A model generated the notes under the pieces. It was not told the DNA's origin. It made no database searches and was given only the letters and a program-made list of their open reading frames with translations. A stretch of 64,000 bases of DNA from an uncultured Verrucomicrobiae bacterium (GTDB lineage: Bacteria; Verrucomicrobiota; Verrucomicrobiia; Chthoniobacterales; Terrimicrobiaceae): NCBI GenBank assembly GCA_963706955.1, contig CAVPOC010000009.1, positions 32,001 to 96,000 on the forward strand, given 5' to 3'. Position 1 is the stretch's first letter. Each line of letters begins with the position of its first letter. A program made the position numbers and the translations under genes. This document shows positions 1 through 64,000 of this stretch, one piece after another.

Positions 1-93
1 GAGGGCGTCCATCAAGGCAAGTGTGAGCTGGAGAGGTTTTCAGCTCAAGTTTTCGATTGATCGCAGGAGAGATGATGCCGACGCTGCCACTCC

Positions 94-1104
94 ATGCCGG
101 CAGATGAAGAATTCATGCGCGAGGCGATCCGTCAGGCGCGCAAGGGTGTGGGTGCCACCCACCCAAACCCTGCCGTGGGCGCCGTGATAGTGTCCGAGGA
201 AACTATCGTCGCAAGGGGCTGGCATCGAGCAGCTGGAACCAACCACGCTGAAATCGAGGCTTTGGGAAGAGCACGCCAGAGAGCCCATGGCGCTACCCTC
301 TACGTAACGCTCGAGCCCTGCTCGACTCAAGGTCGAACGCCACCGTGCACCCACGCCATCGTTGAAGCCGGGATTGCGCGAGTGGTCTATGGGGCGACCG
401 ATCCAAATCCCAAGCATTGCGGACGCGCCGCCACATTTCTTTCGCGCGCCGGCATCGAAGTTTGCGCGGGCGTGCTCGCCGAGCCGTGCGCAGCCTTGAA
501 TACTGAATGGAACAAGTGGATCTCCGGAGGAATGCCGTATGTGATCGCCAAGGCGGCGATGACCCTGGATGGACGCATCAATTCCCCGCCCGAAAGTCGT
601 TGGATTACAAGTGAGGCTTCCCGCCAGGATGCGATGAAACTTCGCAGTCGTGTGCAGGCGATTTTAGTGGGAGGTGGAACTATCCGCGTGGATGATCCGC
701 AACTGACCGTCCGAGGGCCTTCGCCGAGGTCTCAGCCATGGCGCGTGGTTTGGAGCCGATCCGGGCGACTCCCTCCGACCGCCAAAATCCTCACCGATCA
801 GTATCGGGATCGAACCCTCGTCATGAAAGGGATGAGCTTGCGGTCGGCTTTGCGCGAACTGGGATCCCGAGAGATAGCCGCTGTTCTCATCGAAGGAGGA
901 GGGCGAGTCATAGGCGAGGCTTTCGATGCTTCGCTCGTAGACGAAGTCTGCTTCTATATGGCGCCAATCCTTGCGGGTGGTGCCACCCCCGTCACCGGCG
1001 GCCGGGGTGTTCGGGACAACGAGCACGCAGTCCGACTCGGTTCTGTCCTTTTTAAGCGCATCGGTTCAGACGTGCGGCTGACGGCGACCGTCCTCAAAAA
1101 GTGA
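94..1104 (+). CDS. ribD: Bifunctional diaminohydroxyphosphoribosylaminopyrimidine deaminase / reductase
   Basis: PNPAVGAVI, HAE and TLEPC...TPPC zinc-deaminase motifs; reductase half with AMTLDGRI, SRWIT, IEGGG. Confidence 0.97.
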   Translation: MPADEEFMREAIRQARKGVGATHPNPAVGAVIVSEETIVARGWHRAAGTNHAEIEALGRARQRAHGATLYVTLEPCSTQGRTPPCTHAIVEAGIARVVYGATDPNPKHCGRAATFLSRAGIEVCAGVLAEPCAALNTEWNKWISGGMPYVIAKAAMTLDGRINSPPESRWITSEASRQDAMKLRSRVQAILVGGGTIRVDDPQLTVRGPSPRSQPWRVVWSRSGRLPPTAKILTDQYRDRTLVMKGMSLRSALRELGSREIAAVLIEGGGRVIGEAFDASLVDEVCFYMAPILAGGATPVTGGRGVRDNEHAVRLGSVLFKRIGSDVRLTATVLKK

Positions 1105-3625
1105 TCGGCTCCGGCGTCGGCGCCTGGATGCTCGGAGCATCCATCGGCGAGTCCAGTGGGCGCACTGCCTCTGCCTTGCGGATCTCAGGCTCCGCTGAGG
1201 GACGAACGTCCGTCGGATGTGCTGCGTCCGAGGCTTTGGCAACAGCGTTGCTAACCTCTTGCACGTCGGCGGCATTGACCGGAATCGCGCGGGCGATGGG
1301 AATTGCGTCCTCAAAGGGATGTCCCGCAGGTCGCACAGCTCCGTAAACATCGTTAAGTCCCAGAATCGTCGGCGTCATGACAGCTATCGGTCGCACCGTT
1401 GAGAGGTCGATGGCCGTAGCTGCTCTCGGCCATTCTTCCTGGTCATACTCTCGCGCGTAGCTGCGAACTCCACCGCCATGAATGTTGCAGCGTTCCTTGG
1501 GGACCTGGGCCGCCGTGCCGTACTCGTTAAAAGTGCCCGAGCCTGGACCGTCAGTGCTCGAGTCCCGCAAACATCTTGGTGTCGCCAACAATCCGGAACG
1601 ACGGCAGATCTCAACAGCTTTCAAGGTGCCGGGTTTGTCGAATTTCACCGGAGGAAATTCCTCGGAAGCAATGTTCATGATCTTTGTCCAGATCGGCAGG
1701 GCGAGGTCCTTTCCGAAGGCTCCGCGGTAAATTCGGGTGGGGCGATCAAATCCCACCCACACGCCGCAGGTCACCCCGCTGCTGTAACCAAAGAAATACG
1801 TGTCGGTGAAGTTGTAGGCCGTGCCCGTTTTTCCAGCAACTGGCATGTCTTTCAACCCGAGTTCGGCGAAAGCGATGGAGGCGGCACCCGTGCGCAAAGC
1901 AGCCTCCAGTCCTTCAGTGACCTGCCAGGCTGCCTCGCGACTAATCGCTTTTACGGTCTGCGGTTCCGCTTTGAAGATTTGCTTACCCTCAGCGTTGGCC
2001 ATTTTTTCGATGATGTGAGGCTGCTTGGCCCTCGAGCCACCATTTGCGAAGACAGTATAGGCCAAGGTAATCTCCTCGAGGGTGGCCTCGCTGCTCCCGA
2101 GAAAGGCGTTGGCATAGTTGCGCAGCGGGGAGGTAATCCCCGCACTGAGAGCAGTTGACTTGACCTGGTCCAAGCCGATTCGCAAACCGAGGCGCACGGC
2201 GGCGGCATTCTTGCCTTTCGCGAGCGCCTCGCGCGCCGGAATCGGACCTTCGTATTCGTTCTGCTCACGCTCGACGCCCCATTCCCCCAGAATGCCGGAA
2301 TCACCGCCGACCATTACATACCGATTATCCAGACAGGAGTCGTCGACCGTGGACCCGGGAAAGATCCCTTTTTCATAGGCCGCGGCATAAACAATCGGCG
2401 TGAAGGCCGTCCCGATGGGGCGGCGGGCCATGGTCGCACGGTTATATTCGCTATGTTTAAAATCTCTGCCCCCGACCATAGCAAGAATACCGGCCGTCGA
2501 GTTTTCGAGCGCCATCACCGCGCCTTGCAAATACTTCGGTTCCGGCAACTTCAAGAGCACATTGCCGCGATTCAGCTCCTCTTCGATAGGCTTGGCGAGT
2601 TTCCGGTAGTCGTCAAAGGTCCCGTGATCATACCCGGGTTGGGTTTCGATCTTGGCAAGCAATTCACGCACCGCGAGTTCAGCTGCTCTCTGCACCTTCA
2701 AATCAAGCGTGGTGTAAATGTGAAAGCCTCCATTCATCGCGCGTCGGTATCCCAGGGCGGCGATCGCTTGTTGCCGGATGTAGTCGATGGCGTAGGAAAC
2801 CTTGAAGGGGTTTGTCCTCTTCATGACATACAGAGGAAGCCCAACTTGCTCTTTGTAGTCGGCTTTCGATATCAAACCTTGCTCTCTCATACGCTTGAGC
2901 ACGAAATCGCGAGCCATCTTCGCCCCTTCCTTATTGTTCCATGGAGAGAGCGTCTGTGGACTCTTTAGCAAGCCGGCAAGCATCGCGCATTGGCCGATGT
3001 CGAGATCCTTGGCGCTCCGTCCAAAGTACCCGCGGGCGGCGGCCTCCACCCCATAGAAGCCACTTCCAAAGTAAACGCGGTTAAGATACAGCTCCATGAT
3101 CTTGCCCTTGGAAAATTTCTGCTCGATGCGGCGGGCCAGAAACATCTCAACAAGTTTGCGCTGGTAGGTCCGCTCCCGCAGCTCGAAGGAATTGCGTGCC
3201 AGCTGCTGGGTCACCGTGCTGGCTCCCTGCGAAATCTTCCCCCGCCGATAGTTCGCCAGTGCCGCCCGTAAGACCCCGATGTAGTCCACTCCATGGTGCT
3301 GGAAGAACTTGTTGTCCTCCGCCGCGACAACCGCCTTGACCATCGCTGGAGAAATCCTGTCCAAAGAAACCGGGTTCCGGTTCTGAATGAAGATCTTGCC
3401 CAGCTCTTTGCCCTGCCGATCGTAAATTATTGAAGCGGCTTCCATCCGCTCCAACTGCGTTAAATCGTATTCTGCTGCCCGCCGTTCGAAACGCACATTG
3501 AGAAAAACCCAGAACAGCCATCCGGTCAGAGCTGCAACCACCATCAACGCGATGGGACCATAAAACCACCACCGCAAGAAAAACGGCTTCTTGCGCCACT
3601 GCCGTCGAAGCGACTCCCAACTCAA
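1094..3625 (-). CDS. Class A penicillin-binding protein (transglycosylase-transpeptidase, PBP1A family)
   Basis: GT51 motifs EDNKFFQHHG, GASTVTQQLA, RKLVE, LYLNRVYFG; KTGT transpeptidase motif; N-terminal TM anchor. Start uncertain (TTG at 3625 or 3667). Confidence 0.93.
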   Translation of the reverse strand: MSWESLRRQWRKKPFFLRWWFYGPIALMVVAALTGWLFWVFLNVRFERRAAEYDLTQLERMEAASIIYDRQGKELGKIFIQNRNPVSLDRISPAMVKAVVAAEDNKFFQHHGVDYIGVLRAALANYRRGKISQGASTVTQQLARNSFELRERTYQRKLVEMFLARRIEQKFSKGKIMELYLNRVYFGSGFYGVEAAARGYFGRSAKDLDIGQCAMLAGLLKSPQTLSPWNNKEGAKMARDFVLKRMREQGLISKADYKEQVGLPLYVMKRTNPFKVSYAIDYIRQQAIAALGYRRAMNGGFHIYTTLDLKVQRAAELAVRELLAKIETQPGYDHGTFDDYRKLAKPIEEELNRGNVLLKLPEPKYLQGAVMALENSTAGILAMVGGRDFKHSEYNRATMARRPIGTAFTPIVYAAAYEKGIFPGSTVDDSCLDNRYVMVGGDSGILGEWGVEREQNEYEGPIPAREALAKGKNAAAVRLGLRIGLDQVKSTALSAGITSPLRNYANAFLGSSEATLEEITLAYTVFANGGSRAKQPHIIEKMANAEGKQIFKAEPQTVKAISREAAWQVTEGLEAALRTGAASIAFAELGLKDMPVAGKTGTAYNFTDTYFFGYSSGVTCGVWVGFDRPTRIYRGAFGKDLALPIWTKIMNIASEEFPPVKFDKPGTLKAVEICRRSGLLATPRCLRDSSTDGPGSGTFNEYGTAAQVPKERCNIHGGGVRSYAREYDQEEWPRAATAIDLSTVRPIAVMTPTILGLNDVYGAVRPAGHPFEDAIPIARAIPVNAADVQEVSNAVAKASDAAHPTDVRPSAEPEIRKAEAVRPLDSPMDAPSIQAPTPEPITF

Positions 3626-3775
3626 TAGTCCTAGTCTAATGGCGCTTATCTCCCACGTTTGACCCAAAGGTTCAAACCCGAAAAACCGAAAAACATGCCA
3701 AAAACTCTATTTGTTGAGATTGCAAGTTATTTGCGCTTGACTTGTGAGGGCGAGAAGGGAGTCTCGGCGGCCGCC

Positions 3776-5203
3776 ATGAAAACGATTTTCTTGTTCCTTT
3801 TGCTTCTCGGGGTCAGCTTTTCAGGTTCCTTTGCTGAGGAGGCTGCCGTCCCCCCAAAGAGAAGCGCCGATCTTACATCGTGGATGGATGGGGACTATGG
3901 AACCGGCACTTGGTTGGGCGCACGGATTGGACTGGAGGACAAGGGGTTGACGATTTCCGGTGGGTATACAGCCGAGGTTTGGGGGAATACGACGGGAGGA
4001 CTCAAGCGAGGCGCCGTCTATACGGGACTACTCGATTTCGGTGCAGAGTTGGATCTTGAGGAGGTTATCGGCTGGAAAGGAGCCAGCGTAAGCACGACGT
4101 GGCTCTGGCTCAGCGGACGGGACGCTTCGGAGGACCTTGTCGGGAACTTTCTTACCATATCCAATATTGCCGGCTTCAACACGCTGCGGATGCTGGAATT
4201 GTGGTTTCAGCAAGATTTCTTCCAGGGCGGAGATGATGCCCCGCCGGGCCTCTCGATACGCGTTGGGCAGTTCACTGCCGACAGTGAGTTCGTAATTTCC
4301 GATTACGGCGCTCTTTTCACGAACGGCAGTTTTGGATGGCCGGCCTTTCTCTACACCAACATTCCCGCGGGAGGCCCGGGTTACCCGATGGGCGCTCTTG
4401 GCGTCCGCGTCGCCGCTAATCCGTGGGAATGGTTGACTCTGCAAAGCGCTGTTTTTGAGGGCAACGTCTTCGATCAGAACGTTAACCGCCATGGATTCAG
4501 GTGGGACCTCAATGCCAACCAGGGTTACTTCTGGCTGAACGAGCTCCAAGTGCGCTGGCACCATAGTAACCCAAAGAGACTGCCGGGTCAGGCTAAGTTT
4601 GGCGCCTGGTTCCACACGGCGGACTTTGCAGACCCCTTTTACGACGAGGATGGGATTCCCCTGGCTGAGGAGGATTCGAGCGGCAATCCGCTCACCCACC
4701 AGTGGAATTATGGATTCTACTGGATTCTCGACCAGATGCTTTACCGTGAACCCCGCAAGACCGAGCCGGTAGCCAGTGTTCTGGGCACGGACGGAAAGTC
4801 GGTCGCCCCGTCAAAGGCAAGCATAGCCGCTGAGGAGGAGGAGGCTTCCGATCAGGGACTCGGCTGGTTTGGGCGCATCGCTTTCGGCCCGCAGGATCGT
4901 AATTTCGTGGGATTCTACGTCGAGAGCGGGCTTGTTTATACGGGCGCCATCCCGACCCGTGACGAGGATCAAGTCGGTGTAGGCTTCGCCTATGCCCAGC
5001 TGACCAATGGCGCCCGACGGACCTTGGAGCTGGAGGGCTCGCGTGGAGTCGGTGCGGAAATGGTCCTCGAGGTCACCTATCAACTCAATCTCACCAAGTG
5101 GCTGTATGTTAAGCCGAACGCGCAATTTATCATCAATCCCGGTGGCACTCAGGATCTGGGCAATGCCTTTGTTATCGGTGGCCGCGTGTCGGTGAACTTC
5201 TAG
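3776..5203 (+). CDS. Carbohydrate-selective porin, OprB family
   Basis: Signal peptide MKTIFLFLLLLG; GNTTGG, ELWFQQ, GQFTADSEF and PNAQFIINPGG motifs; C-terminal Phe of a beta-barrel. Confidence 0.9.
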   Translation: MKTIFLFLLLLGVSFSGSFAEEAAVPPKRSADLTSWMDGDYGTGTWLGARIGLEDKGLTISGGYTAEVWGNTTGGLKRGAVYTGLLDFGAELDLEEVIGWKGASVSTTWLWLSGRDASEDLVGNFLTISNIAGFNTLRMLELWFQQDFFQGGDDAPPGLSIRVGQFTADSEFVISDYGALFTNGSFGWPAFLYTNIPAGGPGYPMGALGVRVAANPWEWLTLQSAVFEGNVFDQNVNRHGFRWDLNANQGYFWLNELQVRWHHSNPKRLPGQAKFGAWFHTADFADPFYDEDGIPLAEEDSSGNPLTHQWNYGFYWILDQMLYREPRKTEPVASVLGTDGKSVAPSKASIAAEEEEASDQGLGWFGRIAFGPQDRNFVGFYVESGLVYTGAIPTRDEDQVGVGFAYAQLTNGARRTLELEGSRGVGAEMVLEVTYQLNLTKWLYVKPNAQFIINPGGTQDLGNAFVIGGRVSVNF

Positions 5204-5267
5204 TTGAGGCGCGGCCGCGGTTCGGACGCGGAATCCAACCTTCCGTTGGGGGCGTCCACGCCTCGGA

Positions 5268-5684
5268 TCAAGCGAGTCTTCCTTCGTCGGCGTCGATGTA
5301 GTCAAACATGGTTTGAATGTCATCGCGATTGGCGAGGCCGCTTTCTCGCTTCCGTTGCTCGAGCATGGCCGTGCCTTCATCCTTCCAGCCGCGTTTTCGC
5401 ATGAATTCGTTCCAGACGTAGATCTGCTCGGGATTCGGCTGTTGACCGGTAGAAAAGCACCACTCGAGAACAGTCAGATCGTCCGAACTTTCGGTGACTT
5501 TCCTGGCGAGGTCTTCGTACGACACCTGGAGAAAGTCTACACATCGCTTGTCGAAACCCACGCCGAGATTCTGATGTAAATCGTGATGGAGCTGTTCGGT
5601 GAGTTTGAGGCGAATCTTGTCGAGCATGCGCCCGAAATAGACGATGCCACCAACTTTCTCATGGGGACTGCGCGGATAGGTCAT
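5268..5684 (-). CDS. DUF5069-like conserved protein
   Basis: PRSP..VGG..YFGRMLDKIR and DYIDADEGR motifs; start overlaps the lspA stop. Confidence 0.75.
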   Translation of the reverse strand: MTYPRSPHEKVGGIVYFGRMLDKIRLKLTEQLHHDLHQNLGVGFDKRCVDFLQVSYEDLARKVTESSDDLTVLEWCFSTGQQPNPEQIYVWNEFMRKRGWKDEGTAMLEQRKRESGLANRDDIQTMFDYIDADEGRLA

Positions 5685-6163
5685 CAAGGCAATGATGGTT
5701 GAGCTTTTTTACGTTTCGTATCCAGAAAGGAGGCAACAATGAATAGTCCTGCGGCAATACAGATGCACGAATCAGCCACATTGAACGCAGGCCACCTTCC
5801 ATATACGGGCAGAATGAAATCGAGAAAATCGATGACGTGACCGTGGATGATGCGATCTGTGAGGTTGCCGGAGATTCCTGCCACCAGCAGGGCGGCTGCC
5901 CAGCGCGAAGGTTCGTCGAAGAAGACATTCTTCCATCCGAGAATTCCCAAGATGACCAGCGCGACGCAAGAGAGGGCAATAAAGAACAGGTTGTTGTCCC
6001 TTAGCATTCCAAAGGCGGCACCGGTGTTATGGACTTGCACGAGATTGAAAAATCCCGGGATGACTGGGACGATCTCGTCGGTGGAAATCTTCGCGAGGAC
6101 GAGCGCCTTCGTGACTTGGTCGAGAACGTAGAGAGGCAGCGAGACGGAACGCCAGAGCTTCAT
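5684..6163 (-). CDS. lspA: Lipoprotein signal peptidase II
   Basis: DQVTK, NTGAAFG, GNLTDRI, VIDF, FNVAD motifs; directly downstream of ileS. Confidence 0.97.
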   Translation of the reverse strand: MKLWRSVSLPLYVLDQVTKALVLAKISTDEIVPVIPGFFNLVQVHNTGAAFGMLRDNNLFFIALSCVALVILGILGWKNVFFDEPSRWAAALLVAGISGNLTDRIIHGHVIDFLDFILPVYGRWPAFNVADSCICIAAGLFIVASFLDTKRKKAQPSLP

Positions 6164-6206
6164 TGTCGCATGCTTCTCGAGGGGGCCCTGGAGTCGAGAG
6201 TGCTGC

Positions 6207-8976
6207 TCAACCTGCTTGGATGGCAGCTTCGGTGACGGCATCGGCACAGCGCACGCAAAGCGTGGGGTGAGCCGGATTGCCACCCACGTCCTCGCGAAAC
6301 CTCCAGCATCTGTCGCAGCGGGGGTTCGGCGTTCGTGATACTTCGATCGAAAAGCTTTCAGATTCCTCGAGATCGAGATCGCTGATCACAAAGATCTCAT
6401 CCAACTCCTCGCGATACTCACGGACGACTTCGACTTCATCTTTGGCTGCAACTCGCACGACCACCCTCGCCTCGAGCGTGCCGCCGATTGTTTTGGCTTT
6501 CTGCGCGGCTTCAACGGCTTGCATGATTTTCGCGCGCAGGCCGAGCAGCGTATCAAATTTACGAATCGACTCGAGATCCACCCATTCCGCATCCACTTCC
6601 GGGAAAAGTTGAATATGGACAGACTCCTCAGGACGGAAATATCCCCACGCTTCCTCACTGGTGAAGGCCAATACCGGCGCCAGCAGCCGACAGAGGGCAT
6701 CAAAGACCGTCGCCATGGCAAACTGGGTCGCACGGCGGCGCGGCGAATCGGAAGCGTCGCAATAGAGTCGGTCCTTGGTGATGTCCACGTAAAGACTGCT
6801 CAAATCCACTGCGCAAAACTGGTTTATCGAGTGATAGACGCGGTGAAACTCAAGGCTCTCATAAGCGTCACGGCAGTTGCCGATCAAGGTTTGCAACTTT
6901 GCTAAAACCCATCTGTCGACCAATGTTGTCTGCTCGCGCGGCAGTTCACGGGTGCCGTCGAAATCGTGGAGGTTCGCCAGCAAGATACGCAGCGTATTTC
7001 GAATACGCCGATAAGCGTCCGAGAGGCGGGTAAAGATCTCCTCGGAAAAGGGGACATCGTCGGTAAAGTTCACGCTGCTCACCCATAACCGCAGCAGATC
7101 GGCGCCATACTTGTTAACGTAGTGATCCGCTTCTGAAGGCTTCTGATAAGCGCCCTGAGTGGACTTGGAGATCTTTTTCTTGGTGTCGACGTCGACCACG
7201 AATCCATGCGTCAATACCGAACGGTATGGCGCCACTCCGTTCAGGGCGATGGAAGTCATCAGCGAGCTTTGAAACCAGCCACGATGCTGGTCAGTCGCCT
7301 CGAGGTACAAATCTGCCGGAAATTCGAGCTCTTCGCGCCTCCGCAGAACCGCCTGATGGCTTACTCCGGAGTCGATCCAGACGTCCAGCGTGTCGTTTCG
7401 GCGTGTCCACCGGGACTGTCCATAGCCGATCTCATTGAGGATCTCCGAGTCAGTCAGATCAAACCAGACGTTTGTTCCCCTCACCTCGACCAGATCCGCG
7501 ACACGGCGCGCAAGCTCAGGAGCGAGCGGGTTTTCAAGGATCGGTCGGTTATCTTGATCATAAAAGATTGGAAGCGGCACTCCCCACGATCTCTGGCGCG
7601 AGATGCACCAGTCGGGGCGCGATTCGACGGTCCCGTAAATGCGATTTCGGCCCCAATGCGGCAGCCAGGTTACTTCCTCGATCGCCCGGAGAGCGTCGTG
7701 GCGGAGAAGGTCGACGCGGATGAAAAATTGCTCCACTGCGCGAAAGACCACCGGCGTCTTCGAGCGCCAGCAATGTGGATATGAGTGCCGGTAAACCTGC
7801 TCACCAAGAAGCATGTTCCGCGACCGCAGGTGTTCGACGACCTCCTTGTTTGCATCGAAGACATACTTGCCAGCCCAGATAGGCACGCCCACCTCTTCGG
7901 TGAAGCGTCCATGGTCATCCACGGGCGAGAGAATGGGCAAACCGTTTTCAACGCCGGCAACATAGTCGTCCGCTCCGTGGCCGGGCGCAATGTGGACCTG
8001 GCCGGTGCCGGCGTCGAGGGTGACGAAATTTGCCAGGATTACCCGCGATCGTCGATCGAGAAAGGGATGCTGTGTCTCGGTGTTTTTCAGCTCGGTCCCG
8101 AAAAAGGATTGCGATACCTGATCATTGGCGAGCTTCCATTTCGTGGCCTGTTCAAAGGCTGGGACGAGCTCCCTTGCGAGGACGAAGAGTTCCTCCTCCC
8201 CGGTCTCTTCATTTCGAAACCGTCGAAGCCAGTAGGTATAATCGGCTTTGATCGCGATGGCGACGTTTGCTGGCAGCGTCCACGGTGTCGTTGTCCAGAT
8301 TACCATGCTCGCCTTTGCTGCGAGCGGGCCGCTGACGATGGGAAACTTGACAAGGATCGCAGGATCTTCGCGCTCGGCATATTCGACCTCTGCCTCAGCG
8401 AGGGCCGTTTGGGCGCCGGTACTCCAGTAGACCGGCTTCTTCGATTGATAGACGAGTCCTTTCTCCAAGAACCTGGCAAAGCAACGGATGATATCTGCTT
8501 CGGTACTGCGGCGAGAGGGTGAGATAAGGATTCTCCCAATCTCCCAAGACCCCTAAGCGTCGGAATTGCCGCTTCTGAACGTCGACAAATTTTCGCGCGT
8601 AAGCCTCTGACCGCCTCCGGACTTCTGCGGGAGCAAGGCCCTTCGATTCCTTGACCACCTTGAATTCGATCGGTAGCCCATGGCAATCCCATCCTGGAAC
8701 GTAGGGAGCCCGGTAGCCAGCCATGGTGCGCGACTTCACAACGAAGTCTTTTAAGATCTTGTTCAGGGCAGTGCCCATATGCACGTCGCCGTTGGCGAAG
8801 GGCGGCCCGTCGTGAAGAATATATGCTCTCGCCGCCTCCTTCCGCTCTTCCTGGATGCGTTCGTAGAGCTTCTCACGCTCCCATCGGGCGAGAATTTCCG
8901 GCTCTCGTGCTGTCAATCCCGCTTTCATTGGAAACTCCGTCTTGGGAAGGTTTAGTGTGTCCTTGTAACTGCTCAT
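6207..8976 (-). CDS. ileS: Isoleucine-tRNA ligase, split by a +1 frameshift at about 8502
   Basis: N-terminal part: [15 protein letters not shown] (HIGH-like), [12 protein letters not shown]-terminal part: [24 protein letters not shown]...CVRC zinc finger. Removing one C in TAC-C-GAA restores [11 protein letters not shown]. Confidence 0.96.
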
Positions 8977-9123
8977 CGCGAACAACAACCCTTAGCAGTG
9001 CCTCTCCCCATGGTCAAACCTGCCGCTCTGATCGGTTTCTCCGCAACGCTGAACTCTTCTCTGCACAGAAATAATGAGATTTCGTTATTCCGGCGCAAGA
9101 GCGATGATGCCGTGTGATTTGCC

Positions 9124-10581
9124 ATGAGGTGCTTTCACGGTTCATGCACGGCGGTAGTTATGTTTGTATTGGCCGCGCCGTGCCTTTTCGCTGAAAGCCA
9201 CTCCGCCGCCGATAGTGCAAATCAAAAGGCAGAGCCTCACCAGAAGTTGAGCGGTAATGGCTTTGACTACGCCGAAGTTCTCCAAAAGGCTCTCTTCTTT
9301 TTTGACGCGCAACGCTCGGGGGACCTGCCGAACGGCTTTCGCGTTGCCTGGCGTGGCGACTCGGCCCTCGATGACGGCAAAGATGCGGGTATTGATCTCA
9401 CGGGCGGATATTACGATGCGGGAGATCACATGAAGTTCGCCCTTCCGCTGGCCAGTACGCTCACTCTGCTGGCCTGGAGTGGCATCGAATATCGCGGAGG
9501 ATATGAGCGCGCGAGTCAATGGTCCCAACTACTGGATACGATTCGCTGGGGCGCCGACTGGATCCTGAAGGCTCATGCGGCAAAGGACGTGTTTTATGCG
9601 CAGGTAGGGGATCCCCGGTCGGATCACTCGTTCTGGGGGCCACCCGAATCCATGAAGATGAACCGTCCGACATTCAAGATTGACGCGGAGAATCCGGGCT
9701 CGGAGATCGCCGGAGAAGCTGCAGCCGCGCTCGCCGCCGCTGGCATTCTCTTCCGAGCAGAGGATCCATCCTATTCGGAGAATCTTCTCAGCCACGCGAA
9801 AGCGCTATTTCAATTCGCCGATCTTTACCGCGGCAACTACATCGATGCTATTCCTGCTGCGTGGGGTTATTATCATTCGTCCGGTTATCACGACGAATTG
9901 GTTTGGAGCGCGCTCTGGCTTTATAAAGCCACCGGCAACGTCGAATATCTGCGAAAGGCGGAATCGATCTACCGCGAGTATTTCGCGAATGCTTCTATGC
10001 GCTGGACCCATTCCTGGGACGACAAACGCTACGGGGCGGCGATCCTTCTCGCCCAACTGACAAAATCCGAGGTCTACAGAGAGGCGGTTCGGCGCTGGTT
10101 GGATTACTGGACCTCTGGCGATCAAGGAGAGCGTATCGAATACACGCCTGGTGGGTTGGCGTGGCTGGACTCCTGGGCCTCACTGCGCTATGCAGCCACC
10201 ACCGCTTTCCTCGCCTTCGTCTATGCCGACACCGTCGAGGATGTTGGCGGTCGTTATCGCGATTTTGCCCGCCACCAAATCGACTACATATTGGGAGCGA
10301 ACCCCCAGGGGCGCAGCTACGTGGTCGGATTTGGTAACAACCCCCCACGCAACCCACACCATCGCGCTTCCCACGGATCTCTTAAACACACGATCGAAGA
10401 CCCGCCCATTAATCGGCACATTCTCTATGGCGCGCTTGTTGGAGGTCCTACCTCCGCCGATGATTCATCCTATGTCGATGACCGGACGAATTTCCAGGCC
10501 AACGAGGTGGCTTTGGACTACAATGCAGGCTTCACCGGTGCCGTGGCGAGGATGGTCCTGCACATCGGTCCTCTTCAGTGA
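9124..10581 (+). CDS. Secreted glycoside hydrolase family 9 endoglucanase (catalytic domain only)
   Basis: Signal peptide; AQRSG, DLTGGYYDAGDHMKF, PHHR, LYGALVGGP, NEVALDYNAG; catalytic Asp/Asp/Glu present; no CBM. Confidence 0.95.
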   Translation: MRCFHGSCTAVVMFVLAAPCLFAESHSAADSANQKAEPHQKLSGNGFDYAEVLQKALFFFDAQRSGDLPNGFRVAWRGDSALDDGKDAGIDLTGGYYDAGDHMKFALPLASTLTLLAWSGIEYRGGYERASQWSQLLDTIRWGADWILKAHAAKDVFYAQVGDPRSDHSFWGPPESMKMNRPTFKIDAENPGSEIAGEAAAALAAAGILFRAEDPSYSENLLSHAKALFQFADLYRGNYIDAIPAAWGYYHSSGYHDELVWSALWLYKATGNVEYLRKAESIYREYFANASMRWTHSWDDKRYGAAILLAQLTKSEVYREAVRRWLDYWTSGDQGERIEYTPGGLAWLDSWASLRYAATTAFLAFVYADTVEDVGGRYRDFARHQIDYILGANPQGRSYVVGFGNNPPRNPHHRASHGSLKHTIEDPPINRHILYGALVGGPTSADDSSYVDDRTNFQANEVALDYNAGFTGAVARMVLHIGPLQ

Positions 10582-12587
10582 CCCTTGCCTGCGACAAGCC
10601 CACGAACTCGAACCGCCTCATCCGATACGAAGGGCGGGTGTGGCGCGATCAGGCGCCACAGAATCCGCATGAGCGGATCGCGATCAGCGACAAAGTGAGC
10701 GGCATTTCGATAAATCGCACCGATCAAGCGCTTGCGACTGGAACCCTCAAAGAAGCGGAACCTCGCCCGGAGCAAACCCGACGATACTTCTTGCGAGAAA
10801 TGCGCAGCAATCCGGCCAACACCTGCAAGGTCGATCAGACAGCTTTGACCATCTAAACCATCGGGTTTGCCCTCTCGAATGCTCAGCGAAATTTGCGAAA
10901 GGCTCACCAAAGTGGCAGTCCCTTGCCAAGTTTTTCCACTCGAATGCACAACGGCGGGCCAATCAACCAAGATCGTCTCCTCGTCGGGTTGACGCGGCCG
11001 CTCGATGCTGGCTTGGACGATTAGCGTCAGCGTGATCAGTTGCCAGGCCGTCCAGAAGAGGAGCGCTACTGCAAAGAACGGGGCGCGATCCGGCGACGAG
11101 CCATTTGTCATTGTGAAAACGATGCCACTGATGATCAATGTGATCAGAAACGCTGCTGGCCCGAGAGTTCGCCAGCAAACCTGCCGGCCCTCGCTTGTCA
11201 CGCTGGAGGTGATCTTCCAGCCAATCTCGCGGCGGGGTGTCGCCAATGTCGCCAGTGCGGTTGGGAGCGCGATGAATGCATTGAAGAGATTGTGTGCCTG
11301 TTTCAGAACCGGGAGAACCACGCCGCGTTGAAACCACCAGTCTGCAGCGCAGATGGTGGCAAAATACGTTATCGGCAGGAGCAAGGCATCCAATGGCGGC
11401 ACTGGTGGAAAGAGGCTGATGGAAAACCATGCGAGAGCTGTAGCGATCGAGTAAAAGACCTGAGCGAGATTCCCGGTGACCCAGTGTGGTGAAAAGAATG
11501 CCCATCGCTGGAATAACGATAACCCGGCGCAGCGGAGCGGTCCTCGCTTGAGGAACAGCATTCGCAGATTTCCATGGCACCATCGCGTCCGCTGCTTGAT
11601 CAGAGCACTTAGATTTGCCGGAGCGACGCCGATCGACAGTGGCTCAGGTAAACAAATTGTCCGCCAGCCGCTCGCAAGTAGAATGACTGAAGTGAAGATG
11701 TCCTCTGTGTCGCATTCCTCAGGAAACCCACCGATACTCTCCAGCGCAGCCCGGCGAATGACAGCGCTCGTCCCGCAGAAGAAGCTCACGCCCCAAGCGT
11801 CGCGGCTGGCTTGGTCGTCATAGTAGAACGCCTGAGCCTCATCCGACATCGCGCGCTCGAGACCCAGATTCCAGCGGAATGGCTCGCAATTAAGATACGA
11901 CTGCGGAGTCTGAACGATGGCGATCTTCGGGTCGGTAAAAAATCCAATCGTCCGGATGAGTATTCCCGGCATCGGGACGAAGTCGGCGTCCAATTGCAGA
12001 ATGAAGGGGGCAGTTGTGTGACGCAATCCGTTGTTTTGATTGCCCGCCTTCTTGCCGCGATTGTCCGCACGTGTGATGTAGCCGATGCCTTCTTGATTGC
12101 AGCGCTCTTTAAGCCAGTGCCTTCGAGTATCATCCAGCACCCAAAGATTCTTATTCGGATAGTCAATGTTCTTCGCTCCTTCGATCGTCTTCTCGAGGAT
12201 CTTCCAATCTTCGCTATAGGTGGTGATCATGATGTCGACCCAGGGAAGAGTGGTCGGGTCCGCTGAACGCAACTCCGCTTCCATGCGATTGGCTTGCGAG
12301 GACCGTTCCGCCTTGCGGCTCTTGATCAGGAGATAAACGCCATGGTCAATACCATTGACCGTCTCCAGAATAAGTAGAAGGACGGAAAGGGCAATGGCGG
12401 CGGGTGCCAACTCGCCGAAGGATAGTACTACGGAATCGAAGCGCCAGATAAGGTATGTGAGCAGAGCGCCGATGCATCCTCCGCTAACGAAGACGCGACA
12501 AATTCCGCGTCGCTCTTTGTTCCCGAAGCACATGCCGGTCACGGCCACACTCGAGACAAGCAGCATGACCGGCAGCCAGATCGTCAT
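10575..12587 (-). CDS. Processive GT2 beta-glucan synthase (cellulose/curdlan/mixed-linkage glucan synthase family)
   Basis: DD, KAGN, DAD, QTP, FFCGT, TED and QRTRW (QxxRW) motifs; multiple TM helices; degenerate PilZ-like C-terminus. Confidence 0.93.
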   Translation of the reverse strand: MTIWLPVMLLVSSVAVTGMCFGNKERRGICRVFVSGGCIGALLTYLIWRFDSVVLSFGELAPAAIALSVLLLILETVNGIDHGVYLLIKSRKAERSSQANRMEAELRSADPTTLPWVDIMITTYSEDWKILEKTIEGAKNIDYPNKNLWVLDDTRRHWLKERCNQEGIGYITRADNRGKKAGNQNNGLRHTTAPFILQLDADFVPMPGILIRTIGFFTDPKIAIVQTPQSYLNCEPFRWNLGLERAMSDEAQAFYYDDQASRDAWGVSFFCGTSAVIRRAALESIGGFPEECDTEDIFTSVILLASGWRTICLPEPLSIGVAPANLSALIKQRTRWCHGNLRMLFLKRGPLRCAGLSLFQRWAFFSPHWVTGNLAQVFYSIATALAWFSISLFPPVPPLDALLLPITYFATICAADWWFQRGVVLPVLKQAHNLFNAFIALPTALATLATPRREIGWKITSSVTSEGRQVCWRTLGPAAFLITLIISGIVFTMTNGSSPDRAPFFAVALLFWTAWQLITLTLIVQASIERPRQPDEETILVDWPAVVHSSGKTWQGTATLVSLSQISLSIREGKPDGLDGQSCLIDLAGVGRIAAHFSQEVSSGLLRARFRFFEGSSRKRLIGAIYRNAAHFVADRDPLMRILWRLIAPHPPFVSDEAVRVRGLVAGKGH

Positions 12588-12599
12588 GGCATCTCGACG

Positions 12600-13850
12600 C
12601 TAGTCGAACAAGATTTGCGCCCTTCGCCCGATTTGCGGCGCGGGACCGTACGCGCGCTGCAGATCCGCCGGCTCAATGGCTACCTTCAAGACAAGTTCAT
12701 CCTTGGCGACAGACCACAAGCGGGCGCCGTTAGCTTGAGCCTGATCCGTCGCTCCCGGCCCCTGAACGAAGACGATCGTTCCTCGAAGAAGCGCCGCACT
12801 CCCGGCAAAGCTTACGCGGACCTCTCCTCCTCGTATGAGTTGCTCGTATTTGCCCTCCGGGAAAGTGGCTTCGACATATGTTCGGGAGAGATCGAGGATT
12901 TCCACCAGCGGGTCCCCCTTGATTACCTCGAAGCCGTTGCTGGCAAACAGAGCGCTCACGACCGCGGCAGATTGCGAATGAACAGTGACCTGCCGCAGTT
13001 GCCCGAGTCGGCTCTTCTCCCGTGCGAGGCGCCCGTTGGCTTCCGCGAGTTCCGCGTCGAGAACTTGCGCGCGGGATCGCAGATGCTGTGACAAGATATC
13101 AATCTCGTCCAGGCGTTGTTGGGTGTAAGGGACGTCCCAGACAGCGTCACCCAGAAAGTATCCCTTTTGCGCAGCTTCTTTGTCGATCAGGCTGCGCGAG
13201 GCCACGCGCGCGGCGGTGCGAGATTCGCTCTCGTCCTCGATAAATGCGCGCCGGTATTCCTCGATGCGAACGGGCGTTTCGACTCCTGCGCGCGCCAGGA
13301 CGGCGAAGCGCTGGAGATCCTGATGGCTCGAGTCTGCGATGATCTGAAGCCTGGCGGCACGATCCATCGTTTCGTCGGTCACCTGTTCATACTTGCGAAT
13401 GTTAATTTCGCGGAGATCGTCCAGACGGGTGGCAAGACGCTCGCGAATGGCTGCGATCTCGTTGCGAATCACCTCCTGTGCAGCCATCTCACGCATCAGT
13501 CGCGACACCTTCGTCGAGAGTTCCGCTTCCAAGCGATCATCGAGCCGGTCGTTGGTGATCGTTCCGATCGCTGCACCCACAGCAAGCGGAGTGCCGATAG
13601 TGAGTCCTTCGACGTGAAAGATGCCCTCGATTGGGGCTCGAACGACGTACTTTGGGGCATTCACGACCCCTTCAAGGCTCGCGTTGCGAAAAGCCTTCAA
13701 GTACAAGAAGAGAAATCCGGTTACGACGAAGGCCAGAAGGATCATGACCCGCACGGATTGCCGCACCAAGCTCCGCGCCGGGCCCGACCGCAACGTCGAA
13801 CCCCATCCCTCGCGAAATTCCGAGGTATGGAGCGTGTTGAGTAGTGCCAT
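12600..13850 (-). CDS. HlyD-family membrane fusion (periplasmic adaptor) protein
   Basis: One N-terminal TM; lipoyl half-motifs VRAPIEG and GFEVIKGDPLVEI flanking a long coiled coil; ends IGRRAQILF; 12 bp upstream of the GT2 gene. Confidence 0.88.
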   Translation of the reverse strand: MALLNTLHTSEFREGWGSTLRSGPARSLVRQSVRVMILLAFVVTGFLFLYLKAFRNASLEGVVNAPKYVVRAPIEGIFHVEGLTIGTPLAVGAAIGTITNDRLDDRLEAELSTKVSRLMREMAAQEVIRNEIAAIRERLATRLDDLREINIRKYEQVTDETMDRAARLQIIADSSHQDLQRFAVLARAGVETPVRIEEYRRAFIEDESESRTAARVASRSLIDKEAAQKGYFLGDAVWDVPYTQQRLDEIDILSQHLRSRAQVLDAELAEANGRLAREKSRLGQLRQVTVHSQSAAVVSALFASNGFEVIKGDPLVEILDLSRTYVEATFPEGKYEQLIRGGEVRVSFAGSAALLRGTIVFVQGPGATDQAQANGARLWSVAKDELVLKVAIEPADLQRAYGPAPQIGRRAQILFD

Positions 13851-14041
13851 AGGGGCGCTAATGTTCGGAAGCTGCCGCGGAACCGAAGTGGGGTCCTGCT
13901 AACGAATGCGAGTTCAGTGCGAACACTCCTTACCCATCCAGGGTGCCTCGATGCGTTCTTCCTGTCGGTGGCGAGGCTCCTTGCAAATCCTGTGAGCGCC
14001 TGCCTCCCACAATCAGTCCGTTTCGGCTTTTCAACAGAGCG

Positions 14042-14070
14042 AGGATGCGCTCGGTTACTGCCAACGTCAA
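14042..14070 (-). promoter_or_regulatory. Putative sigma70-type promoter for the HlyD-GT2 operon
   Basis: Minus strand TTGACG-N17-CATCCT, about 190 nt upstream of the HlyD start. Confidence 0.45.
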
Positions 14071-14181
14071 GAAATTAACGGACGATATGGGCTCCGGGCG
14101 GCTTTAATACCGTGTAGACGGTTTTTGCACCTCGTGTCCTCGAGCGGCTAAGCTCTTGTCGCGCAATAAGCGCAAAATGCT

Positions 14182-14892
14182 TTAGGAATCCTTCGGCGAA
14201 GGCTTCGCCGGGGCATCTCCCGGCGGGGACAGAGTCTTCCGTGAGCCAGGGGAGGATGCGCGGGTTCCCGTATCCTGCAGTTGCATCACAAAGCCCGACA
14301 GCTTCGTGCCGTTGGGTCTAAAGACTTCGGCGACCTGGCGGACTATAGCAAATGGAACGGAATCGCTCAGCCAGAGCGTCCCTTTTTCGACAGTCGGAGC
14401 TGCTCCGAGCGTCCGGAGCGAATAGGTATAGCGGTCGCAGGTGCGGCCGTCGATTTTTTCGGTCTTCTCGAAAGTTACTGCTCCGCGAAAGTCTTTTTCA
14501 GCCTGTCGAATTTGATGCAGAGTTGCGTCGTCCACCTGCATATCCATTCCGCTGGATGACATCGACATCTTCTCGATAAACTTTCCAAAGCTCAGCCCGT
14601 CGCGCTCAAGATTGAAGTCGCGTGACATGATGTAGGTGTTCTTCGATTTGGAATTCTTGCTCGGTTCGATCGGTGTTGTGACCGTGAGTTCAATCACGAC
14701 CTTACCGTCGACATCCCGTTGTCGCTGATAACGGAATGTGGCCTTGGAGCGGGTGCCCGAAGTAAGGGCGTACTCCGACCATGTACTCGGTCTGGTTGCC
14801 TCGAAGTATGATCTCCGCAACTCGGCAGCCGGCGCCAGTGCCAATGAGCCGAGCAGGGCAACAACCAGTCGCAGAAGAGCACTTCGCTTCAT
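14182..14892 (-). CDS. Hypothetical secreted protein
   Basis: Signal peptide MKRSALLRLVVALLGSLALAPAA; beta-rich pattern (KIDGRTCDRY, LWLSDSVPFAIV) reminiscent of DUF3108/DUF4412-like folds. Confidence 0.65.
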   Translation of the reverse strand: MKRSALLRLVVALLGSLALAPAAELRRSYFEATRPSTWSEYALTSGTRSKATFRYQRQRDVDGKVVIELTVTTPIEPSKNSKSKNTYIMSRDFNLERDGLSFGKFIEKMSMSSSGMDMQVDDATLHQIRQAEKDFRGAVTFEKTEKIDGRTCDRYTYSLRTLGAAPTVEKGTLWLSDSVPFAIVRQVAEVFRPNGTKLSGFVMQLQDTGTRASSPGSRKTLSPPGDAPAKPSPKDS

Positions 14893-14908
14893 TTCCTGAA
14901 CCAGACCA

Positions 14909-15898
14909 TCAATTATCAATAGTCGCTGGTTGAAGACATATATGGTCAAGAGCTAACTCACTCGCCGCGACATCCTCGAGCTCGGTGAGACTTTCCACTC
15001 GCGCCAGTCGGTGACGTAGCCGTGGCGCACCAGGCATGCCGTGGGTATATGCCATCAGCCGGGATCGCATCGCTTTCATGGCGGCCCGTTCATCGCGTCT
15101 CCAGGTAATTTCCTGCCAACAATGGTCGCGCATCAGTTGCCACCTTTCCTCTTGCGTTGGTGCGGTCGGAAGGATCCCCGCTGCCAGCGCAGCTCGAATC
15201 TCAGAAAATATCCACGGAGAGGCCATGGCAGCGCGCCCGATCATCAGGCCCGCAACATCCGCTTCGCTCCTGCGTTTTAAGGCGTCTTGGGCGGTGCCAA
15301 TGTCTCCATTGCCGATGACGGGAACTTTTACCGCTGCGGCAACTGCCGCAATCACCGACCAGTCCGCCCGTCCAGAGTATCCTTGCTCTTTGGTCCTGCC
15401 GTGCACAGCGATGCGGCAGATTCCGCATTGTTCCAGGATCGTCGCTGCCTGGACCGCATTGATCGAGCGGTGATCCCATCCAATACGAATTTTTGCCGTC
15501 ACCGGGACGGGATGAACCGCACAGACCACCGCCTGGGCAATGCGGGCCAGGAGGGGACAATCGCGCAGCAACGCAGATCCACCATTCCTGCAGACCACCT
15601 TGTTCACAGGACATCCAAAATTGAGATCCAAAAAATCGGGCTGCACCCATTCGACGACAGCGCGGGCGGCTTCAGCAAGGTGCTCCGGGTCAGCCCCGAA
15701 TAGCTGAACCCCCAGGGGACGCTCCTCTTCTAGGAACTCGAGATAGCGCCTAGTCCGGGCATTTCGATGCAGGATTCCCTCGGCGGAGACGAATTCCGTG
15801 GTGAGGACATTGGCCCCCCTGGCCTTGCAGATGCGGCGGAAGATGGTGTTGGTCACTCCCGCCATCGGCGCAAGAAACAGTGGAAAGTCGGCGAACAT
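14909..15898 (-). CDS. dusB: tRNA-dihydrouridine synthase B
   Basis: LAPMAGVT, DLNFGCP, KIRIGW, HGRT, GNGDI, MIGRAA. Confidence 0.95.
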   Translation of the reverse strand: MFADFPLFLAPMAGVTNTIFRRICKARGANVLTTEFVSAEGILHRNARTRRYLEFLEEERPLGVQLFGADPEHLAEAARAVVEWVQPDFLDLNFGCPVNKVVCRNGGSALLRDCPLLARIAQAVVCAVHPVPVTAKIRIGWDHRSINAVQAATILEQCGICRIAVHGRTKEQGYSGRADWSVIAAVAAAVKVPVIGNGDIGTAQDALKRRSEADVAGLMIGRAAMASPWIFSEIRAALAAGILPTAPTQEERWQLMRDHCWQEITWRRDERAAMKAMRSRLMAYTHGMPGAPRLRHRLARVESLTELEDVAASELALDHICLQPATIDN

Positions 15899-16000
15899 CA
15901 GCCAAGAATCTTTCGGCGCTGGTTCTAGGACCGCAAGGGATTTTTCTTGTTATTGAATCGAGGCTCGACGCCCTCACCGAGCGGCTGCTACGCCAATTCG

Positions 16001-16492
16001 ATGGCATTTTCGACGACTATTTCCTCGGGATCGCGATCGCTTGGCGGGCTGCTGCTTCGCGTCCCGTTCCGAGAGGTATGGCTGTCGGTGGCTCTGCTGT
16101 TGATGGTTGGCGAAAACTATCCTTTCTCGAACTTCCCAATGTATTCCCGGCTAGAAGAGGAAGCCGTTTACTTTGTGGTTTTGAATGGGCGCGGCGAGAT
16201 GCTCCCCTACGTCACGACCTTCCGCTCGCGCTCGACATACGTTCCCAAGGCTTTGAAGGCTGAACGGCGAAAGCTCGAAAATGAAGGCCTGAGTTCTGAT
16301 GCCGCTCTCGCGCAAGCGGGCAGAAATGTTCTTTGGTACCTGATCCAGAGGGCGGAGCCACAGAAACGAGCCGATCTCTTGCGAGATGGCTTGAGACTGA
16401 TTGAAGTGCGAATCTCTGTGGAGGATTCGCGTCTCAAGGAAGACGAGATGCTGGTCGCGGAGATCCTTCCTGGTGCTGATGAAGTTCGATAG
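16001..16492 (+). CDS. Hypothetical membrane-anchored protein with YPFSNFPMYS motif
   Basis: One hydrophobic helix followed by ENYPFSNFPMYS; overlaps the next gene. Confidence 0.6.
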   Translation: MAFSTTISSGSRSLGGLLLRVPFREVWLSVALLLMVGENYPFSNFPMYSRLEEEAVYFVVLNGRGEMLPYVTTFRSRSTYVPKALKAERRKLENEGLSSDAALAQAGRNVLWYLIQRAEPQKRADLLRDGLRLIEVRISVEDSRLKEDEMLVAEILPGADEVR

Positions 16493-17420
16493 TCAAATTG
16501 TTCCGCATTCGAGCTGGGAGATGGTATTCATGCGGATTGCCTTCATCGCAATGGTTTGGCAAAGCGTTCCCTCCTTTTACTATCCCGCTACGCTGTCGCA
16601 TCCGAGTGGTCTGGCACGTTTTCTGGACCTGACCTTTCTCATGAATCCCGAAATACTGGGAACCCTTCGCGGATTGCTGGCCGTCGCGCTCGTCTTCTAC
16701 GCCGCGGGATTTTTGATGTTCGTTTCACTCACTTTCATGACGTTCTTGCTGTCGGCGTGCGGATCGTTCGAAAATTCGCAGGGGGCCATCAACCACACAC
16801 TTCAGCCACTTGCCTTGGTGGCGTTGGCCCAATGGGGCGTGGCCGGATATTCGGTGGTTCGCAATCGGGTGGTCGATAAGCGAGCCTTGTTTCCGATGGC
16901 CACCGCCGAAACGCACCGCCGCCTCGTGCATGCAGCAAAAGTTGCTCTGGTTTCGTGCTACGTCACCTCCGCGATCACCAAGCTGGAGCGCAGTGAAGGT
17001 GAGTGGCTCCAGAGAACGCCAAACCTCGCCGTGGCTATTGCCAAGACCAATACGAAATCCTATCTCAACATCCAGGAACCGGTGGATCACCTTGCCAAGG
17101 CAGTCCCCCAGTTCATCATCGATCACCCAAATGTTACCCGAGTGTTTTTCGGTTTAGGCTTTGCGCTGGAGCTGTTCTCATTTCTAGCCCTGCTGGGTCG
17201 ATGGCCAGCGGTTTTGATTGGAGTAAGCCTGATTCTTATGCACGACATGATCGCTCGCGTTATGGACTTACATTTTGCCATTTTCGAGCGGTTGGCATTA
17301 ATTTTTCTGGTCAACGTTCCGTGGTTGGCAGCGCTTGCCATCGCAGCAATCTGGAACCTGAGCGCGCGGTCGATGCGAGGACGTCCCAGTCAACGCAACG
17401 AGCCGGCGAGCATTTCATAG
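16479..17420 (+). CDS. Polytopic membrane protein, HTTM-like
   Basis: About 7 TM helices; SQGAINH loop, YVTSAITKL and W motifs resembling the HTTM/vitamin K-dependent carboxylase-like family. Confidence 0.6.
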   Translation: MKFDSQIVPHSSWEMVFMRIAFIAMVWQSVPSFYYPATLSHPSGLARFLDLTFLMNPEILGTLRGLLAVALVFYAAGFLMFVSLTFMTFLLSACGSFENSQGAINHTLQPLALVALAQWGVAGYSVVRNRVVDKRALFPMATAETHRRLVHAAKVALVSCYVTSAITKLERSEGEWLQRTPNLAVAIAKTNTKSYLNIQEPVDHLAKAVPQFIIDHPNVTRVFFGLGFALELFSFLALLGRWPAVLIGVSLILMHDMIARVMDLHFAIFERLALIFLVNVPWLAALAIAAIWNLSARSMRGRPSQRNEPASIS

Positions 17421-17881
17421 ACCTCATTCTGGACAGCGGAAAGTTGGTCTAACGAAAGTCGAGGATTCGGCACTACGATCGACTCACCCGTGCCGGCATG
17501 CTCGTAAACGAGCAAGCTTTCATCGCTCGATTCGATTGGACGTAGGATTCGTTTTCGCTCGAGGATCAGCGCGAGAATATAGCGGGCATTTACCGTTGCG
17601 GGTTCCGCCTCTGAGACGAGGCGTCGGAGCAGGTTTTCTGCATCCTCTTTGCGAAGCGGTTCGGAAGGGGGCGGTTGAGGCGCTTCGTACTTCGAACGCC
17701 AGAATGAAAACGGCTGGATGTTTTCGTTTCGTTCCCTCCAGGCCTCTTCGCTGAGATCCTCTCGCCGAAAGCCATCCCCATCACGGAAGAGCAACGTGTA
17801 GAAGCATTCACCCTCTTCGAACGGTTTGCCTGTTCGCGCACAAAATCGCGCACGGGATTTGATTTCCCACTCGCCTTCCAT
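17390..17881 (-). CDS. Conserved hypothetical protein
   Basis: WEIKSR..C..TG.PF, FSFWRS, YILALILERKR; 1 bp downstream of lptG. Confidence 0.7.
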   Translation of the reverse strand: MEGEWEIKSRARFCARTGKPFEEGECFYTLLFRDGDGFRREDLSEEAWRERNENIQPFSFWRSKYEAPQPPPSEPLRKEDAENLLRRLVSEAEPATVNARYILALILERKRILRPIESSDESLLVYEHAGTGESIVVPNPRLSLDQLSAVQNEVYEMLAGSLR

Positions 17882-17882
17882 T

Positions 17883-19013
17883 CTAGCTTGTCCAGGGAAG
17901 TCTCAGCTTGGGAAGCTCGCGGTTGGTCGACCTGAACCAGAGGAGACCCAGACCGATGAGGAAAAAAACCGCCATCGGTGCCCACGTCGCCACCCATGGC
18001 GCGATGCGATTTCCTTTTCCGAGCGCAACGAAGAGGCTACTAAAGAAGACGAGGGAAAAAAACAGCCCGATCGCCAGGGCAACTCCGCCGAGTATCCCTC
18101 GACGGTTATAAACAATTCCAAGCGGAGCCGCGATGAAGACGACGAGCAAGCACACCCACGGCAAGGCCCATCGGTAGTGGAGCTGCGTGCGATACGGCGC
18201 GAGGCGCACTTCCGGAAAGTCCTGGTTGTAGGCAAGGTAATCTTCGAGTTCCGGGACTGAAAGGTAGTCCGGGTTCATGACTGAGCTCGCGATCCTCCAG
18301 GGAGTTTCGCGCCACCCTTGGATCTCAAGGTCGTCCAGCAGTTGCGAGGTCGAAATACGCCCATCAAGCCCAATTTCGACGTAGCGCGCTCTATCCAAGT
18401 TCCAGCTTTGGGTAATCGCATTGTAATGGGCTTCACGGGCATACCATTGTTTAATGATATTTCCCTCCGAATCTTGCTGGACGATCTGCACATCAATCAG
18501 CCGCTGGCTGTCCGCATAGATCTTCCGCATGAACCAGGTGCGTAGATCTTCGCGATTCCGATACAGGTGGCCGGTGAGTCCGACTTCGCTCGTTTTGCCG
18601 CGCTTGATGTCCCTGAGCATACGCTTCTTGATCATCGCGGCATGGGGTGCGCTTTCGTAATTAAAGTACGCGGTAATTGCCACGAGTAGTGCACCGACCA
18701 GCATCAACGGCACCAGGACGCGCGTAACGCTAACACCAGCTCCCAGCATCGAAATGATCTCGTTTGAGCGGGACATCGCCGTAAGCGAATAGAGCAAGGC
18801 AAGTAACGCGCCGATGGGAAGTGACACCACGATGATCTCGGGGATTTGCGATTTGTAGTATTCAGTCAGGATGTCGAACCCGACCTTGCCTTGAAGAAAA
18901 TCCGGAAGATTGTCGCTAAGGTCGAAGATAAACCAGATCGCGATGAAGCCGAGAACGCAATACACGAACGGCAGGAAGAACTTTTGCAGCACGTAGCGGT
19001 CGAGTATCTTCAT
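17883..19013 (-). CDS. lptG: LptF/LptG family LPS export ABC permease
   Basis: MKILDRY start, SRSNEIISMLGAGVS, 3+3 TM helices around a periplasmic beta-jellyroll. Confidence 0.88.
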   Translation of the reverse strand: MKILDRYVLQKFFLPFVYCVLGFIAIWFIFDLSDNLPDFLQGKVGFDILTEYYKSQIPEIIVVSLPIGALLALLYSLTAMSRSNEIISMLGAGVSVTRVLVPLMLVGALLVAITAYFNYESAPHAAMIKKRMLRDIKRGKTSEVGLTGHLYRNREDLRTWFMRKIYADSQRLIDVQIVQQDSEGNIIKQWYAREAHYNAITQSWNLDRARYVEIGLDGRISTSQLLDDLEIQGWRETPWRIASSVMNPDYLSVPELEDYLAYNQDFPEVRLAPYRTQLHYRWALPWVCLLVVFIAAPLGIVYNRRGILGGVALAIGLFFSLVFFSSLFVALGKGNRIAPWVATWAPMAVFFLIGLGLLWFRSTNRELPKLRLPWTS

Positions 19014-19076
19014 CAAGTTAAGCCCTCAATCAGTAATGTTCGCCTTTGATTCCGTCAACAAGCCACCATCTTTCTC

Positions 19077-21074
19077 ATGATCTCTTTGAGGGAAGATGTC
19101 GGTGGGCGGTGGCGCAGTTCCTTCGAGGCGGAGGTCGAGAAAATATTCTCGCCGGGAGGGCTGCTTTCAAGCGCGTCCAACTACGAGTATCGCCCCGAGC
19201 AGCAGCAAATGGCCTGCAATGTGGCGCACGCTCTTGAGTCGGCCGAGGACCTCGTCATTGAAGCTGGCACCGGGGTCGGAAAGTCGCTTGCCTATCTGAT
19301 ACCAGCCGCTCTCCATGCCGTGCGCACCAAGAGCAAGGCGGTCATCTCTACCCACACGATCGCGCTCCAAGAGCAACTTATCTACAAGGATATCCCTCTT
19401 GTTCAGAAGCTGCTGCCGATCGAATTTGAAGCCGTTCTGCTCAAGGGCCGGCATAATTTTCTTTGCGGAACCCGTCTGGAACGTGCTCTCGCGCAGGCAA
19501 GCGACCTCTTTACGTCCGGGCAGCGGACCGAGCTTGAGCGAATCCGGGAATGGAGTCTCACGACCAGCAATGGTTCGCTGAGTGATTTCGAGGTCCAGCC
19601 GGATCCTGAGGTCTGGGAGGAGGTGAGAAGCGAAGAGCATGTCTGTACTCAGAAGACATGCGCGAAAAATCCGCGCTGTTTCTATCAGGCGATGCGTCGG
19701 AGGGTGAGTGGAGCCGACATGGTCGTCCTCAATCACGCGCTCTTCTTTACTCTGTTGGGCGGCACGGTCGATCTCGAGGAGCGCGGGCACGGAGTCCTTT
19801 TCGCGAAGGATTTTGTTATCCTGGATGAAGCGCACACGATTGAAGATGTCGCTTCTCGACACATCGGCTTGGAGGTCTCCCAACTTGGCCTACGGCGGTC
19901 TTTACACCGACTCTATAACCCCCGGTCAAAGAAGGGTCTTTTCCAAGCCATGAAGAATGGGCCGGCCTGTCACGTGGTCGCCGAACTGATCCCGAAGAGC
20001 GACACATTCTTCTCCGACGTTTCGGCGGCCTGCGTTTTCAAGCGGGGACGCGCCTATCGCGTTCGCGAGCCCGGGCTCGCCGACGCTTCAGAGCTAAGCG
20101 GGGGACTCACCCGCCTAAGCGAGTTGCTCAAGATTGCAGGTGCGAAGGAAAGTAACGAGAATCGTCGGAGCGAACTCGAGGAGGCGGCGAGCCGCTTGCA
20201 AGAAGCTAGGTTCGCGATTGAGAATTTCCTTGGGATCGAGAGTGCCGATCACGCCTACTGGGTCGAGCAATACGGTCGTAACGATGCCTGGTGTGCTTTG
20301 CACGCCGCTCCAATTCAGGCGGCCGAGATTCTTCGCCGTCTGATCTTCCGCGAACACACCTCGACGATCCTGACCAGCGCCACCCTGTCGGTTGGGGGCA
20401 AGGACCTCGCCTATTTTAGAAATCGAGTGGGAGCAATGGATTGCCGGGCCGTCCAGATAGGTAGTCCATTCGACTATATGAGGCAGATGCGCTTCCACGT
20501 GGTCAAGGCTATGCCCGAGCCGAAGGATGCCGCATACGCCGCTGCCTTGGAGAAATGGATCGCCTACTTCGTGGACCAAAGTCGGGCCCGAGCTTTCGTG
20601 CTTTTCACCAGTTATCAGTCGATGCGGACCGCGGCTCAAGCACTCGAGCCACGTTTCCTTGCCAAGGGCTGGAACCTGCTTGTGCAGGGAAATGGAATGC
20701 CAGCCTTACGGATGCTCCGCGAATTCCGGAACGATCCGCAAGCGATTCTCTTTGGGGTAGACAGCTTCTGGAGCGGTGTCGATGTGCCGGGCGAAGCGCT
20801 TTCCAGCGTCATCATTACGCGACTGCCGTTTGTCACGCCAGACCATCCTCTTACCGAGGCCCGGCTGGAACGCATCGAGATGGAGGGAGGCCGGCCTTTT
20901 GAAAAATACTCACTTCCCGAAGCGATTCTGAAGCTTCGCCAGGGAGTTGGCCGTCTCATCCGCACCAAATCAGATACCGGCACGATCGTGATCCTCGACA
21001 GTCGAATTCTGAGCAAACCCTACGGGCGCGCCTTTCTCCGCGCCCTGCCGGAATGTCCGATCCAGATCCACTGA
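19077..21074 (+). CDS. dinG: DinG/YoaA family Fe-S ATP-dependent DNA helicase
   Basis: EAGTGVGKS, Fe-S cysteines (LC...CTQKTC...C), DEAH, SATL, QGVGRLIR. Confidence 0.93.
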   Translation: MISLREDVGGRWRSSFEAEVEKIFSPGGLLSSASNYEYRPEQQQMACNVAHALESAEDLVIEAGTGVGKSLAYLIPAALHAVRTKSKAVISTHTIALQEQLIYKDIPLVQKLLPIEFEAVLLKGRHNFLCGTRLERALAQASDLFTSGQRTELERIREWSLTTSNGSLSDFEVQPDPEVWEEVRSEEHVCTQKTCAKNPRCFYQAMRRRVSGADMVVLNHALFFTLLGGTVDLEERGHGVLFAKDFVILDEAHTIEDVASRHIGLEVSQLGLRRSLHRLYNPRSKKGLFQAMKNGPACHVVAELIPKSDTFFSDVSAACVFKRGRAYRVREPGLADASELSGGLTRLSELLKIAGAKESNENRRSELEEAASRLQEARFAIENFLGIESADHAYWVEQYGRNDAWCALHAAPIQAAEILRRLIFREHTSTILTSATLSVGGKDLAYFRNRVGAMDCRAVQIGSPFDYMRQMRFHVVKAMPEPKDAAYAAALEKWIAYFVDQSRARAFVLFTSYQSMRTAAQALEPRFLAKGWNLLVQGNGMPALRMLREFRNDPQAILFGVDSFWSGVDVPGEALSSVIITRLPFVTPDHPLTEARLERIEMEGGRPFEKYSLPEAILKLRQGVGRLIRTKSDTGTIVILDSRILSKPYGRAFLRALPECPIQIH

Positions 21075-21745
21075 GTCGCGCGAAAGGCAGCAAGTTCGGC
21101 TGTCTTAGCATTTTCGGCTGGGTGATCTTGGCGGCGGCCTTGACGGTTGCTCTGACGCTTTTGCTTTTTTGGAGAATGGGCGCAGAAGTCACGCAAGAAG
21201 CGCGCCGCATGGCTGAATCTTTGGCCAGTGATTTCGACCAGGTCTTCCAGTTCACGCCGCAGATCAGCGTTGATTCGGTCGTAGTGGTCGCCGCAAACAC
21301 GCCCGTGCTGGAGTTGGTGACCACACAAAGGGAGCTGCTGGTGCGTCACCGTTGGTCGCATACCTGGCTTCACAGCACCAAGAACCTCGAAGTGGAGGCC
21401 ACTTTCACGGCGAAGGCCGGCTTCGACCTTAAGGAGCCGTTTCGGATCAATATTGATCCGCGAACCGGTTATATCAGTGCGGAGCTGCCCCCGCCAAAAC
21501 TGCTATCCATGGGCATGAACGACGTTCGCGTCCTTCAGGACGAAGATGGATTTTGGAACAAATTGACCGCCGAAGACCGACAGACAGCCTTTCGTGCCCT
21601 GGAAGACAAAGCTCGGAAGAAAATCGCCAATTCAAAGCTCCTTCCCGAGGCCAGGCTCGAGGCTGAAAAGCAAGTTCGCGAGCTGATCGAAAAGACCAGA
21701 AATGCCACCAGCTCACCGACGCGTCCAACAGAACCGCTCCCCTAA
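21053..21745 (+). CDS. DUF4230-like membrane-anchored protein
   Basis: N-terminal TM, KAGFDL and LPPPKLLS pattern. Confidence 0.7.
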   Translation: MSDPDPLSRAKGSKFGCLSIFGWVILAAALTVALTLLLFWRMGAEVTQEARRMAESLASDFDQVFQFTPQISVDSVVVVAANTPVLELVTTQRELLVRHRWSHTWLHSTKNLEVEATFTAKAGFDLKEPFRINIDPRTGYISAELPPPKLLSMGMNDVRVLQDEDGFWNKLTAEDRQTAFRALEDKARKKIANSKLLPEARLEAEKQVRELIEKTRNATSSPTRPTEPLP

Positions 21746-21758
21746 AGAGCTGAGAATC

Positions 21759-22916
21759 TCACGCAAGTTCTACCCGCAGGATCCCCGCGATTCGGTCCAT
21801 CTCCTCTCGCGTGTTGTAGAAGTGCATGCTAAAACGCAGCCACTGTCCGCTGTCGCGCGCCATACGCAGCGAAGCGGTCACCTTTCCTTTCTCAAGCGCG
21901 GCGAACAGCGCGCTGATTTCTCGTCTTGGGTGACGCGCCGTGACTATTCCAGAACGCAATGCTTCGTCGCACGAGGGGGAAAGAAACTCGAAGCCCATTG
22001 CCGCCAACAGTTCATGAAGGTAGTCCCGCACATCGAGGATTGCCGCGGAAACACGCTGCCAGCCGATCTCTTGGAGCATTTCCAAGCTAGCACGCATCCC
22101 ATATGCACCAGTCACGTTGAGGACCCCTGGCTCATAGCGTTGCGCGGTCTCATGGTATTTCAGGGCCTCCTGCGCAAGAAATTGGGGTGCGCTTACATTC
22201 CAGGCACCCAGCAACGTTGGACGGCAAATCTCGAAGTTTCTCTTGGCGACAAAGACGATCCCAATCGCCATCGGACCAAGCATCCACTTGTGAGCATCCG
22301 CACTCAGGAAATCCACAAACTTAACGTCTAAAGGAAAGGCCCCGAGCGTCTGGATGGCATCGACCGAGAAGAGCACGCCACGCTCGTGAAGGAGCGCACC
22401 GATCGCTTCAACGTCAATCCGCCAACCGGACAGATAGTGGCAGGATGCCAGGGCGACCAGCCGCGTTCGCGACGACAGTTCTCGCTCGATCAATTCAGGA
22501 GTGATGAGCCCTGGCTTTTCCGGAGAGATACGGCGAATGCTCACTCCTTGCGAGATCAGGGCCATCCAAGGGTAAACATTGGAGGGATAATCATCCTGGT
22601 AGATGACGACCTCATCGCCAGGGTGCCATGAGAGACCGTTCGCGAAGAGGCTCAACCCCAGCGAAGTGGGCCCCAGCAGCGCAACCTCGGACTTATCCGC
22701 GCCGATTAGGTCGGCAGCGACTCTGCGAGTGTGATCGATGTTTCGCAAGACCTCGCCGAATTCCTGATGATTTTCGCAGCTCGCCTGCACGTGGGCGATC
22801 ATCGCATCCGCGGCGCATTTCGGAAGCGGCGTAACCCCCGCATGCGCGACAAAGATCTGCTTCTTGGCGACAGGAAAGCGTTCGAGGCGCTCAGCCTCGG
22901 TCGCAAACAGAGTCAT
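21759..22916 (-). CDS. PLP-dependent aminotransferase class V family enzyme
   Basis: HAGVTP, DAIQTLG, ADAHKW (PLP lysine), RFSMHFYN; no desulfurase Cys motif. Confidence 0.9.
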   Translation of the reverse strand: MTLFATEAERLERFPVAKKQIFVAHAGVTPLPKCAADAMIAHVQASCENHQEFGEVLRNIDHTRRVAADLIGADKSEVALLGPTSLGLSLFANGLSWHPGDEVVIYQDDYPSNVYPWMALISQGVSIRRISPEKPGLITPELIERELSSRTRLVALASCHYLSGWRIDVEAIGALLHERGVLFSVDAIQTLGAFPLDVKFVDFLSADAHKWMLGPMAIGIVFVAKRNFEICRPTLLGAWNVSAPQFLAQEALKYHETAQRYEPGVLNVTGAYGMRASLEMLQEIGWQRVSAAILDVRDYLHELLAAMGFEFLSPSCDEALRSGIVTARHPRREISALFAALEKGKVTASLRMARDSGQWLRFSMHFYNTREEMDRIAGILRVELA

Positions 22917-23272
22917 GGTTTCTTTTCCGCCTCTTCAATGAGCTTCCAGAATTCCTTCGCACTGGCGAGTTGCTCGTCTTCCTCATCCATCGGCAGATTG
23001 GAACGATAGAGGAAGTCCCGAATGGTATTCTTGTGAAGGACCCGATGAACTAGAACTCCCTCCGGATGCCTCTCGAAGTAGATACGATAGTCTTTGGCGC
23101 GGCAACGGTGCAACAAGCGGCCTCCTCGCTGGACCCTGCCAAAGCGGCTGGAATCGAGGTTGTCCAGGTCTTCGGGAAGCAAGTGGAACTCCGATAGCAA
23201 ATCGAGCTGCAGTTCCTTCGGCAGAGCCGCCATTTCTGCTGCGCTGATTGCATTGAATATCATCTGAAACAC
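22913..23272 (-). CDS. RelE/ParE-fold protein
   Basis: 119 aa; LHRCRAKDYRIYF...VLVHRVLH pattern of the RelE fold. Confidence 0.65.
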   Translation of the reverse strand: MFQMIFNAISAAEMAALPKELQLDLLSEFHLLPEDLDNLDSSRFGRVQRGGRLLHRCRAKDYRIYFERHPEGVLVHRVLHKNTIRDFLYRSNLPMDEEDEQLASAKEFWKLIEEAEKKP

Positions 23273-23351
23273 GGTCGCCCATCACGAATGGTCAGGGAAC
23301 GAGAATCAAGACTCTATTGCACCGGGTGCCGAGAAACTCACGCCTGCCAGT

Positions 23352-24248
23352 TTATGCACGTAGCGAGCTCGTCACCGCGGCAAAGCTCGGCGCCGCGAGC
23401 TCACAGGCGAGTCGAATTGCCGCGATCATGCTCGCCGGACGAGCAATGCCCTTTCCCGCTATCTCAAAAGCTGTTCCGTGATCCGGACTCGTTCTGGGAA
23501 ACGGCAATCCCAACGTGACGTTTACTCCCTCGTCGAAGGCGTGGAGTTTCAGAGGGATTAAGCCCTGATCGTGATACATGCAGAGAACGGCATCGAACTC
23601 CCCCTGGACGACCCGGTGGAAAAGCGTGTCGGCTGAGTGCGGTCCTGAAATCGCGACCGCAGCCTTCAACGATTGACGAAGGGATTGGACCGCTGGAGTA
23701 ATGATCTCGATCTCCTCTGACCCCAAATCGCCACCCTCGCCAGCGTGAGGGTTGAGGCCGGCGACGGCGATGCGAGGACGCGGGACGCCCCGACGGACAA
23801 GGAAGGCCGCGAGAAGTTGTCCGACTCTCACGATCTCCGATCGCGTGAGAATGCGGGAAACGTCAACCAGCGGAACATGCGCAGTGACCAGCGCGACAGT
23901 GATTTTGTTCCCGGTGAGACACATCGCAAAATCATCTACCCCGCAACGGGTGGCAAAGAACTCTGTTTGGCCGGGAAAGGCAAAGCCGGCGTCGTGCAGC
24001 CATTTCTTAGATACGGGACCGGTGACCACCGCCTGGATTTCTCCAGACTTGGCGAGCGCCACCGATTCTTCGAGCGCTTCGATCGCATGTCGTGCAGAAG
24101 CAAGCCCGGGTTTACCGGGTGCAAATGCTTCGCTAACGCCGATAACCAGGTATTCGACCGCCGAGGGCAGGAGTGAGCTTTCCAAAGCGGCCCCGACGAT
24201 TTCTGGTCCGATTCCGGCAGGATCGCCGCAGGTGATCCCGACCTTCAC
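23352..24248 (-). CDS. pdxA: 4-hydroxythreonine-4-phosphate dehydrogenase
   Basis: GDPAGIGPE, LNPHAGE, MYHDQGL, RTSPDHGTAF. Confidence 0.97.
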   Translation of the reverse strand: MKVGITCGDPAGIGPEIVGAALESSLLPSAVEYLVIGVSEAFAPGKPGLASARHAIEALEESVALAKSGEIQAVVTGPVSKKWLHDAGFAFPGQTEFFATRCGVDDFAMCLTGNKITVALVTAHVPLVDVSRILTRSEIVRVGQLLAAFLVRRGVPRPRIAVAGLNPHAGEGGDLGSEEIEIITPAVQSLRQSLKAAVAISGPHSADTLFHRVVQGEFDAVLCMYHDQGLIPLKLHAFDEGVNVTLGLPFPRTSPDHGTAFEIAGKGIARPASMIAAIRLACELAAPSFAAVTSSLRA

Positions 24249-24250
24249 CC

Positions 24251-25234
24251 TTAAGAGAGTATCTTGATATATGCCTTCTGACGCAGCGTATCCAACCAGC
24301 GTTCCTGGGCTTTGGTGCGTTCCTGTTGAATCAGATTTTTTTCGATTTCGTCACGAACGTCGCCGATCGGCTTGATGGTCGCATTGCGCTTCGCTTCGAC
24401 CATGATGATGTAATAGGTTTTGTCGATCCCTATGACCGGGCTCACCTCGCCAGGGCGTAGCGAAAAGGCCACGTTGGTCAGCTTCTCGTTAAGGGTATTG
24501 CGCTCAATCCAGCCCCAATCTCCCCCGGCTTGCTGCGTCGTCTCATCTTCCGAATACATCTCCGCCATTCGATCAAATTCGGCACCCTTCGCGACTTTGT
24601 CGCGAATCTCCTCGGCGAGCTCTTTCTTGCTACCAATGTCCGGAACATCGCCGGACGATCCCTCGCGAACGACGATCATGCGCAATTTGACCTGTTCAGG
24701 CGTAGCGTAAGCCGGCTTATTCTTTTCGTAGTAGGCTTGGATCTGCGTGGGAGAGATGACAAAGTTATTATCGACCTTCTGCTGACGCATCGCCTGGATA
24801 ACAATCTTTTCTCTCTCGATCTCCTTAAACTGAGTCAGAGTAAAACCTTGAGCCTGCAAAGTTCTCACAAAGGCCGCCCTGTCCCCGCCAAACTCTTGGC
24901 GAATAATGGCCTGAATCCTGTCATCGACGATATAGTCGGGGATGGCTGCGCCTTTCTCCTGCAGTTTCTTGAACTCCTGCAATATCAGCTGGCGGTCAAT
25001 GAGGTCCTTGATAGCCGAAAGGCGCATCTCCTTGAGCTTGTTCTCGAGTTCAGCGCCGCTGTAGATTTCGCGCAGCGAGCGCTCCCGTGCGCCGATGAGA
25101 TCACGGACCTGGGAAATCGTGACAACATCGTTGTTCACGATGGCGGCAATGCCATCAATCACCTCTACTTTCTGCGGAAGCGCCTTGCCTGAAAGTGTAA
25201 ATATCAGGGCGAGGAAAACTACGGCGCGTCTCAT
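24251..25234 (-). CDS. surA: SurA-type periplasmic peptidyl-prolyl isomerase/chaperone
   Basis: IAAIVNNDVVT N-domain, parvulin GGDWGWI; between mfd and pdxA. Confidence 0.88.
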   Translation of the reverse strand: MRRAVVFLALIFTLSGKALPQKVEVIDGIAAIVNNDVVTISQVRDLIGARERSLREIYSGAELENKLKEMRLSAIKDLIDRQLILQEFKKLQEKGAAIPDYIVDDRIQAIIRQEFGGDRAAFVRTLQAQGFTLTQFKEIEREKIVIQAMRQQKVDNNFVISPTQIQAYYEKNKPAYATPEQVKLRMIVVREGSSGDVPDIGSKKELAEEIRDKVAKGAEFDRMAEMYSEDETTQQAGGDWGWIERNTLNEKLTNVAFSLRPGEVSPVIGIDKTYYIIMVEAKRNATIKPIGDVRDEIEKNLIQQERTKAQERWLDTLRQKAYIKILS

Positions 25235-28200
25235 TGGCAGGGAATCGTTTCGATGCTGGATAAAATCTGGCGCAACGTAGAGTCGGGGTTGGAGCCCGTC
25301 AAGCGGGGAAACCTTCCGTCCTTCTGCAAGAGCTCGCGACGTTGAGTGAGCATCAGGCGCCGATCCCGAACCTCGATCATAGTAATCTTACGCCGTGCTG
25401 CCTCGATGCGCATCGTCGCAGTCAAAAGCGCATTTTCGGCTTGGGCGGGGAGTGGTCCGAATCGATCGCGCCATTCGACTCTGAGCTGGTCTACGGCAGC
25501 GCGATCTTCCGCCTCCGCCAGCCGGCGATAGCAGGCAATACGAGTCCGCGCATCCGGAATGTACGAAGCAGGCAGGAAGGCCCCGGCGAGCTCGTGGGGC
25601 GAGCGATTCCATCCAGCCTCCTCGGTGGAGAGGAAATCGATGCGCAGTCCCGCCGGGGCTCGCCGGCGACGGGATCTTCCGGAGAGAGTTTCCACGGCCT
25701 GCCTGAGCAGTTTGCAGTAGAGATCGAAACCGACGGCGATGAGGTGTCCGCTCTGAGCCGTTCCGAGCAAGTTTCCGGCCCCGCGAATCTCGAGATCACG
25801 CATCGCGACTTTAAATCCTGAGCCGAGCTCGGAATATTGTCTAATCGCGGAGACGCGTTTGCGTGCGGCTCCCATAAGATCGCGAGGAAGCATCAGGAAG
25901 GCATACGCCTTTGTTTGCGAACGGCCCACACGTCCGCGCAGCTGGTAAAGATCTGCCAGGCCAAAGAGGTCCGCGCGATCTATAACGATTGTATTGGCGT
26001 TGGGGATATCGAGTCCGCTCTCGATGATTGTCGTCGAGACAAGCACATCGGCATCCCCTGCGACGAAGGTGCGCATGACCGCTTCGAGCTCATGCTCGCT
26101 CATTTGACCGTGCCCAACCACGACACGCGCCTCTGGACAAAGCTCTCGAACGCGCTTGGCGACGCGTTCGATCGTTTGGATGCGGTTATGAAGGAAATAC
26201 ACCTGTCCGCCGCGCGTGCGCTCCCGTTCGATGGCATCGCGAAAAATCCGCTCGTCATAAGCGCTGACGATCGTCTCAACGGGCTGCCGGTTGGGAGGCG
26301 GGGTTTCGATCAGTGACATGTCCCGCGCGCCCATGAGGGAGAGATACAAAGTGCGAGGAATAGGAGTCGCCGATAGAGTGAGCACATCAACCTGCCGGAA
26401 GCGCTCTTTGAGGAGATCTTTGTGTTTGACTCCAAACCGTTGCTCCTCATCAACCACGAGCAGACCGACATCCTTAAATCGAACGTCCGGTGAAACCAAC
26501 CGGTGTGTCCCCACCACGACGTCAACGCTGCCGTCAGCCAACCTGGCGAGCACTCGCTTTTGCTCGGCAGCCGTCCGAAATCGGCTGAGCAGCTCGATAC
26601 TCACCGGGTATTCGCTCATTCGTTCCCGCAGCGTCTGATAATGCTGCTGCGCCAGCACGGTCGTCGGAGCCAAGAGCGCTGCTTGCTTGGCGCCCATGAC
26701 GGCCTTGAAGATCGCTCGAATGGCTACTTCTGTCTTTCCGAATCCAACGTCACCGCAAATCAGCCGATCCATCGGTCGCTCGGATTCCATGTCCTCTTTC
26801 GTATCCACGATCGCTTTGATCTGGTCCGGGGTCTCCTCGAAAGGAAAGGCATCTTCGAATTCCTTTTGCCAGTGTGTGTCTGGAGCGAAGCAAAACCCGG
26901 GCTTGAGATCGCGTTCAGCCTGCACCTGTAGCATCCGAGAGGCGTAGTCGAGAATGGATTGTCGCGCTTTTTCGCGCGTTCGCGCCCAGCGTCCGTCGCC
27001 CAACTCGGAAAGCTCCGGGTGCGTCTTCCCGATACCGACGTAGCGGGCCACTTGCCAGGCCTGATCCAGAGGCACATAGAGCCGAGCGCCTTCCGCATAC
27101 TCGAGGGCCAGACCTTCGCCGCCACCATCCCCGGGGATCATCTGCAGGCCCTCAAATCGCCCAATCCCATGATCCAAGTGGACGACATAGTCGCCCGGCT
27201 CAAATTCGGTGAAGTCGATGGCTGCACGAGTCGCCATCAACCTCTCGCGTCTTTGAGCGCGGCGACGTTGGCGCAGCGAGGACGAGCGGCCAAACAACTC
27301 TGCGTCAGAGAGGACGGCTAGCTCGGCCGCTGGGAAGACGAATCCTCGCGTAATCGGAAGATGAAGAAACGTCAGGCCGGAAACGTCAAAATCATGCTCG
27401 GTTGCGAGTTCCTGAAAACGCTCAATCTCCCCGTGGCTGCCGGCCGCAAGCGTCACAAGCCAGCCTGCGCCTTGCCACTCTTCGATCTGACGAAACAGTC
27501 GGTCGCGCCTGACTGCATCAAGAACAAGATCGCCGGCGTCGAATTCTCCAAACGGCTGGGGAAACAGCGAAGTCCGCTCGTCTTCCCCCTCTGCCGAGAT
27601 TCGAAAATCAGACCGCTCCTGGCTACCTGCCAGATCAATGATGAGGTCTTGGCTTCTGAGGTAGCTTCGTAGGGGACTCTGTTCCGCCTGGAACTTTCCC
27701 GCCAAGATTTCGCAAGAATCCTCTTCTTTGATCGAAACCTGGCTATCCGGATCAAAATTTCGGATCGAATCGACGATCACATCGTCAAGCTCGACTCGCA
27801 CTGGGAGTGCGGCTTGCCAGGAAAACACGTCCATGATGCCGCCGCGGATTGAGAACTGCCCGCGAGCGGCCACTTGGGAAACACGCTCGTACCCTGAATG
27901 GACCAGACTTTCGGCTGCTTCCGTCAAAATAAGCTTATCGCCCGTGGCTAGGCTAAAGAGTGCTCCAGTCAAAGCGAATGCAGAGGGAACGTTCTGATCC
28001 CACTGCGCCGAGTGGACAACGAGGGGTCCAATCGGACGGTCTTTTGCCAACAGTCCCAAGATCTCGAGTCGCTCCGCGACGGTTTCAGGATCGCGCAGCA
28101 CTTCCCCTGCGAAGGCCTCCCATTCCGGCAACAAGCGCGCGGCGGGGAGCCACGCCGCCAGTTCGGAAGCAAATTCTTCTTGCTTGCGAACATCAGAACA

Positions 28201-28359
28201 AACAACCCAAACCCGCCGCTCTTCCACCGCGCGGGCAAGGCATGCCACTACAAAAGGTTGCGCGGCTTCGGCGACATCGGGAAAAATCGTCTTCTTCCCG
28301 TCTCCAAGCGCAGCAAAGGCGCGCGCGAAGATCGCTTCACTTTCGGAGAATTCTTTCAC
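25231..28359 (-). CDS. mfd: Transcription-repair coupling factor
   Basis: VVHLDHGIGRF, GDVGFGKT, DEEQRFGV, QLRGRVGR, DLEIRGAGNLLG. Confidence 0.97.
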   Translation of the reverse strand: MKEFSESEAIFARAFAALGDGKKTIFPDVAEAAQPFVVACLARAVEERRVWVVCSDVRKQEEFASELAAWLPAARLLPEWEAFAGEVLRDPETVAERLEILGLLAKDRPIGPLVVHSAQWDQNVPSAFALTGALFSLATGDKLILTEAAESLVHSGYERVSQVAARGQFSIRGGIMDVFSWQAALPVRVELDDVIVDSIRNFDPDSQVSIKEEDSCEILAGKFQAEQSPLRSYLRSQDLIIDLAGSQERSDFRISAEGEDERTSLFPQPFGEFDAGDLVLDAVRRDRLFRQIEEWQGAGWLVTLAAGSHGEIERFQELATEHDFDVSGLTFLHLPITRGFVFPAAELAVLSDAELFGRSSSLRQRRRAQRRERLMATRAAIDFTEFEPGDYVVHLDHGIGRFEGLQMIPGDGGGEGLALEYAEGARLYVPLDQAWQVARYVGIGKTHPELSELGDGRWARTREKARQSILDYASRMLQVQAERDLKPGFCFAPDTHWQKEFEDAFPFEETPDQIKAIVDTKEDMESERPMDRLICGDVGFGKTEVAIRAIFKAVMGAKQAALLAPTTVLAQQHYQTLRERMSEYPVSIELLSRFRTAAEQKRVLARLADGSVDVVVGTHRLVSPDVRFKDVGLLVVDEEQRFGVKHKDLLKERFRQVDVLTLSATPIPRTLYLSLMGARDMSLIETPPPNRQPVETIVSAYDERIFRDAIERERTRGGQVYFLHNRIQTIERVAKRVRELCPEARVVVGHGQMSEHELEAVMRTFVAGDADVLVSTTIIESGLDIPNANTIVIDRADLFGLADLYQLRGRVGRSQTKAYAFLMLPRDLMGAARKRVSAIRQYSELGSGFKVAMRDLEIRGAGNLLGTAQSGHLIAVGFDLYCKLLRQAVETLSGRSRRRRAPAGLRIDFLSTEEAGWNRSPHELAGAFLPASYIPDARTRIACYRRLAEAEDRAAVDQLRVEWRDRFGPLPAQAENALLTATMRIEAARRKITMIEVRDRRLMLTQRRELLQKDGRFPRLTGSNPDSTLRQILSSIETIPCQ

Positions 28360-29134
28360 GGTACATCCCGGCCAGCGCTTCACCAGTGCCGCGAGAAGGC
28401 AAACGGCGACCCTCAATATGGGAAACGGGCATCACGCCGAGCCTGCTATTGGTCAGGAAGCATTCCTCGGCCCCGCTGATATTGTCGAGCGTCAAGCGCC
28501 CCTCCCGAACTGAGGTCATTCTCGTAATCCATTGACGCACCACTCCCTGGCGCGCTCCGATGTCCGCCTCGGGGGTCTGCAGAATGCCCTCGATAAGAAA
28601 GAAAACGTTCGCCATCGCTGCGGAAATCACAACTCTCTCGATGTTCACAATCAGCGTCTCGTCAAATCCATTTTCTCGTGCGAGGGAGAGCGCTCTCACG
28701 TTTGGCCAGTAGTTTCCGGTTTTCCACCCAGCCAGCACAGTCACAAAGGGGGCCGTCGTGACCCCCAATCGAAAGCCTCGCGTGATCTCCACTGGTTCAG
28801 GAAACTTTACCGGCTCGAAATAGGCGAATGTCCGCTGATGCAAAGCGGAACCGATAAGAGCGCCGTCCCCAGCCGTAACGTAGATTCGCAGTAACCCGTC
28901 CGGAAGATTTGCCAGTTCGCTGACGGGAAGGACGGTTTCCGACTGAAATCCTGCCGCCGTGCAAGCTGCTGATAAAGCCGCCAAGTGCTCCTCGAGAAAA
29001 AGCATCCGGCCATTCCGCACAGCGACTGTTTCAAAGACGCTCATCCCGTAACGAAATCCGCGGTCGGAAATCGGAACGTCGGCCCCTTCGCGGAAAGACC
29101 CCTCAACAAGTGTCCAGGCGTGAACGCCCTTCAC
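28337..29134 (-). CDS. Aminotransferase class IV (aminodeoxychorismate lyase / D-amino acid aminotransferase-like)
   Basis: DRGFRYGMSVFET, WKTGNY, FLTNS. Confidence 0.88.
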   Translation of the reverse strand: MKGVHAWTLVEGSFREGADVPISDRGFRYGMSVFETVAVRNGRMLFLEEHLAALSAACTAAGFQSETVLPVSELANLPDGLLRIYVTAGDGALIGSALHQRTFAYFEPVKFPEPVEITRGFRLGVTTAPFVTVLAGWKTGNYWPNVRALSLARENGFDETLIVNIERVVISAAMANVFFLIEGILQTPEADIGARQGVVRQWITRMTSVREGRLTLDNISGAEECFLTNSRLGVMPVSHIEGRRLPSRGTGEALAGMYRERILRK

Positions 29135-30558
29135 TCGTCGTCGAGAGTTCCCAACGCGCCGTTACGTTCCAAGCGCTTGCGAAGCGTTGCGCGGGTAATC
29201 CCAAGAAGCTTCGCGGCCCGGACTTGATTGCTGTTCGTCTTGCGCATCGCCCGCAGGGTAAATTCCCGCTCGAGCCATGGCAGCAGCTCGATGCTGGCGT
29301 CAGAGGTCGCCGCATCGAAGAGGGCTTCGATCGCATTCTCGACGGAGTTACCGCTACCGTTCATGTGCTGCTCGGACGAGCTCGAGGAGACTTGCCCCAG
29401 CGGAATATCCTTCGGCAAAAGCACGTCCGCAGTTGCCAGGACGGAAGCTCGTTGAATGGTGTTTTCCAGTTCACGCACGTTCCCCGGCCATGGATACGCC
29501 TCCAATACACGGGCGGCTTCCTCCGATAACTTCAACGGTGGTCTGTGCTTATGATGGGCGATTTTCTGGAGGAAATACTCTGCAAGCTGACGGATGTCCT
29601 CCTGCCTGACCCGCAGAGGCGGAAGATGGATGCGAACCACATTGAGTCGATAAAAGAGATCTTCCCTAAAGCGTTTCTGGGCAACTTCTTCTTCGAGGTG
29701 CTTGTTCGTCGCGCAGACGATGCGAACGTTCGCGCGGATGGTCTGGTTGCCGCCAACGCGAGAAAACTCGCCCTCTTGCAAAACCCGCAAGATCTTGCTT
29801 TGGACTTGCACAGGCATTTCGCCGATCTCGTCCAGAAAGAGCGTTCCGTTATCGCTTTGCTCGAAGCGTCCAATCCGCTGGCTATGCGCACCGGTGAAGG
29901 AACCTTTTTCGTGACCGAATAATTCGCTTTCCAACAAATTTTCCGGGATTGCCGCACAGTTGATCGCCAGGAAGCTCTTGCCACTACGAGTGCTGTAGTT
30001 GTGAATCGCGCGAGCGACCAGTTCTTTGCCAGATCCGCTTTCCCCGGTGATCATCACTGGAGCATCGCTCGCAGCCACGCGACCAATCATTTTGAAGACC
30101 TGTTGCATGGCATCCGAACGGCCGACAATCTCGTCCTGATGCTGTTCGATGGTCAGAACAGGCTTAAAAGTGTTCGCGGTCTTTAGTTCTGCGGCCGCCT
30201 TTAAGGCCGAATCGACAACAATCTTCAAATTGAAAGGCAATTGCTCCTTCCGCACGAAGTCGAACGCTCCCATCTTCATAGCCTCGATAACGTTCTGGTT
30301 AGTGCTAAAGGCACTGACGATGATGACCATCGCATTCTGTGAGTGCTTTCGGATTTGTGCGAGCAGCTCAATGCCCGAGAACGGACTAAGATTAAGTTCA
30401 GCCATCACCAGGTCAGGAGTTTCCATGCAGAAACTCTTGTAGGCGGCGTCGGCAGAGGTCTCAGTTACAACGCGCGTTCCTGCCGTCTCTAACTGGTGCT
30501 TGGCCCATTCGAGGAAATCAGTCTCCTGGTCGACAAGAAGGATGGTTTGTTTCGCCAT
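29131..30558 (-). CDS. Sigma-54-dependent NtrC-family activator (receiver-AAA+-Fis HTH)
   Basis: GESGSGKE, ESELFGHEKGSFTGA, FLDEIG, WPGNVREL, C-terminal HTH AAKLLGITRATL. Confidence 0.95.
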   Translation of the reverse strand: MAKQTILLVDQETDFLEWAKHQLETAGTRVVTETSADAAYKSFCMETPDLVMAELNLSPFSGIELLAQIRKHSQNAMVIIVSAFSTNQNVIEAMKMGAFDFVRKEQLPFNLKIVVDSALKAAAELKTANTFKPVLTIEQHQDEIVGRSDAMQQVFKMIGRVAASDAPVMITGESGSGKELVARAIHNYSTRSGKSFLAINCAAIPENLLESELFGHEKGSFTGAHSQRIGRFEQSDNGTLFLDEIGEMPVQVQSKILRVLQEGEFSRVGGNQTIRANVRIVCATNKHLEEEVAQKRFREDLFYRLNVVRIHLPPLRVRQEDIRQLAEYFLQKIAHHKHRPPLKLSEEAARVLEAYPWPGNVRELENTIQRASVLATADVLLPKDIPLGQVSSSSSEQHMNGSGNSVENAIEALFDAATSDASIELLPWLEREFTLRAMRKTNSNQVRAAKLLGITRATLRKRLERNGALGTLDDE

Positions 30559-30571
30559 GGTGCAGATGTTT

Positions 30572-30664
30572 AAAAATCAACAGCACAGACACGCCATGGG
30601 ATGGGGTCTGGGAAGTCAAGGGCAATTCCCTTAAGAGAAGGCAAAACGAACAAAAATCAACAGC
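30572..30664. repeat. 13-bp direct repeat AAAAATCAACAGC, two copies 80 bp apart
   Basis: Exact copies at 30572-30584 and 30652-30664 in the uppS/activator intergenic region. Confidence 0.8.
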
Positions 30665-30670
30665 GGCGGA

Positions 30671-31378
30671 TTAGACGCCCCCGTATCGGCGCGTTCTCTG
30701 GCTAAAATCGTGCAAAGCGTTCACAAAATCTTCTTTTCGAAAGTCCGGCCACAACTTGGAAGTAACGTGAATTTCAGTGTAGCTGAGCTGCCAAAGTAAA
30801 AAATTCGACAGGCGAACTTCTCCAGACGTGCGGATAAGCAGGTCTGGATCAGGGAAGTTCGCCGTGTAGAGCCGCTTACTAAAGAGTGTTTCGGTGATAT
30901 CCTCTTCGGCCAGTTTGCCTGCAAGCGCGTCGCGAGCGATGCTTCTGACCGCATCGACCATCTCGGTTCTGCCGCTGTAACTGAGCGCCAAAATCAGCGT
31001 CAGACGTGAGTTGGCGGAGGTCGAAGCTATTGCTTCGGCGAGCTTTCGCTGGCAAATTTCCGGGAGGTCATTGAGACGGCCGATGGCCTGCAGGCGCACG
31101 CCGACATCATTCAGCTCCTGCAATTTGTCCTGGAGGAAGCGCTCGAGCAGGCGCATGAGCCCCTGGACTTCAATCGCCGGACGCTTCCAATTCTCGGAGG
31201 AAAAAGCGTAGAGCGTCAGGTATTCGACTCCGCATTCGATGGCTGCATCGATGCATTCGCGGATCGACTTGGCTCCTTGTTCGTGACCGGCGAGTCGGGG
31301 GAAGCCGCGGCGCTGCGCCCAGCGCCCGTTGCCATCCATGATAATTGCGACGTGACGGGGAACAGCTTTCACGGGCAC
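30671..31378 (-). CDS. uppS: Undecaprenyl diphosphate synthase
   Basis: HVAIIMDGNGRWA, YAFSSENWKRP, IRTSGEVRLSNFLLWQ. Confidence 0.97.
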   Translation of the reverse strand: MPVKAVPRHVAIIMDGNGRWAQRRGFPRLAGHEQGAKSIRECIDAAIECGVEYLTLYAFSSENWKRPAIEVQGLMRLLERFLQDKLQELNDVGVRLQAIGRLNDLPEICQRKLAEAIASTSANSRLTLILALSYSGRTEMVDAVRSIARDALAGKLAEEDITETLFSKRLYTANFPDPDLLIRTSGEVRLSNFLLWQLSYTEIHVTSKLWPDFRKEDFVNALHDFSQRTRRYGGV

Positions 31379-31386
31379 GGGGAACG

Positions 31387-32697
<1,311 letters not shown>

Positions 32698-32752
32698 TCA
32701 AGATAAATAATGCTCCCTTGGCGGCCTGAAGCTGCCGTCGTATCCTGGGCCT

Positions 32753-33262
32753 GTGAAAGCGCCGCGCCCAACGGCCTCCGCCGGGAGTCACTTTTGCCGC
32801 GCTCTGCGGCTGCGATGTCCGGCATGTGGGATTAGCCCAATCTTCATCAGCTGGAAAAAAGTGCGCTCTCTGCGTGATTGGTTTGCCCCCCTCGATGGAT
32901 GCCCGCGATGCGGATATCCGTATGAGCGCGAGCCCGGCTACTATTTAATGTCCATCTGGGCAATCAACTACGGAGTTGGCAGCGTGCTGGGTCTGGCCAT
33001 TTATGGCTTTCTGGAGTGGAAACTAGATCTGCCCGTGTGGCAGTTGCTGACCGCAGTGCTCGTGCCAGTGTTTCTGTTTAGTCTGCTCTTTGCGCGACAC
33101 TCGAAGGCCCTCTTCCTGGCGCTGGACCTCTTCTTCGATCCCCACGAGAAAGAGGATGGCGACGATGGCGGAAACGTTCCTGCCAAGCCGACGCCGCCCC
33201 AGGGCGAGGGGCCTTCGCAGAGACCGGGAGGCTCTTGCGATCGAGCGAAGGTGGTGCGATAA
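32753..33262 (+). CDS. DUF983-like zinc-ribbon membrane protein
   Basis: RCPACG and CPRCG Cys pairs, REPGY, two TM helices. Confidence 0.75.
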   Translation: MKAPRPTASAGSHFCRALRLRCPACGISPIFISWKKVRSLRDWFAPLDGCPRCGYPYEREPGYYLMSIWAINYGVGSVLGLAIYGFLEWKLDLPVWQLLTAVLVPVFLFSLLFARHSKALFLALDLFFDPHEKEDGDDGGNVPAKPTPPQGEGPSQRPGGSCDRAKVVR

Positions 33263-33274
33263 GGCTCGCCCATC

Positions 33275-33847
33275 ATGCGAGTCCTTTGCCTTCCTGCTTT
33301 GTTGGTTCTTTGCTGCGCAGCTGTTCACGCCGAGGCGCTGGATCAGTTGGGCAAGCCGGTCGATCAATCGGTTGTTCCTGGTTCCGAAGTCAGATTCAAG
33401 GTTTCGCTACCCGGCGCGAAGGATAACGTAAAGGTGGCCAGATTGCAGGACGGATCGCTCGTCTACATCGTTAAACGGCTGGGGGCAGGCACCGACCGAA
33501 TGTTGACACCGGAACAATTCTCGCGCTTCTACTACGCTCAGGAGGCCGGTCGCGGCTGGCTTTTCGTAATTTTCAATGTGACGAGCGCCGCCAGCTTGGC
33601 GTGGGTTGCGGTTGGGCTCCTGGGCCAGTTGCTCTTTACCGGTCGTATGCTCGTGCAATGGCTCACCAGCGAGAAAAGTAAGCGCTCGGTTGTGCCGGTT
33701 TCATTCTGGTGGATGAGCCTGGTGGGCGCGACGATGCTGCTCGTCTACTTTATCTGGAGACGCGATATTGTCGGCATTCTGGGCCAAGCTACCGGCTGGA
33801 TCATCTATATCCGCAATCTTGTCCTGATCCATCGCTCGCGAAGCTGA
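33275..33847 (+). CDS. Lipid-A-disaccharide synthase N-terminal (LAB_N) domain protein
   Basis: GQLLFTGRMLVQWLTSEK..SVVP..FW..SL.G...LL.Y...R.D.V.ILGQ signature; N-terminal signal peptide and soluble domain. Confidence 0.85.
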   Translation: MRVLCLPALLVLCCAAVHAEALDQLGKPVDQSVVPGSEVRFKVSLPGAKDNVKVARLQDGSLVYIVKRLGAGTDRMLTPEQFSRFYYAQEAGRGWLFVIFNVTSAASLAWVAVGLLGQLLFTGRMLVQWLTSEKSKRSVVPVSFWWMSLVGATMLLVYFIWRRDIVGILGQATGWIIYIRNLVLIHRSRS

Positions 33848-33948
33848 TGGAGAGCGGAGAAGAAGCGCCCTGGCCATTTTTTCTCCACGAAGTCGTCTCA
33901 TCCGGTTCTTAGTTCTTTCCTGCCGTTTTTCCGCTCATATACTTGGGC

Positions 33949-35859
33949 ATGGAAGTTGGCTGGCGACCCCTCCCCCGCAACCAGGTCAAGATTCCCGACG
34001 GGTTTTGGAAGCGATGGCGCGATCTCATCGGCGAAACTACCCTGACTCACCAGTTCGAGGAAATGTGTGCCGACGGGCACATGGATGCGATGCTTCTGGA
34101 TCGCCGAATGCATCGTGGCCGCGAACAGGCCGATCCATGGGCGGACGCCGGTTACTGGGGTGGCAGCGTATTCTGGGACTCCGATCTGGGTAAATGGCTC
34201 GAAGCAGCCTCCGCCCGGCTCGAGCAAACTCCAGACCGAAATTTGGAGGCTCGCGTTGATGAGGTCATTGATCTGATCGAGCGGGCACAACAGCCGGACG
34301 GCTACGTGAACAGCCATATTTTGACCTGGCGTCCACAGCACCGGTTCAAAAATCTGCGAGATCTACATGAACTCTACTGTGCCGGACACTTGATCGAGGC
34401 GGCCGTGGTTCATTTTGAAGCGACCGGAAAGGATCGCTTGTTGCGCGTCGCGCGGCGCTTTGCAGATTATATCGATTCCCGTTTTGGTCGGGAGCCGGGC
34501 AAGATTCGCGGCTACTGCGGTCACCCGGAGATAGAGCTGGCGCTCCTGCGCCTCTACCATCTCACCAAGGAACGGCGCTATCTTGACCTCTGTCGGTATT
34601 TTATCGATGAGCGCGGGCAGTCGCCAATCTTCTTCGACCAAGAAGCTGTTGCGCGCTTGGACTCGCGACCGTTTCGGCCAAACCATCCCGGTTCTCCCTA
34701 TGCGTACATGCAGGCGCATGAACCGATTCGCCGGCAGACCCAGGTGGTGGGTCATGCGGTTCGTGCGATGTATCTCTTCGCCGCCGCCGCCGGTCTGGCT
34801 TTAGAAGATGGCGATGACGAGCTGCTCGCAACTTGCGAGCGCCTCTGGCAGGATGTCATTACTTCAAAGCTGTATATCACCGGCGGCATCGGTTCGGCTT
34901 CAGAGAACGAAGGATTCACACGCGACTACGACCTCCCCAACGAGAATTCTTACGCCGAGACTTGCGCTTCCATTGGCCTTTTTCTCTTTGGACACCGACT
35001 TCTTCAAGCCCGGCTCGACGGTCAGTACGGCGATGTGATGGAACAGGCCCTGTATAACAACATCCTCTCGGGCATCGGGGTCGACGGCCGTTGTTTTTTC
35101 TACGACAATCCGATGGCCAGCACGGGCTCGAAGGGTCGCGTAGATTGGCCGTGGTGGACGCCTTGCTGTCCGCCAAACCTGGCACGGCTCGTGGGCTCCT
35201 TGTCGGGATACCTTTTTTCCCAGAGAGCTGATGCGATTGCGGTGCATCATTACATTACCAGCGAGGCCCTCGCGGACGATTTTACTTTGCGGATGGAGAG
35301 CGAATTCCCCTTCGGAGGAAATAGTTCCCTCGAGGTCAAAGTGGATGCCCCGGCGGAGAGAGCGTTTTATTTCCGGGTCCCGGCGTGGTCTGAACAATTC
35401 AGTATTCGGATCAATGGAGAGACGGTCACTCCAAGGCTCGAACAGGGCTATGCAGAGGTTCGACGGGTGTGGAATTCAGGCGACTCCGTAATGCTGGAGT
35501 TCGCCATGGAGGTGAACAAGAAATTTTCCCGATATGAAGTCGACGTAAACCGGGGGCGTCTTGCCTTGAGCAGAGGTCCTTTGGTGTATTGCCTGGAGCA
35601 AGTCGACAATGGCGCTAATCTCGATGCCGTCACCATTGCGTCTCAAGCAAGCTTTTCAGCCGAGGAACGCTCAGACTTACTCGGTGGAATCATGGCACTC
35701 ACTGGCCCAGCGGTCCGTGAGCAGACGGATTCTGGCGAACTCTATAGTGATCACCCGCCGCCAACGGAGGAAATCAATGTGACGGCAGTGCCGTATTACG
35801 CATGGAATAACCGCGGACCAGGCGAGATGCTGGTTTGGGTCCGCCGCGCTGTCGACTAG
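33949..35859 (+). CDS. Glycoside hydrolase family 127 (beta-L-arabinofuranosidase-like)
   Basis: DSDLGKWLEAA, HELYCAGH, GHAVRAMY, ETCAS, CCPPN, RGPLVYC, PYYAWNNR. Confidence 0.93.
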   Translation: MEVGWRPLPRNQVKIPDGFWKRWRDLIGETTLTHQFEEMCADGHMDAMLLDRRMHRGREQADPWADAGYWGGSVFWDSDLGKWLEAASARLEQTPDRNLEARVDEVIDLIERAQQPDGYVNSHILTWRPQHRFKNLRDLHELYCAGHLIEAAVVHFEATGKDRLLRVARRFADYIDSRFGREPGKIRGYCGHPEIELALLRLYHLTKERRYLDLCRYFIDERGQSPIFFDQEAVARLDSRPFRPNHPGSPYAYMQAHEPIRRQTQVVGHAVRAMYLFAAAAGLALEDGDDELLATCERLWQDVITSKLYITGGIGSASENEGFTRDYDLPNENSYAETCASIGLFLFGHRLLQARLDGQYGDVMEQALYNNILSGIGVDGRCFFYDNPMASTGSKGRVDWPWWTPCCPPNLARLVGSLSGYLFSQRADAIAVHHYITSEALADDFTLRMESEFPFGGNSSLEVKVDAPAERAFYFRVPAWSEQFSIRINGETVTPRLEQGYAEVRRVWNSGDSVMLEFAMEVNKKFSRYEVDVNRGRLALSRGPLVYCLEQVDNGANLDAVTIASQASFSAEERSDLLGGIMALTGPAVREQTDSGELYSDHPPPTEEINVTAVPYYAWNNRGPGEMLVWVRRAVD

Positions 35860-35904
35860 CACTGCTCTCAACTCAAGCGCGTAAAGAACGAACCTTCTTC
35901 CCCC

Positions 35905-36723
35905 ATGAACTCGATACCCGGACGTTGGTGGCTTACTGCCGTAGTCGTGATTATTACGGCCATTCTGCTTTCACCATTTTATTGGGTGCTCATGGGAAGC
36001 TTCATGACGCCGGCAGAGCTTTTCGGAGTCAATCAGAGCTTTTGGCCGAGAAACTTCGTCGTGGAGAATTGGTCGAAGGCATTGGAGCGACTCTGGCCCC
36101 ACGTTCGCAACAGTCTCCTGGTCAGTGCCGCCACTTCCATCGGGACGCTGCTCATTACAGCCCCGGCCGCTTACGGGCTCGTCTGGAAAAAGCCAATCGG
36201 TCGCAATGCGCTTTCCTCATTCATGCTGGTGACCCAAATGCTGCCGGGCATCGTCTTTGTCATCCCGCTATTCATCGTCTTCTCCAAAATCAATCTCGTG
36301 AATACTATGTTCGGGCTGATTTTGGCCGACATGACCTTCACGGTGCCGTTCGCCCTGATCATGCTCTCGGCCTACATGAAGGAATTACCGTACGAGCTGG
36401 TCGAGGCGGCACTCGTTGATGGGGCCGGCCCCTTCCGTGCCTTCCTTTCGGTGGTGCTGCCGATCACCCTTCCCGGCCTGGTCACTGTTGGGATCTTCAG
36501 CTTTTTGATGCCGTGGGGCGATCTTCTTTTCGCCTTGAGCCTGATTACCGAGAGCAGTTTGCAGCCCCTCACACTCGAGCTTTACAAGGCCTTCGGTCAA
36601 TATGGAATCGATTGGGGTTTCCTGCTTCCGGGGAGCGTCCTCACGGCGATTCCGGCTTTGATCTTCGTAATCTTGGCCAGCCGTTTCATTGTCGCAGGCG
36701 TTACCCGCGGTGCGGTCAAGTGA
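35905..36723 (+). CDS. Carbohydrate ABC transporter permease (MalG-like)
   Basis: EAALVDGA EAA loop, about 6 TM, ends GAVK. Confidence 0.93.
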   Translation: MNSIPGRWWLTAVVVIITAILLSPFYWVLMGSFMTPAELFGVNQSFWPRNFVVENWSKALERLWPHVRNSLLVSAATSIGTLLITAPAAYGLVWKKPIGRNALSSFMLVTQMLPGIVFVIPLFIVFSKINLVNTMFGLILADMTFTVPFALIMLSAYMKELPYELVEAALVDGAGPFRAFLSVVLPITLPGLVTVGIFSFLMPWGDLLFALSLITESSLQPLTLELYKAFGQYGIDWGFLLPGSVLTAIPALIFVILASRFIVAGVTRGAVK

Positions 36724-36736
36724 GGTGTCAGCCGCA

Positions 36737-37618
36737 ATGAAGATCACCCCAAGGAAGCTGGTTCTCGAAGCCTCACCCTACTTGTTCATTCTCCCGTTCG
36801 TCATTTTCTGCCTGGTCTTGTTGCTTTACCCAGTCGTCTACAGTTTGGCGCTGAGCTTTCGTGAAGCGACCGTTGAAACATTTGTCAGTGGAGAGATGCC
36901 GTTCAACGGCCTCACTCAGTATCAAGCAGCCTTGGCGGACCCAATTTTCTGGAGGGCGCTGACCAACACACTCCTCTTCGCATTTTTCAGCATCCTCTTC
37001 CAGTTCACCATTGGCTTTCTTCTCGCCTTGCTTTTTCAAGCGGACTTTCCGTGGAAGAACTTTTGTCTGGCGGCCCTGCTTGTTCCTTGGGTTTCGCCAA
37101 TCTTGACCGCCGCCAACATCTTCAAAGGGCTTTTCAACGAAGTCGGCCCGATCAACCGGCTTGCCGAGCTGATTGGGCTCGGTCCGTTTCCCTGGCTGGC
37201 TGACCCGAGTTATGCCCTCCCCGCCACGATTGTCGCGAATATCTGGATCGGCTTCCCGTTTAATTTCATCCTATTATACGCCGGCATGCGCAGCATTCCG
37301 GAGGATGTCTACGAAGCCGCCAAGATTGACGGAGCGGGCTTCTGGCAGCGGGTAGGTTTTATTACGTTGCCGATGCTAAAACCAGTCACGGTGGCGGTGC
37401 TCATGCTCGGCACCATCTATACGGTGAAGGTGTTTGACATCGTCTGGATCATGACTGGGGGTGGGCCAGCCAACGGAACGCACCTCTTGTCTACCTACGC
37501 GTACCAGGTGGGATTTTCGGTGCTCAACTTCGGCGAAGCCGCAGCCATCGCCACCCTGCTGGTGCTGCTCGTGCTCTTGCTCAACCTCGTTCAATTTCTC
37601 CTCCAACGAGGAAGATGA
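36737..37618 (+). CDS. Carbohydrate ABC transporter permease (MalF-like)
   Basis: YEAAKIDGA, MTGGGP, about 6 TM. Confidence 0.93.
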   Translation: MKITPRKLVLEASPYLFILPFVIFCLVLLLYPVVYSLALSFREATVETFVSGEMPFNGLTQYQAALADPIFWRALTNTLLFAFFSILFQFTIGFLLALLFQADFPWKNFCLAALLVPWVSPILTAANIFKGLFNEVGPINRLAELIGLGPFPWLADPSYALPATIVANIWIGFPFNFILLYAGMRSIPEDVYEAAKIDGAGFWQRVGFITLPMLKPVTVAVLMLGTIYTVKVFDIVWIMTGGGPANGTHLLSTYAYQVGFSVLNFGEAAAIATLLVLLVLLLNLVQFLLQRGR

Positions 37619-37654
37619 CTCTCTTTCTCAAAACATGTATCCTCAGTCAGCAAA

Positions 37655-38903
37655 ATGAAAACCAACACTACCCTCAGAAAACCCCAGTTCCGCCGTTTCG
37701 TGATGCTCGTCTCCGCTCTTGCCGCGTTCGCACTTGCCAGGACCAACGCTCAAGTAACGGTCGAGATCATCCATTATTTCAACGTGGAGGGCCAGCTCGC
37801 CTCGCCTCAACGAAATGCAGAAAGAGTTCGAGGCGGCCAACCCGGATATCAAACTGCGCTTCACCTTTGTGCCCTTTGGTGAGCTGGTCAGTCGAACCCT
37901 GCAAATGGCTGCCGTGCGCAAGCCACCGGCCATTTCCGCGGTTGACAATCCCGACGTGCTGAGGGTCGCCAAGGCCGGTATTCTCAAAGATATCTCGGCC
38001 GACGTTGCCAAACTGAAAGTCTGGGAGGACATCTATGCCGGACCAAAGGCTGCCGTGAGCGAGGGAAACAAGGTTTTTGGCATGCCGATCGGCAGCAACA
38101 GTCTTGCCCTTTATTACAACAAGAAGATGCTCACCGACGCGGGCGTGACCTCGCCGCCCAAGACCTGGGCCGAGCTTAACGAAACAGCAAAGAAGGCCAC
38201 CAAAAGCCCGGTTTATGGCATTGCCTTCTCCGCTGTGAATGACGAGCAGGCCACCTGGCAATGGGAGCCATTCCTTTGGAGCAATGGCGGGAGTTTGACC
38301 GATCTTGGTTCGGAGAAGGCCACCGAGGCTCTCCAGCTTTGGGTGGATTGGGTGAAGAACGGCTTCGCTTCGAAGGATGTGGTCAATTGGAGCCAAGGCA
38401 ACGTTCCGAACCAATTTCTGGGTGGTCGCGCGGCAACGATGGTCATGGGACCGTGGCAGCTCGCCAATGTTGAGAAGAGCGGTGTCGATTTTGGCATCGT
38501 CACCATTCCAGTGCCCAAAGAGGGCGAAAAGCCGGTTGTCCCGCTCGGTGGAGAGGTCTGGTGCGTCCTCAAAGGAGACCCTAAAGTCGAAGAGGCTGCG
38601 ATGAAATTCGTCGAATTCACCCAGGAGCCCGAACGTCTCCGCAAGATTTGCGATACCTTCAATTACATCTCCTCGATCAAGAGCGTCGCAAAACAGCAAG
38701 GTGAAGCTAAACCCGCAATTCAGCCCTTTGTTGACCAAATGGAGACGGCACGCGCCAGGTCCCAGGACGGTGGAGCAAAATATCCCGAAATCTCATTGGC
38801 GACTCGCACCGCGATTCAGAAAGCGCTCACCGGGCAAGCCAGCGCCGCAGACGCGTTGAAGGAAGCGGCCGCGAAAATCAAGGAGGTCCTCGCCAAGAAG
38901 TAG
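37655..38903 (+). CDS. Carbohydrate ABC transporter substrate-binding protein, +1 frameshift at about 37805
   Basis: Signal peptide in 37655 frame; FEAANPDIK, LYYNKKML, GRAATMVMGPW in 37815 frame; deleting one C at 37805/6 joins QLAS-LNEMQKEF. Confidence 0.88.
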
Positions 38904-38923
38904 AATCTCTTAGGGTCTAAGCG

Positions 38924-38947
38924 GAGGCGGACGCGAGCGTCCGGCTC
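38924..38947 (+). terminator. Intercistronic hairpin after the substrate-binding protein gene
   Basis: CGGACG-cgag-CGTCCG stem extended by GAG/CTC; no U-tract, so more likely an mRNA-stabilising element. Confidence 0.4.
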
Positions 38948-39003
38948 TCTTGGAAGACAACGCCAGACAGAGCGCGGCTGCTTGGTCGCAAGGAGGTAAA
39001 CAT

Positions 39004-41037
39004 ATGTTGCGTCGCGAGAACAACGCGTTGGTTCGCGAATACGCCAGCGAAACGCTGGTGATTGAACCCTGGGGCAAGGATAGTCTCCGCGTCCGCAGTA
39101 CCATGCGCCCATTCCTGGATGAGCAGGACTGGGCGCTCCTGCCTGCCGAGAGCTCCGAGGAGCCGAAAATCTCCATCGGAGCGGACGGCGGCGGATCGAT
39201 CACCCACGGTCGAATCACTGCCCGCATTGACCCGCGAGGGCATGTCGGCTTCTTCAATCAACACGGGGAGCTCTTGCTGGAAGAGTTTATGCGCGTAAGG
39301 CTCGGTGACATGACCAGCGGCACAGGTCAGGTCGACCAAGCGGCCGTAAGCTATTTCAACAGCGCACTCACCATCTACCCACGCGAGTTCAAGCCGATTA
39401 TTGGCGGAGACTACTCGCTGACAGCCCGCTTCGAATCACGACCCGAGGAGAAGATTTTTGGAATGGGCCAATATCAACATGGGTTCCTCAACCAGAAAAA
39501 TTGTGTGCTTGAGCTCGCCCAGCGCAATTCGCAGGCCTCGGTGCCCTTTGCTTTATCCAGTCTCGGATATGGATTCCTCTGGAACAATCCGGCGATTGGG
39601 AAGGTCACTTTTGGCAAGAACTGCACGGAATGGACGGCGCTTTCTACTAAACAACTCGACTATTGGGTCACCGTCGGAGACGAGCCCGCGGAGATCCTCG
39701 CCAACTATGCCGCGGTGACGGGCACGGTTCCGATAATGCCCGAGTACGGATTGGGTCTTTGGCAATGCAAGCTACGCTACCAAACGCAAGAGGAACTGCT
39801 CACGGTCGCTCGTGAGTATAAGCGCCGCGGATTGCCAATCGATATAATCGTTGCCGATTTCTTCCATTGGCCGTTACAGGGCGAGTACAGATTCGATCCT
39901 GACTATTGGCCAGACCCGGCGGCAATGGTTGCGGAGCTCGAAAGCATGGGAATCAAGCTGATGGTTTCCATCTGGCCCACCATCGACCGGAATTCCTCCC
40001 CATTTGCGGAGATGCGCGAGAAAGGGCTGCTCGTCAGGACCGAGCGAGGTGTGATCACCACGATGGAATTTCTGGGCGACACCGTCTTCTATGATCCCAC
40101 CAATCCAAAAGCACGTGAGTACGTCTGGCAGCGCGTCAAGCGCAATTACTACGATGCGGGAGTCCGGATCTTTTGGCTCGATGAAGCGGAGCCGGAATAC
40201 GCGGTCTATGACTTCGACCACTATCGTTATTACCTTGGCCCGAATCTTCAGGTCGGGAACATTTATCCGCTGAAATATGCGCAAGGGTTCTACGAGGGTA
40301 TGGCGGGCGAAGGGCAAGAGAATATCGTCAATCTTCTCCGCTGCGCTTGGGCAGGCAGTCAACGCTATGGTGCGCTCGTTTGGTCGGGGGATATCGACTC
40401 AAGCTTCGAATCTTTGCGTAACCAACTCGCCGCTGGCCTGAATATGGGCCTCGCGGGCATCCCATGGTGGACGACTGATATCGGAGGATTTCATGGCGGA
40501 GTGAATAGCGACCCCACCTTTCGTGAATGCCTGGTCCGATGGTTTCAGTTTGCAACTTTTTCGCCAGTTCTTCGGATGCATGGTGATCGGGAACCGCATG
40601 GCAAGCCACTCTCAGACCGGGGCGGGGGCAAATGCGTCAGCGGGGCACCCAACGAGCTCTGGAGCTTCGGTGAGGAAGTCTACGGCATCTTGGAGAAATA
40701 CCTCCGGCTCCGCGAACGAATGCGCCCTTATGTACGGGAGTTGATGACTGCCGCCCATCAGCGCGGCTCTCCGATAATTCGGCCGCTGTTCTATGACTTC
40801 CCGGCGGACCGCGAGGCTTGGGGGATCGAAAATTCCTACATGTTTGGCCCGGATATTCTGGTGGCACCTATCTTGTTTGAGGGGGAGCGCGCCCGCGATG
40901 TTTATCTCCCTGCTGGAGCGCGTTGGGTCAGCCATGGCAGCGGACAAGTGCATGATGGCGGCCAGATTCTCAATGAGCCTGCTCCCCTCGACCATCTACC
41001 CGTCTTTTTCCGCGAGGACGGATCATTTCGATTGTAA
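39004..41037 (+). CDS. Glycoside hydrolase family 31 (alpha-xylosidase/glucosidase-like)
   Basis: AGGAGG RBS; WLDEAEPE nucleophile region, WSGDI, TDIGGF, RMHG. Confidence 0.92.
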   Translation: MLRRENNALVREYASETLVIEPWGKDSLRVRSTMRPFLDEQDWALLPAESSEEPKISIGADGGGSITHGRITARIDPRGHVGFFNQHGELLLEEFMRVRLGDMTSGTGQVDQAAVSYFNSALTIYPREFKPIIGGDYSLTARFESRPEEKIFGMGQYQHGFLNQKNCVLELAQRNSQASVPFALSSLGYGFLWNNPAIGKVTFGKNCTEWTALSTKQLDYWVTVGDEPAEILANYAAVTGTVPIMPEYGLGLWQCKLRYQTQEELLTVAREYKRRGLPIDIIVADFFHWPLQGEYRFDPDYWPDPAAMVAELESMGIKLMVSIWPTIDRNSSPFAEMREKGLLVRTERGVITTMEFLGDTVFYDPTNPKAREYVWQRVKRNYYDAGVRIFWLDEAEPEYAVYDFDHYRYYLGPNLQVGNIYPLKYAQGFYEGMAGEGQENIVNLLRCAWAGSQRYGALVWSGDIDSSFESLRNQLAAGLNMGLAGIPWWTTDIGGFHGGVNSDPTFRECLVRWFQFATFSPVLRMHGDREPHGKPLSDRGGGKCVSGAPNELWSFGEEVYGILEKYLRLRERMRPYVRELMTAAHQRGSPIIRPLFYDFPADREAWGIENSYMFGPDILVAPILFEGERARDVYLPAGARWVSHGSGQVHDGGQILNEPAPLDHLPVFFREDGSFRL

Positions 41038-41062
41038 AATTGGCGCCTGAGGGAATCAAACT

Positions 41063-41920
41063 ATGATTGCGAGAGAGCTCTTCGGACGAACGGGACACGA
41101 GAGCACACGAGCTATTTTTGGAGGGGCCGCCTTGTCTGAAGTGACGCAGGAAGAAGCCGATCGAGTGCTCGAAGTGTTGTTGCATTATGGCGTCAACCAC
41201 ATCGATGTCGCCGCGAGCTATGGTGATGCAGAATTGCGGATTGCTCCCTGGCTGCGAAGGTATCCAAAGCAATTCTTCGTCGCGACCAAAACTGATGGCC
41301 GCACGTATGAGGACGCCAAGCGGGATATTCATCGTTCTCTAAGCCGTCTGGGCCGTGAACAGATTGACTTGATACAGCTCCACAATCTTGTGGACCCGAT
41401 CGATTGGGATACCGCCTTAAGTCCGAAAGGCGCGCTGGAGGCTTGTCTCGAAGCGCGTGAGCAAGGTTTAGTCCGCTTTATTGGTGTCACCGGGCACGGG
41501 AGTCAAGTCGCCGCGACGCATCTTCGCAGTCTCGAACGATTCGACTTCGACACTGTCATGCTCCCCTACAATTACCTCATGATGGAAGAGCCGCACTATG
41601 CGGCGATGTTCAATCGCGTGGTTGCCGTGTGTGAAGAGCGAAACGTCGTGGTGCAGACGATCAAGGCAATTGCCCGTCGGCCGTGGTGGGGCCGCGATCA
41701 CACCTGCGCCACCTGGTATGAGCCGTTCAAGGAGCAGCGTGATATCGACGCCGCGGTGCATTGGGTCATGGCACGTGCCGGAATCTTCTTGATGACTGCA
41801 GGGGACATTCACCTCGCTGCAAAGGTTTTCGATGCCACTGATCGCTTCACGACGACCCCGGGCGATGAAACGCTCGGGGAGCTCACTTCCCGTTTGGAGG
41901 CGATTCCGCTCTTCGCTTAG
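41063..41920 (+). CDS. Aldo/keto reductase
   Basis: [31 protein letters not shown]. Confidence 0.9.
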
Positions 41921-41962
41921 CAATTTGCTTTCAGCTCGTCATCCAGTGCTTGACTATTCCGC

Positions 41963-44287
41963 ATGAAATTCACGGATGGCCAATGGCTGCTTCGGCCGGG
42001 CGTGACGGCACATTACGCCACCGAAGTCCGCTCGATTACTTCTGAAGATGGCCAGTTAGTTATCGAAGCTCCCGTTCGCGCGATCAGAGACCGCGGCGAC
42101 ACTCTCCAGGGACCGCTTTTAACGGTCACGCTCAGTTCGCCGATGCGCGATGTCATCCGAGTTCGAATTGAACATTTTGCCGGCGGCCTGTCCCGTGGTC
42201 CCCAGATTCCCATTTTTCCCCGCGGAAATGTGAGTCCGGAAATCATAGAAAGCGCAGACTTCGCCATCATCAAGAGCGGGGAATTGGCGGCGCGGATCAA
42301 AAAGAAGACGTGGGCGCTCACTTTCGAGGCAGGTGGCCGCGTCCTGACGACGAGCGGCTGGCGGGCGATTGCCTACATGCAAACAGCGAACTGGGGCAAT
42401 CATGTAGTCGAGCAACTCTCTCTCGGCGTCGGCGAGTACGTTTACGGTCTGGGCGAGCGCTTCACCGCTTTCGTGAAAAATGGCCAGGTGGTCGAGATTG
42501 TGAACAAGGACGGCGGCACCGCCAGCGAACAAGCCTACAAGAATGTCCCGTTTTACCTCACCAATCGTGGATATGGCGTGCTCGTCAACGACACCGGCCC
42601 AATCTCGTTTGAGATTGCCTCCGAAAAGGTGGCTCGAATCCAGTTCTCTCTCCAAGGCGAGAGTCTTGAATACTTCATCATTTACGGGCCGACGCCCAAA
42701 GAGGTTCTCCGAAAGCTAACCGCCCTCACCGGAGAGCCCGGCCTGCCGCCGCCGTGGTCGTTCGGCTTGTGGCTCTCGACGTCGTTTACGACCAATTACG
42801 ATGAAGCCACCGTCACGAGCTTTATTGATGAGATGAAGCGACGCGACCTGCCACTGCACGTCTTTCACTTCGACTGCTTTTGGATGCGCGAATTTCAGTG
42901 GGTCGACTTCGAGTGGGATCCGCTCGTATTTCCTGATCCGCTCGGAATGCTACGGCGCCTTCACGACCGCGGACTGTAGGTCTGCGTGTGGATCAATCCC
43001 TACATTGCGCAACGCTCGCGACTCTTTGCCGAAGCCGCGGATCATGGCTATTTGATCAAACGCACCGATGGTTCCGTCTGGCAGACGGACCTTTGGCAGC
43101 CCGGCATGGGAATCGTCGATTTCAGCAACCCGGCGGCACGCGACTGGTTCGGCGCGCACATTATCCGCCTCCTCGATATGGGCGTCGATGCTATCAAGAC
43201 AGATTTTGGCGAACGGATTCCCGTCGAGGACGTCGCATTTCACGACGGTTCGGATCCGGTGAAGATGCATAACTTCTATACGATTATTTATAACGAGACC
43301 GTTTTCCGAGCGATTGAATCAAGACGCGGTCGAGGGGAAGCTGTTCTCTTTGCGCGCTCTTCATATGCTTCGGGTCAGCGATTTCCGGTGCACTGGGGCG
43401 GCGACTGCTGGTCAACCTTTGAGTCAATGGCTGAGTCGCTGCGGGGCGGGCTGTCTCTCTCGTTGAGCGGCTTTGGCTTTTGGAGTCACGACATCGGAGG
43501 CTTCGAAGGCACCTCGCCAGCTTCCATTTATAAGCGCTGGACCGCCTTTGGACTCCTTTCCTCGCATAGCCGTCTCCACGGCAGCGGGAGCTATCGCATT
43601 CCCTGGGCTTACGATGAGGAAGCTTGCGACATTCTCCGGCTGTTCACGAAATTGAAATGCCGGTTGATGCCATACCTTTGGCAAGCCGCACTCGAAGCGC
43701 ACCGCGAAGGCGTGCCAATGATGCGCGCCATGCTCCTCGAGTTTCCAGAGGATCCGGCCTGTGAGACGCTCGACCGACAGTACCTGCTCGGCGGATCACT
43801 CCTGGTGGCTCCAATCTTCACGGAGAATGGTTTCGTTGACTACTACTTGCCCGCCGGTCGCTGGACCAACTTCTTGACCGGCAAAGTCCAGGAGGGCCCT
43901 GGCTGGCGTCGTGAACAACACGGCTTTCTTAGTCTCCCGCTGATGGTGCGTCCGAATACCATAATCGCTCTGGGCGCCGTGGATCACCGGCCGGACTACG
44001 ACTACGCGGAGAATGTCACGTTTCGCGTCTTTGAGCTCTCCGACAGCAGTGAGGCCGGCTGCCGGTTATCGAGTCCCAGCCGGACGGAAGCCGACCAATT
44101 GATCGTGCGGCGTACGGGCAACCGCGTCACGGCCACTCTTTCCCGAGAGGGTTCCAGCGCTTGGCGCCTGCAACTCGCCGGAATCTCAAAGGTCCGAACC
44201 ATAGGAGACCTTCAAGCGGTCGCAGACCCGTTCGGGATTATCATCCAGCCTTCATCCGGAGTGAAGCAGGTCGAGTTCGAAATTTAG
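41963..44287 (+). pseudogene. yicI: Alpha-xylosidase (GH31, YicI-like) with in-frame TAG at 42977-42979
   Basis: MKFTDGQW start, YGLGERF, HFDCFWM, RGL*VCVWINPY, KTDFGER, HDIGGF; both halves are in the same frame. Confidence 0.88.
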
Positions 44288-44337
44288 CCAGAACTTGCAG
44301 AGACGCTTGTGCCAAGCGCCTCTGGGTCTGCGCACGC

Positions 44338-45360
44338 TCAGTCGCGGCTCAATTCACACGAGTGAGCGGCGAAGCCAGCACCGAACGACGTAAGCCAAAG
44401 CAATTTGTCGCCGTTGCATTTGGCAAGGCGTTCTTCCAACGCACAAAGGACCGATGGGCTGCTTAAATTCCCATACTTGCGGAATGCTTCCCGAGTTTCC
44501 GCGAGCCCGTAGCCCGGCAAACGTTCCTCAATTGCTTCAATGACGTCTCGACCACCAGCGTGGGCGATAATTTGATCGGGTTTTGCATTGCACAAAGCGA
44601 AGAGGTCCCTCACCGCTTCCGCCGCCACTTCGGGGACCGCGCGATGAAGTTGGTTCTTGAGTCGACCGCCTGCGTTGACAAAGCGGATCTTTTCGCGGTC
44701 TTCGGGCCGATGGAGCGAACGAAAGTTGGAAGCTCTCCAATGACGATTGGAGGAAGAGCTCCGCCAGAGCGCCGCCGAGGCGCCATCGCCGAACAAGCAG
44801 GCACTCACGATTACGCCGGTATCGTTATCCAAATAGAAAGCCGCCGAGCATATTTCGACCGCTACCGTCGCGACGGTGGCATTCGGGTGCGCCGCAAGAA
44901 AGCACGAAGCAGCGTGCATCGTCGGTATAGCCGCGCCACAACCCAGGCCGGTTAAGTCGCTGAGAAACGCGTCGGGCCGAAGCCCAATTTGCTCCGCCAG
45001 GTGGCTGGAAACCCCTGGACACAAGTACGCCGTGCAGGTGCACACGAATACAGCATCGATGGTGCGAACGTTGACTTTCGCCTGATCGCAGGCGCCTTGA
45101 AGGGCTTTGGCAGCTAACGGAGGCGCCAACTGCTCGAATGCTTTGTTCAGTGCTTCAGCATCCGCTGAGAACAACTTCTCGGTCGGAACCGCAAAATGCC
45201 GGGTGTCAATCCCGGAGGAACCGGAAAGCACTGTCTCCAGGATTTTCGCCGAACGTCGGCTCAACTGGGCGAGGAAAGGACTTGCCTTGGCGATCTTCCA
45301 GCATTCGCGTTGGGTGTATCGCGCTTCGGGAAAGGCGCTGGCAAGCGACTGAAGGTACAT
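44338..45360 (-). CDS. Type III polyketide synthase (chalcone/stilbene synthase family)
   Basis: Cys-His-Asn triad: GLGCGAA, HAGG, YGNLSS; also LFGDGA and FGAG. Confidence 0.93.
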   Translation of the reverse strand: MYLQSLASAFPEARYTQRECWKIAKASPFLAQLSRRSAKILETVLSGSSGIDTRHFAVPTEKLFSADAEALNKAFEQLAPPLAAKALQGACDQAKVNVRTIDAVFVCTCTAYLCPGVSSHLAEQIGLRPDAFLSDLTGLGCGAAIPTMHAASCFLAAHPNATVATVAVEICSAAFYLDNDTGVIVSACLFGDGASAALWRSSSSNRHWRASNFRSLHRPEDREKIRFVNAGGRLKNQLHRAVPEVAAEAVRDLFALCNAKPDQIIAHAGGRDVIEAIEERLPGYGLAETREAFRKYGNLSSPSVLCALEERLAKCNGDKLLWLTSFGAGFAAHSCELSRD

Positions 45361-45363
45361 TGG

Positions 45364-46380
45364 TCAACGCACCGCGTGAAGGCAGGCTTTAAACGGGAGA
45401 AGGCCGGAGCGCGACACTAAGGTGAAGAACGCCTGTCCGGCCGCCGTCGTCAAGAATGGATGCATCATGCGGGCCCAGAACATGCGCCGGGCGAACCGCT
45501 CGGCAAGCCTGTTCTGAATTTGACTCAGCGCGTGTTCCCATGTTTCGCGCCCGCGTTGCCAGCTTCGGAGTGGCTCGAGCGCAATGGCGGCCGACTCGAA
45601 CGCCATCGACATGCCGTTGCCGGTAAACGGAGGAATCATTCCCCAGGCATCGCCCAAAGTGAGGATCGCATCGCTTTTCGTCGGTGGTCTGCCCAAAGAA
45701 AAGCCGGCGACCCCGAGAAAGGAACCTTCATCCACCTTTGCGGAAAAAATGCGGCCAGCGATGCCTTCAAGTCCACCGGCATGCAGATAGCGCTCCAGCG
45801 TCTGTGTCCCCTTGCCGGCGAGCTTTGGCTGACAGCGGAAAAGACCACAAACATTGACCTTGCCGTCTGCGATCTTGGCCAAGCCGATATACCCGTTTGC
45901 GGCAAGATGCATTTCCAGATCCGCGCTGAGATCAAGGCCTGAGACGTGACACTTGAGCCCAATCCAACGGCCCTTCATTGGTTTGCGCCCCCCGCACCAT
46001 ACGATCCCGGCGCCTGATTTCTCTTTTATTCGAGAGCCTTCCTTGAGAGTTCCGCCGAGTTCGCGAAACCTGACCGCAAGCCTCTCGTCTAGCGCGTAGC
46101 GCGAGATGCCTACTGCGGAAGGCAACTGAGTCCTGCAAACCTGCCGTTCACGAAAATACCATGCGCTCGTAAAGTGCCTTTTTGCGTCCTGGACGAGGTC
46201 GGCAATGCCCAGTGTCTCCAAGACGGCTGGTGATACCCCGCTGATGAACTCTCCACAGACTCGATGTCGGGGATAAATTCCAGCTTCATGCAACACGGCT
46301 GAAGCGCCGGTCTGGCGGAGGGCAATGCCGAGCGAGAGTCCCGCCAATCCACCACCGCCGATGTTGACTAGCCTTTCCAT
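45364..46380 (-). CDS. FAD-dependent oxidoreductase/monooxygenase (geranylgeranyl-reductase-like)
   Basis: IGGGGLAG Rossmann motif, HRVCGEFIS, GDA..MIPPFTGNGMSMA. Confidence 0.88.
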   Translation of the reverse strand: MERLVNIGGGGLAGLSLGIALRQTGASAVLHEAGIYPRHRVCGEFISGVSPAVLETLGIADLVQDAKRHFTSAWYFRERQVCRTQLPSAVGISRYALDERLAVRFRELGGTLKEGSRIKEKSGAGIVWCGGRKPMKGRWIGLKCHVSGLDLSADLEMHLAANGYIGLAKIADGKVNVCGLFRCQPKLAGKGTQTLERYLHAGGLEGIAGRIFSAKVDEGSFLGVAGFSLGRPPTKSDAILTLGDAWGMIPPFTGNGMSMAFESAAIALEPLRSWQRGRETWEHALSQIQNRLAERFARRMFWARMMHPFLTTAAGQAFFTLVSRSGLLPFKACLHAVR

Positions 46381-47021
46381 GCTATTAAACGCAACGAACC
46401 TCGCCAGTCGGTGGATTCCCGGATCTTCCAATTTTTCAAGCCGAGGGCTCGCGGGAGTTCGCCCGGCACAAAGCCTGCGTCGATACTGGCGTGCAGATCG
46501 TGACGCGTGACATCGCCGCAAAGAGGTCGAATCAGCAGACCCAGCAGATGCGGGAATCGAGCCCGCCAAGGCTCGCAAAAACAGAGCACCCGGTAGCGAG
46601 ATGCAATCTCGCCAATCCTGGCAAGACTGTCGTCCCGAAAATGATGCAAGATCATTCCGCCGTAGATGCACTGGCCCTCGCAGTGTGGAAGATTGTCCAG
46701 GAGATCTCCCTGCCACCAGGCGATCTCCTTCGGCAAGTCGCGCGGTCGCGGTGCAAAGTCCAAGGCCGTGATGCTGGCAGCGGGAAACCAGCCGACAACC
46801 CGGCGGCAGAGGCGCCCGTCGCCGGCGCCAAGTTCAACCAAGCGCAGCGTTTTCGAGAAAGCGGATTCCCTCATCACGTAGCCCAACGCCTGGCGGATCC
46901 AACGAACATTCCCCATCAGGGCATTGATCGTGCGAAGGTCGCGCCGAGCGCGTTCGGCGCGGGCATCACTTGACGGTAAGTGGTCGAGGATTTCCCGGGT
47001 AATTAGTCTGTCTATTGCCAT
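46368..47021 (-). CDS. Class I SAM-dependent methyltransferase
   Basis: ELGAGDG, ILHHF, TRHD..SI..GF; overlaps the oxidoreductase start. Confidence 0.88.
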   Translation of the reverse strand: MAIDRLITREILDHLPSSDARAERARRDLRTINALMGNVRWIRQALGYVMRESAFSKTLRLVELGAGDGRLCRRVVGWFPAASITALDFAPRPRDLPKEIAWWQGDLLDNLPHCEGQCIYGGMILHHFRDDSLARIGEIASRYRVLCFCEPWRARFPHLLGLLIRPLCGDVTRHDLHASIDAGFVPGELPRALGLKNWKIRESTDWRGSLRLIAWKG

Positions 47022-47057
47022 ATCTTGACGCTGCACATAAGATGAAGAACTGCGGGC

Positions 47058-48242
47058 ATGAGCGTCAATCACCAGCGAATCATTTATCTCGATAACAATG
47101 CGACCACGCAGGTCGACCCGGCGGTCTTCGAAGCAATGATGCCATGGTTGCGCGAGGAATATGGCAATCCTTCCAGCGCATATTCATTGGGAAAACGCGC
47201 CGCCGCTGCACTCGACACGGCCAGGGAGCAGGTGGCCTCCCTTATCCATGGAGCGCCCGACGAGCTGGTCTTTACAAGTTGTGGCTCCGAATCGATCAAC
47301 TCCGCCATCCTTTCGGCAGCCTCGATTGATCCCGACAAAACGCATATTATCACGAGCGCCGTCGAGCATAGCGCAACAATCAAACTCTGCGAGCATCTGG
47401 CAAGACGTGGCTATGAAATTACCTGGTTGCCGGTAGACGAGCTTGGACGCCTTGACATCGAGCGGCTGGAATCGGCGATACGGCCGGACACGGCTTTGGT
47501 AACGCTGCTCTGGGCAAACAATGAGACCGGTGTCTTGTTTCCGATCGAAGAAGTAGCCCGGCTCACGAAAGCACGGAAAGTTGCCTTGCACATAGATGCG
47601 GTGCAGGGAGTCGGCAAGCTCGCGCTTAACGTCGGAGAGCTCGGAGTGCAATTCCTATCCGTCTCCGGACACAAACTCCATTGTCCGAAAGGTGTCGGTG
47701 CCCTTTACATCCACAAACGAACGCGCTTCACACCGTGGCTTCGCGGCAGCCAGGAAAGCGCACGCCGCGGAGGAACGCAAAATGTTTCGTCGATCGTTGC
47801 CTTGGGAAAAGCCGCCGAAATCGCCGGGGCCCAGCTCAGCGCGGACCCGGGCAGGACCAAAAGGCTGCGGGATCGCTTTGAGGAGTCGATCCTGAAGTCT
47901 GTCGCTGGCGCGGAGGTAAATGGAGAACGTGAACATCGATTACCGAATACAACGAATATCGCGTTTGAGGGCATCGAGAGCGAAGGCGCGCTCATGCTCC
48001 TCGATGAGCGCGGAATTTGCTGCTCCGCAGGTTCCGCCTGTACCAGCGGATCGGTGCACCCTTCCCACGTCTTGAAAGCGATGGGATTTTCAAATTATCG
48101 TGCGCGCAGCAGTCTTCGCTTCTCTTTCGGGCGATTTAGTACGGAGGAAGAGGTCGACATCGCCAGCGCCGCCGTCCCCGAGGTTATTGACAAACTGCGA
48201 CGGCTTGCCCCCGCTCAAGGCCCCGTTATCATGGCCGCGTGA
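47058..48242 (+). CDS. iscS: Cysteine desulfurase (IscS/NifS family)
   Basis: YLDNNATT, GNPSS, NNETG, SGHK, SAGSAC. Confidence 0.93.
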   Translation: MSVNHQRIIYLDNNATTQVDPAVFEAMMPWLREEYGNPSSAYSLGKRAAAALDTAREQVASLIHGAPDELVFTSCGSESINSAILSAASIDPDKTHIITSAVEHSATIKLCEHLARRGYEITWLPVDELGRLDIERLESAIRPDTALVTLLWANNETGVLFPIEEVARLTKARKVALHIDAVQGVGKLALNVGELGVQFLSVSGHKLHCPKGVGALYIHKRTRFTPWLRGSQESARRGGTQNVSSIVALGKAAEIAGAQLSADPGRTKRLRDRFEESILKSVAGAEVNGEREHRLPNTTNIAFEGIESEGALMLLDERGICCSAGSACTSGSVHPSHVLKAMGFSNYRARSSLRFSFGRFSTEEEVDIASAAVPEVIDKLRRLAPAQGPVIMAA

Positions 48243-48270
48243 CCTGCGGCGTTCGTAGCAACGCCGGCGA

Positions 48271-48861
48271 TCACTTCCGCTCAGGAGTCGGGACCACGAC
48301 GTAGTGCATTCCCGCCGCTTTGGCCGCCTGAATTCCCGTGGGGCTGTCTTCGAATACCAGGCAATCAGGGGCCGGAACTCCGATCCGCCGCGCTGCTTCC
48401 AGGAAAGGATCCGGGAATGGTTTTCCCCGTTCGTAGTCTTCGGCACAAACGACTGCGTCAAAGATTTCGAGGATGCCGATCGCCTTGAGCGTCGCCTCGA
48501 CCGGTTCGTGATGCCCGCCCGAGGCAATGGCCAACGGCTTCACTCCGTGCATGCCCATCGCGATTTCGAGCACCGGGATTATCGGCTGCGCATCTCGAAC
48601 GCCCTCGAGGTAATACGACTCCTTACGCCGGACGGTCTCTTCCACCTTCAAGGTCAGTCCAAAAGTTTCATTGAGGTGCTCGACAATCACCGCGGTCGGC
48701 TTGCCTCCCCATTGGTAGAAAAGCTCTTCGGGAAACTGACCACCAAAGTCCTTCATCGCTTGAGTCCACGCCCGGAAGTGGATCGGCATCGTGTCCGCAA
48801 TTGTTCCGTCGCAGTCGAAAATATATCCGCCAAATTGGCGCACAGGTATGTCGAGTTTCAT
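48271..48861 (-). CDS. HAD-family phosphatase (beta-PGM/YqaB-like)
   Basis: FDCDGT, GKPFPD, FEDS..GI.AA..AGM. Confidence 0.92.
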   Translation of the reverse strand: MKLDIPVRQFGGYIFDCDGTIADTMPIHFRAWTQAMKDFGGQFPEELFYQWGGKPTAVIVEHLNETFGLTLKVEETVRRKESYYLEGVRDAQPIIPVLEIAMGMHGVKPLAIASGGHHEPVEATLKAIGILEIFDAVVCAEDYERGKPFPDPFLEAARRIGVPAPDCLVFEDSPTGIQAAKAAGMHYVVVPTPERK

Positions 48862-48927
48862 AGGTTTTCGGATAAACGCCGACAGTGTCTTCGTCACGGA
48901 GAATCGCAGCGGACTAAACGCCGTGGA

Positions 48928-49689
48928 TCAGGCAACGAGCACTTGCGTCCCCGGTCGAAGATCAAAAGTCTTTGCCGCATCGCCTCCGTGGATGGCGATC
49001 TCGAGCAAGCCTGATGACCCCACCACGGCCAGCGGGCTGCCCCTCGACACGGCGGAATAAAAGGGCTCGATCGAGACTCTCCGTTCGCCGGGCAGTATCA
49101 CGGACTGACTCTCGGCCACCTGTTCCCCTGAAAGCGCAGTGATGGCGTTACCGTAAACATCAACGTAAATAATTTCTGTCTGCCAACCTCGGGCGACCGG
49201 AGCCGCACTCGGCCAGTCAAGTCGGTGAAAGTCCTTGAGTTCAGGTCCGATCTCCGCAAATGGTAGTCCCTGCGCCAACCAAGCGGCTGCCGGAGCGAAC
49301 AGATCGCGCCCATGAAATGTTGCGCTGAGACGAGGGAGGCGGATTGCCGGATTTTCGAAGCGGCGAACCTCAAGCGAGCCCTTGTCCTTTACAGCCCAAC
49401 TTAGCACTCCATTATCAGGTCCGAGGAAGGTCGCCTGATCGCATCGAATCGCAATCGCCCTTCGAGGGCTTCCAACACCCGGATCGACGACGACGAGATG
49501 AATGGTCCCGGCAGGAAAGAATGGGGCTGCAGTCATCAGCGCGAAAGCGGCCGCGCGAATGTCGCCCCCTTCGATTTCGTGGGCGAGGTCAACAAGGCGA
49601 ACCCCTGGAGCTATTCCGAGGATAACGCCCTTCATCGCTCCGACGAACGAATCCCGTCGCCCGAAATCCGTCGTCAGAGTGATGATCAT
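48928..49689 (-). CDS. SAM hydroxide adenosyltransferase (DUF62; SAM-dependent halogenase superfamily)
   Basis: [30 protein letters not shown]. Confidence 0.92.
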
Positions 49690-50252
49690 CTAAAATTGAG
49701 AAAGTTTCTCAGGAGATTTTTCCCTTCAGAGGTAAGGATTGATTCCGGATGAAATTGGACACCGAAGACCGGGTGCTCGACATGCGCCAAACCCATGATC
49801 TCGTCCTCCTCAGTCCATGCAGTGATCTTCAAGCACTCGGGAAGGCTGTGTCGGCGCACCACCAGGGAATGGTAGCGGGTCGCTTCAAACGGCTTGGGTA
49901 ATCCGGAAAAGACGTTCTCACCATCATGGTAGATTTTTGACGTTTTGCCATGCATGAGGCGATCGGCCCGCACAATCTCACCACCATAAACCTGACCGAT
50001 GCTCTGATGGCCGAGACAGACGCCCAATGTGGGTCTGGTTGATCCGAATCGGGCGATCACATCACAGCTGATCCCGGCTTCGTTCGGCGTGCACGGTCCC
50101 GGGGAGACGACGATCCTCTCGGGGTTCATCTCCTCAATTTGATCGAGTGTCACTTGATCATTTCTGTAAACGACAACCTCGGTGCCAAGTTCGCCAAAGT
50201 ATTGAACGAGGTTATAGGTGAACGAATCGTAGTTATCGATGACAAGAAGCAT
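49686..50252 (-). CDS. trpG: Anthranilate/aminodeoxychorismate synthase glutamine amidotransferase
   Basis: [33 protein letters not shown]. Confidence 0.95.
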
Positions 50253-50253
50253 T

Positions 50254-51741
50254 CTAAGACTTTCGGGCACGATCAATGGCTCGCATCGCGGCCATCGCTT
50301 TGTTCAAGCTTTCCTGATATTCGCCCTCAGGCGTTGAGTCCGCAACCACTCCCCCGCCAGCCTGAATATACGCCTTTCCGCTCTTCAGCAGAACGGTCCG
50401 CAGGGCGATGCACGAATCGAGATTTCCATCGAAGCCAAAATAGCCGACCGCTCCCGCATACGTGCAGCGTTTGCTCTTTTCGAGCTCGTTGATGATTTGC
50501 ATGGCTCGGACTTTCGGTGATCCGGAAACTGTTCCGGCAGGGAACGTCGCTCGCATCACATCATAAGCAGTCCGGCCGCCCGAGAGCTTTCCAGAAACAT
50601 GGGAGACAATGTGCATCACGTGGCTGTATCGCTCAATCGTCATGAAATCTGTCACTTTCACGCTGCCGTAGTCAGCGATACGACCGACATCGTTGCGCGC
50701 CAGATCGACCAGCATCAGATGCTCGGCCCGTTCCTTCGGATCCGCGAGCAAGTCGGCGGCGTTGGCCTCATCTTCTTGCGTGGTCAACCCGCGCTTGCGA
50801 GTGCCGGCGATCGGGCGAATCTCCACGAGATCGCCCGTCAGGCGCACGTGCACCTCGGGCGAGCTTCCCACCAGCGAATACCCTTCCGGAAAGCGCAGGC
50901 AAAACATGTAGGGCGACGGGTTGATAAACCGTAATGTCCGGTAAAGATCAAGCGCGTCCCCGGCGAACTCGGTCTCGAATCGCTGTGCGGGGACCATTTG
51001 AAAAATGTCCCCGGCGCGAATGTACTCTCGAGCGCGACTGACCATCTGGTGGTATTCCTCGCGGGTCGTGTTGCTCGCGGCCTTACCGCGGGGAGGCTCG
51101 CTCTGTGTGAAAATCGGCACGAAAGCAATTGGACGCGCCAGCTTGTCGAGGATCGCCTCGATTTCGCGGCTCGCCTCATCGTAGGCCGCCGCCCACCCGG
51201 CTGAATCAACGAACGCGTTCGCAACTATTTTCAATCTGCGGCGACGATGATCGAAAATCACAACCGTTCCCGTCACGAGAAAGAACATGTCGGGGATGCC
51301 CAGATCGTCATTCCGCGGCGGCGCAACGGTCGGCTCGAACCACCGGACGCAGTCATATCCGAGATAACCGACCGCACCTCCATAAAATCCCGGAAGATTT
51401 TCCGCCGGCGCAATGCGATAGCTCCGCATGATCTTTTCCAGCTCATCGAGCGGATCGCGTGCGGCTTCGAAGCTCTGAACTTGACCATTCTGGGTTACAG
51501 TGACGGTCTTGTTTCGCGCCGAGATCATGATTCTAGCACCAGCGCCAAGAAACGAATGCCGGCCGACCTGATCAGTTTGCTCCGCGGATTCCAGCAGAAA
51601 GGAAGGCGCATCTCCTCCGATCTTCGCGAAGGTGGAAATGGGGGTATCCCCATCCGCGACAATTTCCGTCCAAATCGGAACCACGTTGGCGGTCGCCGCC
51701 TGCTCCGCGAAGACAGAGCGGGACGGGCTCAACGGAATCAT
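50254..51741 (-). CDS. trpE: Anthranilate synthase component I
   Basis: [36 protein letters not shown]. Confidence 0.95.
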
Positions 51742-52340
51742 GTCAGCGAAACCTTCGAGCCGGCCTGTTCTGGGAGGGCCTCCATCTGGAAAAGTTCCGC
51801 CGCAGCGAACCCGAACATGCTCGCGACGATGTTCGCGGGAAAGACTTCGCGCCGGACGTTGTAAATCATGACGGCATCGTTATAGGCTTCACACGCGAAA
51901 GAAATCTTGTTCTCCAGCGCAGTTAACTCTTTGCCAATCCGGGACAGATTTGGATCTGCGTTGAGCCCGGGATCGGTTTCCGCCAAGGCAAAGAAGGACT
52001 CCAGTGCATCCTTCAATCTCGCCTCTGCGGCGATCAGACCCCTGATCGCTTGCGGATGACCAGGGTTTGCCGACGCCTTGGCCGCCGTCGAGTAGGCCGA
52101 ATTCCTGGCCGAAATGACCGCGTCGAGCGTTTCCCGGTCGTCCTCGAGGTAGTCCTTGGTGCGTTCGACCAGATTTACAATCAAGTCGTAACGCACCTTG
52201 AGTTGCCCATCGATTTGCGAAAAGCCGTTCTTGTAGCGGTTTCGAAGAGCCACCAGGGTATTGTATTGGCCAACGGCAAACAATGCGAAAAGTCCCAAGC
52301 CGCCCGCGCTCGCGACCAGGATAACCAATGCCATTCCCAT
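51738..52340 (-). CDS. lemA: LemA family protein
   Basis: N-terminal TM, YNTLV..RN, ENKISF...YND.V..YN...E.FP.NI.A. Confidence 0.88.
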   Translation of the reverse strand: MGMALVILVASAGGLGLFALFAVGQYNTLVALRNRYKNGFSQIDGQLKVRYDLIVNLVERTKDYLEDDRETLDAVISARNSAYSTAAKASANPGHPQAIRGLIAAEARLKDALESFFALAETDPGLNADPNLSRIGKELTALENKISFACEAYNDAVMIYNVRREVFPANIVASMFGFAAAELFQMEALPEQAGSKVSLT

Positions 52341-52500
52341 GATTAGAGAGTGCTCACCTTCTTTCTCCCGCGCAACCGAGAAATCCTTCTACGACTGGGA
52401 GCACGTTGTCTGACCTTCTCATCTTCATCTACAAGACGTGCCCTGGAATAAGCCAGCTGCCCCGCGAGTCTACCCTAAGGGCAATTTGCTCTGCGAGAGT

Positions 52501-52887
52501 TCAATAATGGATCAGTTCAATCCCGAAAGGCTGTAGAAAGTGATAAGCGGAAAACACGGCCGCGACCACGCCCAGCGAAATGAAGGCGTGGACGACAGTT
52601 TTGTTCCAAATCGAATACAACGAAAGCGCGAAAGAGAGTGACAAGAGCGCAAGTGGCGCCAGGTGCAATGCGGAAGCTAATAGAGGAATGTGGCGCAAAG
52701 CTCTCAAGAGCCACTCGTTCAACGGAACGGGAAGAAGCCTTACATAAATTCCGGGTGAGACGATCCACGTGCCAAAGGATTCATAATAGAAGCGCTCGGG
52801 ACCCTTCCAAAGAATATAGGTGAGAATCGCCATCGCTGTGAACGCGACCACTCCCCAAGGTTTAATCACCCTTTTCGCCAGACGCAT
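52501..52887 (-). CDS. Hypothetical small membrane protein (about 128 aa, about 3 TM)
   Basis: Hydrophobic helices; ATG at 52887 preferred over the upstream extension. Confidence 0.6.
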   Translation of the reverse strand: MRLAKRVIKPWGVVAFTAMAILTYILWKGPERFYYESFGTWIVSPGIYVRLLPVPLNEWLLRALRHIPLLASALHLAPLALLSLSFALSLYSIWNKTVVHAFISLGVVAAVFSAYHFLQPFGIELIHY

Positions 52888-52889
52888 GA

Positions 52890-53028
52890 ATACTACGGAT
52901 ACCTGCAATGCGCTGAGACCGCAACCGGTTTCCCGCTGGTCGCAGGCGGGGTCGTCTCGATGTCTCTGTCGGTGATGAACAAATCTCCCGACAGGTGCGC
53001 AAGATGGCTTCGATGCTTGCACACCTCT
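52890..53028 (-). ncRNA. Candidate structured 5' leader / cis-regulatory RNA
   Basis: Three consecutive stems with G-U pairs only on the minus strand, a GAAA tetraloop, and a TTGACC -35-like hexamer at about 53057-53062. Confidence 0.4.
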
Positions 53029-53113
53029 CGCGGAGACGCGCACTCCCCCCATCAAGGGTCAACGCCAAATCGACTGGGCCACGAGGCGCCGGTAATCCCA
53101 GCCAAAATTCGCG

Positions 53114-53629
53114 CTACTCTCTTGCGCGTAGTCTATGATTGGTTGTGACAGCGATCGGTGATCGCAGTGTCTGAAGAACTACGCAGTAGCGTTCCGTTAG
53201 TTCAATTAGCTTCGATACTGTCGTAGGATCTGCCGCGGTATCGATAAGAATGTGCAGGCGGATCGCCCGAAAGCCGACCGGAGCGTCTTGGGCAACGGCC
53301 AGAGTGCCGCGAAAATCGAGGTCGCCCTCGGCCAAAATTTTTGCCTCTCGCAGAGGGATCCCGAGGGAAGTGGCGACCGCTCGCAGCGTAACTCCGGCGC
53401 AGGCTACCAGCGCCTGGAGAAGCATGTCTCCCGAGCAGGCTTGCGAACCGTCTCCACCCGCCGCCTGATGCAGACCTGCGTCGACTAGAGCTCGGCCCAC
53501 CTCGAGCCTGCAGGAAACTCCTTCTGATGCCAAACCTTCGGCGTGGAGCGTGACGACAGCACTGCCGGGGTCGTCCCGGTATTTTGCTTTAAGCGGTGCT
53601 TGGAGAGCCTTCAAGCGTTCCTTATCCAT
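53114..53629 (-). CDS. OsmC/Ohr family protein
   Basis: CSGDMLLQALVACAG, EGDLDFRG, ERYCVV. Confidence 0.9.
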   Translation of the reverse strand: MDKERLKALQAPLKAKYRDDPGSAVVTLHAEGLASEGVSCRLEVGRALVDAGLHQAAGGDGSQACSGDMLLQALVACAGVTLRAVATSLGIPLREAKILAEGDLDFRGTLAVAQDAPVGFRAIRLHILIDTAADPTTVSKLIELTERYCVVLQTLRSPIAVTTNHRLRARE

Positions 53630-53646
53630 GTGCTAGGAAAGTGTGC

Positions 53647-54201
53647 CTAAAGTTTGCGTCCATAGAGAAAGCAGCTCTTCTCGTGATCATTGACTAGACC
53701 TGTGGCTTGCATGAAGGCGTAGCATATCGTCGTTCCAACAAACTTGAAACCGCGTCGCGAGAGATCCTTGCTCATGGCATCTGATTGTGAGGTCCGCGTC
53801 GGCAGTTCGCGCGATGAGCGAGTGTTCAGGATTGGGTGCCCGTTGACGAACCTCCAGATGTAGGCATTAAAACTGCCGAATTCTTCTTGCACCGTCAGGA
53901 ACGCACGAGCATTCGTAATCGCCGCCTTTATCTTGAGACGATTGCGAACGATTCCGGGGTTCGCGAGCAAACACTTCTCACGCGCACTGTCATAATGAGC
54001 GACAATCTGCGGATCGAAACTAGCAAACGCTTCGCGATAGTTTTGTCTCTTCTTCAAGATCGTTTCCCAGCTAAGCCCAGCCTGGGCTCCCTCGAGAATC
54101 AAAAATTCGAAAAGCATGCGGTCGTCGTGCTGTGGGCGGCCCCACTCCTGATCATGGTAGGCGATCATTAGCTGGGACTCCGCCCAACGGCACCGTTTCA
54201 T
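53647..54201 (-). CDS. tag: DNA-3-methyladenine glycosylase I
   Basis: RC.W, YHDQEWG, EGAQAGLSW, IVRNRLKI, GLVNDH...C. Confidence 0.96.
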   Translation of the reverse strand: MKRCRWAESQLMIAYHDQEWGRPQHDDRMLFEFLILEGAQAGLSWETILKKRQNYREAFASFDPQIVAHYDSAREKCLLANPGIVRNRLKIKAAITNARAFLTVQEEFGSFNAYIWRFVNGHPILNTRSSRELPTRTSQSDAMSKDLSRRGFKFVGTTICYAFMQATGLVNDHEKSCFLYGRKL

Positions 54202-54214
54202 CTGCCAGGGCTGA

Positions 54215-55945
54215 TCAGCTCGCCGAAACAAAGCGCAGGGCGGGCGATGTGATCGGCTGTTCCTGAGGGAACTCACTTAGCGAGAGTGAGCGGATAAGGT
54301 CCTTCGTCGCCGGAATGAGCGGAGGTGCGATGCTAAGTCCGCGGAATCCCAGTCGAAGAAGCGAAGGGATCGCCTCTTCGCGGCCGCCAAGTTCACCGCA
54401 AATGGTCACTGACTTGTCGCCGGCTTCTTGGATGATAATGCCAAGCAATCGTAATAGCGCCGGATGATCGTCAATGTAGTATTCGCTCACCGTGGCGTCA
54501 TCACGCCCTACTGCCAGTGTATATTGGGTGAGGTCGTTTGTTCCAATGCAGAGAAAATCCGCATGGCGCGCAATATCAGCCACCGTCAGGGCAGCCGAGG
54601 GCGTCTCGATCATCGCTCCAAGTGGCGGCAGGTTGTCGTGCCCCATCTCACGAGCGGTGGCTTCCAGAAGCTCTCGAATTTTGCACATGTCACGCTCGAG
54701 CGCGATCATCGGAACCAGGATGCGTATCGCCTGCTGTTGGGAGAGTTTCAAGAGAGCCCTAAGTTGCGTCTCCACCAACTGCGGAAAGGCTAGCAAAAGA
54801 CGCACGCCCCGCTTTCCCAACAACGGGTTCGGCTCCGGGCGCATCCGCAAGGAGGGGAGCGGCTTGTCGCCGCCCATGTCCAACAGACGGATCGTAACTG
54901 GTCGATCAGCGAGAGGTCCAAGCACAGTTTCAAGGTCGCTAAAAAGCTCCTCCTCCGTGGGGAGAAGCTCTCGCGCCATGTACAACTGCTCGATTCTAAA
55001 AAGGCCGACGCCATCGGCGCCGTTTTCGAGGACCATCTCGATATCGTCGTGAGCGCCGATGTTTGCCTCGACAGAGACAGCCTGTCCATCGAGAGTTATT
55101 GCCGGCGCCCGGCAGTCGCCCTTGGAGCGAGAAGAGCTTGCTCGATGACTCTCGAGGCGCTGCTCAAACGTCTGACGGGTCTCCTCGGTTGGAGAAATAA
55201 CCACAACCGCCGCAAACGCATCAACGAGCAGGATCTCCCCATTCTCGATTTGCCCGAGCAAATCAGGCAGTTCTGCGATGACCGGAATGCCCTTCTCCCG
55301 CGCCAGCAACGCGGCGTGCGAACCCTGGCCCAGCGACTCGACCAAAATTGCCGCCACATCGCGTCGGGAAAGCGAGACGACATCCGAAGGCAACAATCGC
55401 TGCGTGACAAGCACGCTGGCAGCCGGCATCGACGCAAGGCCGAAGACATCGACTCCCTCGAGTCGGCGCAGGACGCGGCGCGCCAAATCCAGAATGTCAT
55501 CCGCTCGCACACGAAAGGCCTCGCTTTCGAGGGCCGCGAATTTCCCTTCCCACCTGCGAAAAACGCTCCTGACAACCTGAGCTGCGGTAAAAAGCGAGGT
55601 GCGCAGTTCGGATTCGAATTCGTTGGACGATAGAAAGCTGTCCAGCATCATTTGGTGAGCATGGAAAATGTCTGCCAGTTTGGGATCGAACTGCTCACTG
55701 ATGCGCCGCGCGGATTCTTCGAGCTCCGTCCTCACGTCCAGGAATGCTCCGCGAATCCGATCCATTTCTGTCTCGATCTGCTCCGAATTGATCTTCAAGG
55801 CCTGCGCGCTGCATTCGAGAATGTCTCCTGCTACCCAGGCAGTCCCTATGGCAAGACCGGGGGAGATGCGGCTTCCAAGTAGACTTCTCTCTTCACGAGG
55901 TCGGTCTGGCAATTCGGTTGAACTGAGCGCTGATGGGGAGTCCAC
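54215..55945 (-). CDS. ptsI: Phosphoenolpyruvate-protein phosphotransferase (PTS Enzyme I)
   Basis: SHAALLAR phospho-His, GVGLFR.E, DMGGDK, MIETP, GTNDL, ICGE. Confidence 0.92.
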   Translation of the reverse strand: MDSPSALSSTELPDRPREERSLLGSRISPGLAIGTAWVAGDILECSAQALKINSEQIETEMDRIRGAFLDVRTELEESARRISEQFDPKLADIFHAHQMMLDSFLSSNEFESELRTSLFTAAQVVRSVFRRWEGKFAALESEAFRVRADDILDLARRVLRRLEGVDVFGLASMPAASVLVTQRLLPSDVVSLSRRDVAAILVESLGQGSHAALLAREKGIPVIAELPDLLGQIENGEILLVDAFAAVVVISPTEETRQTFEQRLESHRASSSRSKGDCRAPAITLDGQAVSVEANIGAHDDIEMVLENGADGVGLFRIEQLYMARELLPTEEELFSDLETVLGPLADRPVTIRLLDMGGDKPLPSLRMRPEPNPLLGKRGVRLLLAFPQLVETQLRALLKLSQQQAIRILVPMIALERDMCKIRELLEATAREMGHDNLPPLGAMIETPSAALTVADIARHADFLCIGTNDLTQYTLAVGRDDATVSEYYIDDHPALLRLLGIIIQEAGDKSVTICGELGGREEAIPSLLRLGFRGLSIAPPLIPATKDLIRSLSLSEFPQEQPITSPALRFVSAS

Positions 55946-56040
55946 TTGACAGAATCATCGCTCATTGCCACGTCGCAGGCAACTCTGGCCGAAGCCACTA
56001 ACGTCGCCAAACGTGAGGACTTGGAAAATCCTGCGTCGAG

Positions 56041-56496
56041 CTAGTAGTTCGGCCAAACCCCTGGCGTGAGCAACTCGAGAAGATGGCCGTCGGGATCCCG
56101 AAAATAGATGCTGGTGCCTCCATTCGGCCAGGTAAGACTGCTCTCGATGGGGATGTGCTTTTCCTCGAGTCGTGCCCTCCATGCAGACAAACTCGCCGCG
56201 GGAACGCCGAAACCGAGATGCGCCTGGCCGCTCGTGCCGTGGGCCGGAATTGTTCCGAAAGGCATGACCGTTCCCTCGGGATCGCTGCCACGAGCAAAGA
56301 GCAGCAGGACTTGGGAATTGCCAACCTTGAAGGCGCAGAAGCGCTCATCGGAGTTCATGACCGAATAGCCAAACAAGTCCGCGTAAAATACCATGGATCG
56401 ATTCAGGTCTTCCACGTGGAGACAAGTTTCCACGATCGTGCTCGGGAGGACGGATGTTGGTTGATCCGCTAAACTCGAGTCCTGGGTCATGTTCAT
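56041..56496 (-). CDS. VOC/glyoxalase family protein
   Basis: ETCLHV.DL, H..F.V, SIYFRDPDGHLLEL. Confidence 0.9.
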   Translation of the reverse strand: MNMTQDSSLADQPTSVLPSTIVETCLHVEDLNRSMVFYADLFGYSVMNSDERFCAFKVGNSQVLLLFARGSDPEGTVMPFGTIPAHGTSGQAHLGFGVPAASLSAWRARLEEKHIPIESSLTWPNGGTSIYFRDPDGHLLELLTPGVWPNY

Positions 56497-56591
56497 CCCC
56501 TACTCTTCTTTCGCCTTGCCCAAGAATCAACCGGCCTCGTCTGGAAAAGTTGAGCATGGACCTTTCCTAGCCGATTAGCGGCGGCGATGCC

Positions 56592-57026
56592 TTATCGTTT
56601 GAGACCCAGGAGGAAGATGCCAGCTGTCACCAAGAGAATGCCAATCCATTCTCGAGCGACGAGTCGCTCTCCCAGGAAGGCGAAAGCGAAAACTGCCACG
56701 AGGATTACACTAAGCTTATCAACTGCCGCGACCTTGGCTGTCGCACCGATTTGCAGCGCACGAAAATAGCAGACCCAGGAAGCCCCGGTCGCCACAGCAG
56801 ATAGAACAAGGAAAGTCCAGGTTTTCGCAGATAGCGCGAACGGGTTGCTCCACTTGCCCGTGAGTGAGACGAAAGCGGAAAGAAGCACGATGATGACGGC
56901 GGTGCGGATGAGAGTGGCAAGGTCCGAGTCGACTTCCCGAATCCCAATCTTCGCGAAGACCGCGGTCAGCGCGGCAAATACCGCCGAAAGGAGTGCCCAG
57001 AAAAACCAGTTCGCCGGATGAGGCAT
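56592..57026 (-). CDS. EamA/DMT family small transporter
   Basis: WALLSAVFAALTAVFAKIG, SWVCYFRAL, VDKLS, FLGE. Confidence 0.9.
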   Translation of the reverse strand: MPHPANWFFWALLSAVFAALTAVFAKIGIREVDSDLATLIRTAVIIVLLSAFVSLTGKWSNPFALSAKTWTFLVLSAVATGASWVCYFRALQIGATAKVAAVDKLSVILVAVFAFAFLGERLVAREWIGILLVTAGIFLLGLKR

Positions 57027-57104
57027 GGCATCCACTCTGACCCGAGACTCATCAGCGTCAAACAACATCGGAATCGCGAAGCGTCTAAGCGCATGCAGCA
57101 TCAA

Positions 57105-57414
57105 GAATTGTTCCAGTAGTCTTCACGGTGACGGCACGGTCATCGCGCTCTTCGATGGTGAAGCCCCCGACCTCGACGGCAAGCCCGCAACACTTACGGC
57201 TCGTCGAGATGAGCGGTTTCGTCAGCCGGGCGTTGAAAGGCTTGATAACCGTACCGTGGAACTCGTCGCGCCTGTTGTCGGTCTTCGCGAACCAAGGAGC
57301 TGCGTGATCGTCCAGGAGGCGTCGGGCGTCAGCAGGCGAAGGGCCTCCGGTGCACCACGCCAGGCATCGAATGCGGCCTGAACGGCGGCTTTGCTTTTCG
57401 CCTGCGGTCTCCAT
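57105..57414. pseudogene. Degenerate NTF2/SnoaL-like gene with frameshifts and an inverted internal segment
   Basis: Minus strand: KAAVQAAFDAWR, LLTPDASWTIT, RDEF.GTVIKPFNARL..PL in different frames. Plus strand 57121-57198: LHGDGTVIALFDGEA..DGKP..NTY. Confidence 0.7.
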
Positions 57415-57513
57415 CTCGCGGCGGACAATTGTTCGAACCCGGCAAACGCGAGAAACCGCAGAGCAGGACTTGGAGATGGAGATTATCGGATGGAGGGACA
57501 AAGATCTTCGCGA

Positions 57514-58368
57514 TCAATGGACGGCCACGTCGTCATGATCGGTGCTCGTGATGACATCGTGCCATTCGGCGATTTCCTTTTCGAAGGCCTCGGTCTTCTC
57601 GCGATAGTGCTTGAGCGTGTCGTTGCCCAGCGGAAGGTGCACGGGAGGCTTAGGCGAGGCCGCGAGCCGAACGATGGCGGCAGCCAGCTTAACCGGATCA
57701 CCCGGCTGGTTGTAGCTGACCTTGGCGGCATTTTCGCGCATGGCACCGGCGGTTTCCGCGTAGTCTGTGATGACCTTTTCCGCGCGGACAAGGGAAGCGC
57801 CGTCGAGAAAGTTGGTCCGGAAATAGCCGGGTTCGACCGTCGTCGCAAAGATGCCAAGCGGGGCCAGTTCCTTAGCTAGAGCTTCGGTAATGCCTTCGAC
57901 GGCGAACTTTGTGGAGCAGTAGATTCCCCAACCCGCCGAGCCGGTGAGGCCGCCAACCGACGAAAAGTTAATGACGTGGCCGGAGCGCTGGCGGCGCATG
58001 TGGGGCAGAACCGCGCGTGTGACCTTCAGCAGACCGAAGACATTGGTTTCATAAACGCGCCGCGCTTCTTGGTCGCTGATCTCCTCCACGCCGCCGAGAA
58101 GGCCGAAGCCGGCGTTGTTGGCCAGCACGTCGATGGAGCCGAATTTTGCCACAGTTTCGCCCGCGACTTGCATGCCTTGGAGTTCGTCATTGATGTCCAG
58201 GATGGCGACGTGGACGTTCGGATGATGGTCGAGTTTGGCGGCGAGATCCTCCGGATTGCTTCGCACTGTGCCAACGACCTTGTCGCCGCTGGCGAGGACG
58301 GCCTTGCTGATTTCTAGTCCGAAGCCGCGTGAGGCTCCGGTGATAATCCATGTTTTCGTCTTTTTCAT
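57514..58368 (-). CDS. Short-chain dehydrogenase/reductase
   Basis: TGASRGFG, NNAG, SS, YCSTK, EPGYFRT. Confidence 0.95.
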   Translation of the reverse strand: MKKTKTWIITGASRGFGLEISKAVLASGDKVVGTVRSNPEDLAAKLDHHPNVHVAILDINDELQGMQVAGETVAKFGSIDVLANNAGFGLLGGVEEISDQEARRVYETNVFGLLKVTRAVLPHMRRQRSGHVINFSSVGGLTGSAGWGIYCSTKFAVEGITEALAKELAPLGIFATTVEPGYFRTNFLDGASLVRAEKVITDYAETAGAMRENAAKVSYNQPGDPVKLAAAIVRLAASPKPPVHLPLGNDTLKHYREKTEAFEKEIAEWHDVITSTDHDDVAVH

Positions 58369-58530
58369 ACGTTGCTTGTGGCGGTCGTTAAGGCGTTTAG
58401 CGAGCCATTTGGCACCGCCTGTCGCACGCCTGACGCGCTAACTTAAAAAGGTTAGACTTAGCGAAGGCATCCTCAGGGGCGCGCTCCGACTTTTAGCTTT
58501 TGGATACCGGTCGCATAGTCAGATGCTGCC

Positions 58531-59874
58531 TCATTTGCTTAGCGAGTTCTTGTAGATCTGGCCATCCTTCATGATGACGAGGAAGTTCTTGTCCGGGTCT
58601 TCGATTAGCTTGATGTTGGCGATCGGGTCGCCATCTACGAGCAGAAGGTCGGCGAGGGCGCCCTCCTCGACCACGCCCAGCTTGCCGGGGTATGGATTGC
58701 GCTTCCCGGACAGTGCAAGCAGTTGGGCGTTGGTTCCGGTCGCCATGACGAGCGCTTCGGCTGGGGTGAACCACTGGACCAGCTTCGCCAGCAGCTCGCC
58801 TTGGCGCTGCGCCAGTTGCTCGGAGAACAAGATATCGGTGCCGAAGGCCGTCTTGAGCTTATACTTCTTCGCCAGCGAAAAGGTTCTGTCGGTGCCAGCG
58901 AACACCTCCAATGCCTTGGCCCGCTCGGTCGAGCCAGGCGGAAACGCGTCGGCCATTTCGTCGGAAAACGCCTGAGTGCTCAGCCAGATTTCCTTCTCGG
59001 CGATCAACCTGGCCGTGGGTTCGTCCATGAGGTGGCCGTGTTCGATGCACTTTACGCCGGCGTCGATTGCCCGCCGGATCGAAGCGGGCGTATAGGCATG
59101 CACGGTCACATACGTGCCCCAGTTCTCGGCAGCCTCAACAGCCGCGCGCAACTCGGCTTCGGTGAAGGTGGACGCATCGAGCGGGCTGTGCGGCGACGCG
59201 ACACCTCCCCCTGCTGTCAGCTTGATCTGCGAGGCGCCCAGCATGAGCTGCTCGCGCACGCGGACGCGCACCTCGTCCGGACTATCTGCGATCATCGCAG
59301 CACCGAGCTGTTCGCCGCGCGATAGCGGGGCACCGAGGGTGCGCGGGACTTCGAACGGCTGCCGGAAGTCGCCGTGGCCACTGGTGATGGTGATTATGGC
59401 GCCGGCTGGATAGATGCGCGGGCCGGGGACGATGCCTTCGTCGATGGCACGCTTGAGTCCGAACGCCGGCCCGCCCAGATCGCGAACGGTTGTGAATCCG
59501 CGCATCAGCGTGGCCGTCGCCTCGGCGCCTGCCACGAGGTTGAGGTGGCCGATGTCGCCGGCGAGCAGCGCTGCAGGTGTCGGCCGCACCAGCATCGTGT
59601 GCCAGTGCACGTCGATCAGCCCGGGCATCAGCGTTCGTCCGCTACCGTCGATGAGCACGGTGCTGGCGCTTCCATCAGTTGGGATCGGATCCGCGGAAAT
59701 GCGCTCGATCTTGTTGCCGCGCACCAGGACGTTTTGCGGTTCCGAAAGAAAGCCGCTCTTGCCGTCGAAGATTCGGACATTCTGAAACAGCGTTGCGCCC
59801 GGTGGTGCCGTTTGTGCATGGAGCGAGGCGGTGAGTGCCCAAAGCACGACAAGGACGATCGACCTGATGATCAC
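58531..59874 (-). CDS. Secreted metal-dependent amidohydrolase (Xaa-Pro dipeptidase-like)
   Basis: Signal peptide; PGLIDVHWH, GFTTVRDLGG, IEHG, FGTD, ADLLLVDGDP. GTG start chosen. Confidence 0.9.
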   Translation of the reverse strand: MIIRSIVLVVLWALTASLHAQTAPPGATLFQNVRIFDGKSGFLSEPQNVLVRGNKIERISADPIPTDGSASTVLIDGSGRTLMPGLIDVHWHTMLVRPTPAALLAGDIGHLNLVAGAEATATLMRGFTTVRDLGGPAFGLKRAIDEGIVPGPRIYPAGAIITITSGHGDFRQPFEVPRTLGAPLSRGEQLGAAMIADSPDEVRVRVREQLMLGASQIKLTAGGGVASPHSPLDASTFTEAELRAAVEAAENWGTYVTVHAYTPASIRRAIDAGVKCIEHGHLMDEPTARLIAEKEIWLSTQAFSDEMADAFPPGSTERAKALEVFAGTDRTFSLAKKYKLKTAFGTDILFSEQLAQRQGELLAKLVQWFTPAEALVMATGTNAQLLALSGKRNPYPGKLGVVEEGALADLLLVDGDPIANIKLIEDPDKNFLVIMKDGQIYKNSLSK

Positions 59875-60127
59875 GATTGGTGTTCCTTCACTTCGGCAGT
59901 TCGAGAACCGGTCTTCTGGCTTTGCGCGCGACCCGGAGCACGGCCGCGATCTTGCAGGTTCGTATGGTGCGAGATCGTAACGCCCAACAAGTGATTTGTG
60001 ATCGAACCGATGTCCAAGATTTGCGCGGTTAGCGGACGTTTTCATGGTGGAAGGGAAGTCGATGTTGGGCCCTGATCAAAAACTTGTAAATGTTCGGTTA
60101 AATTGCGGCAAATTGCTGCTATCCACC

Positions 60128-60153
60128 CGATGGAAGGTGAACCCTTCCCACCG
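60128..60153 (-). terminator. Hairpin immediately after the PqaA-like gene
   Basis: GGAAGG/CCTTCC stem extended by CGGT/ATCG; no clear U-tract. Confidence 0.35.
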
Positions 60154-61506
60154 TTACGGAGCCCGGCTCACTCCGTCTGGTATCACCTGGACTTGGGTGG
60201 ACAGTTTATAGCTGTGGCCGGTGGGGGCTGTCAGTTCTACTTCCGCCAAGAACGCGGTGAAGCCTTCGGCGGACTTGGAAACATTTGCGCTGGCTCGGTT
60301 GCCGCCCGGGTGAATCTTCAACTCGCGGGTGGTCCATTTTGCGTCCCGAAAATCGCGGTCTACCGAATGCGCAGTCCAGAGACGAATTTTGCTGGCGGGT
60401 TGATCGACTCTGACGGTGAGGCCCGCGGCGCCGTCCGTGCCATCGCGCAGTTCCCATTCGACCTTCGGTAACGGCTGATGATCGGCGATCATTTGAAACC
60501 ATGCGGCCAACGTTTGCCACGCGTCAGGGCCAAGATCGTGCCCAGCGTTCGGCGTTTGGAAGACCAGTTTCGGCTCCGGCAGATCGCTCCAGTAGTGACG
60601 CAGCGAGTCTACGACCCAATAAGGATCGTTGGTGCCGAGCAACAGGAGCTTCGGCATCGTGTAGCTCCGCCGGTAGCTGTAGGGATCGACCCAAGCGCGC
60701 AGCGTTTGCATGGGCGGATCGTCCAACTTCTGGTGCAGGTTGAGATCGGTATACTCGCTAATCTCATCGCTCTGCTGGCCGTACATCTTCTCCGTCCAGT
60801 CGAGCTGCGCCTTCATGTTCAGCATGTCGATGACCATTGGCGCAATGCCGACAACGCGAGTGTCCACCGCAGCCGTCAACCAGCTCGTCCAACCTCGTTT
60901 GGACGCGCCGGATACGACGAAGCGCTCGATCGTCTGATCGAATTCCTGCCTAACGAAGCTTTGGAGGGTATCCATGGCGCGTATGGCGCTCTTCACCATT
61001 GGGAAGAGCAGTGGCCAGGTCTGATCGCCGGTTTTCAAATACTGGTCGAAAGTAAATGCGATCAAGGCGTCCTCCTTGAGACCATCGTAGAGTGGTTGGT
61101 TCGGCACCTTGCTGAGAATGGCGACGACCGCACCGGCCCGTTGCGCCACTTTAAGGAACCGGTCGGCTTCTTTTTCGTCCCGCGCATTGTAGCTATCGTC
61201 AGCGATGAAGAGCATGGCAATGTCAGGGTGGCGCAGGGTGGTTGGCCGAACCACGAGCAAGTCATGACTCCAGAAATGTCCGCGCCACGTTTGGGACATG
61301 ACTTCCAGGTGCGCAAGGGTGGCATCCTTGATCTTCTTCTGGTCAGTTTGCTTCCAGGCAAACGATGCGTCCGGTTCGTGGACATAGTTTTCCAGAGCGT
61401 TCGCCAAGCAATCGGACATAGAGAGCATCCCCATCAGCAATAGTCCTACGGCAAGAAACCGTCCGCGGGTGCTCGACGAAACCCGACTGAACGAGAGGTC
61501 GAACAT
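60154..61506 (-). CDS. PqaA (PhoPQ-activated pathogenicity-related) family alpha/beta hydrolase
   Basis: SQTW, VPNQP, EDALIA, PMVKSA..AMD, GASKRGWT, ND.YW, PNAGH. Confidence 0.88.
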   Translation of the reverse strand: MFDLSFSRVSSSTRGRFLAVGLLLMGMLSMSDCLANALENYVHEPDASFAWKQTDQKKIKDATLAHLEVMSQTWRGHFWSHDLLVVRPTTLRHPDIAMLFIADDSYNARDEKEADRFLKVAQRAGAVVAILSKVPNQPLYDGLKEDALIAFTFDQYLKTGDQTWPLLFPMVKSAIRAMDTLQSFVRQEFDQTIERFVVSGASKRGWTSWLTAAVDTRVVGIAPMVIDMLNMKAQLDWTEKMYGQQSDEISEYTDLNLHQKLDDPPMQTLRAWVDPYSYRRSYTMPKLLLLGTNDPYWVVDSLRHYWSDLPEPKLVFQTPNAGHDLGPDAWQTLAAWFQMIADHQPLPKVEWELRDGTDGAAGLTVRVDQPASKIRLWTAHSVDRDFRDAKWTTRELKIHPGGNRASANVSKSAEGFTAFLAEVELTAPTGHSYKLSTQVQVIPDGVSRAP

Positions 61507-61948
61507 GCGTCAATACAGTGACGTCCCATCGCCTCGTCAAGTTGAAGCGGCGCGCGAGCCTTGCGTTGCGAACAGCTTTGCTGCGATGTCTCTGTCCCCC
61601 CGGCCTTGCGATGCCAGGGTCTCCAAGAGTTCGATTCTGGTGGTTTTAAGGCCAAACGCTTTCATTATCACAAAGCGTTCGAGCCCTGATAGGGAAGATG
61701 ACCGTCGCAATGCAACTAGGCACAGGGCGACCCGTCCAATCAGGTCAAGGCGCACGCCTCGCAGGAGCTCCCCTGAACTTATATGAGACTGGCCTAAGAG
61801 TGATTCTGTTCTTTTGCCAGGCTATGCGGAAGCTATCTGAGCACATATGGGACAGAGGAGGTGCGTGCCGCTGGTAAAGGTTCAGCGAATCGCGCATCCT
61901 TTGGCGCCCATACCTCTGCGCCCACATGCGGCAAACATTCGACTATCT

Positions 61949-62389
61949 TCAAGCCTTCTCGGAGGGGGACCGCAAGCGGTCAAGGACTTCCAACATCGCT
62001 GGGGCCAGATCCGTGTGGTGATGCGTCATCTTCCACACTCCAGCTTCTCGCTGATAAATGTTCGTCACCCGAACCTCGCCGGCGACCTTCTCTCCGCCCA
62101 GTTTGAACTCTGGACACTCAACGCCGACTTCGTAGGCGACATCGCCGAGAACGCGGATGAGTTGGTCCTTTAGTTCAACTCTCCCGTCGGAGGCACCTTG
62201 GGCCACTTGTTCCCACGATTCCCGAACCTCGTTCCATCCCACCTGCCGGCCTCCGATTGGATGCATCGTCGTGACCCCCGGGCCGTGCGACCAAATATCG
62301 GAAAGGGGCTGAGCGTCGCCATTGAGCATACGGTTCAGTGCAGCGTAGAACTGCGTTGATGCATTTCGGACTTCGTCTTCTGCGGACAT
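61949..62389 (-). CDS. SnoaL/NTF2-like (DUF4440) protein
   Basis: FYAALN, MHPIGG, RVTNIYQRE..WKMTHHH. Confidence 0.85.
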   Translation of the reverse strand: MSAEDEVRNASTQFYAALNRMLNGDAQPLSDIWSHGPGVTTMHPIGGRQVGWNEVRESWEQVAQGASDGRVELKDQLIRVLGDVAYEVGVECPEFKLGGEKVAGEVRVTNIYQREAGVWKMTHHHTDLAPAMLEVLDRLRSPSEKA

Positions 62390-62745
62390 GAGATGACCTT
62401 CTGTTGTGGTAATAATTTAAGGCGCCGCCAGGCGCCTAACGTAGGCGACTAGAATTGCTCCTTTCCCAGATCGTCAAGAATAATGCTCCGCCTTGCCCTT
62501 AATGGCGGAACCATTCCTGCAACTTACGCGCGGGGAGCTTTGACGCGCGCCATCGAGGTATCATTCGCTGCGACAAGGGAACTTGCCGTCATTTTCCCCC
62601 GAGGTCCAGAAAGGCTCGGCACCGCCGTTGAGAGCATAAAGCAAGAAACGCCGGCCGACCGTCTAAAACCGGCCCGAGAGTTCAACCTATTCCCCAGATT
62701 TAAGCTGTTGGCCGCTAGTCCAGACAAAAAATAGCCGGCGGAGGC

Positions 62746-63030
62746 CTATTCATCCAGCGGCCGCCGGCCAGCTGCTTCCGGCGAGACGCCCGGAAGCGGC
62801 ACGCCGGCACGCGTGCGCTTGCCGGAACGAGCCACGCACTCGCGATATAAACGTTCTTTCGTCCCGGGTAAGAGATACGGCTGCGTGAAGTCGTTCGGGT
62901 AAGCGCCAACGGCGCGCTCTCATGACAGCCTGGGGCACCGCAGGCCGCCCAGATACCATGCACACAAACAAGGACAGCGCCGCACGCCCGATTCCATTGT
63001 TGTAGCGGCGGCGTCCCCGCCGCCGAAGGC
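62746..63030 (-). pseudogene. Possible remnant of a YjlB-type cupin gene
   Basis: One frame reads FGG...ESG...RLS*..VGAYP...VPLP...G..PL followed by a stop and a hairpin/T-tract; internal stop present. Confidence 0.3.
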
Positions 63031-63235
63031 CTGGCGCGGAGCGCCTGCGGGCGTCGACGTCCTCGATCACCGCAGTCCGCGTCCTGCTTGAGACGCGCAC
63101 CGATGAATCGCGCTTTCAGCGCGCGGGTTACGAGATGACCGTATTTCCTAGGCGCGTGCCCTAGGCTTGGACTCAAGCTTCGCCCTTGGCGAGGTCAATG
63201 GAGAAGCTCTCGTGGGCGAGCTATTGGATCGCCAC

Positions 63236-63829
63236 TCATCCTGCCCGCTGACGCTTTCTAAAGGCCGATACTTTCGCCCGGTTGCCACAGACCGCCGTGC
63301 TGCAGAACAGTCGCCGGTGCGCCTTGGTACGGTCCAGAAACCAGAGGGTACATCCCGGTCCGGCGCACTGCCTAAGGAGCGATGGATGCTCTTGTGTGAC
63401 TAAGGCGGCGATCTGCGTCGCTACCAAGCCAACCAGTGCGTTCGCAGCCTCGATGCAAGGGCGCTCGACCACTCTCAGAGTTGCGCCGGCCCGGACTACC
63501 TCTCGTCGAACCGGATCCCGCTCGAGCAACTTGTTTAACGCAACGATCTCGGCCTGATAGTCACCTTGAGGAGCGATTAGCCAGTGTGACAGCCAGTGCC
63601 GTGCCCACTCGCGGATTCGGCGTGCTTCCGCCGCACTGGCGTCCAGGGCTTTGATGCCAAAGCGGCGCACGACCTTCGAGGCCGTTGCACGGTCCAATAG
63701 CTTGGCAGTCACCAGCCAGTCGAGGAAAGCCCTGCCGTCGCTGATCGTTTCGATAGGCGTGCCCTGCGGCGCCAAGGCGGTGTTGAGAAAGTCGACAGCC
63801 GGATGGCTGCCGAGGAAAAGCGGACGCAT
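63236..63829 (-). CDS. ABATE domain / CGNR zinc-finger protein (putative transcription factor)
   Basis: G.HPAVDFLNT N-terminus; C...C...FLD......R..CS...CGNR.K...R. Confidence 0.93.
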   Translation of the reverse strand: MRPLFLGSHPAVDFLNTALAPQGTPIETISDGRAFLDWLVTAKLLDRATASKVVRRFGIKALDASAAEARRIREWARHWLSHWLIAPQGDYQAEIVALNKLLERDPVRREVVRAGATLRVVERPCIEAANALVGLVATQIAALVTQEHPSLLRQCAGPGCTLWFLDRTKAHRRLFCSTAVCGNRAKVSAFRKRQRAG

Positions 63830-63865
63830 GGCTAATGTGGGAGTACGTGAAGATTACGGAAAGAG

Positions 63866-63939
63866 TGTAACCTACAAACATATGTTTGACAAGTTACTAA
63901 CTCACTGTAACCTTTATTAAACTCTATAACAGGTTACAG
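63866..63939. promoter_or_regulatory. Two tandem GTAAC-N21-GTTAC palindromic operators overlapping a TTGACA-N16-TAACCT promoter
   Basis: GTAAC 63867 / GTTAC 63893 and GTAAC 63907 / GTTAC 63933; the second extends to perfect CTGTAACCT/AGGTTACAG; TTGACA at 63886. Confidence 0.7.
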
Positions 63940-63972
63940 CACCAACCCCAAACCAACATGAAAGGAATCGCT

Positions 63973-64000
63973 ATGAACTCCCATCGCCTTGCCGGTCTGT
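63973..64000 (+). CDS. Start of a divergent gene, truncated by the window edge
   Basis: AAAGGA RBS followed by ATG AAC TCC CAT; alternative in-frame ATG at 63958. Confidence 0.5.

Follow-up and report, generated by a model that had tools for sequence, protein, structure and literature searches.

The BgsBA systems of S. meliloti and R. etli consist of an HlyD-type adaptor gene placed directly upstream of a family 2 glycosyltransferase (GT2) of about 665 aa, with no BcsB and with no glucanase or GH9 gene adjoining; their product is a mixed-linkage glucan in which 1,3 and 1,4 links alternate. Their synthase BgsA requires c-di-GMP, which its tail binds without PilZ motifs and with c-di-AMP as a weak competitor, and TolC is needed for the BgsBA product (PMC13438883). 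BcsA of E. coli and R. sphaeroides has the partner BcsB, PilZ motifs and a latch between Arg580 and Glu371 (PMC8892547); an R580A change renders it constitutive (PMC5567048), and the lysine of the gating loop binds and coordinates UDP (PMC8892547) within FxVTxK, a motif called fully conserved (PMC6821405). The partner of the curdlan synthase CrdS is CrdA/CrdC. KORRIGAN is a membrane-anchored plant protein of family GH9. PMC12430437 presents it as an endoglucanase linked to a glucan synthase, CesA, and presents the cyanobacterial XcsA-XcsB-XcsC(-TolC) cellulose system as a synthase with an HlyD protein and a linked endoglucanase, lacking BcsB and BcsC. XcsA, which contains a PilZ domain, is under c-di-GMP control, and XcsC, encoded inside the operon, is called a BcsZ homologue (PMC8892547); GH8 genes were found by us in bcs operons, matching the identity of BcsZ as a GH8. 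According to PMC10374906, RiGT2 of Romboutsia ilealis, a beta-glucan synthase of the GT2 type, works in the absence of c-di-GMP and yet needs its PilZ barrel.

Here we report a three-gene cassette from the genus Terrimicrobium, within the phylum Verrucomicrobiota as a preliminary description of this DNA had assigned it, in which an HlyD-type adaptor and a processive GT2 synthase lie beside a convergent GH9 endoglucanase (Table 1). The residues of the c-di-GMP switch are lost from the synthase, in genomes without a detected cyclase, an observation that goes beyond the preliminary description. The cassette is likely a c-di-GMP-independent exporter similar to BgsBA and XcsABC with a co-opted GH9, that is, a variant of known export systems.

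Table 1. Features of the cassette in the window, the whole stretch of 64,000 nucleotides analysed.
Feature	Position	Strand	Details
HlyD-type adaptor	12600-13850	-	416 aa; Pfam HlyD_3 E 1e-8, also HlyD_D23
GT2 synthase, processive	10575-12587	-	670 aa; D,D,D,QxxRW; CelA model E 1.7e-87
GH9 endoglucanase, convergent with GT2	9124-10581	+	485 aa; PF00759 E 4.6e-156 over 49-473
Additional gene between HlyD and dusB	14182-14949	-	no Pfam family
QRTRW (QxxRW) motif, GT2 residues 332-336	11580..11594	-	sequence; in 12/12 clade members
Ala324, where R. sphaeroides BcsA has autoinhibitory Glu371	11616..11618	-	alignment to 4hg6
Altered gating loop WxITxS replacing FxVTxK, residues 457-462	11202..11219	-	alignment
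C-terminal linker plus PilZ-like barrel of six strands, RxxxR and [DN]x[SA]xxG lacking	10758..11000	-	model

The synthase start lies 12 bp past the HlyD stop, the spacing given previously, and the block is flanked by ileS and dusB as had been stated, with the additional gene of Table 1 also lying on the dusB side. The 7-bp overlap of GT2 and GH9 is present here and is not conserved, there being gaps of 27 and 22 bases in two other carriers (G017 and G004), and it was therefore dropped as a meaningful feature. As first described, none of the neighbours scanned is a bcs or crd gene. One extra base at 8502 breaks the ileS reading frame in two; since this base is missing in 4/4 DNA runs, the split is an assembly error. 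At 4 kb from the block there is a gene for an OprB porin, and for another neighbour a holin identity was rejected, the match being weak. The GC content of the block (55-60%) is similar to that of its flanks, with no sign in composition of a recent foreign origin, and the scan for promoters and terminators returned nothing (2 and 7 sites, with 2.2 and 5.0 expected). Short contigs cover HlyD and GT2 in all three runs recorded as RNA, and one such contig spans the GT2/GH9 ends with the GH9 body uncovered; because assembled contigs cannot show transcription, they give no evidence of expression of the block.

The catalytic motifs of the synthase are intact, comprising D152-D153, D200-x-D202, T294-E-D296, KAG and QxPH/Q in addition to QxxRW, and dN/dS of 0.09-0.14 indicates purifying selection. 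Against the CelA model it scores 294 bits, below the cut-off of 699. The predicted structure (pLDDT 83) has a BcsA-like fold with a complete membrane channel and a TM-score of 0.83-0.84 to BcsA structures (Foldseek). Identity to BgsA is 33% over 608 aa, and the two segments that had been picked out by eye are indeed common to BgsA of S. meliloti and R. etli. Further likenesses to BgsA are the short loop after DD, F203, Q229, W418 and, in TM3, a spacing of seven residues from R361 to W369. With CrdS the synthase shares the non-BcsA states R156, F203, Q229, D249, P289, G349 and W418, plus T273 and S274; unlike CrdS, it lacks the specific Lys, His and Trp at positions 309, 412 and 359 of S8 Table (PMC6821405). 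Y255, F270, A275 and P323 are of BcsA type.

Membership in the BgsA or CrdS subfamily, as earlier proposed, was not supported. The synthase falls outside the BgsA clade (p-AU 1.2e-6) in trees that left out CrdS and XcsA, CrdS being compared by the residue table alone. Its signature residues in that table are 14/27 BgsA-type, against 27/27 in BgsA controls, 8/27 BcsA-type, against 22-25 in BcsA controls, and 11/27 CrdS-type, the last scored without a CrdS positive control. Judged by sequence, the protein appears to be a beta-glucan synthase of an uncharacterised clade on the BgsA/CrdS side; since it is neither BgsA, CrdS nor BcsA, there is no ground for taking its product to be a mixed-linkage glucan or curdlan.

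The adaptor is a BgsB-like periplasmic protein (27% identical over 375 aa to BgsB of R. etli, E 4e-34), in which hydropathy places a single N-terminal membrane helix around residues 31-54, and is under purifying selection (dN/dS 0.11-0.14). The BcsB-independent, bgsBA-like architecture put forward earlier is borne out by its position directly upstream of the synthase and by the lack of BcsB in the host genome. A search for a TolC partner elsewhere had been proposed, and 7 PF02321 matches, with at least 3 TolC-family genes, are present in that genome, none of them within the window. The complex prediction of GT2 (1-535) with HlyD scored 0.00, which counts neither for nor against pairing.

In the GH9, a full barrel and the catalytic D98, D101 and E461 are intact, equivalent to D55/D58 and E424 of the Cel9A type. 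Its export, earlier described as secretion, is likely, a hydrophobic N-terminus being found in 9/9 orthologues looked at. The enzyme has no further domain, neither CBM3c nor CBM2, and on insoluble cellulose GH9 domains of similar type without a CBM are weaker by a factor of about 30 (PMC10149213 Table 1). All cassette GH9s are single-domain and fall into a single clade of 9 rows (100/100), whereas 103 of the next 108 GH9 matches have extra domains. As the clade is nested among bacterial multi-module cellulases, any likeness to KORRIGAN is convergent. Purifying selection acts on this gene too, with dN/dS of 0.08 against G017 and G004 and 0.17 against G007; the value of 1.54 for the locus L123 is based on very few changes.

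Among the 19 genomes of the genus, GH9 is found in four, the same four that carry the synthase (at 72-96% identity), and the two genes lie tail to tail in all of them. Co-occurrence of GH9 with the GT2/HlyD pair, the test set in advance for the proposed linkage, thus held within the genus, where GH9 occurs only beside the pair. The slot beside ileS is occupied by an AcrA/AcrB pump pair in 11/12 other genomes read. Outside the genus no GH9 was found beside GT2 in the neighbourhoods read, and the sister HlyD-GT2 loci of G011 and G298 have no GH9 adjoining. G298 was the only sister-clade member from the phylum (10/401 at 1e-40) and class (11/401 at 1e-100) searches. A scan of named genome contigs gave only 3 known relatives, and the metagenome scan gave two short loci, GT2 + GH9 and HlyD + GT2, each ending at a contig edge. 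The contigs of GH9 P0132 and HlyD P0255 both have a length of 12834, a hint of a further linked case.

As all carriers are close kin, the HlyD-GT2-GH9 linkage may represent one or two events. In two trees (95/97 and 92/94) G004 joins G001 and G010, genomes that have no cassette, which suggests a second whole-cassette event; monophyly of the cassette is rejected by flanking genes (p-AU 0.027) and not by rpoB (p-AU 0.144). The first rpoB tree was distorted by the partial, very long-branched row of G007, and later trees were made without it.

These data bear on an alternative that we regard as unlikely yet the most serious, namely that HlyD and GT2 form a self-sufficient exporter and that GH9 travels with them as a passenger, its role being nutritional, as an endoglucanase that acts on soluble plant beta-glucans in soil and came to be co-inherited in the same slot. 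GH9 lies on the strand opposite to HlyD-GT2 and is thus not co-transcribed with the pair, bgsBA and the sister loci need no such enzyme, and the independent events are few. The holders are soil and rhizosphere metagenomes, and deletions in strains take HlyD-GT2 and stop short of GH9: a contig of one DNA run skips 10662-13955, and with it HlyD and the greater part of GT2, and a contig of one RNA run joins 11082 to 13781. The nearby OprB porin could point the same way, but in the carriers read it belongs to the conserved surroundings of ileS. Against the nutritional role, no GH9 occurs without the pair in the genus, the binding modules have been lost, and no CBM2 or GH5 was found in the three carriers searched (G000, G004 and G017), the family member G024 having 7 and 14 matches. 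Moreover, in G007 synthase and GH9 are broken jointly, by two 1-nt deletions in the former and by a stop at codon 458 of the latter, three codons ahead of the catalytic Glu, with the flanking genes intact (6/6) and a chance of joint breakage of 0.036 by length. Frame breaks are also seen in the L123 GT2 and in GH9 cluster P0134, and all of these could be assembly errors.

In the synthase, the site of the autoinhibitory Glu holds T or A in 12/12 clade members and E in 108/109 other homologues, and the gating-loop motif V[TS]xK is found in 0/11 clade members against 106/109 others; both the Glu latch and FxVTxK are kept in BgsA. Residues 456-467 of the loop are modelled with pLDDT under 50. The barrel strands, at residues 539-610 of the model, give no PF07238 match; RxxxR occurs in 1/11 clade members (out of register) against 93/109 others, and [DN]x[SA]xxG in 0/11 against 87/108. 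Both PilZ motifs are kept in RiGT2, from a Gram-positive and likened to our synthase by description rather than sequence. As BgsA binds c-di-GMP without these motifs, their loss alone proves nothing. No GGDEF, EAL or PilZ domain was found in the four carriers, whose genomes are 59-96% complete, and the best match of our own GGDEF profile on six frames of the host genome had E 0.36. This argues against activation by c-di-GMP, with the proviso that 16/19 genus genomes show no GGDEF, so that its absence is not special to carriers. The sister synthases of G011 and G298 keep PilZ, and both genomes have GGDEF genes, in G011 one directly downstream of the locus.

That the synthase is still switched by another signal, its barrel binding c-di-AMP, a protein partner or, as in BgsA, c-di-GMP in a non-PilZ manner, appears quite improbable. 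The barrel fold is kept, the reshaped loop is conserved within the clade, a diadenylate cyclase is encoded in G000, G004 and G017, and the c-di-GMP binding of the BgsA tail offers a precedent; but the latch residues are both gone, cyclases of the GGDEF type were not found in the carriers, conservation in the clade alignment is comparatively low over the C-terminal region, and the diadenylate cyclase is also present in the non-carrier G001. Loss of the UDP-binding lysine may lower activity, and a slow or poorly processive synthase making short beta-glucans or a thin cell-bound coat, which GH9 would size to oligosaccharides, would accord with the loss of that motif throughout the clade, the long stem branch (1.24 changes per column) and the loss from GH9 of the aromatic at the position of T. 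fusca Cel9A W209 (-3/-4 subsite), but seems improbable given the complete channel and BcsA-like fold of the model and a full-length adaptor under purifying selection, which fits long-chain export.

For the c-di-GMP-independent exporter with a co-opted GH9, we propose the following sequence of steps. Like BcsA and BgsA, the synthase would very probably polymerise UDP-glucose and thread the chain through its own membrane channel. With the Glu371-Arg580 latch missing on both sides, the gating loop would probably be untethered and the barrel a structural part, with output governed by expression or substrate rather than by c-di-GMP. Together with a TolC encoded elsewhere, the adaptor should, with good probability, carry the chain outward, as proposed for BgsB. 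GH9, derived from a multi-module verrucomicrobial cellulase by loss of its binding modules, would somewhat more plausibly than otherwise cut beta-1,4 runs of the chain, either within the periplasm or on the surface, and, by analogy with the role ascribed to BcsZ, XcsC and KORRIGAN, could thereby release the chain and clear mis-routed polymer; we infer the editing role. Such cutting would require beta-1,4 links that follow one another, so that the product would be either amorphous cellulose or a mixed-linkage glucan of the blocky kind, and not curdlan. Taken as a whole, a cassette that makes a linear beta-glucan free of c-di-GMP control, exports it through adaptor and TolC and has its own polymer trimmed or cleared by GH9 has about an even chance of being correct. 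A bolder version, possible though doubtful, is that of a convergent bacterial counterpart of CesA-KORRIGAN, in which a natural c-di-GMP-free synthase, from a clade not yet described and with its gating loop rebuilt, relies for release on a GH9 recruited from a degradative cellulase and for export on an HlyD-TolC conduit, possibly with a new linkage pattern.

The cassette is known from one Terrimicrobium subclade, a narrow range, and from its genes alone. If the proposed reading is true, it would be a natural equivalent of the constitutive BcsA mutants made by engineering and would show a synthase working without latch, PilZ motifs and gating-loop lysine. It would offer a three-gene, cyclase-free kit for probing the HlyD-TolC polymer conduit, as yet unproven. 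It would also serve as a simple model, in bacteria, of what GH9 does while glucan is being made, a question still open for KORRIGAN. The clade, with its mixed signature residues, would be a test case for the determinants of linkage in GT2 synthases.

The three open reading frames of the cassette, the 12-bp gap between the genes for its HlyD adaptor and GT2 synthase, and the 7-bp overlap of the latter with GH9 were all borne out, and ileS and dusB flank the block as first described, except that one further gene sits before dusB. Pfam assigns the adaptor to HlyD_3 and the synthase to GT2 families (its CelA-model score of 294 bits stays well short of the 699 cut-off), and matches the GH9 at E 4.6e-156 as its sole domain. 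The gene before dusB also occurs in a longer version, of about 356 aa, in G001, G004, G008 and G010. The base that splits ileS is an assembly error, because it is missing from 4/4 DNA runs and from two RNA runs. Fifteen public runs contain at least half of the block's words; with four possible source runs removed, 11 runs from six studies are left, labelled soil metagenome or metagenome.

Coordinates of the cassette, its surroundings and related loci
Feature	Position	Remarks
HlyD adaptor	window 12600-13850 (-)
GT2 synthase	window 10575-12587 (-)
GH9	window 9124-10581 (+)
Gene without Pfam or NCBIfam family	window 14182-14949	between dusB and HlyD; conserved, downstream of dusB
Extra base splitting ileS	window 8502
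HlyD + GT2 pair of another clade, Agrobacterium pAt	L076:4525-7695	neither BgsA nor cassette clade
HlyD + GT2 pair of that other clade, Azospirillum plasmid	L078:5751-8941	neither BgsA nor cassette clade
HlyD + GT2, G641	L142:6641-11785	GH26-like gene directly after
Second HlyD (340 aa) + GT2 (711 aa) locus, G013	L024:8844-16775	preceded by Ser/Thr kinase gene and 600-aa GH2_C-like barrel
HlyD/PilZ fusion remnant of G011-type locus, G014	L126:2854-6431	adjoins REC-GGDEF-EAL gene
GH10 gene, G011	L023:12459-13622	divergent from sister-locus HlyD; not seen at G298 or G014 loci
LPMO10-CBM2-CBM2-Calx-GH9(-CBM3) fusion cellulases, family members	L092:7662-11588, L093:8456-12430, L095:6757-10119

Among 19 genomes of the genus, GH9 is present in four (the carriers G000, G004, G007 and G017), the same four that have the GT2 at 72-96% identity; their HlyD proteins are 70-96% identical and gene order is the same, the HlyD of G007 sitting on a second contig. 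A GH9 apart from the GT2/HlyD pair, which the preliminary description would have read as an unrelated cellulase, was not found in these 19 genomes, and GH9 stands beside the pair in 4/4 carriers. Upstream of ileS, 12 non-carrier genomes (all but G015, G016 and G018) have an AcrA/AcrB pair in 11 cases and other genes in G005. Given this and the co-occurrence in the carriers, HlyD, GT2 and GH9 therefore fill the ileS slot as a unit. G000 has the slot-type AcrA at another place, and a search at 1e-100 did not find it in G004, G007, G016 or G017. Against tight coupling stand a contig in DNA run X6 that skips 10662-13955, another in RNA run X18 that joins 11082 to 13781, the location of GH9 on the strand opposite to HlyD-GT2, and the lack of GH9 at the sister HlyD-GT2 loci of G011 and G298. 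In both the flanking-gene and rpoB trees G004 clusters with the cassette-less G001 and G010, and a constraint uniting the carriers is rejected by the flanking-gene tree (p-AU 0.027) but not by that of rpoB (0.144); a second gain or loss of the cassette is therefore suggested, though not proven.

When G000 is compared with G017 and G004, GH9 has a dN/dS of 0.08, GT2 one of 0.12-0.13 and HlyD one of 0.11-0.14; neighbouring genes lie at 0.03-0.11. In G007 the reading frame of GT2 is broken by 1-nt deletions close to codons 373 and 488, and that of GH9 by a stop at codon 458; six flanking genes and the 285 visible HlyD codons are unbroken; the chance by length of this joint breakage is 0.036, with assembly error a possible cause.

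The best plasmid matches of the synthase are rhizobial HlyD-GT2 pairs. With BgsA and BgsB of S. meliloti and R. etli as references, a 46-row tree gathers the cassette synthases in one clade (support 100/100, stem 1.24) within a 14-row clade (100/99) that includes G011, G298 and metagenomic proteins and is separate from BgsA. A 30-row subset, with gating loop and C-terminus removed, gives the same picture and rejects joining the cassette GT2 to BgsA (p-AU 1.2e-6). At 27 of the 33 signature positions in S8 Table of PMC6821405 (285, 412, 417, 500, 501 and 295 were dropped as unsafely mapped or uninformative), the block's synthase, P0002, matches BcsA at 8, CrdS at 11 and BgsA at 14, where controls reach 27/27 for BgsA and 22-25/27 for BcsA. 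The membership in a BgsA or CrdS clade proposed at the outset is thus not supported, for BgsA by tree and residues and for CrdS by the residue table alone. The product cannot be read from the sequence; in the predicted structure the BcsA fold is retained, as is a C-terminal barrel of six strands. In other Verrucomicrobiota, four loci (L065-L068, in G296, G422, G203 and G383) hold BgsA-type synthases with 26/27 signature residues that keep RxxxR and DxSxxG, each adjoining GGDEF, EAL or HD genes, with an upstream BgsB-like gene seen in three. Several Verrucomicrobiae have canonical bcsA-bcsB operons (L069, L070, L073, L143 and L144), and where scanned these also include GH8 and bcsC.

In BcsA a salt bridge between Arg580 and Glu371 holds the gating loop in place until c-di-GMP is bound (PMC8892547), and the R580A mutant is constitutively active (PMC5567048). 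Across 121 homologous proteins and the query, the autoinhibitory Glu position is T or A in 12/12 cassette-clade members and E in 108/109 others; the gating-loop V[TS]xK is found in 0/11 versus 106/109, RxxxR in 1/11 versus 93/109 and [DN]x[SA]xxG in 0/11 versus 87/108. The DD, DxD, TED and QxxRW motifs are kept in all cassette-clade members covering those sites. GGDEF occurs in 3/19 genus genomes (G001, G011 and G014), no carrier among them, and a home-made GGDEF profile found nothing in G000. Five genomes were searched for EAL and PilZ, which were present only in G011, where a REC-GGDEF-EAL gene follows the PilZ-bearing sister synthase. Synthases with PilZ were also seen, where scanned, in G298, G020, G024 and G027, together with GGDEF; in G641 (97% complete) the synthase has Asp at the Glu latch and eroded PilZ motifs, and GGDEF was not found. 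The simplest history would be that the HlyD-GT2 module originally came with its own cyclase, and that in this subclade both cyclase and switch disappeared and a GH9 was acquired. Four caveats apply: BgsA binds c-di-GMP without PilZ motifs (PMC5567048); the carrier genomes, in which GGDEF was not found, are 59-96% complete; a diadenylate cyclase is present in G000, G004 and G017; and with its UDP-binding lysine gone the synthase may be less active. Precedent for a c-di-GMP-independent GT2 is provided by RiGT2 (PMC10374906). The second HlyD-GT2 locus of the genus (L024, L025, L026 and L028, one per genome) has synthases with eroded PilZ motifs, possibly kinase-controlled, and GGDEF was not found in three of its four genomes.

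The cassette GH9s form one clade (100/100) among multi-module verrucomicrobial cellulases. Aligned with T. fusca Cel9A (540 bits), the block's enzyme places D98, D101 and E461 opposite the catalytic residues, D55, D58 and E424 in Cel9A, a numbering that agrees with the alignment. The 12 matches at 72% identity or more, two of them fragments, comprise a GH9 domain only, and 103 of the next 108 bear CBM2, CBM3, Calx-beta or other domains. At family level GH9s bear LPMO and CBMs, and none of seven neighbourhoods examined contained a synthase match. Neither CBM2 nor GH5 was found in carriers G000, G004 and G017, nor in the non-carrier G001; G024, for comparison, has 7 and 14 matches. The aromatic at the W209 position, which lies between subsites -3 and -4 (PMC10149213), is deleted in 11 of 13 cassette rows and Arg in two; other GH9 rows mostly have Y, F or W, at least five also being gapped. 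This profile would suit an enzyme that acts on a soluble chain or a nascent one rather than on plant fibre.

As the preliminary description had it for the block, BcsB was not found in G000, and the TolC partner it had suggested looking for elsewhere has at least three candidates in TolC-family genes outside the block. TolC is needed for the BgsBA product, its role as a direct conduit being unproven (PMC13438883). The cassette would function like BgsBA-TolC and like XcsABC (PMC12430437), yet by the features tested is a member of neither, the tree containing no XcsA. Searches outside subscription papers found no literature on a Terrimicrobium cellulose synthase and no paper on a bacterial operon of GH9, cellulose synthase and HlyD; among the matches listed in two further searches, none named Verrucomicrobia in the one and none was on this case by title in the other. 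The narrow range of the cassette, known here from genes alone, limits the weight of the finding, and its export architecture is already known. What appears new is an undescribed synthase clade, a putative natural loss of the c-di-GMP switch and a GH9 that was probably co-opted, all of them testable.
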